Assembly: GCF_000315625.1 (NCBI RefSeq)
Contig: NW_005434651.1
Coordinates: 602,045-665,693 of the forward strand
Reading direction: 5' to 3'
DNA: 63,649 bases
From: Guillardia theta CCMP2712
Lineage: Eukaryota; Protista; Cryptophyta
In this document: positions 1-63,649 of the stretch, in pieces
How the letters are laid out: each line of letters opens with the position of its first letter
Position numbering within the stretch: the stretch's first letter is position 1
Position numbers and translations under genes: made by a program
The notes under the pieces: generated by a model
What the model was told of the DNA's origin: nothing
The model's database searches: none
Seen by the model: only the letters and a program-made list of their open reading frames with translations

Positions 1-141
1 AGGAGTGCCGATCAGGTCCCAAGCATCGAGAGGCCATCGGTGATAGGACAGTCGGAGCAGGTCGTCGTCCTCCGGCTCCGGAAGCAGAGCGGCAGCGAGC
101 TCGGAGGAGGAGGGAGCACGTGTGAGGCTGCAGGGGTCCAT
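1..141 (-). CDS. 5' end of a hypothetical protein running off the window start
   Basis: ATG at 141-139 opens a stop-free frame to position 1 (MDPCSLTRAPSSSELAAALLPEPEDDDLLRLSYHRWPLDAWDLIGTP); no domain recognised. Confidence 0.4.
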   Translation of the reverse strand, partial: MDPCSLTRAPSSSELAAALLPEPEDDDLLRLSYHRWPLDAWDLIGTP

Positions 142-2766
142 GCTGGGTTAGGGTTGGCTGTGGCTGAGGTCGATTATATAGACCAACAGATTTTTTTTAA
201 AAATTGGTTTTGAAAGGCGCTTGCAGGCAGTCACGTCACCTTCGGAGGCCATGCTTGTGGGCGCCTACCCCCTACCCCCGCTCCGTCCTTATGATCTACC
301 GGTCTGCTGTTGCCGTATGGGGATAACGATTTATGGCTTGTTTACTACAAGGCGACACAGAAAGTTGCCGCTAAAATGACTTGTAGTACACTGAGTGGAT
401 GCTGACAGCACTCACTTATCTTTCTGGTTCATGGGCAAAAAAAAAGGTACGTTGACTTCAATGGTGGCCGCATCGCCCGGGGGACAGTCGGGGATCATGT
501 GGGTCGGACAACTAATCAATAATGATCGGGAGGCTCCGAGTTGTCCGGCCCGGGGCGAAGTGGACACCGGCCCGGCGAGAGACGGTCAGTGGTCATTGGA
601 GGCTCATAACCTTGTGGGGTGAAAATGTTGCAGTTGAGATGTTCCGAGCGATTAGAGTGGCGGCTGATCGGATGATGGGCTGAGATCGGACTGAGTGGGC
701 CGGGTCACCGTAACACCAGCCGAGAGTCCCGGAGTCACCGGTGCCGGCCGGGGTGAACTCGGAAGGCTTCGGCCCCACTCGCCCGGCCGGGCGCCGCCGG
801 GGCAGTGACGGACTGACTCACCGTGTTCCGAGTCACGATTTCTAACTCTCGGAACTTGACTGACCGTCGGACGGCGACGGCGGATCTTCAAGCTGGTCAC
901 CGTTCGCACCCAAGTTCCGAGTACCGTGACTTTCACGGTTGCCATGTTGCCGCAACAGTGCAAGTACTCAGTAGTACTGGGATGACTCAGATTTGTGTTG
1001 TCTGCTGTGCATAGAAGAATCTAACTTCACGCTGTCCTATCAAAGCCCGGCGGTACTACCGTAGGAATGCGGCTGCCTACCCAATCGAAGAGAATGCCTG
1101 AGAGCATGGTGCTGATCTGATGAGTGTGTGTGCTTAATCAACAGTGACCCTAAGATCATCTGAGCTCAAGGTCTTACGCAAGGTTGTGAATACAACATAT
1201 GGTAGCAGCAAACTGTTGAAAGTGAAAAGATCGCGTAAGGCTCAGACCAGTGAACGAAGGATTGCAAGATCTAAGGAACAAATCTCTGATCCAACTTTAC
1301 TCCACCCAAATGTTGGAGGTAAAACAAACAATTCCGATTTCCCCGTCCTTTTTCTGTAACGAAAAATGATGATGCAATTATGCAAGCTCGACCACAGCAG
1401 GATTCCCACCCAGCTTCTGGTGCTTGCCCATGTTGTTTTACGCCTGTACCAGCACCGTCTGTCTTCGCTAAGGAGTTTCCAGCTCCGCATAGCAGTGCTT
1501 TCCGTACGGAGGGACGGATGGGAAGAAGGAAGGGTGGGTTACGTGTAATCCGACGGGATCCAGGCACTCTTACAAGTATGAGTCGAAGTACTGCTCGAAC
1601 TGCCCCATCACATTGAAATCGAAATCTTGACGGTCGGCGTTTTCTCTGATCAATGAGGTTGAGTGCCTCAGGCTCGTAGTTACCGATGCTCTAGAACATG
1701 TAGAAACTCGTTGCAGGTAGAAAAGACTTGTAAGTGTCCGCCTGAGTACTTCACAAGACAGCAGGAAGGATTCTAAATCGCCAAATCATCGTCCCAGTCA
1801 CCGACACACGCTTGTCTGCGATCATGTGGGAACATGGATAGGTACTAAGAGACTCCTACTCGCACAATCTGGATATTGCCTCCAGGATGGCATATGCTGA
1901 ATGAAGGTATCAACTTTTCTGGACCGTATGATGATGGTCAACAAAGAAGATCAGATCTCCTCAGTCAGCTCTTGATTCTTATTCGCCCACGTACATTGCA
2001 AGAAGTTACACAAGGACAGCGGCTGGCTGTATCAGCATCTTACCATGCCGAAATTCAACCATGTTGGCAAGGAGTGCAGATTTCATTCCGACCAAATTAT
2101 TTCAAAATTTCAGTTTAAATTAGGAGGCGTTCTCGGGAAATCGCTGAAAATGTTTTAATTTTTTTCCAAACCCGACACCCGCTGAACCCGCATAGCGGAC
2201 ACGTCCATGGCGAAAGTCAAGGAAGAGGAAAGATGGTGGAGGGGAAAGGGAAAGGGAAAGGGAAAGGGAAAGCAGGGACGGAAGTTGGGAAAGAGGTAGG
2301 ATGAGGAGGAGAAGGAGCAGGAGGAGGAGGGAGGAAGGAGGAAAAGTAGGAGGAGTTGGAGGAGGAAGATGTTGAAATTTGTGTATGCACATATACATGA
2401 GTGTTCGAAGGCACTGAAGCGAAGAAAGAGGAATGGTCCATCCACCTTGAAGAGGATCCGGAGGATCGTTCAAGGCGGTGTAGTGGATTCTTCTCAGTTC
2501 CTGGGAGTCTTGACTTTGTAAGGGACGCGTCAGGCTGGGAGAGCTTGCTGAGCGAGCTCTGTGAAGACAGTAACTGACTAGACTGACTTATGGAACCTGA
2601 GTTTGATTGGAGTGATGAAAGAACTCTGTGATGGTGATATGAGCTCAGTCGTGCAGAAGGGTGGTACCTGACCGTATCAGCTTTGTGATCTTACAAACTC
2701 TCCCTGCCCGGGCTCACAACTGACATCTTGGTTGCCATACCAGAGTTCGAGGAGGGTTAACCATAG

Positions 2767-4638
<1,872 letters not shown>

Positions 4639-4656
4639 AGCGCTGGCAGCACGAGG

Positions 4657-9426
<4,770 letters not shown>

Positions 9427-10100
9427 CCCCTCCCGCTCCCAGTGGACCCTCAGCTTTCGAAATACGGGATTGACGGTTACAGAATCGGTTACAATGGTTG
9501 CTCCTCAACGAAGTCTGGGGTTGAGGGGTGATGAGGGGCAACAGCGACCTTTCATGCAAGCAGCGCAGGGAGAGGCAGCAGAGCAGAGAGAGGGGAGGGG
9601 AGGGAGAGGGGGAGAGACCAGAGGGACGAGGACAAGAGCACAGGTTAAGAGACAAGGGGGAGAGGGAGGGGGAGGGGGAGGGGGAGGAAATGTCAATCAA
9701 TGGGTCTTTCAGATGAAAATGGAGGTAGATGGTGGTGAGAGGAGTCAAATGTTGTGGAGGACAGAAAACATTTCTTCCGCAAACCAAAGAGATGATGCAA
9801 AGGGATTATAGCCGTGGTGCTTGTCATTGCAGCTGAATGGAGTGACGTTCATTGGATATTGATCGATAGCTAGTTGTTTGCTAGAAGCCTTGATCACTCG
9901 TTACTCTGTGAAGATAGGCATTACAGTAGCGGGCTTCCTTGTATACTAGGTGGTAGTGCGTGGCCGAAGGGAGCCAGGACTTGCCTTGATGGAGCTGCTA
10001 GACTTTTCATCTCTTTCACCTGACTGTCCTCTTTGCAGTTGTTGGCGCGCTGAGTCAGTCTTGAAACTTCCACTTGCCGCTTCTTCTCTGCTATCGAAGG

Positions 10101-10370
10101 ATGAGAGTTCTCTCCATCCTCTCCATGGTTGGCTATGGCGTTGGCTCGGAGACGTACGACAGCGTCTTCGATGATACTGCTCGAGAGCGCTGGACGTCGG
10201 GAGGGTCCACCTTGTACGACGTCTGTCCTCTGACAGCAGACTGCACGGGCGTGCCAGGAGGCGACACGTCCGGTTCAGGATCATCATCGGCTTCGAGCTT
10301 GCTGGGGATGATGGACAACTTTCATAACGATCAGTTCTGGAAGACCAACACCAGGTGGCATGCCGACTGA
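10101..10370 (+). CDS. Small hypothetical protein (~89 aa)
   Basis: ATG at 10101, frame MRVLSILSMVGYGVGSETYDSVFDD...WKTNTRWHAD with coding-like composition; no homology recognised. Confidence 0.35.
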   Translation: MRVLSILSMVGYGVGSETYDSVFDDTARERWTSGGSTLYDVCPLTADCTGVPGGDTSGSGSSSASSLLGMMDNFHNDQFWKTNTRWHAD

Positions 10371-10399
10371 TCTTCACTGCCCGAGGACATGGGAGGTGG

Positions 10400-10526
10400 A
10401 GAGGCGCGTGACCTGTTGTCTTGGTGAAGAGGGTGTTATCACGAACGTTAGTTCAAGATGCGTTGTTTAGGGATTACGATAGAATACAATCATGAACGAC
10501 AACACCTGGGGCTCCTCACCCTCCAA

Positions 10527-10565
<39 letters not shown>

Positions 10566-13156
10566 CTCATGCGAAAGTGCTGCAGGCAAGTCAGGGGATG
10601 CCAGTCCTGACGGGCATACATACCCTCTCAAGCTCCGATCGCCGTCGTCCTCCTGCTGGCAGACAAGACAGTCTCCGTTGGGAAACTTGAAGACAAACTG
10701 GCCGCGAACCCTGGACCTTTCTCAGCTCCCGGTCGTCGTCCTCTCAACATTAGAGTGACACTCACGCGTACTCCTCTAGCCGCGGGTTGGAGCCCACAAG
10801 GAGTCCGCGGACGGTGTAGAGCTGCAGGATGATTCGTTAGGATGCAGGGAAGAAGGTTGAGGTAAGGAAGGGCAGAGAAGATGGCAGAGCAGGAGTTATC
10901 AGAGCAGGGGATGCTGAGCTTGTGCAGCAGCAGGACAAGGAAGGAAGGAGGGTAGTTCTCACGTTGCTGGCTTTGGAGGACAAGGGTACTCGAGATTCAG
11001 GAGGCTCGCTCCGTCTCGAGGCACCCGACGGTCCATTTCGTTTCCTGTGGCACGAGGATAGAGGAAGGGGAGGAAGGGAGGCATGGATGGTACCTCTCGT
11101 TCTTGGCTGACTTGGGCGTCTCGTGCTGTAGATGAGTGAGGTCGTGAAGGTCGAAGGGAGGGGGAAGCAACCTTGGTCCCTTCGAAGCCTGACGAAGGAA
11201 GAGGAGGCTCGGAGGAACCTCTTCTCTGTCTGGCTTTGCGAGCTGAAAGACTGTAAGATGACAGGCAAGCAGGAGGCACAAGAGGTCGGACATGGAATCT
11301 GTGGAGTTTGCGATAGGAAGAGAGGGTTGGTGTAGAGGTCAGGGAGAGGAGGGGTGTGTCCTCCACTAGAGTCATCGCTCCTCTGCAGATGGGAAGGCGC
11401 TCCCTTCGCCCTAGGACGAGCCGCGTTCGCGGATCGGGGCTTCTCCCTATGGCGGGCTGCGTGTTGACGTCACTCACAAAGACAGCAAAACTTGCAAGAA
11501 CACTTGAGCCCTCGCTGAGTTCAATCTGAATCCCTCCCGGGTCGACGTCCGACGAGTTTTCCCTTCGAGGTGACTGGAGGGAATCAGCTGGACATTCAGG
11601 TGGAGATGGGGGACCTTGTACTTGGCGAGGGAATCGTAGAGATCGTCAGGCTTCTCGCGCTTGAGGTCCCTGGGAGTAAGGATAAGGAGGAGTATGCAGA
11701 GGGTGCGCATGCTACTGCATATATCGATCCCCGGGAAGGTTTCCTGCCCCAGTTGCCTGCTAAAGGCTGAGGAATACAACCTCTGATGGGAAGCAGCACA
11801 GCAGTCGACCTGCTTGACTCTTCTCCGACTCCCCCGCTGAGAGCAAGTGAGTTGGAGACACAGCCGGAGAGGCAAGGGACCGACCTTATCGTCCATCCTA
11901 GGATATCTCGATGAGGCATTGCTAGAGAAAAGCGAGTTCAATCTCCAGCGCCCTTGCCGCCTCCCCTAACCTTTCCATCGAGTTGTCCAGATGCTGCTCA
12001 GGGGCTCCCCGCCGCTGCGGCGGCATCGACATCGCCCTGAAACTTCCCTTTGAGATGGCTAGCTCTATCTTCTTTGCCAGACGCTTGACCCTCTTCGCGC
12101 TCTCTCCCAGGTCTAGAGATCCCAGCATCTCGTCCCAGCTGCAACCCTTCCGTATGAGGCTCTGCAGAGGAGGCAGAAATGTCAACCAGACTGCATGAAA
12201 GGAGAGTTGAGAAGTACTTTGACAGATTTCACCAGATTTTGCAGAGAGTCATAGCAGGCACGAAGATCAGACGATATTACATCTCTGTTCGAACTGGACT
12301 GCTGATACAACTCCTTCATCTCTTCCGTCTCTTTCTCGAATGAGGCAACCAGTAGCTCAGGAAGTATTTGACCATGTCGCGAGTTTGAATAGCACAGGCG
12401 TTGGGAATCTTGCTGGACGCGCCGCAGGAGTCTAAGCACGTCCTTTCCTCTCTCGACCTGCTCGTCTGGGTCCCTCATGTGTGACATGCCCTGAGGCTCG
12501 ACAGACATGTTTCTGCGAGAGCTCGCCTTGGGAAGACCATTGAGGATGGAATGTATGTTTCTGACCTCTTGATTATCCTGGCTCCCTTCATCGTGACTAC
12601 CGCGATCCTTCTTGTCGGCCCTCGAACGATGACGCATAGAGATCCTCCGCTTCTCATCATTCGCTTTAGTTGGATATCCCTCTGCACTCCTCCTGGCTTC
12701 CTCCCTCCTGCTCGGCTTCCTGCTGCCCGGTAACGGACTCCTGTCCTCTCGCTCGCTCCCGCCGACTGACCCCTCCCTCTCTTCCCTCCTCCTCGGCTTC
12801 CTGCTGCTCGGTAACGGACTCCTGTCCTCTCGCTCGCTCCCGCCGACTGACCCCTCCCTCTCTTCCCTCCTCCTCGGCTTCCTGCTGCTCGGTAACGGAC
12901 TCCTGTCCTCTCGCTCGCTCCCGCCGACTGACCCCTCCCTCTCTTCCCTCCTCCTCGGCTTCCTGCTGCTCGGTAACGGACTCCTGTCCTCTCGCTCGCT
13001 CCCGCCGACTGACCCATCCCTCTCCTCCCTCCTCCTCGGCTTCCTGCTGCCCGGTAACGGACTCCTGTCCTCTCGCTCGCTCCCACCGACTGACCCCTCC
13101 CTCTCCTCCCTCCGTCGCGGAGGCAACTTGCGGGAGAAACTGTCTTTTTGATACAT
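10400..13156 (-). CDS. Multi-exon hypothetical protein with N-terminal 27-aa R/E/S-rich repeats
   Basis: 324-aa ORF 12182-13156 plus downstream minus-strand exon-like segments with GT-AG boundaries; 3' end uncertain. Confidence 0.5.
12711..13113. repeat. Coding minisatellite, 5 x 81 bp
   Basis: Units start at 12711, 12792, 12873, 12954, 13035; minus frame encodes REEREGSVGGSEREDRSPLP(S/G)SRKPRR. Confidence 0.95.
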
Positions 13157-13803
13157 CGAGAAGGCGTGAAAATGTCGATGTCAAGTGGAAAGAAGTTGAA
13201 CTTGTGGCTTGCGATTCACGATATGGTCTTTCCTTGGAAAGATGCAAGCTCCCTATTTGAATTGCTTCATCGCTGACTGCAATAACACCTGTAATTCAAC
13301 ATTATCTGGTGTATCAAGAATTGATATGTTGCCATTTCAACTAAAGTACCAAAAGATCTGAGCCAAACTGAATAAACTTCCTGAAAGATCAGGTCCGACT
13401 AACTCCCTAATGCAAAATTTGATCACTCCTTTTCAACCCTCTTCTCCCATTCACAAACTTCCTCTCCTTCCTGTCCTCCTCTCCTCTCCCTCTCCTCTCT
13501 CCGCTTCCCCTCCTCGCACTTTACGTCTCTCCATCAGCTGACATAGCGGATATCATAGGTCAAAAATTCAAAGATACCGAGGACGGGTAGGGTACCCTTC
13601 GCTGGTTGATACAGGACAATGTTAGGTGGGGTGGGTAGATCAAGGAGGGTAGTTTTAATGGTTATCATGACCGGTGCTCTTGAAGCCAGGTATCAATGAA
13701 AATGCCGGGTCATTCTTGGTTGACTCCCGAACACTCCATGGTGCAGTCAACTTGCTGTTGACTGAGAAGCGCTATGATGTACAGTAATCTCACTATCGCC
13801 TCC

Positions 13804-16142
13804 TCAGATTTGGTTCGAGAGAGTCTTCACATCGTCCTCGGAGGGAGGGTGATCGGCAATGACCTGCTTCATACTTCCTGGCGTCTTTCCAGTGTCAAGT
13901 TCGATGTCCATACAGTAGCATTGGAAGATGGTGTCAATGCACATGTCCTGAGAGAGCATTCATCAGTCTCCTCGAGTCCTCGAGCATGCACTCACCCAAA
14001 CATCCATAAACGCGGAGGCAACACTGAAAGAGATCAACCCGACGATGGCTGTGGGGAAGACCGGCGCAGACGTCACATCGTTGAAGTTGCCTCCAACCAT
14101 GATCAGAGCGCAAAGAAACGTGGAAGCGATTGCGATAAAGAGCCTTCCTATGGCGATGAAAATTGTCGTCATCACATTCAAGGTTCCAATCCGTAGGCAG
14201 TTTCTCAAAATCAGCATAAACGCTGCTTTTGCTGATACCAAAAAGTTCGTTCCTCGTATCGCTGTTTGAATGTAAGCGTTCTTGTTGAGGAAATTCAAAA
14301 AGCGTTCCAAGCATGAAAGGCAACATTCGCCACAACATGCAAATATCTTGACCAGCGGGTTGTTTGGGTTCATCTTCTTCAGTTTGTACACGTAGTAGCG
14401 GAAGACCCATCGAATGAATTGCACGATAGCAATAATCAAGCTGCCGAATGCTGCGGTACCACCATGATATATCATAGTTCGCTTAGTTGACGATAACAGG
14501 GGAAGGACCAAGGTTCTCTTGTCAAACGCCAAGAACCACTTGAAACAAGCAAGATGTCAGTTAGCGCAGCGAGAAATAACAAAACATACCTCGGCTGTGG
14601 CTCCAGCAATGATGAGGTTTCCGCATGCAAGAATAAATGTCCTGCCCCAGAGAAGACCAAAGAAGTGATAAATGATCATCCTCTGAAGCGTAGTGTTCCA
14701 AACAAACTGATGCTGACTTGCCTCCCATGTTCCCGATGATGCTAGGTAAAGGAAGACAAATATCCACCACACGAACAACGCAACGGTGGCTGCCCATTGG
14801 AAAACAGGCAGCAGAAGCATACTGGGAACTTCCGCTAGACATTCAGTCGCAATTCCAATCACCTTGATGGCAGTGCTGATCCTTGGCAGCATCACCAAGA
14901 GGATGAGCGTGTAGGCAACCAAGGCTACTCCAGCCACTGCGGCTGCAGCAATCGTCATTCCTTGATTCGCTTGCGCAGGACCCAGTGAAACACTGGAAGC
15001 CAAGGCTGCACTCCCAGGGATTGTGTTTGCATTGATGAAGTGAGCCTTAATAGCGAGTACCAAGACAGCCGCTGCCAGCAGAAGCCATGTAGCAAGCAGG
15101 ATGATGTAGGATATGGGAGCTCCGAAAATCTTGAGGAAGAACGCGTAGACGAAGGCGATGACGAGGGCAATACCACCTGCCGCTACGATGATCCACTTTT
15201 GTTCTTGCACTTGATCTGAGAGGTAGGCGAAAGTCTGCGATGGAGTGTTGATCGCAGCAACAATGTAGCTTGGACTTTCCGATGACGCCGTTAAGTTGGA
15301 AGAGGATGTGGAGGATACCGACCCTGACCCCGTCGAAGGCACGCAACGATTGAAGCCCGACATGGGCGAGGAGGAGTAAGTCAGGAAGCAGAAAGCGTAA
15401 GGCTGGTTCTGACTGACGGTCTTTGTGGCAGGCACGTTGCTGTTGATGACTTGACTGCCCTGCCCTGTAAGTGCTCCTGTGCAGCAAGAATCGGAAGGTT
15501 GATTGCCACTTCCACAATCGCAAAGCGGGTTTTGGCTCAGACAAGAGTAGTACCCTGTTGCTGTTCCAGATTCTGGGCATTCGGTGTTTTGCGATGTTTT
15601 GAACGGCAAGATACACCTAAGATAGTTGGTCTTCTGTCAGGAGGATGAAACCCTTCAACACCGTCAAGACGACCTGATCTGCAATGAAGACGGTGGACAT
15701 ACGTCAACGCAGACCGACCATGTCAGATTGCTCGACGATGGTCGTGGATAATATCTGATGAATCAGTCAATCAAACATAAATGCAAAGTCAGAATAGAAC
15801 GATATACAGCAAAGTCTTGTTGGAATTGATTCCGGTCCCACAAGTTTGCCCGAGGAAGTCATAGCCATAATGAAGTCGGGGTGGCTGTCCATTGGAAAAG
15901 GCAAATATCCCCACGATGAGCATTCCGATCCAAAACACGATGAAGATCAAGCAACACAACATATCAGTACAGCCTCTGTGCTGCTTGATCTCGAAATCCT
16001 CGCCCTGTGGATTCAAAGAGCAAACAAGTCAAGACCGAATATCGGGTGGGAGATGCTGATGGCATACATTCTCCAACTTCAATGGACTCCCGCCCTTCTG
16101 GTCTATCTTTTGTCGCAGCTCCTCGTGAGCTTCACTCTCCAT
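13804..16142 (-). CDS. Choline transporter-like (CTL/SLC44 family) protein, paralog 1
   Basis: RGCTDMLCCLIFIVF, YGYDFLGQTCG, YHGGTAAFGSLIIAIVQ, CLERFLNFLNKNAYIQTAIRG, CIDTIFQCYCMD motifs; multiple TM segments. Confidence 0.93.
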
Positions 16143-17451
16143 CTTTGGAGTGCCGGGCTGTCCCTTTAGGATACGTCAGTGCTCGAGCTTTGAGAATCGA
16201 TAACTTCAAGCATGCGTAAAGCTAGGTTTGTTATTCATTGAGATAGCAAGCTGCTCTATCTCTTCAGGTGAAAGTCTAAGTTTTCTGGAGACAGGACACT
16301 CAAACTCGCGGCAGTCCCAGAGGCTGGAGATTCAAGCTGTTGTCTGATCTGCCTCATCACAAATACCTTCAATAATCCTATATCATTTGAATTCCTCTAA
16401 GACAACTTTATCTATTTCATGCTGAATTCGTTTTTTTCCTGTTTGATGTCTACAGAGGCAAGTATCTTACTGCGTCACGCCATGGGTCAGTTTCAAATGT
16501 TATTCTGGCAAGCATAACACCAACACGTCCTGCAGCCAACAAGATCCTACAAAGACGCTGAAGCTGACCATGAAACACTGTGTATCTTCTGCAGCACTCC
16601 CATCAACAATGCATTCAGACAACACACATCCCATTGGTCCTGAAATTGTTTGTCTCGGAACATAGTTCTTGGTCATCATCTTTGCAAAGTCATATGTTAG
16701 CTACATCCTTCTCCGCATTTCCCTGTTTCTTCCTTCATCATCCTTGCTCTATCTGCCGCGTGTGCGCATGCTGCTACAGCTGGCCCCTCCGGCGGACCTC
16801 TCCCAGCATTCGAGTCACTCCTGGTTACTACCCACCCCTGACTTCCCCTCCAGGCTGGACTTTAGATGAAAGAAGGGGTAGTGACACAATAGGATCATTC
16901 ATCAACTTCAACATCACCGGTCCTACACTACCACCACCGGTCCTTTTGACCTTCTTGATACCCCAGTCCGATAAACCCTGCGACTTCCGCCGGGTGCGGG
17001 ATCGATTGCCGTATGGTACAACTACCACCCCTACCATCCCAACATGACTACACCTTTGGTATCGCAGGGGGCCTATTAGGGGGTAGGGGTGGGGTTCACT
17101 TCTGACATGTGAGAGTAGTGACCGGTACTATTACAACTACCTCAAAGATACGCCTTGAACACTTAGGAAATTGTACGGTCACTGCCCGGGCCGCCGGGAC
17201 AAGCCAGCCGGGCCTCCTCCCCGCCGGGCCGGACCGCCGACTTTACTGACTATGTGTCTGATCGTGCCGCAGTACCGCCGCAGTGAGCCTCCGGGCAGCG
17301 CGCCGCCCGGACAACCGTTGTGTACCACCACCAACCATCGACTCGTTGAACTGTCGCAAGTTGATCGGACGCTCCTTGCACCCGCACTGCACCGCGAAAG
17401 TTGCCACATTTTCTTCTTCATTTACACTTTGAAATATCCCTACGAATGTGG

Positions 17452-20350
17452 TCATGCCAATGCCCCTCGTTCTTCCTCCTCTTTCTTCTTCTTGTCCTCA
17501 GCAGACTCCTGAGATGGGATAGAGAGCCAAGCGTCGTTCTCGCCTGTGACGATCGTCTCAACCTGCATGATCAGCATCGAGATGCTCTCAGTGGAGGCTT
17601 TGTCCACTGCTGATATGCTGTGCCACCAGGTGATAATGTTGTTCAATTTCATCAGTGACTTGTTGTATCGCGCAAGCTTCTGCCGTGTCCCGTGGAACTC
17701 CAACCAGGAGACGATGGCGGCAGAGAACGCGATCAGGATGGCTCCGTACTCGGGATACCCAAGGGTAGAGACAGCAGCTGCTCCGGAGTTTGAGAGGATG
17801 GTCAGCCAGGTGCAAGCATTGAGCGTTTGTCTGTACCCAGGGAGTCTGCTGCGGTAGAAATCCAGCATCAGGTTGACTCTGACCTCGATGTACTGGTTGG
17901 GCGAGGTGGGGGTGTGATGGTTGTCCACCAGAGGCGCGTCCTGCTGGGTCTTGTCGTCGTCCCACTTGTGCTGGAAGTGCTTGTAGACCTTGCGGGGGTA
18001 GCTGCGCATGAAGGAAGTCTCGCCGATGTCCGCAGACTCCATGAGCTCTGCCCTGAGCTCGAGGACGCGGTCACGGAGAGCGATCTCCGGGGCATCCGAC
18101 TTGTTGTTGTTCATGGCGAAGACGCCGACGCGCGTCCTGTACATCCAGATGACGCTGACGATGCGTGATGAGATGTTTCGCAGGATCCGCCAGCGGTGCA
18201 TGGGGTTGTAGAACGCCAGGATGGCCCCGATGATGGACGCCGACAGTGAAAGGAAGAAGATGATAGTCTTGGTCCTCCCGTCATCAAGGCAGGTGAAGGC
18301 AACAACCTCACACCTGTCTACTTTGTTCTTCATCACTGTGATCGCTGTGATGACGAGGCCCAAGGACAAGATGACGATATAGCCTAACTTGGATATGATC
18401 TTGTACGACTCCGCCACGTGGTTGCAGATGTCCACAGTGTCCCAGGCCTCCCGCAAGATCTTGAGACCTTCGAGCGAGTTCTCCTCGGGGATCCTTCCGA
18501 TCCGGACAAGATCCTCAATGAGCTTGCTGAGGCCCTTGACGTCGCTCACGTTCCTCCCGTAGAAGATGGGGGAGGAGAGCAGCTGGCTCACTTGCTCCCC
18601 ATACTCCACCCGTGCGTCTTCAGAGATGCTCGCCTTCATCGCGTCGAAAGATTCCCACAGGGGTTTGATCCCCTTCTTCTCGCACACCCGCACGACCTGC
18701 CAGTAATTCTGCATGTGCTCTTCCTTGAGGAAGTCGACAACTGAGCGAAGGTCAGCGAGCTTCTCCTCCTCCGAAGAATCCATCTTTTCCCCTCTGTTCT
18801 TCCTCTCGATCGCCTCCCAGAGTTTCTCCGGGTGAGAGCTAGACTTGGAAGCATTCGGATTCTTGCTAATCGCCGGTTCATATTCCTTCAGGACCGAATC
18901 CATAAACGCGATGTTACACACGTCATAGACTTCATTCTGATTCGCTTGAAACAGCTCCTCTCGGAACTCTCGGATCTGAGAAAATGCTTCCTTCAGCCTC
19001 TCTTTCCTGCTGTTCCCTCGCAACTCCTTCCTCTCGCGCAGGTCCAGGAACACGACAGGAACAGAAGAGTTGATGATGTCAACACAGATCTGCAGTCAAA
19101 CAATCCCATCACCCAAGACTTACAGGCCACGAGCAGGGCCAGCAAACTCACCTGGTTGTTGGTGTTCTCATGCGTCCTCGTGAACCTCAGAGTGAAGCAG
19201 GGGATAGACTGAGAGAAGTTCTCTAGGATCATGTTCTCCAGCAGGTTCGCCGGCCCGGGGTTCCAGTTCACAAACTTGCCGTTGGTGTCCACGGTGGCGC
19301 CCTCGAAGAGGATGTAGTTGTCCACTCCCGCCAGCAGGTCTTGGCTTACCCACTTTGAGCGTTCCGGGCTAGAAACGGCCTTGTTGAAGTCGTCCATAAG
19401 GTCATCGTTCCTCCCGAAGCTCTCCGACTTGCTCCTGATCTGATGCGACACCGTGCCATCTACCCTGCTCTGCCGCTGGAACACCCACCTCCAACCCGAG
19501 CCCATGGTGGAGAAGGGGAGCTTCGCCCCCCACTTGGATCGCAGCAAGTTGACCGCCTGAGAGAAGGCATGAGCGCCCATGTCCCAGTCTGAGGCCGGCA
19601 TGAGCACTATGGCGTTGGTTTGTGCGCACAGAGGGATCAACACGTCCCGAAAGAAGTTCACCAGCTTCACCTTGGCGTTCTCGAGCTCACTTTGTTGCAC
19701 AGATGGGCCATGGTTACCAGGCAGATAGTTCTCACGCCACATGTCGGGCACTCCTCCTATATTCCCGCTCAGCAAGGGTTGCGGATCGAATTTACCCTCC
19801 TCGAAATCTTTCCCCACCCTCTCCGTGAACCACCTGTACTGCATCGTCCCTGCCTCTGAGTGCAGAAGCTTCACCACCAACTTGGGCTTCCCGTTCAGCT
19901 CGAACGCATGGAACAGCTTCGGGATCGATTCTCGGGTGAAGACGGAGGCCTGTCGGTTGTTGAGCACCAAAAGCTTCTTCGTCATCGACGACGACCCGAC
20001 TTCGGCATGGATGTCCTCGACTGCAACATCATCTCGTCAGATGCTGCTCAAGTTCTCACAAGTAAGAAAACAACACGTACCTAGGTTATAGAGAGTCTGT
20101 GCCAACCATGAAATTGGGCCATGAACACACCGAGGAGAAGGAAACGTTAGGAAACGCGGGCCACAGGATTCGAGCAGAGGGATTGACACACCTTGGCTCT
20201 TATCTCCAGCAGCTCGTCTTCTATCTGCAAACCGTTGCTCCTGCGAGAGTGGATCTCTGACCTGATGGTGGCAGGCTGCCTTGCGGGTGGAGCGGCCGTG
20301 GGATCGGGTTCCATCGTGTTGACAGATCCTGGAAGTTGATCTTCCTCCAT
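17452..20350 (-). CDS. SLOG/LSDAT (TRPM N-terminal-like) domain + two tandem SLATT (2TM) domains
   Basis: ORFs 18993-19985 and 17452-19053 join in frame through a 62-nt GT-AG intron (19090-19151). N-part: KPKLVVKL, VLIPLCAQTNAIVL, NYILFEG, IPCFTL..DIINSSVPVVFLD. C-part: AWD..2TM..NPMHRWRILR..IWMYRTRVG, then SPNQYIEVRV..FY..2TM..KLARYN..L.NIITWW..VETIVTGENDAW. Confidence 0.85.
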
Positions 20351-21108
20351 GATCGCTCAACAGATTGACAATGTAGATATATTGAAACTGTCGCTTCTAT
20401 TGTTATTTCGCCAAGCCGTGCTTTGTGTATCCCCTGACAATCTTGCAGTCTGCGAGACTTTTGGCGCACTTACGTCTAAAACCCTTTCAATCTCGTTCCC
20501 TGTGGCTGTCAACACGTCCCTACATCTATTCTTTGCTCTCTTATATCTTGTGCTCACTCTCCTCTGCTCTCCTCTTACTCGCCCTCCTCTTTCCCTCCTC
20601 TCTTCCTCTTCCTCTGCATCCTTCGCCTCCTGCTGGTCGTTACTACGTATCCATTTTTTTCCGCTTCTGTTGGTTGGAAGTTCACGATTGCGCTCTGAGG
20701 CAGACCTGTTCCCACCATTTCTCTCTGAGGCAGACTCGCATCGAGTTTAGCTAATTCTTACTCCCCAAGTCTTATTTCAACAGAACAGGACTTAATTTAA
20801 GGCTAATCCTTGCATTTTTAGGTATCTTTGAGAAATATTTAGAGAGCTTGTCGGTTAATTTAAGGTCCCTCCTGGAGGAATTGGGGAGCAAGGTGTAATG
20901 GCGGCGATCGGGGGGCAGGAGCGACGGCGAGGCGGGAGATGTTGAGAGCTGACATGGTGGAATGAGGCTCCGATGTGCAAGTAATGCGCATCAGCTGATA
21001 GTCGTGCGATGAGGAACGTCGTGTGCTGCTCGCTCTGTTGTATCCCGCTACTGCCCTGACTAGGTTGGTTTTGCGGCTGCTCCGTTTGATCTTGTGGAAC
21101 AGAGCAAG

Positions 21109-22466
21109 ATGTTTCTGGAGTTATCGATCGAGAAGAAGATAGCATTCCTGATGTCTGTCCACCCAAGATTGGGAGCTGAGTCGTGCGGATCATGGCAAAA
21201 GTTAGCCTCGGACAACTTCTGCTTCGATGATGTGCTCATGATCATTGTGAAGGCAGCAGAAATCCGACCTGGGATCGTGCGGAAGATGTCGAGGCGAGAA
21301 ATTTTCATGGTCGGGGAGGGAAAGCTACAATGTCCGCACTGTGTTGCTGTCGACTCGGCGGGCAACATTGTAGTAGTGGACTGCGATGGGGTCAAGGTCT
21401 TCAGGGGAAGGGATGGAACATTGCTGAAGAGCATGGGGCACCGGGGAAGCAATATCACTGAGCTGCACCTTCCATGGGGAGTGGCTGTCGACCAGGACGA
21501 CAGTATCATCGCTGCCAACGTGGGTGAAGACAACATAGTTGTCTTCGACAAGGACGGGAGCGTGAGGCGGACAGTGGGTCGGAGCGGATCTGGGGAGGGA
21601 AAGCTAAAGCACCCCTACGGTGTGGCGGTGGACGGGGAGGGGAACATCGTGGTAGCAGACTACGACAACAACAGGCTGCAGCTGTTCGGGAGGGACGGGA
21701 GGTTCCTCAGGGCGATAGGGAAGAAGGGCAGCGGGGAAGGGGAGCTACAGCAGCCGTGGGGGGTGGCGGTGGACAGCAACGGCGTCATAGTCGTGGCTGA
21801 GAGCCTGGGGAGGAGAGTCGCCATGTTCAAGAACGATGGCACCTTCATCAGGTCGATCCGCAGGTGGGGGAGCGAAGGCTCCGCGCTGGGTCGCCCGCGC
21901 GGCCTCGCCATCGACATGGAGGGGAACGTGGTGGTGGCGGACTGGGAGATGCACAGAGTTCTTGTGTTCAGGTGGGGCAAGCTGCTGTGACTGTGCTCGT
22001 GGAGGAAGGGAGTGACGCGCTTGCTGGCTGCAGGCAGGATGGGAGCTTCGTGCGATCCTTCGGGGGTCGGGGGTCGGGGGACGGGGAGCTGAAGCATCCA
22101 TGTGGTAAGCTGCTGATGATCACATGCGTATGGTTGCCAGAATCTCCTCCCTACCTTGTCCCCTCTCCCATCCCCATCCCCCTCCCTACCTCCTCTCCTC
22201 CCCCTCCCCCTCCCTACTTCCTCTCCTCCCCCCCCCTCTCTACCTCCTCTCCTCCCCTCCTCTTCCCTACCTCCTCCCCTCCTCCTCCTCTACTCCCTCC
22301 CTTGCCCGGACTCACCTCGTCTTCCCTGCCTCTTCCCCTCCTTTCTCCTCTCTCTCTGCTTTCTCATCCCTTGGGTGCAGGCGTTGCTGTGGATGGGATC
22401 GGAAACATCGTGGTAGCGGACTACGAGAACCATCGGGTTCAAGTGTTCAGCGCTGAGTTCGAGTGA
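21109..22466 (+). CDS. NHL-repeat beta-propeller protein
   Basis: Repeated GSGEG(K/E)LxxPxGVAVDxxGNIVVADYxNxRxQxF units; two introns near 21972-22033 and 22104-22380 restore the last repeat, ending ...VQVFSAEFE*. Confidence 0.92.
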
Positions 22467-22683
22467 ATGAATCGATTCCCCTCCCCTCGTATGCTCGTAG
22501 CCCTGAGATCCTTTACCCTTGCCGGAATCCGCTTCTCCTCCTCCTCCTCCTCCTCCTCCTCCTCCACCTCCTCCACCTCCATCACCTTAGTATATATATT
22601 GTTTATTATACTTACTCTAATGTATCTCAGTCAATAGAATTGCTTTATCATATATTTCTACATTGTTGAATCTTGAATCTTGT

Positions 22684-22783
22684 NNNNNNNNNNNNNNNNN
22701 NNNNNNNNNNNNNNNNNNNNNNNNNNNNNNNNNNNNNNNNNNNNNNNNNNNNNNNNNNNNNNNNNNNNNNNNNNNNNNNNNNN
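22684..22783. other. Assembly gap (100 N), followed by a C/T-only tract
   Basis: Run of n; low-complexity pyrimidine tract 22784-22937. Confidence 1.
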
Positions 22784-22958
22784 TCCCCCACCTCCCTCCC
22801 TCCCCTCCCCTCCCCTCCCCTCCCCTCCCTCCCTCCCTCCCTCCCCTCCCTCCCCTCCCCTCCCCTCCCTCCCCTCCCCTCCCCTCCCCTCCCTCCCCTC
22901 CCTCCCTCCCTCCCTCCCTCCTCCCTCCCTCCTCCCTGATTGCTACTCTTCACCACAG

Positions 22959-23837
22959 GAGAGGAGCAAGGGCAACTTTCCGGGGCCGTGCCTTATCATC
23001 CAGCGAGGGAGCATGAAGACGCTGAAAGACGTTGGCCTGCCAGGAGCTTCTTGCACCCGACTGATCCTCTCTGTGCAGGTGGTGGAGGCAGCAGCGAGGG
23101 GAGTGCAAGCTGCCATCCTCCCAGTGGGTGGTAGCGATGGCGGCGAGGTGTGCCGGGAGGACAGCTCCGTACCTCTGATTCATGTGGTCAGCACACCTTG
23201 CAAGACTTGGTCTTGGCTTGCAACTCGTTGAACTTGCTGCCAATCATTGAAGTATCCAGCGAGGAGGAGATCGGGGCGGCAGTGCAGGCTGGCGCCCAGG
23301 TATGGTGAAGGGCTGTTGTCCCATGTTTGCTGATGCGGCGGAGCCAGGCGCTCCTAGTCAAGGAAGTCGAGTCACTGGAGACGTCGATGAGACTCTTCGA
23401 AAAGATCCCCAAACAGGTGAGGAATGGCTGTGGTAGGAGAGGAGGAGGGAGACTTCTCCCCGCAGGTTGTTTCCCTTTGTTCCATCGGGGGGATGCAGGA
23501 AGACTGTGCGGAGCTCGAGCAGGTTCAAGACCGAGAGTCTCGTCACCCGCTGAACAACATCACTTCAGGCAGCCGCATCAAAGATCGTGGGGTATGATGG
23601 AGTTGTGATATCTCAGGCGGCAAGGTTGTTACGACATGACTTCTTCCTTCCTTTCCCTCTGCTGTCTTTCTCCTCGCCTTTCTCGCTCCGTCCTCCTCTG
23701 GTCTGCCTGCTTGCCTTCAGTTTCTCATCTCTTCGTGTAGATCTGTGGGGGATGTTGAGTATGTCGAGTGGATTTTGTCGAATTTGACGAGCAAGAGATC
23801 GAAAGCCGTTGAGTTTTCCATCCAAGAGTTCAAGTGA
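22959..23837 (+). CDS. Indole-3-glycerol-phosphate synthase (TrpC)-like TIM-barrel protein, divergent; 5' part lost in the gap
   Basis: Spliced exons: ERSKGNFPGPCLIIQRGSMKTLKD|VVEAAARGVQAAILPVG..|DLVLACNSLNLLPIIEVSSEEEIGAAVQAGAQ|ALLVKEVESLETSMRLFEKIPKQ|VVSLCSIGG..|..VGYDGVVISQA; colinear with the IGPS C-terminal half. Confidence 0.65.
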
Positions 23838-23876
23838 GATGTGCTGTCAGGAGGAGGAATGGGAGGAAGAGATGAT

Positions 23877-23941
23877 GGAGGAGGAGGAGGAGGAGGAGGA
23901 GGAGGAGGAGGAGGAGGAGGAGGAGGAGGAGGAGGAGGAGG
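23877..23941. repeat. (GAG)n trinucleotide microsatellite, intergenic/3' region
   Basis: Directly visible. Confidence 0.95.
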
Positions 23942-24301
23942 ACTGGGATGGGGAAAGGTGGAGGGCGGCTGGCTCACTGCAGTGTAGGAAGAGGCATCCT
24001 ACGATCACCGAGCGATGGGACGCCGATTGTGCGCAACGGGATCCTACCTCATGGTTGCGAATATGAGAGGGAGGACGGAGGGAACGGGGGAGACGACTTG
24101 GTGGTGGTGGTGGTGAAGGAGAGAGGGAATACGAGGATGGGGAGAGAAAGGAGGGGGGAGCAGAGGGAAGAGGAGGGGGAGAGGGGGCAATGGGGAGGAC
24201 TACTGATTCTCTTGCAGGAAAAAGTGGAAGCAATACAAGAAGACACGAGATTATCAGATCAGAGCTCAGATCTGGGGTGCGTGACGGTCAATGCAGACAC
24301 T

Positions 24302-26301
24302 TTATTGTTCAGGTTCAGAATCTGATATCACCTCTACCTCTTCGCTTCTGTTGTGATAGCATGCTGGATCCAAGCTCTCCCCTGCCCCTCCCCCCTGCCC
24401 CTTCTCCTCAACGCTCTCATCCTCTTCCTCATTATCGTGAAGCTTTGCTGGGCGCCCTCCCTGCTCCTCCTGGTTTTCTCTCCTCTCCCCACCTCCATCC
24501 ACATCGTCCTTCACCTTCTTGTTGCTGTCCCAGCCCACAGCAGATGCCTCATTGGTCATGTCCATTTCGTCAGCATTTCGTTTGTTTCTCTCCCCCCCTC
24601 CTCCCCCCTCCTCCACCACCAGCCTCGAAGTACAGCCCGCCTCTCCAGCGCAAAGTCCATCTTCCTCCTCCCCACCTCTCTCAGACGCTCTCTGCCCTTC
24701 TTCCGATCCCACCGGCCACAGGAATGTCCCGATCCTCGTCAGCGGGTTGTAGAAGAAAGGACGGCGTGCTCGTCGTGAGTAGAGGCAGATCCAAGGAGGA
24801 GGGACTTCGTCAGGACGGGGGATGGAAACTTGAGCGGGAGCATCCGATAAGGTTCCCCTCCGCCCCTCCCCATCCTCCGGGAAGACCTCCAGGCACGGAG
24901 TCTCTCCTCGAGACCCCACGGGCTGCTCGCGTGCCGGCGACTCTTCATGCCTGCTGGCCGGAGAATCGGAGCTGGAAATCTGTTGTAGGAACGAGGAGGG
25001 ACAGCAGGAGGGAGGGGGGGGGAGGAGGAGGAGGAGAGCAGGAGGAGGATGAAGTGAGAATTGCAACACGCAAAACAAGATTATCTACCTTCTTGTTCTT
25101 CTGTCGCTCTCGGACTTGTCGAATCAGATCTTCGAATGTTCGCCCACCTTGTACTTCTCCCTTGGTACTCCTGAGCCCTTACGATTAACGAGTTCCCCTC
25201 CTCCTCCTCCTCCTCCTCTCCCCCTCCCCCCTTGGTCTTCAGCTCCTCACGTGCACTCTCTCTTCCCCTCTCCCTCTCTCCCTCTCCCTCCATTCTTTTT
25301 CGCTTCCCCTATTCTCTGTCTCGTTGTCCAGTTACTCCTCTATGCCTGCCCCCCTGCCCCTCCTTTCCTGCACTCCATCCCCTTTCCTCCCCTCCCACCG
25401 CTCGTCCGCTCCTCACCGGTCGAAGAAGTTTGCTTTAGTTCTGTTCTGCGCGTTCTGTTCCTGCGCGAGCTCTCTGATAATCTGTTTGCGGAAACTCATT
25501 CACAATTTGACGCCGGAAACTCATTCAAAATTGGACGCCAACAGTGATGGTGTTAACAAACACTGAATGAAGTTGCACGACTGACCTGAGCCCTCAGGTC
25601 ATCCTCTGTCTTTGAGATCCCACGATCACATTCAGCATTGAAACGTATGCAGAACTCCTGCGCAACGGTACCATCATGAGCAGAACAGACTCTCTCAATA
25701 GTGCCTTGTGAAGCTTCTCCAGATGTTTCTTGTCCCCTTTTATCAGACTCTCTGGGATCCCTGAATGACAATGAGTTCAGGTTGATGACAAGCACAGGCC
25801 ATTCATGTCAGGTAAGGCACCTGTGTCTTTGCAGAGCTTCTTCAATGCTGTCTCGCTCATCAGGTTGTAGTTGTATTTACCGCTGATGTGTTTGGCAACG
25901 ACTGCAGCATCCTGGTTCATGACTTTGACCTGCCCATGAGATTTCATCTGACCATTCTGATGCTGCCAGATGTTTCAGAACGGAGCTTGCGAGAGTTATG
26001 CCGTCTTCACCTTCTTCAGTACGGTGCTCCGGAGACTTGAGTACATTTGTACAACTTGACCGAGCAGAGCATTCTTGCGCAGGTCACCCTCAACACAAGG
26101 TTCACGGCAGATGGGGCAGAAGTTGTGGTGCTGCAGTGACCGTCTGATGCATAACGAGCAGAAGTTGTGGCTGCAGCCAAGAATCATGGGAGTCTTGAGG
26201 AGGTCCTTGCATAGTTGACACTTGAGGCAGTCCTTGAGGGGCTTGAACTCTGACTTCAGTGAAGCTCTCTCCCATGCGATCTCACCTTCCATCACCTGCA
26301 T
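24302..26301 (-). CDS. RAD18: RAD18-like E3 ubiquitin ligase (RING + SAP + Rad6-binding-like segment) with C-terminal WW-like domain
   Basis: RING LKCQLCKDLLKTPMILGCSHNFCSLCIRRSL..CPIC; SAP-region YNLMSETALKKLCKD and QEFCIRFNAECD; exon FEDLIRQVRERQK; last exon with VPPPWICLYSRRARRPFFYNPLTRIGTFLWP. Confidence 0.85.
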
Positions 26302-28578
26302 CACTCTCAGCGCTGCATGCAGCTCCTGTGGCTACTGCGGTATGACTTCATGAGATGGAAGATTTGGTTTGTTGTTTGGAATATTCATGGTTAGTGGAGG
26401 AGCCGGGATCAGCAAGAGCAGCATGGAACAGAGGAGCATGAACATGAACTAGCATGGGTAGCAGGGACCAGAGGAGCATAAATGAGCATAGATGTGCATG
26501 GAGGAGCATGGAAGAGCATCTATGAGTCAGAGTTGTCACCGGCGCCTCTCACCTAACGCGCCATTGAATGTGCAGGAACGTATGTAACGGTGGCGCGATT
26601 TACTGTAACCGAACACCAACCGTAGATAACCGTTTGGATATGAATTTTCAACCTGGAACTCCGAGGCGTGTGTACGAGGGCGAAGCGATGCACACACAAC
26701 ATGACCTCCGAGAGACGCAGCTCATGTCTAATGCGGTAGACACCTGTACCATGCAGCAGGAATTGCTGATGAGGTTCGCTTGAATGGTCGGTGCTTGTAG
26801 TTCACCGTTTGTATGCTCCAAGCAAACAAGCATTGTGGGGTATGGACTCACAAGTTCAGAGGCAAGATGGATTCATTCCTTGGTCACAATCTTGTCGTTG
26901 ATGCAGCACGATTCCATCGATCGCAATCGTAGACGAAAACGCAGGGACGCAAAACGATGAGCTGGATACGATGGTATACATATTCTTGATGACAGTGTAC
27001 AGATAACCTGGGACGACGGCCAAGTACGCGCAGCTCAAGGGCTGATGTACAGCATGCAAAAAAGCACCAACACTTGAGAGAAACATGTCCTGGAGGCAGA
27101 GTGATAAAATGTGGACCAGAAAATGGATTGATTGATGAAAGCCAAGCATCGAGGTATCGATGTTAGTATAAGCTGTTGCTGCAAATTAAGGGAGGACGGC
27201 ATACCATCATGAGAAAGCGTCAAGATACGCAGAGGCACCAGCAAAACACCGACGTCTGTTTGCAGAAAAATGAAGTAGCACATCTTCTGTGACGTAAGAA
27301 CCCATATACCACCATGAAGAACAACACTGCAGGTGAGAAAGTATAATTGATTTGTGGGCCACATTCGGATCTTAGTGCTGAGTTGCATGCTGAACACGAG
27401 ATCTGCTGGTTGTGAGCAAGCGCAGGGAAAGCTGTTGGCAGAAGTGTATGCCAGCATGCGCTGAAAGTGCGCTGCCTTAAAGTCAGGAACGGAAAGTTTC
27501 ATTATGGCAGGTCGAGGCAGGGGGAAGTGCGGATGATACTTGCCAGAAAATTTCCTTCACTTTAAAAAAATCTAGTGCACTCCAGCAGAAACGGCAGCGC
27601 TCTGCTCAGAGCCAAGGTAGGACTGCATGTTTCCCTCAGTGTCGACGAGTCCGAGAGCGTTTCCAACGACGGAGCCAACAGCAACGTGGGCCTGCAAACG
27701 GCATCACGAATCAAGGGATCAACAACAAGAGATCATCGCTCACCGCAGTCACGTCAGACCAGCCAGGGGTGGGGGTGGGGTTCACATGCACAAATCCAGC
27801 AGAGCAGTTTCCCTTGTCCTGGGAAGCACAGCGGTAGACTCCGTTCCAGAGAAGCTGCAAGACAGCGTCACATCTCAGGTCCAGTGGTGTCAACACACAC
27901 ACACCCTTTCTGATCGAACAAAGACATGTCACAATACATAACGATCCGTTTGAACAGTAAATCTCAGTTCTGGATTGGAGTAAAGGGGTATCACATGAGG
28001 AACGGATCACATAACAAGATTGCCACAGCCCCCAAGTTTCTCGCAAACACTGCTTCATAAATCACAAAGCTAGGTTCTGAGGCGGTGGATGAAGAATCAT
28101 GTGGAAACATATGGGAAAGGAATGACGAGTACAAGAATTGCCTTTAAGGTACTGCGAGAAGCAAAATGCTGCAATCCGACCATATGCATGGGGCACAAGG
28201 AGACATATGTGGGATGGGACAACGAAGAGAAGAGTCTGAAGAATGATTCCAGATGACTACACAAGAGGAGAGAGGGGAGGAGAGGAGGAGGAGGAGGACT
28301 GTCGCTAGCGTTACCGCGAACATGGCGGGGCAGTCGAGGTCAAATCCACGCGTTTCGGTACCCTATTACTAGGAGGGTACCATTGACTAAAAGTTGTACC
28401 GCTCAAAATAGATCGACCACCCTACCCCCTGTGAAAGCTTTCATCCTGTTAACGGGTCCTCACCAGTTTTTTAGACCGTTTCGAGTCAAAATGACGGTTA
28501 TCGTTTTGAGAGCTAACTAAACTCACTCTTAGCTTTTATATGTAGTCAGGTGGCGTAGTTGTAGCAGGCGCCGCAGGA

Positions 28579-30599
28579 ATGCCAGCTGGGGAAGCCTCCG
28601 CACAGGCCAGTAGGCTCAGCATGGGTCGCATGATACGTGCGGTGCAAGAAGAGCTGGAGCCCGACATACCTACCAATGCGTCATATAATGTCATTGTTGA
28701 ACATGGGTTTCGTTGCTTGGGGAAAGAACCCCCAGAAGGATTGCCATTCATCCAGATGGTGCAGCGACTCTATTCCCTTATCTTTGAAGCTTCTGATTCC
28801 TTTTCATCATCTGCTTCCCCTCCTCAGACGGGGTCTGCTACTTCTACTCATACTGAGAGAGAAAATGTTGCAAATACTTCGAGAAGGGGATCGGAACAAC
28901 CAGCTAGAGTCCGGATCAACCATGTTGAAGAGGATGTGCAAAGCTTTATTCAGACGAGCTCTCAAATACCACAAGTCCAGAGGCCGCAGGTTCTAGGGCT
29001 AAACGATTCGCAAACACATTTAGAACGACAACCAGGTCCACAGCCTGTAGGGGCGAACCTGACTAATCGCATGGAAGTCAAGTGTGAGTTGGTTGACGAG
29101 GATAGCAAGTCCGTGCGAGTGTCAGACAGAAGTCTCCTTGTACCCAGTCCAGAACAGGCACCGCTAGCGACTCCTCTAAGTACAGATTCAACGCAGCAAG
29201 TTCGACCATATCATCAGTCTCAGCGCCAACATCAGATGAGAATGGCTAAGAACTCTGATCGTTGTCACAATGATGAGGGATGCAACAGAACCTTGTTTTC
29301 AACGAGCAACAATTCACGAGCAAACGCAATCAACTCTCCGGAATCACGTTCAAGCAGACAGGCTCAAGATTCTCAAAGTAACTCTTTGATCCCCAGCTTG
29401 ATTCGATCTTACACGTTTATGAACAGGTGAAAGGAGATATTCCTCAGACGATTGTTCTGATACTTCCACGGTGACGTCGAGCAACCTTGTCACGAGGAAA
29501 GGACCACAAGGTGATCTTTCTACCTCGTCCTGTCAGGCTCGACCTGAATTGTGATTCAACATAGGCAGCCCAAGCTCAGCTGTCAGAAACTCGAGATTCG
29601 GAGAGACTTCCACAGCAGGAGAACGCTTGTTGTCTCAGGGGCTTGCTTCTAATTTCAACAGAAGAACACGAGAAACCTTCAGCTCAAACGACTTGTGTAC
29701 ATATCAGGCTTCAAGAGGTGATATTGAGATAGCTCCTGTTAAGTACTTGTCACGATAGATTGATTGGTCCATGTAAAACAGACTCCCGTGCTGCTGTCGA
29801 ATCAAGATCATCACGTCTTCAAGGAGATGTTGCGGAGGAGATTGAGAATGAACCCTCTTCAATGGTGAGGACTCAATCTGATCGCATGGAAGGAAGGAAA
29901 ACTCACTTGTTCTTTGTACAGGAAGGTGAAGGTGCGAAAGCCATCATCTGTATCAACAACGGTAGCGGTCCAACCAGGAAGCGAAAGCGATCGTCAGTGA
30001 ATGGTGGGCTTGGAAACGCAAAGCAGGTCTCTGGGAAGCGAGCGTCAAAATTGGTGCATCGGTTCATACCAAATGATCACAGGAAAGTTGAATCGGAAAA
30101 GGAAATCTTCACACAGGCTAGGATGAAGGACCTGACAGATGAGGACGTCATTCTCCTCCTGCTTCAATGCTATGGGAGAGTGATAAAGAGGAATGAGGAC
30201 CCACACTTGTTTGACAACTTTCAGTGGACAGACTCTTTGAAGAGCATCTGGAAAGCCATGCACGAAGGAGTCAAACCAGCAGCTGTCAAGAAAACCTGCA
30301 ATTTTTACAAGGCCTCAGTAGTCGCATGTTACTACACGCTCAGTCAGCTCAGTCCCTCTGAATCTTCTTGGTACGTTGGTAAGATAATGGACTGGGAAGA
30401 ACCAGGTTTCCACATCAAATTTGTGGGTTACGAGGGCAACGAGCCAATCGACATGGTTGGTGATCAAATCGAGTATGAGACATCGACAGAGCGGGAGCTT
30501 TGGGCTTTTGACATCTTCAATGATGTTCAAATCAAATTATTGGAAAGACATGTCCCTGAAATCAGACACTTCTTGATGGATAAAAGAATTTTCTTCTGA
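28579..30599 (+). CDS. Hypothetical protein, disordered N-terminal half, C-terminal Tudor/chromo-barrel-like motif
   Basis: Two long ORFs (283 and 279 aa) with exon-like segments between; WYVGKIMDWEEPGFHIKFVGYE resembles a Tudor-type barrel. Confidence 0.55.
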
Positions 30600-31219
30600 T
30601 CAAGCGAATCCAAGTTTTGTTTGTTGTTGTATGGTTGCTTAAGATTCGATGCGTGGATTTTGAGAATGATCTTGTAATTTCATGACTAAATGAAATCAGG
30701 TGTAACCTGCGACAAGTAATGATAGTCATCCATTCGAGTCCAACTGTCACTTGCGCTTTCTGCGAGTGGTCACTCCATCGTTTCCTTGTATCCCGACGGC
30801 TTTTGAAGACGCTACAACTATCAAGACTTCACCTTACCTTCAGTCGCCCTGCTCATGTGGGGAGAACCTCTTTCAGTAGGTCGATCGCTGAGCCCTGACG
30901 CTCTCAGCCGGCAGAGTTAGGAGCGGCGACTGTGGTAGTCTCAACGAGCGCCTGGTGTACTGAAACATCCCAGAAGCCGAGGTTGACTTCCGTCAGCAAG
31001 ACTCACTTGAACGTGATGGCATGAGATCGTCAAAAGCCTTTACTGAACCACAAGCATCCTCAGTCTCCAGCCCTCTTAAAAGGCAGGCTCCTCAGGTCAG
31101 TCCCATCGGAATACTTATCAAGACGATGATTCAGCCTCTGGGCCACTGGCCCTGGCACTGCCGTGGCTGGCCATGACAGAGTAAACGAGAGTCTGCGTCA
31201 GACGTCCGAACGCTTACGG

Positions 31220-33344
31220 TTACTGCCATCTCTTCCCTTCCATGTGGCAGAGAACGATCTTCAGCATCCTGAAGGAGAGTTAGCAAGGCAACAAACTCAG
31301 AGAACCGGAGGCCATACCTTCTGACAGGCTCAGCAGCTCCCCACAACAGCTGCAGCAGCTTTGCGTCAGCGGCTCAGGGCACGAGGAAAGCTATCGGGAC
31401 CTGATCTCCGACCGTGAAGCAAGTCAAGTACTCCGGGCCCAGGGTCATCTTCCTCAGCCTTCCAACCGGGACAATCAGCTTCCCACTGCAGCCTCTGTCA
31501 GCCACGTTGACCCTCAAGACGACAGGGTCAGCACTTGACGACAGCTGGCGAGAGCTCGGCGACGGTGCTCTCCTTCGTGTTGGGGATGACGCGAACCTGT
31601 CCAGGTGATCAACGGACGGCACTGGACATCAGCGTTCTCTTGCTACCCATTGGTTGTGCGATGCGATCGCAGCCTGCAAACTGAAAGTCAGCGCGTGCTG
31701 GCCTGTCACTGCTTCCAGCTGTCACCTCGATCTGGTCCATCGGGACATCTTGCTTGAGCTTGATGGTGATGGCCTGCCCGGCAACTCAGAGGCTCGCAGC
31801 AGCAATCGCTCATCACCTGGCTGTGGCAGCGCATGGCGCCGATGCGGACACACTGGCCATCGATCGGGATCTGCTCAGAGGGTGAGAACGACGTCTCCTC
31901 CTGCAGCGCTCACAGTCTGTGAAGTCCCGAGGATCTTGTTGGTCTCTGCAATCCCCTTCCACTGTGAGCAGGTGTGACAAACAACTCCCCACACGCACTG
32001 AGTCACCTCCTCCTTGGTTTGACCGTTCTCCATGGCCTGTACATCACAGAGAACTCGCTGAGTATATAACAAGTGCCCTCCTGCCGGCTCGCACGCACCT
32101 TGTCGATCCATGGGATAAGCGCTCCCGCCAGCGGGGCTCCGAAGTTCTCCTTAGGGAAAGAATCCTCCTGGTAGACCTCTGCGGCAATATGGGATTGAGG
32201 GAAGTTGGCGATCTGCTTTGCTCCTCCCACTCACTCGTGATGGCCCTGTCGAGGTCCAGGATGTTTGCGCGATCATTCTTCAACGCAGGATCCACCTGAT
32301 ACCCAGCTCACAAGTACGGACAAGCACGTGCAGCTCTTACAGCCCCGAGCTTCTCCATCTGCAGGACCAGCTCCCTCATGTTCTTTGCACCTGGACATGA
32401 GCGCATGAGCGCAGGGAGGAAGGGGCGACAGGACAGACAACCAGCTCCTGACGCTGCTTGATACGTCATCGAGGTCATCCACTCCACCCATCCCTTCTCG
32501 AACAGTCCCGCGAGCGCCTGCTTGTCGTGTCAACGGCAGCACGAGGGTATCCTCCGCCTTCACCATCAGCATGAGTGAGACTGTACAGTTTCCACCGACA
32601 TAGTCCCTGATGCCATCCTGAAGACCTACAGGACACCGTTCCATGTCACTTACTCGTGCTAGTAAAATGAGCGTGACCTTTGTCGATCATCGCCCGGTTT
32701 ACAGGATCCAGCACGATGATGGCATCATCCTTCATTCTCAAAGCAGAAGCAGCATCGATCCAGTATCCTAGGCATGCAGTCAACACCGTCCATTGACCAC
32801 ATCGTGATGGTTTCGCAGGGCCGAGGGTGCGGAGGAAGCAGGTAGACTGCAGACTGTAGGAGGCGCTTCTCCACCTTTCCATCCAGATTGACGCAGCTTG
32901 GGATGAACTTCGTTGGTGTAGTCACCTCCCTGGCAGGAAACTACGACATCCATGGCGGATAAGTCAGCAATGCTAGAAAGCAGGGTCAGCCCCATCTTGC
33001 ACGGATGTGATTAGAATCCCAAGACCTGAACGCGTCCACGAGAGGTGGGCTGCTTTGTCCCACGTTGGGTCCTTGACCACCAACATTGGAGGTTGTGAAG
33101 AAGGTGGCTTCGAAGGATCCGTCAAAGTCTTTCTCCTCCATCATCCTCTCCAGCAGCACTGAACCAACCATCCCTCTCCATCCCACGAATCCAACCTGTG
33201 AAGCGGCGGCTGTCAGAGTCTACACTGCATGCGCAGCTGGCGCATGCCCTCCCCTCCCCCCTGCTCTTCTTCTCACTTCTGAGACCCCATGGCGCCTTGC
33301 ACCTCCTGCTCCCTCCTCCCTCCTCCCCTTCTCACCTTCACCAT
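31220..33344 (-). CDS. asd: Aspartate-semialdehyde dehydrogenase, gamma/beta-proteobacterial type, many introns
   Basis: MVK|[64 protein letters not shown]|[11 protein letters not shown]. Confidence 0.96.
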
Positions 33345-33437
33345 GGCGAGCGTACTGTGCCAAGGAGGCGGGGCCGCCTCCCTCTAGTTCATGAAAGTTG
33401 ACTAAACATTGATGCTACCCGGAACAAGTACCCTTTC

Positions 33438-33475
33438 CTACTTGAGTAAATAATGTATCTACTTGAGTAAATAAT
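33438..33475. repeat. 17-bp perfect direct repeat (CTACTTGAGTAAATAAT x2, period 21) upstream of asd
   Basis: Copies at 33438-33454 and 33459-33475. Confidence 0.9.
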
Positions 33476-34069
33476 TTTTATGATTCTTCTGTAGGACAGC
33501 ACTTTCAGGAGCTATGGGGTAAGGTAGGAAACAAAGTTTAGTCAAAATATTCTTACTACCCCTAGAATTAGTAAAGTAAAACATTTCTTCCGATTCACAT
33601 AGTCCATTCGGAGGACAGCAAATCCCCTGCACGAGCTACCCCACCCCACCAACTAGAGGGTCATCCCTCGATTTTAGTCTATAATATAATATTACTTAAC
33701 TTCCCTATTACATATTTTAGTTAATTATTTAAAGGAGTCCACCCCTCTGATTAGAGATTCCCACCCCTACCCCCAAACCCTCCTGTCACCACCCCTCGGG
33801 TCCTTCGCTGGCTAGGCACCCTCGGGGTCGACCTCCATCCTCTTTCTGAGAACCGTCCGGCTTTCGCTCTTTCCCTTCCTCCCTCCCTCCCTGCGTTCCT
33901 CCTCTCCCCCGCCTCCCTCCTCCCCCAACCCTTTCCCTCATTGCCTCCCACCTGCACGCTTCCCATTGCTCATCCTGCACCAATTTGTCTCTTCTCCTCT
34001 TCATCTTCTTTTTGTGAACTGTTCGCTTTTTCTCCAGCTTGGTGCACCCGAACGTAACCTTCATAGACC

Positions 34070-36759
34070 ATGCCGCCTGTGCCGCTCTCGACAAGGATAC
34101 CAGTGTCCTATGAACCCGTGGTGAAGAGCCGTATCCAGGTGCGCTTTCGAACATTTTGCTAGGCCTCTCTTGCCTCCTCGTCTCCTCTTACCGTGCATGC
34201 TTGCCGTGTGACAGGCCAAACTTGAGTTCTACCTTCCGAACGCGACAGACAGCGTAAGGAGTCTGGTCGTGGGGACGAACTTCGATGCTGAGAGATGTTG
34301 TGACAGGTGCTGTGTGACTATGTCATGGTCATGGTGGGGAATCAGAAGACTTCAGAGCAGATCGCTCAAGACCTGGATGTAAGGCTCGAGCTCGCTTGTT
34401 GTCCCTTGACGAGGCGGGTTAGGCTTTCCTGGGTCCAGACGAGGCCAAGGAGTTTGTTACCTGGCTCTGGGAGCTGTTGACCTCTGTGGAGAAGAAAACC
34501 ATAGTGCTGACAGGTCTGTTTGGTATGGAGCACTGAACCGGGCCCTGACGCCCGACGGCACCCCAGATGAGGAGAAGAAGTTATCTCAAGCGGCTGCCGA
34601 GAACTCGAAGGCAGAAGAAACAAACACGTCGCGAGCCCGGTGCTTGTCTCCGGCTCATGTTTCCTCACTGATAGCCTGCATGGTTTCTCAGCTCCCGTTC
34701 TCGGTCGCGGGACAACTCCAGGTGATGGCTCGTTGCCTTGTTATCTGCTGCCTGCGATCCTTGACTGCTCTGTCCCAGGGAGAGAGATAGGAACATCTAC
34801 AGGTTCTTTCTCCTCGAGGAATCTGAGGAGAAAATGAGATCGCTGTTGCAGTGAAACGGTTGCAACGTTCTCACGGTCCCACCGGTCGCGAGACCGGTCG
34901 AGGTCAAGGTCAAGGTCTCGGAACAGGGATCGACAGAGGTACGTTGAGCCCTTACGCTGCGAAGACTTTATGACAGAGACATGTTCAAAGGGATCAGGGT
35001 GATCGCAGAAGGGATGATTACCGGTAGAGTTAGAGAACGGCGCTCCACCCTTCCTTGATTGCATGTGCTCAGGGGTGAAGGATACGACCGGAGGAACTTC
35101 CGTGGTCAGATCTCTTCTCGCCTCCTGCGCGATGCTGTCAAGGTGATTGTGGAAGGAGGAGCGACGACTCTCGTTGACACTGCGCAGACCGCCTCACAAC
35201 AGGATGAGGAGACCAGTAGGAGGCGGGGAGCCTATGGGAGCCGAAGCAGAGTCAGCGATGTTCGTGACGACGACGAGTCGCGCAAAGAGTCTACTGCAGA
35301 GAACGATCCCATGATCGGGCGCTTCAGATCGGATGCAATCTTGGATGTGAGAAGAGCAGGCCACTGAACACGATCCCTTCTCACTGGGACAGCAGGAGAG
35401 GAAGAAGTCTCAGGGCAGAGCTGGAGTACAAGCACTTCCATTGAGTGCCCTTGCTGCCGGTCAGAGGTTAGCCATCAGCCTGAGCCAGTTTGACCATCAT
35501 CGCAGACGACCTGAGGAACATTCTAGTGAAGAACCGCAAGTCAAACCAGGTGGGTAGCAACCCTTGTCTGCTCGAGTCTCTTTGGACCTCATTCTTGGTT
35601 CCAAGGCATCAAAGAATGTGAGCTCAGAAGTCAGCAAGCCCCAGGTGCCCCAACTATCCCTCGTTGAGCGCAGATTCTGAGACGTTGACAGGAGGAGGGA
35701 GAGGAGGAGGGGCCCAAGGAGAGCAGTGAGAAGGTGGAATTCAATGTCACACTCCCCGATGAGGCCCTCAAGGTTTCGCCTCTGAGTTTCTTACGGCGGT
35801 CACTTCGTCTGATGCTCTTTTGTGCAGGACAAATCAGAGAATATTGATGTGGAAGACCTGGGAGAGGTATCAGTCATGCAGAGCTGACAAATCTCTCACA
35901 CGCTGAAACCCTCCGTCCTGTCAGGGCTACCAACCTTACGAGGAGTACGATGCTTATGAAGAGTACCCCCCCTACGAGTACTATCCCTACGACCCTCGCC
36001 GCGGAATGAGATCTCGCGGGAGGCCACGAGGAGCGTACGCATACAGAGGAAGAGGAGGCTTCTATGTACGTTTTGCTTCCACCCTTATCAGCCCTGATGT
36101 GCTGCAGCCAAGGGAAATATCGAAGCCACGAGGCATGGGAGCTGCTCGCGCTCGAGGTAGAGGCTCAAGTCAGCGGGTACGTCTGAGCTCCTATTCCCTC
36201 AGGTGGTGCCAGAGGTCGCGGCGGGACGTTCACGGCAAAGAAATGGGTCAACCCAGCCAAGGTCGAGCTGATGCAAGGAGATAGGGAGCTTGCTTCTTGA
36301 CGGGGACTCAGGAGGGGCAGGCAGCAAAGTCGGAGGAGAACGGCGAGGCTGCTGGTACGGAAGGCAACCCTTCTAGCGCTGATGCCGCGAGCAGCCAGCC
36401 GGTCAAGGTAGAGAGAGAAGGTTGCAAGCACTGTCGTGTTGACCATGTGAGCACAGGTGACAAGAGCCAATGCACCGGTAAGCAACTGCACCTGCCTCAA
36501 CAGGCCCTTTCCCTCCTCTCGGTCACCTGCTCGATGTTAGCTGGGGTCAAATGCTCTCAGTCTGGCAATTGAGTCTTCCTCATCCACCATCATCTCATCA
36601 TCTGGTCTTGTGCGCTGCTCATCACGGTCTCGACAGGTCATCGGAGTATTGAATCTCGACGGCGACCTGAGCCTGGTGGAGAAGCATGGCATGTACAAGG
36701 CTGCCAAGTGGGTGAAACCAGGACTGAAGACTCCAGAAGGAAAGCAACAGTCGACTTAG
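34070..36759 (+). CDS. PWI-domain, RS/RGG-rich RNA-processing protein
   Basis: Spliced N-terminus ..IQAKLEFYLPNATDSVLCDYVMVMVGNQKTSEQIAQDLDAFLGPDEAKEFVTWLWELL; RSRDRSRSRSR and RGRGG stretches; probable C-terminus ..KWVKPGLK.. Confidence 0.8.
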
Positions 36760-37461
36760 CCAGAGAGGCTGGGACCCGCTCCTCGTGTCTCGCAGCAGAG
36801 GCTGCGAAAGTAATCTGATCATTTTGTGAAGGGGGTCTCTCAAGGAAGCTACTTTGAGGTCCTTGTCTTACCTGCAACCCCTGGTCTCCCCTCATGACAA
36901 CATCCCCCATGTCTGTCCAAGGAACTCCAACGGCTCTCGTGAACAAGCCTGTCTGCTCCTCCATTCCTAGTCCTCACTAGCTGACGGAGTCATGACGGAG
37001 TCAGATAGAGAGGGCAGATTAGCGGTGACGGGAGTATCTCCCTCAAGAAGCAAAGAGCAACATCGCTAGATAGTGTTCTGAACATCTCAATCTCAGCATC
37101 ACTTAACCAGCACCCACGTGTGACCTTGTTGTCACCGCGCACACAGTGACGACGACGACGAGCCCCGTGAGCTTAACTTGCTCAGTAGGGCTGTTGCTCA
37201 AAGACGAAGAACAGCAGTCTTTCTCTCATGTGCAGCTGGTGGACGAGAACGGGTCAGCCCTGGTCGATGAGCAATCAAATCCACTATCTATCATGATAGG
37301 CTTTCAACATGTCAAGACTCGGATCAATTTATGATCGGAAATTGAAGTCTGAGCTTTCAGGCCTACGCTCTTGCTCCATCCTTGTCTGCATCAGCTTGCT
37401 TCCTACATGGACGGCCCTGAGGGTTTCAAAGTTAAACTCACATTGAGGGCTGGCAAGTCAA

Positions 37462-40400
37462 TCACATACCCTTAGCATGACGATCGATGTACTGGAGTAG
37501 AGTCAAAGTGATCTGTTGGTTTCGAACCTGATCCTTGTTCGACGTGTCCTTGGCGTTATGGAGAGCACCCAGAACATTCTTCAGCATTTCCATGTAGAAG
37601 TCGTCCTCCTTCTCCGCATCTCCAGCGTGTTCCTTATACTTGATCCCCTTCGGTTGATACCGCTCGATGACAAACTTCAAAACATCTTTCAAGCATTTAT
37701 TGTGTTGTTTGAGGACTTTCAGCTCGGGAGCCAGCTCCATCAGGAATCGAGCATCTTCAGCTGATCTTTCATCGTCCATCTGTTCTTGCTTCAATGCTTG
37801 CTCTGCTCTTTGGTACCAATCCAACTCACAGAAGACTTGTGGATAGCACCCATCAGCCAGTTTTTTGCATCGAGAAAAAGCGTCTTGTGCTGCATCTTGG
37901 AAGTGAAAGATCTCTTCATACACTTTCCCTATCTCAGAGAGCAGCTCTGCTTGAATCTCTGGACAAAGTCCTGCTGTTGCCTCGATGCCGGACCTGAAAG
38001 CTACAAGAGCGTCGCAGACAGCATTCATGTCCATGTCCCCGTTCCGAGCATCCTTGTAATGACTCCTTCCCTGCGAGAGTAACATCAGACTGCTTGTTCT
38101 GGCCATGCTGTCTTTTTGCAAAGTCTTAATCTCCATGAAAGATTTCTCGAAGCCCTTGGTCATTGGAAGATTTCTGAGTAATTCATCAATCATGTTCACA
38201 AGGTCTGGAGTCAGCTGGATCAATTTGTACGAACATTCTAGGTCGTGGAGCTTTTTGCATTCGTCACAGGCGTACTCAATGTAGGCAAGACCACAGATAA
38301 TCCGAACTAAAGCATCAATGTTTGAATCATATGCAAACTCCCAGCAAATGTCAACAGACTTCTTCGTATCTTTAGAGATGTGATTGCTGCATCTCAATGA
38401 TTTGTAGACTATGTTTACAGTCGTAGCAAGAACCTCTTCAATCCATTTCTTTCCTAGCGCACTGACATTCCCATCCTGAACGCATCGACTTGCGCTCGTT
38501 AGAGCTTCTTTCAGTTTATCATAACGAGTTTCTGGGTCCGCTGCATCGCTCAGCAATATGAACGACTCAAGCGTAAGAAACTTGCGGGACGTCAATGACA
38601 CAATCCTTGGATTGTTTCCATTTCCAGATAGAGCCTCTTGGTATGAAATGTCAGCCTTATTCCCAAAGGCTACACAGTATTGAGGATTTTCTCTTGCCTC
38701 AGCAAGAAGCCTGTCTCCCTCATCGATGCACTTCTGCCACTTTGGTTCGTTGAGTTCTTCTGAGTTGCATTCATTGAATTGAATTCCATCAGACTGCCAG
38801 ACGATTCTTGTATCATCCTTCGATTGGTTCTGACAAGAAGAATCAAACAAGACTCACAAACATGTAGGGAAAAGACTTGCAGTCAAAAAAGTAGTCAGAC
38901 ATGACAAGGAAATCAAACATAAAGAAAGTTGAGATGGATGGACAAAACAAGACATGTTGACGAAGTACATGAATGAGAGTTAGTACCCGATCTTCGCAGC
39001 TTGAGTCTTCATTGATTTGAGTAAGTTTCTCTACTTCTGAAACATATGTGCTTGCACGATGATTCGATTCAATGCTTGTGACAGAACCCATCGGGATGGT
39101 AGATAGATCACTCTCGTCTACAGATATTGTTATGGTTTTTCCGCATGGGCCGAACTCGCCAGCTTTGTCCAGAAAATACATAAGAGAGTCAGTGCTGTAT
39201 GTACCCATTACCCTTCGTCTGTGAATATATTGAGCAGCTGCTGCTCCCGCACCTAAGAACAGAGCTCCCCCTCCCAAAAACAAAAGAGAAGATGCCATAA
39301 AACCCTCCACGGCCATTGCAGAGCCGGCAACGGCAATGCCCGATACTGAAGACATATCAAGGCTCCATTGATATTCCGTGGTGAATTTGCTTTCAGCGAA
39401 GTCTACAATGAATCCTTGCAGTGCCATGGGAGTGACAGAATCGCTGCCATTTCTGAGCCGAAGAAGCCTGGGAATGAAGTCTGAGCCATACACGTAGTTG
39501 CGGACTTCAAGCGGCTTCAACGCCTCCTCCGTCATGCCCTTCCCCAGCACCAGCGGAGCCCCGAAGGTCACAACCTCCTTGTAGTCCGCTTTGATACTCG
39601 TTGACAGATGTAACGCTGCGCATGCAAGAGCAAGTGCCCCCCCATCAGAGTGTCCGCAGTAAACCAACCTCACAAACTTCATCTTCTCAAGCTTCTCGGC
39701 AATAAGCTCATGACAGACTTTGTGGTAGTCCGCGCCCTTCTCTCGTATTGCTACGTACAGCTGCTTGCTGTAGGCGTCATGCATCTCAACTTGATGCTGT
39801 TTTGAGCTTCCGATGCTTCGAGATGATGTTGGGATGACAAAGTTGGAGCAAATCTCAGAAAGCGTCGGATTGGGTGTACCTCGAAACACAACAATCACAT
39901 TCTGATCTTTTCGCAAGATTGCAAAGCTTGGTAATGACGGATTCTGTTCCACATGTAAGTACTCCAGCGCAAACTTCTTTTCTTTTTCTAGGTTTTCCTT
40001 GAAGTCTTTTTGCTCTCGATATATCTCTGCTGAAAGTCTTGCGCAGCATAGATCTTTAACCGCACGCTTGTGCGAAATTTTTTCCATTTGGATTTCCCTT
40101 TGCTTCAAGTACTTGACTTTATCTTTCTCGCGTTGTTTTCGCTCCTCCTGACGCTGCTTCTCCCAATCGAGGATGCGCTGAGCATGTATAGTCACGAGGT
40201 CATGGAATCTTATCGTCTGAGGAATGCGAAAATTGATTGACTCAGACCAGATGCTCAACCATTCATGCAGATCTTCGAACTGATGTCTGCTCAGCTTCTT
40301 CTCTGTCTCGTCATCGCTATAAATATAGTGGCAATCAAGGAAAAGCATTTGCTGTTGGCACAGCGACTCAACGACGTGTGCAGGGACTGTATGGATCCCT

Positions 40401-41558
40401 CCATCCCCTCCGTCTCTCTGAAGGAAGGCTTTCAGTTGCTGCTTATACCAATGTTTCTGGGCCTCTGCTTGCAGCTGTCTCTGCATGATTGGTGACCCAA
40501 CTGCTTCCTGGACCATAGCATGCAGGTTGTCACGTGCAGCTTGTTCAAGAAAACGCTCTCTTGCCCTCAATTCTTTAGTGCCCAATGAGAATTGGTTACG
40601 GATGATACACAACCTCGTCAGAGTCTTATCTTCTCCCTCCATCATCGCTTCTGATACCAAGGACATCAATCTCCGCAAAGCTCCATCCATTCGAGCATTG
40701 GACACGACCAGTAAAATCGCGTGAAAGGCATTGTTGTTGATGTGTTCACGAATGCGATCGAAGTTCTGTTCATCTTCGCACTTCCCATCTGAGTCGTTTA
40801 TCCCTGGTGTATCGCAAACACAAATCTTGATGTTGTTCTCATCCCCGAGATAATAGCCCTCCTTCTCTTCGCAAATCTTCGTTTGCGAAGCATAAGATCC
40901 GCTTGTCGCAAAGGGTTCAGTCCCTTTGTCCAGCCTCCCCGTGAGAAGAAAGTTACCGAGAGTCGATTTGCCCGAGCCAGTATCTCCGAGCAGCAAAACT
41001 CTCCGAGGAACTTGGAAGGATTTCTTCCGGGCCTCTACAAGCAGGTCGATCGACTCCTTTTTGCTTCTGTTTGATAAATTCTTATACAAGCTCTGGCAGT
41101 ACGAAGAGATATTATTTCTCGTCGCTCATCAAGGAAGGATAATTGCTCACCCTTGATTTGCACATGTCCTGCAGTATCCTCAGATCCTGACTCTCGAGCT
41201 CTTCCCGGTATCGCTGCAGCCTTGTTTTGCTGTGGGACCAGTGTAAGGCTTTTTCCATCCGTGCAATGAGTCCAGCTTGTTGCTCGCGTTAGTTTTGCTG
41301 GGATGCAGCTATATTCTGCAAACCGGGATTCTCGTCTTGGACATCTTGCTCTCCGTCATGTTGTCCTTCATTTTCGAGATCAGAGCCTGCGGGTAAACTG
41401 ATGATCTTTCCCTGAGGAATACTCAAAGTTAGCACGGACAGTTAGCACAAAACTTTCACATTGATCTGTGACGAGTCTGTCTGCTCTGATGATGAAGCAG
41501 CTACAAACCCCTTGGGCTTGCCTTCTGACGGTGCAGATCCATCTTCACCCCCGTGCAT
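37462..41558 (-). CDS. Large fusion: AIG1/GIMAP-like P-loop GTPase + coiled coil + class-3 lipase + TPR-like helical region
   Basis: VLLLGDTGSGKSTLGN, ICVCDTPG; lipase VVFRGT, GHSDGG, VTFGAP, DFIPRL, NHRASTY. The 748-aa and 462-aa ORFs join in phase 0 via a 157-nt GT-AG intron (38830-38986). Short 5' exons extend to ATG at 41558. Confidence 0.8.
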
Positions 41559-42069
41559 GCCTCCTGATCTCGGTGCTGTACCGCTCGTTTCCTAGCTGCT
41601 GGATGAAATAGGAAAAATAGGAGGCCATCTATATAATTGTAAGGGCCAAAGCTACTACGACGAGGTCCTAGCTATGCCGGTTATAGGAAGCCTTAGCCTT
41701 CCAAACAAGAAAGTACTTGAAGGCGATCAATAGATCCTTGTGAAGGTATCAATTAAGTTTGGGGGACAGCAGTCGGCAGGATTAGGTTTGGTTCTCGCTG
41801 TCTTTTCTCTTCTCGCCGTTTGGCCTGTGCGACAGTGTCAGGGTCAGGCCTCCTCGACTCTCCTGATTGTCCTCGTACTGATTTTAACTTAACTTTGAGT
41901 AAAAAGATCCTTGTGTACGTATCCCATTGCTTCTGACACAGTTGTCAGCACCGTTTACCGGATGAATCTCCTCAGTGATCTCGTCTCGCCCCGGGGCCGG
42001 CCGGACCGTATGGCAGCCTGCCAGTGCGACAGTGCCTTTACTCAAGCATGGGTTAATCCTGGACCGTAC

Positions 42070-42111
42070 TTTTGAGCTTCCGATGCTTCGAGATGAAGTT
42101 TTGATGACAAA
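42070..42111 (+). repeat. 42-bp dispersed copy of 39800-39841
   Basis: 39/42 identical positions, same orientation, 2270 bp apart. Confidence 0.92.
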
Positions 42112-42358
42112 CGGCCCAGGCACGGGCCCGCGGCCTGGCACAGTGAAAATGAAAAGTTGCCGGGTAGCTCACTCCGAAGTTCTTCAATTTCCCCAGTGCG
42201 CGTCAGCTCAAAGGCCTCCCTGTCCTTCGCTGCCACTGGCATCATCGCGGGTGCCGAGTGCGTTCCGAAGTTCCGGTATGCGTCTGGGCGCCCCCCCGGG
42301 CCGCCCGGCCGCCGGGCCCGTGCCGGGCAGCTTGCCGGGTCTGGTCGTCGGCGAGGGG

Positions 42359-44610
42359 ATGAGGTCGACAGGCATGGGGAAGAGAACGAGAGAGCGGTCG
42401 ATGGGGGGGAAGAAGGAGGAGGGAGGCGAAGTGGAGGAGACCATGCGCGATCTCTTCGAGCTAGTGAAGGTAAGCATGCTCTTTCCACATGGTCCGGACA
42501 GAATCTTCAGCCCTTCCTCGTCCTGATCCTTCACCCCTCAGTTCTCCTGCTCTCCATAGTGCAGTACTTTACCCATGATCCTCCTTGTTTCTCCTGGGTG
42601 TATGACGACGGTTCTGTCTTGCTTCTCCAGGAGGCAGGTACAAGCGCAAACGAGAAGGATCTTGGTACAGGGAGAGCGAAGAGCTTGATCTCCAACATCC
42701 AGTCGATGATGGGGCAGGCGCAGAGCTCGAAATCTGTCTCCACGGTGCTGCAAGCGGTGAGAGCATGGCGACAAAGATTGTTCTGCTCAATGAAGCTCCA
42801 TGCAGGTTGCAGCTCAATGCAGCGATCCCGATGGATCACGAGCCGTCAAGATCATCCTTGGTGTGCTGAGCAAGTCGGACATCACCTCAGTACGGATTTT
42901 GTGGTGTTTGGGACGAATTCTCGCCTCCATGCATAACGAGCAGACTTCAGCATTCCACGAGGAGATTGTCAAGGTGAGGAGAGAAATCAATCATCCTTCC
43001 TCTCCTGTCTTCTGTCCCGTTCGATCTCGTGGTGACCCGATGGTCGCAGGCGCTGCAGGTGATCATGCAGCGGGTAGAGGGGAAGGCAGAGCTGGAGACG
43101 CTTCTTTTTGTCGTCGTCTGCCAGGTCCTCTTCGTCTCGGAGGATCAGACGAGAGGCTCTGACGTCATCGTGGGCTCAGGCGTGCGAGAGCAAGATGGGG
43201 ATGGAGCGAGTCTCGAAACACAGTGAGATGGGACATCAAGCACACCATGCTGGGGAAGAGCGACCGGAGAAACATTCCCATCATGGCGTAGACGACGAGA
43301 GGATCTTCGAAGCAGACAGGAAGATGCTGAGTGGTTTTACCTCCTCGTCGCCTCCACGCATCCATGCTGATCACCCTGTTGGAAGGAATCATCGGGATGG
43401 GAGAGCACAGCGGGGGAGCGCGGGACATTGCGAGTGGGCAGGACGCGGAGGACGACGTTGAGATGCAAGATGCCGCGAGGCAGTCCGAGAGCAACTCGAC
43501 ACTGGTGACTTACTCTCACACGTTGCCCTGATCCACGGTGACCCGAGCTTGCAAGGTCTGGAGGGAGAGGCTGATTTCTATCTCCTCCCTGGCGCTCCTT
43601 GGCCCTTCCCCGCGGACTCTACAGGCACGCTGACCCTGTTGAGCTCCCATTCGGTGACTGACCCGACCAAGGTTGTTCATGACATGTGTAAGGACGATGC
43701 ATCCCTGCTGGATCAGATATGGAGCAGAGCGTACACGGACCATGTGAGTTTGACGCTGAAAGATTGGACGGAGCATTCAATCCCGTTCACCGGCCCCCTA
43801 CTCTCCCCAGTTGTTTCTTTCCTGAGTCTCCCTTGTCTTGACTTCTTTGGAATTTCCTCTTTTACCGGGCGCGTTGACCCTGGCTATCTGCAGATACTTC
43901 TATCGACCAACGGCCACTCCTTGAAGGACAGCTCCCATACCGAGTTCAACGAGGACGCTGACATGCCGCTGATGAAGCTTTCCCTGCATGCTCCATCATT
44001 CTGCTCGCTGTTGCTGCCGTGAGCGAATCTCCTGCTCCTGCTCCTCCTACTCCTACTCCTACACCTACTCCTACTCCTGCTCCTCCTGCTCCTGCTCCTC
44101 CATCTCCTTCTCCTACTCTTGCTCTTCCTCCTTCTGACACGTTTCAAGTCGATGCATCATCGCCCTGCGGGAAGTTTTGTGCAAGTCAATCGCTTCACAG
44201 CGCATGTCCCCTTGCCTTGTGGTACTCAAAGTTCCTGACGTTCTCCTGCCCTCCCCCTTCTCCCCCTTCTCCCCCTCAGTCTCTGCCCGCCTCTTCGCTC
44301 CCGGGACCCTCCTTCTCCCTCACCACGATCCTCAATTCCCCTTCTACCTCACCCACCACTACCTCTTGCTAACTTTCACGCCTGCAGACCTTGAGCAAGC
44401 TCGTTTCCGAGTGGCTGAATTCGTCTGTTCGATTCCTGTCGACGCAGATCCCCCGAGGTAGCACTATCTTCCCGAGTCTTGTCCTGACTATCACTCCTCC
44501 CATTCCCAGTCGTTGACCTCATCTACATCTGCTCCCTGTGGCCTTACGAATTCTACGACGCGAGCGCGAGCGGCAATGCCCTGCTTGCAGACTTCATGAT
44601 GGGTACTTGA
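42359..44610 (+). CDS. Multi-exon hypothetical helical protein
   Basis: Chain of GT-AG-bounded coding-like exons from MRSTGMGK.. to ..LLADFMMGT*; family not recognised. Confidence 0.55.
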
Positions 44611-44656
44611 CCTTGAGACCTCGCCTCCCTCCTTGGCTGACGAGCTTCCAGCCCTC

Positions 44657-46050
44657 TCAGATGTTTCCCCTGCGGAGGATCAAGGTCCTGTCTCGCAGGA
44701 GGATATAGCGATTGTTAGCAAAGCTATCAAACAGCTGGACGCCCCCCGCAACGAAGTTGCCACGGACAAGCTTGCCCAGGTGCCTCGACATGGCTGATCT
44801 TGAGTAGTCACACGAGGAACAGATACTCATCGCAGCGTCTTCCCATGGCTGGATCCGACTATCACAGTCAGACATGGTGAGAGGGAGGAGCAGCTTGGTG
44901 TTGATTTCACATGCCTTGCAGGACACTGCAGTGAGTATGCTGGAGAGGAGGCCGATGATGGAGACGTTCATTTCGAGATATCCCATGCTTGTGAAGGGAA
45001 TGGAAGACAGGAAAAAGTTGGTGTGATGATCGACTCTTTCTCTGTCCCAGCAGTTTGCAGGTAACTCAGAGCATCGTTTTTGAAACAGCTCAGGGCCACT
45101 CAGGAGGGGAGATAAAGGTTGTAGGCTGATGGTCGAGGAGGAGAAGGGAGGAAGAGAAGCTTCTTGATATTTTTTTCTGTTTGTAATCCTAACGATGAAA
45201 CCAAAACGCTTGCTGTCTCCCTGACCTCTTCGCCCGTCAAACCTCAAACCACAGACTCGACATGGTTGTGCGGCCTCCCGAAGTTGTGGGTCTGACGATC
45301 CCTAGCAGAGAGCGAGTCAAACGTGTTGGCCAGCAGGCCCTCGGCGTAGTCGTTGATCGTGATGCGGAGGTTGGCGTTGTCGTGGAGCAGGTCCAGCACA
45401 AGAGCATGCAAGTCTCGCTCTACCGCCACTGCGTTGATCCGATCCGCCACCACCTTGAGCCTCGCGTTGCTGTCCCTGAAGAAGTTCCTCACCTTGGCCG
45501 TCGTGCGCTCAACGGGGGAGGCGAACTCGATGCTGGTCTCAGCTAGCCTGCTCTTCAGGTCAGCCACCTTCCTGATGAACCTCGAGTCGCCGCTCCGCAT
45601 CTCTCTGAGCCAGCGCTCCGAGATGTACAGGTCCTGTTCTGAGGCCATCTGCCGCAGGCTGGCAGGCTGGTGGCTGGAGGAGGTCGGTTTCCAACCTTGC
45701 ACTCTCGTCCTCGCCTCCTCCTCTCGCTCATGGAACGACAGGAGCACGTCCCGCGTCTCGGCGATTTCCTGCGCAAGCATCGAGATCTCCTCCATAGCCC
45801 TATCCTCCTCAGCGTCGATCTCATGCTTGAGCTGTTTGATGCGCTGCTGCAGCAAGTCTGAATGATCCCCTCCTTCAAGAGTCAGATCATCTCTAAGCTG
45901 CTTCAGCCTCAAAACCTCCTTGGCCAAAACGCTCTTGCTCAATGACGCTGCCAACAGTTCCGCACTGACGCGCTCTGCCTGGCTCCCCTCCTCTGGAATC
46001 AATGAGATAGGACGATGTTGCTCATCATATCCATTCATCTTGTTCTCCAT
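44657..46050 (-). CDS. Hypothetical coiled-coil protein
   Basis: 268-aa heptad-rich ORF 45244-46050, probably continued by exons in 44657-45247. Confidence 0.6.
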
Positions 46051-47507
46051 GTCGAGCAGTAGAACCGTGGGAAACCTTGGCGACTTGCTCGTCTCTCCAA
46101 TCTACCGCTGTTGCTGTATACACGCTTTGTGCTTCTTTACTTTTGCAATAGTATGCCCCCTCTTTCAGCACTAACACTAATCCGCTCGTTCTCTTCTGCT
46201 CCTTCTCTTGCGTCCCTCTCCCTCTTGTCTCCCGCACTACACCACCATTCCTGCCATCCTCTCCCCGCTTCTATTTCTGTCGGGGTAGTAGCGGGGATGA
46301 GGCCCCATCTGATCGCCCGCCTCCATGCCCGCCTCAGGTTGCCTTGCATTCTTGACAGGATGCTGGGGGATGCGGGCAGAGAAACGGTGGCATTGTAACC
46401 GTAATGCAGTGTAAAGCTCGAAAAGATAGCTTTTCGATTTTACAGCATTGCATCAGCACGGGTTGTTTGCCTGGTCTTTGATGGACATCTGAGGGGTACT
46501 TTTTGTCAGTGGGTGGGTGAAAAGTGGTAGAAGGCTAGGGTAGGTGGTTCCGTTACAACCTCTACAAATTTTTAACACCCACCCCACCCCCAAATGGTGA
46601 TTCTACCGATGTCCCCTTATTTTTCACCCACCCTACATGAATCGGAATATTTCTCTGTAGTGGAAAGTACCCCATGACCCCCCCATGAACAGACCCCCAC
46701 CCATGTAAAGTTTTCGTGCGATTGTAAACGCAGTGGGCTTTATAACCCAAGTTCAATAATTATATATTTAAGCAGTGCGGTCAAATACTAGTACAAATTC
46801 CAGGTTTGGGTAGACTTTTTTGTATAGTTCGAGATTCTGATCAGTATCAGTTTTGAAAATATTAACAGAAATTTAAAGTTATAAAATATTATATATATTT
46901 AAAACCTTGTACGAGCTGCACATGAAGAACACCCTGGGACGTGCAACCTGGGGTGCGATGATGAATATGTGGGGTGGGGGTGAAAAGAAGGGGGTAGGGG
47001 TAGATACAGACTTGGCGGGTATGGGGTGATTTCCCTTCATTTCATTGGAAAAGCAGGGGTGATGGTTTCAAGAAGGGGCTATTACGGAATGAATCAATCA
47101 AAAGTAGGGTCCTCCGAGAGCAAATGGGGGTGGGGGGTCTGAAGAAGGGGGAATCCTAGAATGGCAGAACGAAATGTTGCAACGAGAGAAGATTGTGATG
47201 TTTCATGACATCAAACTCGTACATACATGCATTCTAGTGACGTGATGATGTGATTGAACATGTCAGCTTTCATACACACATGAATTTTCAGTTAGTAGAC
47301 GGGGAGAACGAGATGTGCTAGCCCGATCTGCTTTACTTCACTTGCGACTGCAACGACTTGTGAATTGGGGTTGCTTCATTGCCGATGAACTTTTCGAACA
47401 TTTTTTTTCATTGTCATGACTCATCTGGTTGAACTTCTCCCTGACCCGGGCGCAGGTGAAGGCCTTTGATCCACCCGCATGCGCGTTGCCTTCTAAAGAT
47501 CCCAACC

Positions 47508-49904
47508 ATGTCAACGCGATCGGAAGCTAATCAGCATCTCCCATGCCTGCCATGCTTGATCGTGGACAACTATGACAGCTACACCCATAATCTCTTTCAG
47601 CTGTGCTGGACAGTCTCGGGGGTTCAGCCGATCGTCATCAAGAATGACGACTACGAGGCGTTTCAGACGCTGTCAGCGAGCAAGTCCTTCTCCTCCATCA
47701 TCCTCTCTCCTGGTCCTGGTCGGCCAGACAAGCAGGAGGACTTCGGTCTTTGCATGAACGTGCTCAAGGATCCCCCAGTCCCGGTCCTTGGCGTCTGCCT
47801 TGGGTTCCAGGGGCTCGGGCATGCGTACGGGATGCAGGTCAACCGAGCTCCGGGAGGAGCGGTGCATGGGCGGACGAGCAAGATATTCCACAACAACTCT
47901 CTCCTCTTCCGCGACATCCCGCAGGGCAGCTCGGTGGTGCGGTACCACTCCCTTGCGCTGTGCAGGGCAGACGGGAGCAAAGAACCATTCCCGGTCGACC
48001 TCGAGGAGGTGGCATGGACGGCAGACGGGATTATCATGGGTATTCGGCACAGGAAGCTTCCGCTGTGGGGAGTGCAGTTCCACCCGGAGTCCATCTGCTC
48101 GGAGTGTGGGGAGAAACTACTGAAGAACTTCCTGGAGATCGTAGAGGAGGAGACTGGTCGGGGTGCCATTGCTAGCGCTCGCTCCCCCTCCAACAACCCT
48201 GAGACCTTGGCAGGATTCGGTGAGATGCAGGGGAGCTTGCGGCACCCTGAGGATGCTGGAAGTCTGAGCACGGTGTTCGAAGTCCTGCCGTTCTCGCGGG
48301 ACGCGGAGGTTGTCTTCGGCTCCTTCTTCGCAGAGGAGGAACACTCGTTCTGGCTGGACAGCAACCGGACAGACGCTGATTCACGATTCTCGTTCATGGG
48401 AGGGTCTTCGGGGCCGCTGGCGTTCTACTTGGAGTACTTTGTGAGTGAGAGGAGGGTGGTTGTGGTGAGAAGGGATCGTAGCAGCACGAGGCAGGAGGGC
48501 GTCGATCTGTTCTCGTTCATGCAGGAGCACGTGCGGAATCATCGGGTGGAGGGAGGAGACTTTCCCTTCGATTTCTGTGGAGGTTTCGTTGGGTACATCG
48601 GGTATGAGCTGAAGGAGATCTGTGAGGATGGGGAGAGGACGAGGAACAGGCATGTATCGGAGGACCCGGACGCGGCGCTGGTGTTTGCTGATCGGTTCCT
48701 TGCCTTCGATCACCACGAGGGGAAGTGCTACGTTGTTGCGGTCTCGGAGAGGAACGGGTTCGCCGAGGAGGAGGCAAGGCGGTGGGTCCGGCAGATGCGA
48801 GCTGCCGTCCAGGCTCTCGATGCCAGGAGCGAGCACGAGGCCACGGCTCCCGCGATCCCAGTCGTGGACATGGTCGTCGAGTCGTCTGCTGGTGACCTTG
48901 GAGCTGCTGGCGATGATGGGGAGGACACGCCGTCTGGCCCGGGAGCGATCTCGATGCCTCCCCTGACGCCCTCTGCCCCTGCGCCCTCCCATGGGCCAGG
49001 CTCGGTTCCCAAGGGAGCGTTTCCCCTCATGGACTGTGTGGAGCGGAAGGGAGGGGAGGGCGCGCCGGAGTTCGTGCCGGATGACTCGCAGGTGGAGTAC
49101 ATGAAGAAGATTGACGCCTGCCATGAGTACATCCGGGCCGGGGAGTCCTACGAGCTCTGCCTGACCACGAGGCTACGGAGCCGGTCGAAGATCAACCCTT
49201 ACAAGTTCTACGGCAGGCAGAGGAGGCTGAACCCTGCTCCTTACTCCGCCTTTCTTCGGCTCTCAGAGCACCTGAGCGTGTGCTCGTCCTCGCCGGAGCG
49301 ATTCTTGAGGATATCCCGGGACGGGTGGGTCGAGTCGAAGCCCATCAAGGGGACGAGACGTCGGGGCCTGTGCCCGGAGGAGGACGTGGAGATCGCCAGG
49401 GAGCTGCAGCTTTGTGAGAAGGACAGGGCGGAGAACCTGATGATCGTCGACCTGGTCAGGAACGACCTCGGGCGCATCTGCCAGACCGGCTCGGTGCACT
49501 GCCCGAAGCTCATGAGCATCGAGAGCTTCACCACGGTCCACCAGCTAGTCTCCACCATCCGCGGCCAGCTCCTCCCCCAGCTGGACGCGTTCGACTGTGT
49601 CCGTGCGACGTTCCCCATGGGTTCCATGACAGGGGCACCCAAGAGACGATCCCTTGTCCTACTGGACGAGCTGGAAAGCAGCGCAAGGGGTATCTACTCC
49701 GGCAGCATCGGGTACTTCTCCCTCAACGGCGCGGCGGATCTTTCCGTGTGCATTCGCACGGGAGTGTTCAACAAGGAGGGGATGAAGCTTGGGGCAGGGG
49801 GGGCGATCACCATCCTGTCCAAGGCGGAGGAGGAGTGGGAGGAGATGCTGCTGAAGACCAAGGCGTTGGTGCAGTGTGCTCGGACGTTTTGTGCTGCAAA
49901 ATGA
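47508..49904 (+). CDS. pabAB: Bifunctional aminodeoxychorismate synthase (PabA glutamine amidotransferase + PabB), intronless CDS
   Basis: DNYDSYTHNL, SPGPG, GVCLGFQ, RYHSL, GVQFHPES; GESYELCLT, SSPERFL, KPIKGT, AENLMIVDLVRNDL, GSMTGAPK. Confidence 0.97.
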   Translation: MSTRSEANQHLPCLPCLIVDNYDSYTHNLFQLCWTVSGVQPIVIKNDDYEAFQTLSASKSFSSIILSPGPGRPDKQEDFGLCMNVLKDPPVPVLGVCLGFQGLGHAYGMQVNRAPGGAVHGRTSKIFHNNSLLFRDIPQGSSVVRYHSLALCRADGSKEPFPVDLEEVAWTADGIIMGIRHRKLPLWGVQFHPESICSECGEKLLKNFLEIVEEETGRGAIASARSPSNNPETLAGFGEMQGSLRHPEDAGSLSTVFEVLPFSRDAEVVFGSFFAEEEHSFWLDSNRTDADSRFSFMGGSSGPLAFYLEYFVSERRVVVVRRDRSSTRQEGVDLFSFMQEHVRNHRVEGGDFPFDFCGGFVGYIGYELKEICEDGERTRNRHVSEDPDAALVFADRFLAFDHHEGKCYVVAVSERNGFAEEEARRWVRQMRAAVQALDARSEHEATAPAIPVVDMVVESSAGDLGAAGDDGEDTPSGPGAISMPPLTPSAPAPSHGPGSVPKGAFPLMDCVERKGGEGAPEFVPDDSQVEYMKKIDACHEYIRAGESYELCLTTRLRSRSKINPYKFYGRQRRLNPAPYSAFLRLSEHLSVCSSSPERFLRISRDGWVESKPIKGTRRRGLCPEEDVEIARELQLCEKDRAENLMIVDLVRNDLGRICQTGSVHCPKLMSIESFTTVHQLVSTIRGQLLPQLDAFDCVRATFPMGSMTGAPKRRSLVLLDELESSARGIYSGSIGYFSLNGAADLSVCIRTGVFNKEGMKLGAGGAITILSKAEEEWEEMLLKTKALVQCARTFCAAK

Positions 49905-50368
49905 AATTTTTCCTGATGTTGTACGGTTGCATATCTTGCTGGGTCAGCCCGGGTCCCAGGTATCCAGTCTGTCTTCCTCCTCCTTGGGTGGTTCTTGAGA
50001 GATAGTGAGAGACCAAGAGGACTTGGAGGAGGAGAAGAGAGAGGGAGAGGCCGCAGGGAGGAAGAGGGTAGCAGAGGAGTCGTCTGGGGGGGGAAAGGGG
50101 GAAGGATGGGATCGTACCTTGCTCTTTGCTGGTTTCGGAAGTTTGAAAGGAGAATTCATGCTCGCTACTGAGAGAGTCAGCAATGTCTGCTCGCACCAGT
50201 CCTCGCGCTCCCTCCAACCCTCGTTTGCAGTGACACTCGTCCTCCTTGTCTGCTATCACCTATACCATATCCCACTACAGCTGCTTCCTCCTGCACCTCC
50301 GATGCCACTTCAACCCCTCAGGAAATCTCCCCCATTCACTCTCTCCCAACAACCCTCCTACATCTTCC

Positions 50369-52485
50369 TCACCTCGATCCTTTCTCCTCGCTGGACGTGA
50401 GCGCTGCAATGCTGTCTCTCTCGGGCTCGAACATCGCAACATGGGGGTGGGCGACGATGTTGGAGGAGCTCGACTCCTCCTGCGAAGCAGATCCTGCTGC
50501 CTTTCGCTTCTCCTGCATGCGCCTCTGCCTCTCCCTCAGGAGGCTCCAATGGGATGGAACTCCCAGCCCCTGCGCCAGGGCCTCCTGCTCCTCCTGCTCC
50601 TCCTTGCTCAAGGGTGCCTGCACAACGGTGCAGCTCTCGTCCCGGAACTCGTAAGGGCGGAAGTTTGATAGCCAGAGCTTGCCTNNNNNNNNNNNNNNNN
50701 NNNNNNNNNNNNNNNNNNNNNNNNNNNNNNNNNNNNNNNNNNNNNNNNNNNNNNNNNNNNNNNNNNNNNNNNNNNNNNNNNNNNAGAGGGAGAGGGAGAG
50801 GGAGAGGGAGAGGGAGAGGGAGAGGGAGAGGGAGAGGGAGAGGGAGAGGGAGAGGGAGAGGGAGAGGGAGAGGGAGAGATATGGATGGAAGGGCGGGAGG
50901 GAGGGAGGGAGGGAGGGAGAGGCAGGGAAGCACCTGAAGGAGAGCGCACAAGGAGCAGAGGATGAAGGAGGAGGAGATGACTTCCACTTTGCATCGCTCC
51001 CTCATGCTGATGCCGCAGGAAGTGAACTTGAAGTCCGTGCAACGGACTACGACCTGGGGCCCCACGGAATCAGGAGGAGAACAGCGGCAGTGTAGAGCAA
51101 AGTGCCTCTGCAGAGGAGGAGCAGACGAGCGCTCCTCCGAAGCTCATGTTCTGCAGAGTGCAGCCGTCTAGCAGGAGCTTGCAAGAGTCCCGAGCCAGGA
51201 TGCCGACGGGGCTGCGGGAAGTGACTCGTCAAGCGCAAGCTCACAGTTTCTTCCTTCTTCACCTCTTGGTAATCTCGCAGTTCGCCATGTGCAGACCGCT
51301 GAAGTCCTCCAGCCTGACAGCGAACCCCTCCATCCCCCGTATCCTGCTTCTCTGCATCACGCACTCGCTGTCGTCCTGCCAGTCTTCCATCAGCCACCCT
51401 CTAAGTGCCTCCTCCTGCCCCCCTACCCTCAGGTTGATCCCGGAGTAGGCGAACGCGTGCAGTGTGTTCTTCTCCTTGACGTTCATGTTGTCGTCGTCGA
51501 GCCCTCCGATCTCGCAGTCTACGAGGGACACCACCGATGGCTTGTGAGACAGCATGGTCTTGATGCTGTCCAGCACGACACAGTCAGGAACGGGGTTCGA
51601 ACTGGCAAGCTCGCCGTTCTCAACTCTGAGCGCGCAATCCCCCCCGCAGAAGAGCCTGCATCCCTCGAACTGCCAGCTGGACCCTCTCATCAGGACCGTC
51701 TGCACTTCGTCCAGGTCGTTGCTAGCCGTCCACACCAGGCTGCAGCCCTGCAGCTTGCCTGCGCTGCCCTCCGTCAGAGTCCAGGTGGTGTACACCTTGG
51801 AGGAGGAGTTTTGTCCCCTGATGTTGATCTTCCCGTCTATGACGATGCTCTGCAGGAAGGAAAAGAACGTCCCTCCCTCCAACGTCACGTCCAGGTTCTT
51901 GTCCATGGCCTCCAACAGCCCGGGAGCGAGCGAAGACAGGGCGCTGATGAACGCCCTCGGAGATTCTTTGTGATTCGCCACAGATCGCAAGACGATCTGC
52001 TCTGCTCTGTGTGACAGAAACTTGCTCTTCACCCTTGACCTGTCTCCATCCCCCTGCTGCGCCTCGACAGCAGCAAGCTCCGAAGCCTCTTCATCCTCCG
52101 TCTCGTTGCCTTGCTGTAGACCTGCCTGCATCTCTATGAAGGAGGAGCTCAGGAGTTGTGCACGTCTCGAGTCCTTGAGCAATTGACTCCAAGGAACATC
52201 CTCCTCCTCCTCCTCCTCCTCCTCCTCCTCTTTCTCCTTGTCTCCGCGTTTGGAGCCCAACCTGATCTCGTCTGGGATGTGCCTTGGTCGTCTGCTCCTC
52301 GTCTGCTCCTCCTCTTCACAAGGCATCAGCTCAGGATAAGTTCTTAACTCGGGGATCAGATCGGACAGCTGAAATTCTTTCTGCCTCCTCGATTCGGGCC
52401 TGTGCGATGGCGACCCGCAGATCTCCAGACAGGCCAGGAGGAGGGAGAGTACGAGCAAGAGGCTGCTGCTCTCGCAGTGATACAT
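50369..52485 (-). CDS. Signal-peptide protein with probable right-handed parallel beta-helix; spans the gap
   Basis: Hydrophobic N-terminus (LLLVLSLLLACLEICG); beta-helix-like strands (WQFEGCRLFCGG, SLVDCEIGG, LHMANCEI, CTDFKFTSCGISMRERCKVEV); 3' end uncertain. Confidence 0.6.
50685..50784. other. Assembly gap (100 N) adjoining an (AGAGGG)n microsatellite (50785-50878)
   Basis: Directly visible. Confidence 1.
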
Positions 52486-52868
52486 CGTTACGGCGTTAGA
52501 GTCGCTGCTCTCCTGTCAAGTTATGGACGGAGCATGGAGGAGGATCAGTGACGCGATCATCTCCCAGCAGCATCCCTTGCTCTCTTGACCCATCTCGAGT
52601 TCGACTGGTCAACTCTTCACAGTTACATCTGCTCCTCCCACCCCCCTCTCATTTCACCGATGAAGCCTTCTCCTTCCCTTTCAACTCTCATCTTCTCTAT
52701 CTTCCTCCTCTCCTCCTCCTCTCCTCTCCTCCTCTCCTCTCCTCCTCTCCTCTCCTCCTCTCCTCCTCCTCCTCTCCTCCTCTCCTCTCCTCCTCTCCTC
52801 TCAATTCCAGGGTACTGATCGTCTCAGCGGTCTCATCCCATTTTTTTAATCTTTTACAAGACTTTCCG

Positions 52869-54171
52869 ATGGGAATTCCACGGGCGATTCAGCTGGATCC
52901 GGGTGGGGTAGGGTACTGTCAGGGGTGCGAAGAATGGAGGAGGAAGGGTTCGAGTGGATCCTAGAGGCGGAGGATGCGGTGAGGGCGATGCAGGAGTCTG
53001 GGCTCCTTGAAAACGAGGAGGGAGGAGGAGGAGGAGGAGGAGGAGGAGGAGGAGGAGGAGGAGGAGGAGGAGGAGGAGGAGGAGATAATCTAGATCGAGC
53101 TCGCAAGAGTATCATGATTGTTGGTTGTGGTTCCAGCAAACTGAGCAAGATTCTCTACGACCTCGGCCACCGGAGGATCACGAATGTCGACATAGACGAG
53201 GGGATCATCGAGGACATGAAGAGAAAGTACGAGGAGGAAGCGCCGGAGATGAGCTGGGTTACCTGCGATATCACCAAGGCGAAAGAGTCCCTGGAAGAGG
53301 ATGAATCCTTCGACCTTATCCTCGATAAGGGGACTCTAGATGCTCTCCTCTGCGCGGACGGCGTGACCGATGTATGCTCACAGCTGTCTGCTGCCTCCTC
53401 TTCCTCTCGAGAGGAGCATGGAGAGAGGGACTGACGTTCATCGGGCAGGGGTATATGGAGATCCTGCGGCTGCTCAGGGTTGGCGGAGTATTTTCGGTGA
53501 TCTCTTTCAGACCTGCAGAGCTCATCGCCCAGTTCCTTCGTGTACCTGAGCTGCCGGTGGAGGTTGAGATCAAGACGCTGGAGACAGGCTCGTCGACGAG
53601 GAAGGCCAGCATGTTCCTGCTGCGCAAGATCAGCGCACTGCCCTGGGTAGACCGTGATGAAGTCAGGAGCTACCAGAACGACGTCATCAAGGTCAGCTAG
53701 ACCCACGTCCTCCATCTTCGATCTTGAAGTTCTTGTCCTAGCGATGGTACCAGGAAGAGACTCCCCTGCTGACCGCAGAGCGCGTGATGATGATAAAAGA
53801 AGGGTTCTCCAGTACAGGCAAGTACATCCTCTTTTTCCTCATCCTCCTTGAGCCCATGAGTGAGTTTTTTCCTGCTGTTGTTGGCTGATGATAATACAGG
53901 AAAGGAGAAGCTTGACCTAGAGGCTTGCTACCAAGTATCCTCCTCCTCATTACCCTCGCACGCTAGTGATCTTTCCGACCTGCAGATTTTGTTCTTGCCG
54001 GAGGAAAGGAGTAGCTACGGGTACAACTTCGAGCATTTCCTCGAGGATTTGAAGGATTTCCGGGGGGATGAGGTGAGGGGTAGACAACACGGTCGTCGCT
54101 GACTGAACATGCAGTCGAAGGAGGGGATGAATGCGGAGGAAGCGCTCGAGTTCTTGAAGGAGATGCAGTAG
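52869..54171 (+). CDS. Class I SAM methyltransferase, METTL13/EEF1AKMT4-like, with helical C-terminal extension
   Basis: FEW, IMIVGCGSSKLS, ITNVDID, FDLILDKGTLDALLC, EILRLLRVGGVFSVISF; (GGA)n gives a poly-Gly tract; start uncertain. Confidence 0.85.
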
Positions 54172-54314
54172 AGAGGGAGCAGGAGCAGCTGGTGCAGCAA
54201 CGGAAGGAGCAGCAGGAGAACGGAGAAAGGGGAGTTCGGTGGGGGGGCGGCAGGGAGGGTGCGGCGAGGAGGATATAGCCATTCTCAATATTCCCTTGTC
54301 CATGTAAATATTCC

Positions 54315-56867
54315 TTACAGGCTTGACGCCCCTTTTTCTGCCTTCACGGAGTAGAGCCCCTTGACCCCTTCGGCCTCCTCATCGGCGGGAGGATTCTTGG
54401 CGACGAACTGCTTGAGCTTGCCGGGAGTCTTGTTGGTCCCTTGCTCCTCGTCCATGCAGTAGCACTGGAAGATGGTGTCTATGCAGATCTCCTGTTGAGC
54501 AGGCAAGAGCGTCACTCCGCAAGCGCACACGCAGACGACTACTAACTCACCCACACGTCGAGGAAGATGCTGGCAATGCCGAAGGCGATGAGGAGGATGA
54601 TTGTCATGGGAAAGACGGGGGCGTCGGTAACGTTGCCGTAGTCCCCTCCCACCATGATAAGGGCACAGATGATGCCGGTGACAAGGGCGATGAAGAGCTT
54701 GCCGATGTAGATGTAGATCGTTGCTACGATGTTGAGGGTTCCGATGCGCAGACAATTCCTGACGAGAAGATTGAAGGCTGCGACTGCTGCTGTCCAGAAA
54801 CCAGCCCCAGTGATGGCGGTCTGGATGTACGCGTTCTTGTTGATGAAGTTGAGGAAGCGCTCGAGGCAGGCAAGGCAGCACTCGCCGATAAAGGCGAGCA
54901 CCTTGACGATCTTGGAGTCAGGGTTCATCTTCTTCAGCTGGTACATGTAGTATCTGAAAATCCACCTGATCATCTGGACGACTGCGATGATGAAGCTGCC
55001 CAAGGCTGCTGTGCCCGAGTGGTATCTCAGAGTCCGACGGAAGGAGCTCAGGACAGGGAGCACCAGGTTGAGCTTGTCATCCACCAGGAACCACTGCAGC
55101 ATCACAGTTGTCACTTCAAGAGAACAGGGAAAGTCTCAATCACCTCAGCGCTGGCTCCGGCCACGACCAAGTTGCCGATGGCGAGGATGAAGGACCTGCC
55201 CCACAGGAGCCCGAAGAAGTGGTAGATCATCACCCGCTGTAAAGCCGTGTCCCAGACGTATTGATGAGCGTTGGCGTCCCAGCTGCCAGCGGCCACTAGG
55301 TAGAGCATGACGAAGATCCACCAGACAAAGAGGGAGATCATCACCAACCACTGGAAGATGCAGAAGACGAACACGGAGGGGATCGTCATGATACACTCGG
55401 AGGCGAGCTCGATGACCTCGATGGCGATCAAGACGCGCTTGAACAAGAAGATGAACAAGAGCGTGTAGATCAAGAAAATAACTCCACAGATCACAGCTGC
55501 CGCAATGACCAGGTTCTGATTCTGCTGCGCTTGCTGGAAGGTAAAGCCAGCGGGCAAGTAGCTGCTGGAGTAGGACGACCCGGGCAGCTGAGAGGAGTCG
55601 ATGAAACCTGCCTTGATTGACAAGATGGCCGTCGCACCTCCAAGAAGGAACCACGTGAAGATGAGGACAGCAAAGGTGATCGGCTTCGCTGCAAGGCGAA
55701 GCATCAGAGCATACAGCAGGGACACGCCAAGAGCGATGCCAGCTGAGGCAACGATGACACCCCACTTCTCCTGAATCTGGTCGGTCAGGTAGGCGAAGGA
55801 TTGCTGCGGGCCTTCGAAGGAGCTCATGACGGAGGAAAACGAGCTGCTGTCTGTGGTCGCATTGGCGCCGACCCCCTGAATCTTGCTGGAGATGAAAGGG
55901 AGGCAGCGATTGAAGCCTTTGATGGACGTTGAGGGGTATGGGATGTAGCAGAAGCCGTACTTGTACCCCATCGTGACCCCTGCCACCGTCCCCTTCTCTG
56001 ATTCAGGGATTAGCTCTACATTATCCTGCCCCCCTACCTCTCCTTTGGATTTTCCCGTACAGCACAGATAGGAAGGCGATCCAGAGGAGCATTTGCAGGT
56101 CGGCCGGTACCTCAAACAATCCATGGGCGCTTGCAAAAATCCCGGCTGCTCGAGGTTTGTCCTCCCATCTGCCTCCCCTCCACAGACAATCTTCTGCCGT
56201 GAAGATGTCGCCGGCAGCTCATAGCTGTACATACACCTGCACATGATCGAGTCAGTCTGGGGCCTCTGTGAGAGCGCTTGCTCTACATGATAGAGAGCAT
56301 GGAGGCGTTGGTGAGCCCGCAGTCCTTGAGACATACCGCCCACGTCAGGTCCGTGGAGCTGCTTGTTGAGTTGTAAGGGAAGGGATAGTAGCTGCAAAGG
56401 ACGATCAGCAAAACATCGTAAGGGACAAGGAAGATGATGAGATTACAGGTATTTCAAGCCTTTCACATCTCCGTACCCACAAGTTCGTCCTAGAAAGTCG
56501 TACCCATACCGCAATCTGTTTGGATTTCCTTTGACAAACCCTACGATGCCTACAACCAACATCCCGAACCAGAAGCAAATGAAGAACAGCAGGCAAAGCA
56601 CGTTGGTGCACTTCCTGTCTTGCTTGAGTTCGAAGGTTTCCATTGCAGCCTGTGAAAATCGTCATAAATGCAACATTCCTACCAGGTCATGGTAGGCTTT
56701 GGCCTTTCGTATAATGCACGTCGTGACAGGCAAGGATCAGTGAGCACGAAAGAGGAGGGAAGAGGATGGAGCAGGAGGTACATCTCTGCTGCATGGCTCC
56801 AAGGCTTCACCTGATCTCCACCCTCTCGCTTCGCATCCTCCCTCGCATCTCCCATATCGGCGTCCAT
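54315..56867 (-). CDS. Choline transporter-like (CTL/SLC44 family) protein, paralog 2
   Basis: RKCTNVLCLLFF, YGYDFLGRTCG, RYHSGTAALGSFIIAVVQ, CLERFLNFINKNAYIQTAITG, CIDTIFQCYCMD. Confidence 0.93.
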
Positions 56868-57822
56868 GGCCGCTGGGAAGCCTGCCCTGACCAGCAGCAA
56901 TCACCGCAAAGATTAGGGATTGCTCTTTTCTCTTAGTATTCCATTCGAGAAATGCTCGACCTTGAGGGGGGTAGCTTGCAACTGCAGGCTAGTCAAACTT
57001 CACTACTTTTCGTCCGATGTTACCATGAAAAGCTATAATAATCAGTGGGCCCCAAGGGGGGTGGGGTGGGGGGTCCCTTTTAACCCCGGTACGGGGTGGG
57101 ATGCGGCGTAAGAAGGGGGTCCAGCCAAGCGAAGTGACTCGGAGCAGCTACAGCATGAATGGGAGTTTTAAAATGTATATGAATGCAGTACTGCAGTTTG
57201 AAGCATGGGCGCATTCAGTACAGAGTGTATTTTATTTTGTATCCAGTTTATTCGCAAAGATACGATAATAATTGTATGGAATGCTGCAGCATGTAATGAA
57301 ATTTGTACCTGCAGCAATAAGTCTTGGTACGAAAATCTAATACGAAGTTAATCTTGAGAGAGTTGTTTCTAACAAAATGAGGCGGGCTGGGACAAATGAC
57401 GGTTACGTGGGATCCGAGTACCATAACCGTCACAATGCGTCCATGCCGCCTCTATATGGTGGGGGGGTTGTGGGGGCGGGATCGAGGCATGGAGGATGAG
57501 GAGAGTAGAGGAGAGTAGAGGAGACACTATTTCATGAAACAACAGACCCACGACATGGCAGAGAGGGCGGGGAATGAGAAGTTCATCGGAAGGAGGGCAG
57601 CAACACAGCTTGGCTGTCAGGATCCTAGCAATGATAATATATGTGAGCCGTGAAGTCTGATCGGGAACTTGGAGAGCATGAGCCTGGGCGTTCGAAAGGA
57701 AGTGAAGATTCTGTGGATATACGGGTCGGGAAGTTTTGATAGGAAAGAAACAACCAATGGGTCCTAACAGACGAAGTTTTGGTTGAAGTACAGCAAGTGG
57801 TGAAGGTTGAACGACCATTATC

Positions 57823-60800
57823 ATGGCTAAATCTGGTCAGATCATCTCGGCAATACGCATGAATCGCAAGCCAGGCTTTGCTCTCCTGATCCTTCTATGT
57901 GCGTTGCTCCACGCTCAGTGCTTGTGGGATGATCGCGCATCGATTCAACATTCCACGTGTCGTCGAGCCCTTGCTGAGCATCTTGTGATACGAGGAGGCA
58001 AGAGCGGAGTTTCTGGTTTCAAAAAGTCCAAGTTGAGGTAGCATCGTCGTCGCTATGAGTGCGTGTACGTGTTTTAGTAATCCTACTCCAGTTTGCGCGA
58101 AGAAAAGCGACGAGAAAGAATCGCGAGAGGGAGGAGACTGGAGGTGCTTGTGTCTTTGATTGCAGCTTGCCAAAGTTCTGAGCTGGAATGTTGATCCCAG
58201 AAAGCCGAGGGGAGGAACCAGAGGCAGGCATCGAGGAAGGATCAGAGCTCGAAAAGGAGCAAGTGGAGCACAGAGCGGGCGCTGAAGCAGGTAGAGGGTT
58301 CTTTGACATACACGCACGGCAGGCTCACGTCCTGTCGAACCTTTCAGGCCAAACGGAGGGCAGAAAGAAAGCGCCAACGGATTGAGGTCAGTATCTTGTG
58401 AACCCAGCTGTCTCTCCTGCTGACTGATGATGTAGAGTGCCAAAACCGCAGCCTCGCCTTCTGAAACCGCAGCCTCGCCTTCAAAGTCCCCGACTGTTGC
58501 AAAGAAATCGTCACGGGAGGAGAAGGATGCCGGCGAGGACCTTGTGATATTAGATGAGCACGGACGGAAGATTTCTTCAAAACTGCCAAAGCTAATCTAC
58601 GCGTCTGACGTGGTGCCGGGGGCCGAAATGAAAGACGAAGGATTTCATAGCAAGTTGAAGCCAGTTGTCGATGCCGACGGAAATATCTACTTTGAGGTTT
58701 ATTTGCATGGAACTGCGTCGAGATTGAATGCAGATTGTTAGGATTATCGCTCTCCTGAAGAGCTGAAGAAGGGAAAGGAGGAGCTTGAGAGATGGCTCGA
58801 ACTGAACGACGATAAGTTGGAGGGTGCGAGATTTCATCGTTTGAATTTACAATGTTGTGGTGACGATTTCCCTTCAGTGAAATCGAAGAAGTCCGGCAAG
58901 AAGAAAGTGGGAAAGGACGAACCAAGGGGTATTGCTAAGACGGTGTTTTCAGACTGGTAGCTCGCAAAATTCTTCTAATCACTTTGCAAGAAGACAAAAA
59001 GCCTTCCATTGAAGAAGGACAGTATAATTGAAGGCCTGAAATCAGAAATCTCCAATTTGGAAAGCAAAATTAAGAAGAAGAGGTCTCGCCATATTCTTGT
59101 TGTGAGCCAGAGTGACCAACAATGACCAGGCGAGATATAAGGCAAGTGATCAAGCAAGCAGCTATGGTCCTAAAAAGGACTTCTCCACGAAAGAGTGCGC
59201 AACCTTAGCTCTTGAAGACGTGGCTGACTTCCAGATGTACGTAGAAAGCAGCAAGCAGACTTTGAGTCGTTCAGCTTCTACTCAGCTTCAAACGCATGAA
59301 GTAGAGAAGTCAAATGTAACGACCGCAACACCATCGGCCGAAAAATCGTTTGGCGCTGTCGATTCCTTCCTCCAGAGGCTGCAGAGTTATACCCCTGACA
59401 AGCCTCTGGCTCAAATAGACATTGAGCAGCTCAAACGAGCAGAGGAAGAGAGAAGAAAAGTCGAGGAGGCTCGAGAGAAAGAGCCTTCCAGATTATATGC
59501 GGACAGTGAAGAAAGCAGTGCAGTCCCAACATTTGAGGAGCAGGTACGCCTTGGGAGGCAGTGCTTTCAACTGAAGAGTAGATTCGTAGATGGGTCCCTG
59601 CAACGAATATGGAGATTTTCTTCACATCAAACCTTTCAACAAGACCGTTTACCGACTTTTGCCGCCGATGGAAAGATTGTTCAAAGGACACACAGAGGTG
59701 AAGGCCGCTTGTCACAAACCAAACGGATGTGTTCCCTGATGGTTCTGTAGGAAATCACCTTCACTATTCGGGATCCTGCCGAGCAAGGCCTCGATCCTCT
59801 GAGCTGTTTTGCCGACGAGATTCTTCCCTTATGCAGGCCTCGAATTTCACCCCAGGGAGACTCGGAGGAAGATTGGTCTACCAATATGCAAACGTCGGCA
59901 CAAACTCCTGCTGAACGAGACGAATCCAAACCATCGAGAGTGTCTCCGGCTCAGAACAGGGAAAAGCAAGAAACGATTCTACCAGGTTTTTCATTCGAGA
60001 AGCCCAAGGTGCTGTTGACGACATCTCTTCTTTGACTTTCTGAGCTTGTTCTGCAGCCCGGCGACATTCTTATCACAAAAGGAGGAGCCCAGTCCCTGGT
60101 AGACGCAGTGAACAACGCTGAAACTCAAAATACAAGCAAGAGGATCTTCTTGGGTGAAGGGTACCATGAATACAGCGGCAGGCTGCATCTCAAATTCCCA
60201 GTCATGCTGTTCGCAAAGAAGGTCAGTGTTTGATTTCCTGCTGGGCTATGTGATGTAACAAGTCCCAGGGCGCAACGCTCATCGTCCCTATCCTGGTGGC
60301 ACCAGAAGCTGACTGGACGCGAGGAGGGCAGATGCGCTCAGTCTCAATGCTGCTGGTGAAGAAGCCGCCTGCCTTTGGGCAGTTGGATCCTTTGTTCACC
60401 ATCACCAGCCAAGTCACTTGTTGTCGCATTGCTTCATATGCCATGACGCTGCCTGTCAGGTTGGGAGGATCGAGTGGACGTTCCTCAACTGTGAGCTCAT
60501 GGCCAAGAAGCGAGACGTGCTCAAGGTCAGAAGCAACGTCACGGTCAACGCGCACGTCTGCTTCCTCGGGGGCTACAAGCAGGTAATGCCGTGAAACCAG
60601 CGGTGCCAGAGTGTGAGAGGTGACGGCAGGAGGCGGCGGAAGGGTGCACTCGGTGTGTTGCGGTCGAGGGAGGAGGAGTAGAGGGTCAGCAAGCGAGGCT
60701 CTCCATGACCGGCTGCTCCCTTGCGTTTGGCAAGACAGGGATCGTCACTGGGGGGAACGCCAAGGTGTCGATGAAGCACTCTAGCGTACAGAACTTCAAC

Positions 60801-61136
60801 CTTGGGTGCCAGATGCTGGACGCTGCTCAGGTTCAGTTGCCAGTCGTCAGTCATGCGATCTCAACTTAACGCCTTGAACAGATGGCAGTGACCAACTCTA
60901 CCTTCAAAGCAATAAAGGACGCGGCATTCAGGTCGATCCCCTTACCGAACAACTCGACTTTGAGAGTGGAAAATTCCTCATTCCAGTATGGAGCTCATGT
61001 CTTTGAAAGATCCAGTAGTTCTGACATTTCGATACCAGGGGCGTGCGGTGGTCAACCCCTGATAGGCCGGATAAATGTGAAGGGATATGATGATAAAAAT
61101 GACAAGTCACAAGTCAATCGGGCTGGGACTCAGTGA
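57823..61136 (+). CDS. Signal-peptide protein with charged middle region and C-terminal parallel beta-helix-like domain
   Basis: FALLILLCALLHAQC leader followed by LVIRGG; later exons SLVDAVNNA..RILLGEGYHEY, WTFLNCEL, AVTNSTF, LRVENSSF. Confidence 0.55.
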
Positions 61137-61566
61137 CTGACCCGGGCCTAGAGACTCTCTGTAGTACTACGATAAGGCCTTTCAATGCAAGAGACCCCCG
61201 GCCGCTGCAATACTACAGTTGTCCCGAGCCTCCGAAGAGGTCTGTCACACGTGCTATCATAGACGGTATGCGGCCGGGCGATAACCCGGCGTGGACTAGC
61301 CGCTGAGCGCCCGCGATCACGGCAGGGCCGCAGTGGGCCCGGCGGGACTCCGATCCCGTTGACGTTTCGGAGGATGAGTTGGTGGCAGCCTAGTACCGTG
61401 AGAAGTACATCGGTTGAACCGTGTTCTTTGGGTCCTATATCGGACAGGCTTCAAGTCACCGTCTGAAGGCTGGCTGCCGCCCGGCCGGCAGTGTAGTCCC
61501 TCCGTGTTGTCCCGGGCCCGCCCGGGATTTTTTTTCCTTCTTTGAAAGCTGGTCACCTTATCGGCC

Positions 61567-63649
61567 ATGCTCTTGCCTCGGAGGAAGGCGGAGGAGGGAG
61601 GGAGGGCAGGAGGAGGAGGAGGAGGAGGAGGAGGAGGAGGAGAGAAGAACGGCACCACCAAGAGCCCTTACAGGCTGTTGAGTACTGACGAAGACGGCTT
61701 CACCGATGATTCTGAGATCGATGTTGAGAGCGCAGCAAGCGGATCGCGAAACAGAGGAAGAGGTGGGAGGAAGGACGAGTACGTAGATGATCTCAACGAC
61801 GAGGACGAGTGGGACGAGCAGAGTGAAGGGTCTCAGCGCTATCAGAGCCAGGACGGGCAGTCATATGACAGCTTGGAGGACAGCCAAGGAAGCCAGGACG
61901 AGATTGACGCTGAAAGGTACGAGGAGGATGAGCAATCGAGCGAGAGCCGAAGCAGAGGCGACGAGGAGTACGACGACGAGAACGGGTACAGCCTGAGCGA
62001 GGATGGAGAGCTGGTGTCGGAGAGGAGCGAGTCGCAGGGGAGCGAAGGGAGAGAGATGCAGAGCGGAAGCTGGAGCGAGGCCTCGATGCGAGAGGACGAG
62101 GAGGTGGAGGATGTAAGTTGGAAATTCCTCGACTTGCACCTGTAAACTCTTGTGTTGATCTCTAGGATGACTACGATGAGTTCATCGTCTTGAATCAGTA
62201 CCTGGCTGTCCTCAGGAAGAAGGAGTTGCTACCCCAGGTGAAGGGCAGCTCTGCTTGTGAATGACTGTCCTGTCCTGTTCCTCCCCCCTCTCGCTGCGTC
62301 TTCCTAGTTTCTCCTCTCTATCGTTTGCACGCTCTTGCAGACTTGTTTTGCCTCCGCCCTTCCAGCTCCCTGCTCCCTGCTCCCTGCTCCCTGCTCTTTG
62401 CTCCCTGCTCCCTTCTCCCATCTCTCACGCAGTACTTCAGATCCTCACGCTGCACGAAGCCATAGAAGCCTTTCACAAGCATGCTGTCTTCCACGAGAAT
62501 GCAAGCAAAGTTGAAAAAACGCTGAACGTGCAGGAGTTTCAGACTTTGATCCAGTCCGTGCTGGCGGAGAAGGTCACCCTCTCTACCTCGAACCCTCCTC
62601 TCCTGACTCTCCCTCCAAGGTCTGGGCCAGCACCTCCACGAAAATCTCTGAAGCAGACAGTCGTTCAGACATTGGGGACAAGGAAGAGGAGGAGGAGGAG
62701 GAGGAGGAGGAGGAGGAGGAGGAGGAGGAGGGGAGAGCTCAAAGAGTTACACAAACCCGCAACGCTTTCAAGAACATCATCGAACATGTTGAGAACGGGC
62801 GACTGAGCACCCTCAAGGTGGAACGTAGCCTTTGTTTTTGGGATTCACTGATGTGAGTTGCAGGAGGCGGAGGAAGGAGATGTCAACTCTTCCAACGATG
62901 CTGCAAGCACTGAGAACGCGAGGGAGCGGAGGGCTGAGACCTTGAGGAGGGAGCAGGGGGACGGGAGCAGGCAGGTGGGAGGCAGGCAGGAGGAGGAGGA
63001 GAGGAGAGAAGATCGCAACGAGTTCATGAATGCATGGAAGGAAAGTTTTGACATCACCAGGAGCCAGCCAAGGAAGGTCAACATCGACAACTTCCAGCAG
63101 GAGAGGAGAAGCACGGGGGACAGCCAGGAAAACAGAAGGTCAGGATACTCTAGAGTCTCCAACCAGTCCCAGCAGTCCCTGCTGGACGGTGAGTCGCCCC
63201 TGAGCTCAAGAGAGTCGAAGGAGGCGCCGAGGACGACTGGCCGAGTTGGCCAGCTGCTGGGAAAGTTCGAGGGGGGCAGGAATGCCGTCCAGCCGAGCGC
63301 CATTGGGGAGGCATCGCCATTGGGGGGGAGGGGGAGGGAGATGCCGAGCGTGAGGGTGCAGGAGGAGAAGGGAGTGTACCTGCGGCAGGCAGAGGCGGAG
63401 CAGGAGAGGGGACTGCAGGAGAAGTGCGTCAAGCTGGAGCTGAGAAATCAAGAGCTGAAGGATCTGGTGTCGAGGATGATCGCTGAGCGGCAGAAGGAGA
63501 TGGAGACGAAGAGGTCGGAAGACGTCGACGCTAAGATCGAAAGCCTTGAGCAGGAGGTTCTGCGATGGAAGGTGGCGGCGCAGGATGAGCTTGCGGTGAG
63601 GAAGAGGAGGAAGGAGGAGGAGGAGGAGGAGGAGGAGGAGGGAGGGGGG
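61567..63649 (+). CDS. Acidic, coiled-coil hypothetical protein, runs off the window end
   Basis: 192-aa D/E-rich first exon, further exons, and a terminal heptad-rich frame (LQEKCVKLELRNQELKDLVSRM..). Confidence 0.6.

Follow-up and report, generated by a model that had tools for sequence, protein, structure and literature searches.

Does the cryptophyte alga Guillardia theta CCMP2712 encode, in one gene, a sensor of bacterial type fused to its own membrane effector, and what would such a protein do? The question is raised by GUITHDRAFT_137062, a gene located in a 63,649-nucleotide stretch of contig NW_005434651.1, referred to here as the window. A preliminary interpretation made from the letters alone (the sequence-only reading) had proposed an N-terminal SLOG domain of the LSDAT type followed by two SLATT membrane hairpins, acting as a nucleotide-gated effector in antiviral defence or cell death. 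Its description of the locus as a candidate undescribed system was too strong, as LSDAT-SLATT is covered by Pfam families and the UniProt name of the protein already refers to its SLATT domain. Later papers attribute the architecture to Burroughs et al. 2015 (PMC13143021, PMC7159879).

The proposal of a single spliced gene agrees with the public gene model and with data from a related alga. Two minus-strand open reading frames, 18993-19985 and 17452-19053, are joined in frame through a 62-nt GT-AG intron (19151-19090), across which the reading frame runs ...HENTNNQ followed directly by ICVDIINSSVPVVFLDL. The same junction peptide, NTNNQ/ICVDII (the slash marks the splice), is present in the Hanusia phi transcriptome proteins P0002 (88% identical) and P0003. 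The public protein (P0001) is 100% identical to the window translation over 886 aa, and its exons (20350-20262, 20240-20192, 20096-20081, 20020-19152 and 19089-17455) sum to 2658 nt, that is, 886 codons. The peptide contributed by the micro-exon, TLYNL(V), agrees with the family-wide motif IKAxTMxxMVE and with Hanusia P0003. The annotation of the first intron (20261-20241) is doubtful, because this intron would be just 21 nt long and is in frame. Among the paralogs, C2 consists of two overlapping open reading frames arranged as in GUITHDRAFT_137062, and C49 carries the complete architecture in a single uninterrupted 933-aa open reading frame. An artefact, in which a separate soluble alpha/beta gene and a SLATT membrane gene lie side by side with no splicing between them, is close to refuted: the junction peptide occurs in Hanusia transcriptome proteins, the fold is complete only once both large exons are joined, the C49 paralog needs no splicing to encode the full architecture, and the fusion is found in all long family members. 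Table 1 gives the coordinates of the gene and its parts.

Table 1. Coordinates of GUITHDRAFT_137062 and its features in the window (TM, transmembrane helix).
Feature	Residues	Position	Strand	Evidence or remark
Whole coding sequence	886 aa	17452..20350	-	Stop 17452-17454; five exons, public model
Exons 1-2	aa 1-46	20192..20350	-	Poorly conserved N-terminal tail, 48% identity to Hanusia
Micro-exon, 16 nt	TLYNL(V)	20081..20096	-	AG and GT flanks
Exon 4, SLOG/LSDAT-like core, strands beta1-beta6	aa 52-341	19152..20020	-	AF2, Foldseek, hhalign
GT-AG intron, 62 nt, inside SLOG fold		19090..19151	-	Sequence and Hanusia junction peptide
Last SLOG strand (VPVVFLD, then LDxRxR), helical lobe, returning strand-helix	aa 342-555	18448..19089	-	
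Hairpin module 1, DUF4231	aa 563-672	18097..18426	-	Pfam E 1e-7
TM1	about aa 576-597	18322-18387	-	Hydropathy
TM2	about aa 615-637	18202-18270	-	Hydropathy; followed by RWRxLR...YRTRVG motif
Hairpin module 2, SLATT_1	aa 741-862	17527..17892	-	Pfam E 6e-22, full model 1-122
TM3, Ser/Ala/Gly-rich	about aa 766-785	17758-17817	-	SLATT_1 model alignment
TM4	about aa 788-806	17695-17751	-	Followed by WW...VEKAS...E...E...W helices

According to AF2 modelling and structure comparison, the N-terminal ~480 aa constitute a single module with the SLOG fold, of the LSDAT/TRPM MHR1/2 type. Both AF2 models, that of the core encoded by exon 4 (pLDDT 86.6) and that of the full module (aa 61-555), were rated good. 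The motifs singled out by eye in the sequence-only reading (PKLVV, NYILFEG, VPVVFLD and others) are real, with PKLVV, AIVLM, YILFE, PCFTLR and VVFLD forming beta-strands in the model. That reading had named AlphaFold with Foldseek against TRPM2 MHR1/2 as a check on its assignment, and TRPM proved the best match, filling all 50 of the best 50 Foldseek matches for both models. The core alone aligned with TRPM MHR1/2 at Z 11-12.8 and the full module at Z 17-21 (259-301 residues), including Z 20.7 over 287 residues for TRPM5 and Z 20.5 over 277 residues for the TRPM2 MHR1/2 crystal domain 7aov. Tetrahymena SPIKE1 (9nw3 chain 6A) ranked next at Z 15 (237 of 256 residues), ahead of a class at Z about 10 formed by YgdH, type-II LOG, MCP, TM1055 and the ThsA SLOG domain (Z 9.5-10.4 over 156-209 residues, nearly the entire targets). 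By the Rossmann-like fold of the aa 61-555 model, the sensor is predicted to belong to the SLOG superfamily, and in such models TRPM MHR1/2 and further LSDAT domains come closest to it structurally; AF2, Foldseek, structure alignment and hhalign all support the type that had been suggested. The limits of the domain required revision. Its proposed confinement to 19152-19985 does not hold, for its final strands are encoded by the following exon, extending to about 18448, and most of what had been described as a separate helical linker belongs to this TRPM MHR1/2-like module, which aa 342-555, homologous across the family, complete.

The likeness to TRPM is not visible at the sequence level, where family profiles found no TRPM match among PDB sequences. 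HMMER against the two LSDAT models, also named as a check, gave a negative outcome: the Pfam scan of GUITHDRAFT_137062 contained neither LSDAT_euk (PF18139) nor LSDAT_prok (PF18171) at E up to 10. None of 89 family members matched an LSDAT model at E 0.001, and weak LSDAT_prok matches were obtained for 2 of 57 family N-domains (best E 0.0039). An ESM Atlas feature search with the N-terminal module returned nothing usable. A whole protist clade of the domain escapes the Pfam LSDAT models, and surveys of SLOG domains in eukaryotes conducted through PF18139 and PF18171 will undercount it.

The C-terminal ~330 aa form a double hairpin composed of DUF4231 and SLATT_1. Both families exceed their gathering scores, SLATT_1 at E 6.4e-22 (78.3 bits, cut-off 26.3) and DUF4231 at E 9.9e-8 (32.8 bits, cut-off 24.7), bearing out the two tandem SLATT-type hairpins anticipated earlier, and a SLATT_1-seeded profile also matches the first module. 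Kyte-Doolittle hydropathy reveals two clear hydrophobic helices in module 1; the helices of module 2, both rich in Ser, Ala and Gly, fall under the 1.5 threshold, yet they can be aligned with the bacterial helices and along the complete SLATT_1 model, and this module, collinear with bacterial proteins, contains residues invariant in the family. GUITHDRAFT_137062 is predicted to be a four-TM membrane protein whose soluble parts, following the positive-inside rule, would be cytosolic. The action of SLATT domains on membranes is still termed an open question (bioRxiv 10.64898/2026.04.29.721553), and a literature search retrieved no experimental study, ligand, conductance or localisation for any LSDAT-SLATT protein.

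Bacteria possess the same order of domains, as the sequence-only reading had stated. It occurs in Chlorohelix, Hymenobacter and 11 further bacterial loci, with WP_341472297.1 (Chlorohelix allophototropha plasmid) and WP_243803067.1 (Hymenobacter tibetensis plasmid) as examples, and a tblastn search of 72,556 plasmids matched LSDAT_prok-DUF4231-SLATT_1 fusions only. Profile-profile alignment with hhalign matched the full-length protein to these fusions at 99.94% probability (E 6.8e-37) over 547 collinear columns. The double-hairpin module alone reached 99.8%, including the AWD/AWE, YRTR, DDxxSxxxPxxY and WW juxtamembrane motifs, and the N-terminal modules alone matched the bacterial LSDAT_prok alignment at 91.5% (E 8.6e-7) over 187 columns, from beta1 to beta7. 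At the level of sequence profiles, these comparisons establish that the whole algal protein is homologous to, and collinear with, the bacterial single-gene proteins; hhalign against single sequences gave weak scores, and profile against profile alone resolved the relationship. The bacterial proteins share with the algal one an identical domain order in one polypeptide, and their genes, like the algal gene, stand alone with no conserved partner; no conserved signal-generating gene was found beside the bacterial homologs. Their sensor is compact, at about 250 aa, keeps four glycine loops and is recognised by Pfam LSDAT_prok at E 1e-34 to 1e-46, whereas the algal sensor, at about 480 aa, bears insertions at about aa 110-160 and 369-520, has lost the four loops and has no Pfam LSDAT match. 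The Chlorohelix protein found no match when searched against genome contigs; its gene sits among toxin-antitoxin and integrase genes.

The glycine-rich loops had been suspected of being altered, and the family alignment confirms this for all four of them throughout the protist family. At the hhalign positions, GUITHDRAFT_137062 reads LLHSEAG, MPASDWDMGA, RFTRTHEN and LDLRERK, and the protist consensus is LLxSxG, xxAxxxCxLS, xxTG and LDxRxR, in place of the bacterial LSDAT_prok consensus LGGAD, DGGTQxGV, AGGG and EGSGGLAD. The algal sensor lacks the LOG-type GGxGT catalytic/binding loop. Family-conserved polar residues (N73/Q75, S106, TG and D357/R359/R361) are positioned directly after strands beta1, beta2, beta6 and beta7. 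Since the glycine loops are all replaced, nucleotide gating becomes a matter of inference rather than a finding; since the loops are now Ser/Asp/Arg-rich, the ligand is probably bound otherwise than ADPR or LOG substrates are.

Three known systems help to place the algal protein. In Thoeris, the SLOG domain of ThsA binds 3'cADPR produced by a TIR protein, and ThsA has a Sir2 NADase as its effector. The ThsA SLOG domain (7uxs) has its fold in common with the algal sensor (Z 9.7, 169 of 196 residues), and both proteins are built on one principle, a SLOG sensor joined to an effector; ThsA nonetheless represents a much more distant SLOG clade, its effector is not a membrane module, and the TIR partner is absent at the G. 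theta locus, although one metagenomic relative has an adjacent TIR gene. The N-terminus of TRPM (MHR1/2, Pfam LSDAT_euk; TRPM2, TRPM5, TRPM7) is structurally by far the closest match, and in TRPM as in the alga a cytosolic sensor lies N-terminal to a membrane conductance module, a putative one in the alga. The TRPM matches stop inside MHR1/2 (the matched ranges of the chains reach about 366-483), and the algal protein has four predicted SLATT-type TM helices instead of the six-TM TRP pore and TRP box, with its glycine loops replaced; its Pfam scan includes no ion-channel family. TRPM2 MHR1/2 binds ADPR (PMC13143021). SPIKE1 of Tetrahymena is, for its part, a eukaryotic non-channel protein with the LSDAT fold, which differs from the algal protein in being soluble, microtubule-binding and devoid of a SLATT module (bioRxiv 10.1101/2024.12.02.626492). 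As this LSDAT-domain protein of the ciliary tip is structural (same source), the fold alone does not imply ligand gating.

The gene's family comprises at least 142 clusters, recovered by exhaustive HMMER (142 matches, against 3, 3 and 2 in word-based protein searches). Each named member comes from a marine protist, and a single architecture, N-extension-SLATT-SLATT, is common to all the long ones. The three G. theta paralogs are all older than the Guillardia/Hanusia split. Between the two algae, identity is 88% overall, 93% in the SLOG core and 94% in SLATT_1, and the sensor is therefore conserved as strongly as the membrane part; separate canonical LSDAT_euk genes occur elsewhere in the G. 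theta genome. Most family loci have housekeeping genes as neighbours. No signal-generating gene was found adjoining GUITHDRAFT_137062 in G. theta, and none of the genome's TIR_2 matches, which number at least 21, lies near the three paralogs. In marine contigs, a TIR gene adjoins the family member P0022 divergently, at one locus only, and a Guanylate_cyc_2 gene adjoins another member.

These observations are best accommodated, with a probability of about 0.55, by a self-contained sensor-effector in which a signal received by the SLOG module changes membrane permeability via the SLATT hairpins. A cytosolic small molecule, or some other signal, would engage the strand-end pocket of the SLOG module; the conserved juxtamembrane helices (LEGLxLLRxAWD, RWRxLR, YRTRVG) would pass this event to the hairpins; and the hairpins would then alter permeability, in parallel to the gating of the TRP pore by MHR1/2 in TRPM2. 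Sensor and membrane module occur fused without exception and are under equal constraint, which suggests a coupled function. As to the output, we lean slightly towards a regulated conductance for stress or infection signalling over cell death or defence, and the three stable paralogs and 88% ortholog identity are at least as compatible with a conserved signalling channel as with an immune effector.

An immune or programmed-cell-death effector, operating as abortive infection in an alga, was the function proposed from the sequence alone, and we consider it possible, though on the unlikely side. Here an infection-induced nucleotide, such as a TIR-made ADPR derivative, would bind the SLOG module, and SLATT would serve as a lethal pore. 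SLATT is indeed a predicted pore effector of conflict systems (PMC7159879), a SLATT protein is needed for DRT10 phage defence (bioRxiv 10.64898/2026.04.29.721553), and a Gephyrocapsa huxleyi gene with a SLATT domain, possibly a member of the family, shifts its expression strongly in a virus-infection experiment (bioRxiv 10.64898/2026.09.30.755861). The TIR gene beside P0022, the abundance of TIR_2 matches in G. theta and the toxin-antitoxin and integrase neighbours of the Chlorohelix homolog are in keeping with this idea. However, three old paralogs with 88-94% ortholog identity do not make the pattern of a fast-evolving immune gene, neighbours are housekeeping genes at most loci, the TIR adjacency stems from a single locus, the nucleotide-binding glycine loops are lost, and PADLOC matched neither GUITHDRAFT_137062 nor its bacterial homologs. 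Were the defence function real, it would place a bacterial-type membrane effector in ecologically important marine algae.

The family-wide replacement of the glycine loops, the large helical insertions relative to the bacterial module and the existence of a structural protein with the LSDAT fold (9nw3 chain 6A, Z 15; bioRxiv 10.1101/2024.12.02.626492) would also suit a SLOG module that has lost small-molecule sensing and works in protein interaction or as a scaffold, like SPIKE1, with SLATT as an anchor or an otherwise regulated constitutive channel. We hold this to be decidedly unlikely, given that conserved polar residues still occupy the strand ends, where SLOG ligands sit, and that the sensor is invariably joined to the membrane module and no less constrained than it. 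The SLOG superfamily includes phosphoribohydrolases, LOG among them, and LOG-family structures match the sensor at Z about 10, so that the module might instead process nucleotides or nucleosides in a LOG-like manner, making or destroying a signal at the membrane. The missing GGxGT loop and the non-enzymatic nature of the nearest structural relatives, the TRPM MHR1/2 domains, render such an enzyme highly improbable.

A more far-reaching and rather unlikely proposal can be advanced tentatively: the protist family may be a SLATT channel gated by a ligand and inherited vertically, the closest analogue alive today to the ancestor from which the TRPM N-terminus arose, sensing a new class of ligand. 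Its sensor would already carry the TRPM-style MHR1/2 elaborations missing from the compact bacterial LSDAT module, and the TRP pore would later have replaced the SLATT hairpins. On this proposal, the exchange of four glycine loops for an Asp/Arg-rich pocket would imply a ligand class new for SLOG domains. Proteins of the GUITHDRAFT_137062 type could be used to ask how the TRPM N-terminal sensor arose. Furthermore, a eukaryotic single polypeptide that unites a confidently modelled sensor with SLATT offers a workable test case for SLATT action and gating.

Two contigs bearing family members called for attention to their provenance. A giant-virus origin of the TIR-adjacent contig was rejected in view of its 64% GC, its compact genes with BTB-BACK and the lack of a P0022 relative in IMG/VR; a compact-genome picoeukaryote seems the likelier source. 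A member assigned to a 'Parcubacteria' MAG was likewise rejected as genuinely bacterial, as its contig bears TTL and GAF-PDEase_I genes and is most likely a misbinned eukaryotic sequence.

The window is part of a nuclear scaffold of Guillardia theta CCMP2712. GUITHDRAFT_137062, listed at NCBI as a hypothetical protein of 886 aa, shows 100% identity with the translation of the large minus-strand exon of the window. The sequence-only reading had treated two open reading frames here (18993-19985 and 17452-19053, minus strand) as one spliced gene. This is borne out by a 62-nt GT-AG intron read in the sequence (19151-19090), which joins them in frame (...HENTNNQ|ICVDIINSSVPVVFLDL), by transcriptome proteins of Hanusia phi that contain the peptide spanning exons 4 and 5, and by a G. 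theta paralog on contig 49 that carries the whole architecture within a single uninterrupted 933-aa ORF. The micro-exon peptide is likewise found in the Hanusia proteins and agrees with a motif common to the whole algal family. Of the two Hanusia proteins, P0002 is 88% identical and P0003 47% identical over the large last exon. The five exons sum to 2658 nt, or 886 codons, and the remaining introns (60 and 95 nt) have GT-AG ends. The annotated first intron (20241-20261, gtcagag...cgcag) is doubtful because it is only 21 nt long and in frame; ORF 20147-20350 stays open through it, and read-through would add seven residues. Window queries were run exon by exon, while full-length analyses used the public record.

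Exons of GUITHDRAFT_137062 in window coordinates
Feature	Position	Strand	Basis
Exon 1	20350-20262	-	public protein mapped onto window
Exon 2	20240-20192	-	public protein mapped onto window
Exon 3 (micro-exon)	20096-20081	-	public protein mapped onto window
Exon 4	20020-19152	-	public protein mapped onto window
Exon 5	19089-17455	-	public protein mapped onto window

The C-terminal half contains the two SLATT hairpins that had been proposed, with Pfam matches above curated cut-offs to DUF4231 (aa 563-672, E 9.9e-8) and to the full SLATT_1 model (aa 741-862, E 6.4e-22). When a profile was built iteratively from the SLATT_1 region, it matched the DUF4231 region of family members as well, so the hairpins are homologous modules in tandem. 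According to hydropathy, the first module has two strongly hydrophobic helices and the second has two helices rich in Ser/Ala/Gly. The cytosolic ends of all four helices are flanked by basic residues, and the positive-inside rule predicts a cytosolic position for the sensor, for the segment between the hairpins, and for the C-terminal helices. A Nucleocytoviricota protein cluster of about 205 aa resembles the first module in predicted structure (ESM Atlas; TM 0.42 by query, 0.66 by target), and lone hairpins of SLATT type may therefore occur in giant viruses.

The N-terminal half gave no Pfam match even at E up to 10. An exhaustive HMMER search with exon 4 retrieved representatives of 142 clusters with E values below 1e-3; among the best 89 of these, Pfam found DUF4231 in 26, SLATT_1 in 21, and LSDAT in none at E up to 0.001. 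HMM-versus-sequence searches missed the tie to LSDAT, which emerged at the sequence level only in profile-profile comparison. Modeled by itself with AF2, exon 4 (pLDDT 86.6, pTM 0.87) had exclusively TRPM channels among its best 50 Foldseek matches, and exhaustive structural search gave Z 11-12.8 against TRPM MHR1/2, 8.9 against the Tetrahymena LSDAT protein SPIKE1, and 4.5-5.8 against SLOG domains of the LOG/YpsA/ThsA type. Since the strand VPVVFLD is encoded by the following exon, aa 61-555 were also modeled (pLDDT 86.6, pTM 0.86). The scores rose to Z 20.7 over 287 residues for TRPM5, 20.5 over 277 residues for the TRPM2 MHR1/2 crystal domain (7aov), 15 for SPIKE1, and 9.5-10.4 for classical SLOG domains, with nearly the entire domain length aligned. 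This increase upon inclusion of the exon 5 part shows that the SLOG fold runs across the 62-nt intron into exon 5. The sequence-only reading was therefore right about a SLOG fold of the TRPM N-terminus type, but what it called a "helical linker" belongs for the most part to a single MHR1/2-like module.

The order of LSDAT plus two SLATT domains given for bacteria also held. Searching 72,556 plasmids by tblastn with the double-hairpin module as query returned exactly two matches, in Chlorohelix and Hymenobacter, both ordered LSDAT_prok-DUF4231-SLATT_1 (LSDAT_prok E 8e-34 and 5.5e-46, respectively), and 11 further loci were retrieved from Bacteroidota, Acidobacteriota, and one gammaproteobacterium. 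Profile-profile comparison of full-length algal and bacterial alignments gave a probability of 99.94% (E 6.8e-37); the 547 aligned columns are collinear and extend from the first SLOG strand through the last helix. The N-modules alone reached 91.5% (E 8.6e-7, 187 columns), a match that ties the algal sensor to LSDAT at the level of sequence profiles. The bacterial homologs, which are not listed by PADLOC, have variable neighbors and no conserved partner gene. The Chlorohelix gene lies in a mobile neighborhood rich in toxin-antitoxin genes (plasmid NZ_CP128403.1, 35023-45691; RelE/ParE, HTH, PIN-like/DUF433, Uma2 endonuclease, tyrosine recombinase), and each of the two Hymenobacter loci has a gene for a GH108 lysozyme-like protein directly upstream on the same strand (L025:2974-3639; L029:5240-5905).

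LSDAT-SLATT sensor-effectors are already known; what distinguishes the G. theta form from the bacterial one is that it is eukaryotic, with an enlarged TRPM-like sensor bearing two large insertions (about aa 110-160 and 369-520) and with all glycine loops rewritten. Altered Gly-rich loops had been noticed previously, and the replacement extends to all four loops, family-wide.

Glycine loops of the bacterial sensor and their algal counterparts
Bacterial	G. theta	Algal consensus
LGGAD	LLHSEAG	LLxSxG
DGGTQxGV	MPASDWDMGA	xxAxxxCxLS
AGGG	RFTRTHEN	xxTG
EGSGGLAD	LDLRERK	LDxRxR

Conserved polar residues are kept in the algal family directly after strands beta1, beta2, beta6, and beta7, positions where SLOG ligands normally lie, and a pocket with altered chemistry may persist. 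Apart from this family, the G. theta genome contains canonical LSDAT_euk genes. One of them (L006:940-2565, contig C80; E 1.6e-41) has intact glycine loops (QGGQGT, KGSGKVAD), and its raw ORF ends in an EMEMEM/RWRWRW low-complexity run, probably an intron read-through.

The same four-part order occurs in every long member of the algal family, whose named members come from cryptophytes (Guillardia, Hanusia, and Hemiselmis), Emiliania, dinoflagellates (Polykrikos, Gymnodinium smaydae with at least four paralogs, and one labelled MGD), Picozoa, and Telonema. The sole member assigned to a "Parcubacteria group bacterium" (GCA_001757005.1, MDTB01188102.1) adjoins tubulin-tyrosine-ligase, GAF-PDEase_I phosphodiesterase, and TPR genes; given the first two, the contig is most likely misbinned and eukaryotic. 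G. theta has exactly three paralogs, the only SLATT_1 matches of its genome. In a quick tree they form one clade with the two Hanusia proteins (support 100), which places the duplications before the Guillardia/Hanusia split. Identity to the Hanusia ortholog is 93% in the SLOG core, 86% in the MHR1/2 extension, 91% in the first SLATT module, 94% in SLATT_1, and about 50% in the N- and C-terminal tails; by these values, the sensor is constrained as strongly as the membrane part.

Architecture, fold, and bacterial homology therefore stand, and the functional interpretation is accepted in part. Gating of the hairpins by the sensor is suggested by their obligatory fusion and equal constraint, together with the precedent of ligand binding by TRPM2 MHR1/2 (PMC13143021) and the published functional prediction for SLATT (PMC7159879). 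What such gating would serve is weighed between regulated conductance and an immune suicide pore. The latter, still a live alternative, draws on a TIR gene adjoining one metagenomic relative and on the virus-related expression change of a Gephyrocapsa SLATT gene that is a possible member of the family (bioRxiv 10.64898/2026.09.30.755861). The few, stable gene copies and the high identity between orthologs suit regulated conductance at least as well as such a pore.

Neighboring genes of the metagenomic relatives serve as leads, not statistics. The divergent TIR gene encodes a 252-aa TIR_2 protein (L015:1459-2217, minus strand; also L017 and L028) about 350 bp upstream of the family member in L015 and L017 and 176 bp in L028. 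These marine contigs are compact, with a BTB-BACK gene on L015 and L028 and 64% GC in L015, and the host is probably a picoeukaryote. Another family member (P0055 cluster) has a divergent Guanylate_cyc_2 gene (PF09778) about 170-195 bp upstream (L021:1287-2360 and L027:2640-3713, both minus strand; marine metagenome), and in one locus a cyclic-nucleotide phosphodiesterase is two genes from the family member. Four other metagenomic loci have no TIR, cyclase, or phosphodiesterase neighbors. Among the at least 21 TIR_2 matches listed for the G. theta genome, none is near a paralog; many stand at the beginning of uninterrupted open frames of about 1200-1370 aa (examples of the matches at C23:11346-11669, C150:11249-11533, and C149:91910-92233), an apparent expansion of large TIR proteins. 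In the window, the SLOG-SLATT gene is flanked by a divergent NHL-repeat beta-propeller gene (21094-21990 and 21864-22466, plus strand; NHL E 1e-29) and, downstream, by an exon of a choline-transporter-like (CTL/SLC44) gene (14557-15609, minus strand; PF04515 E 5e-19).
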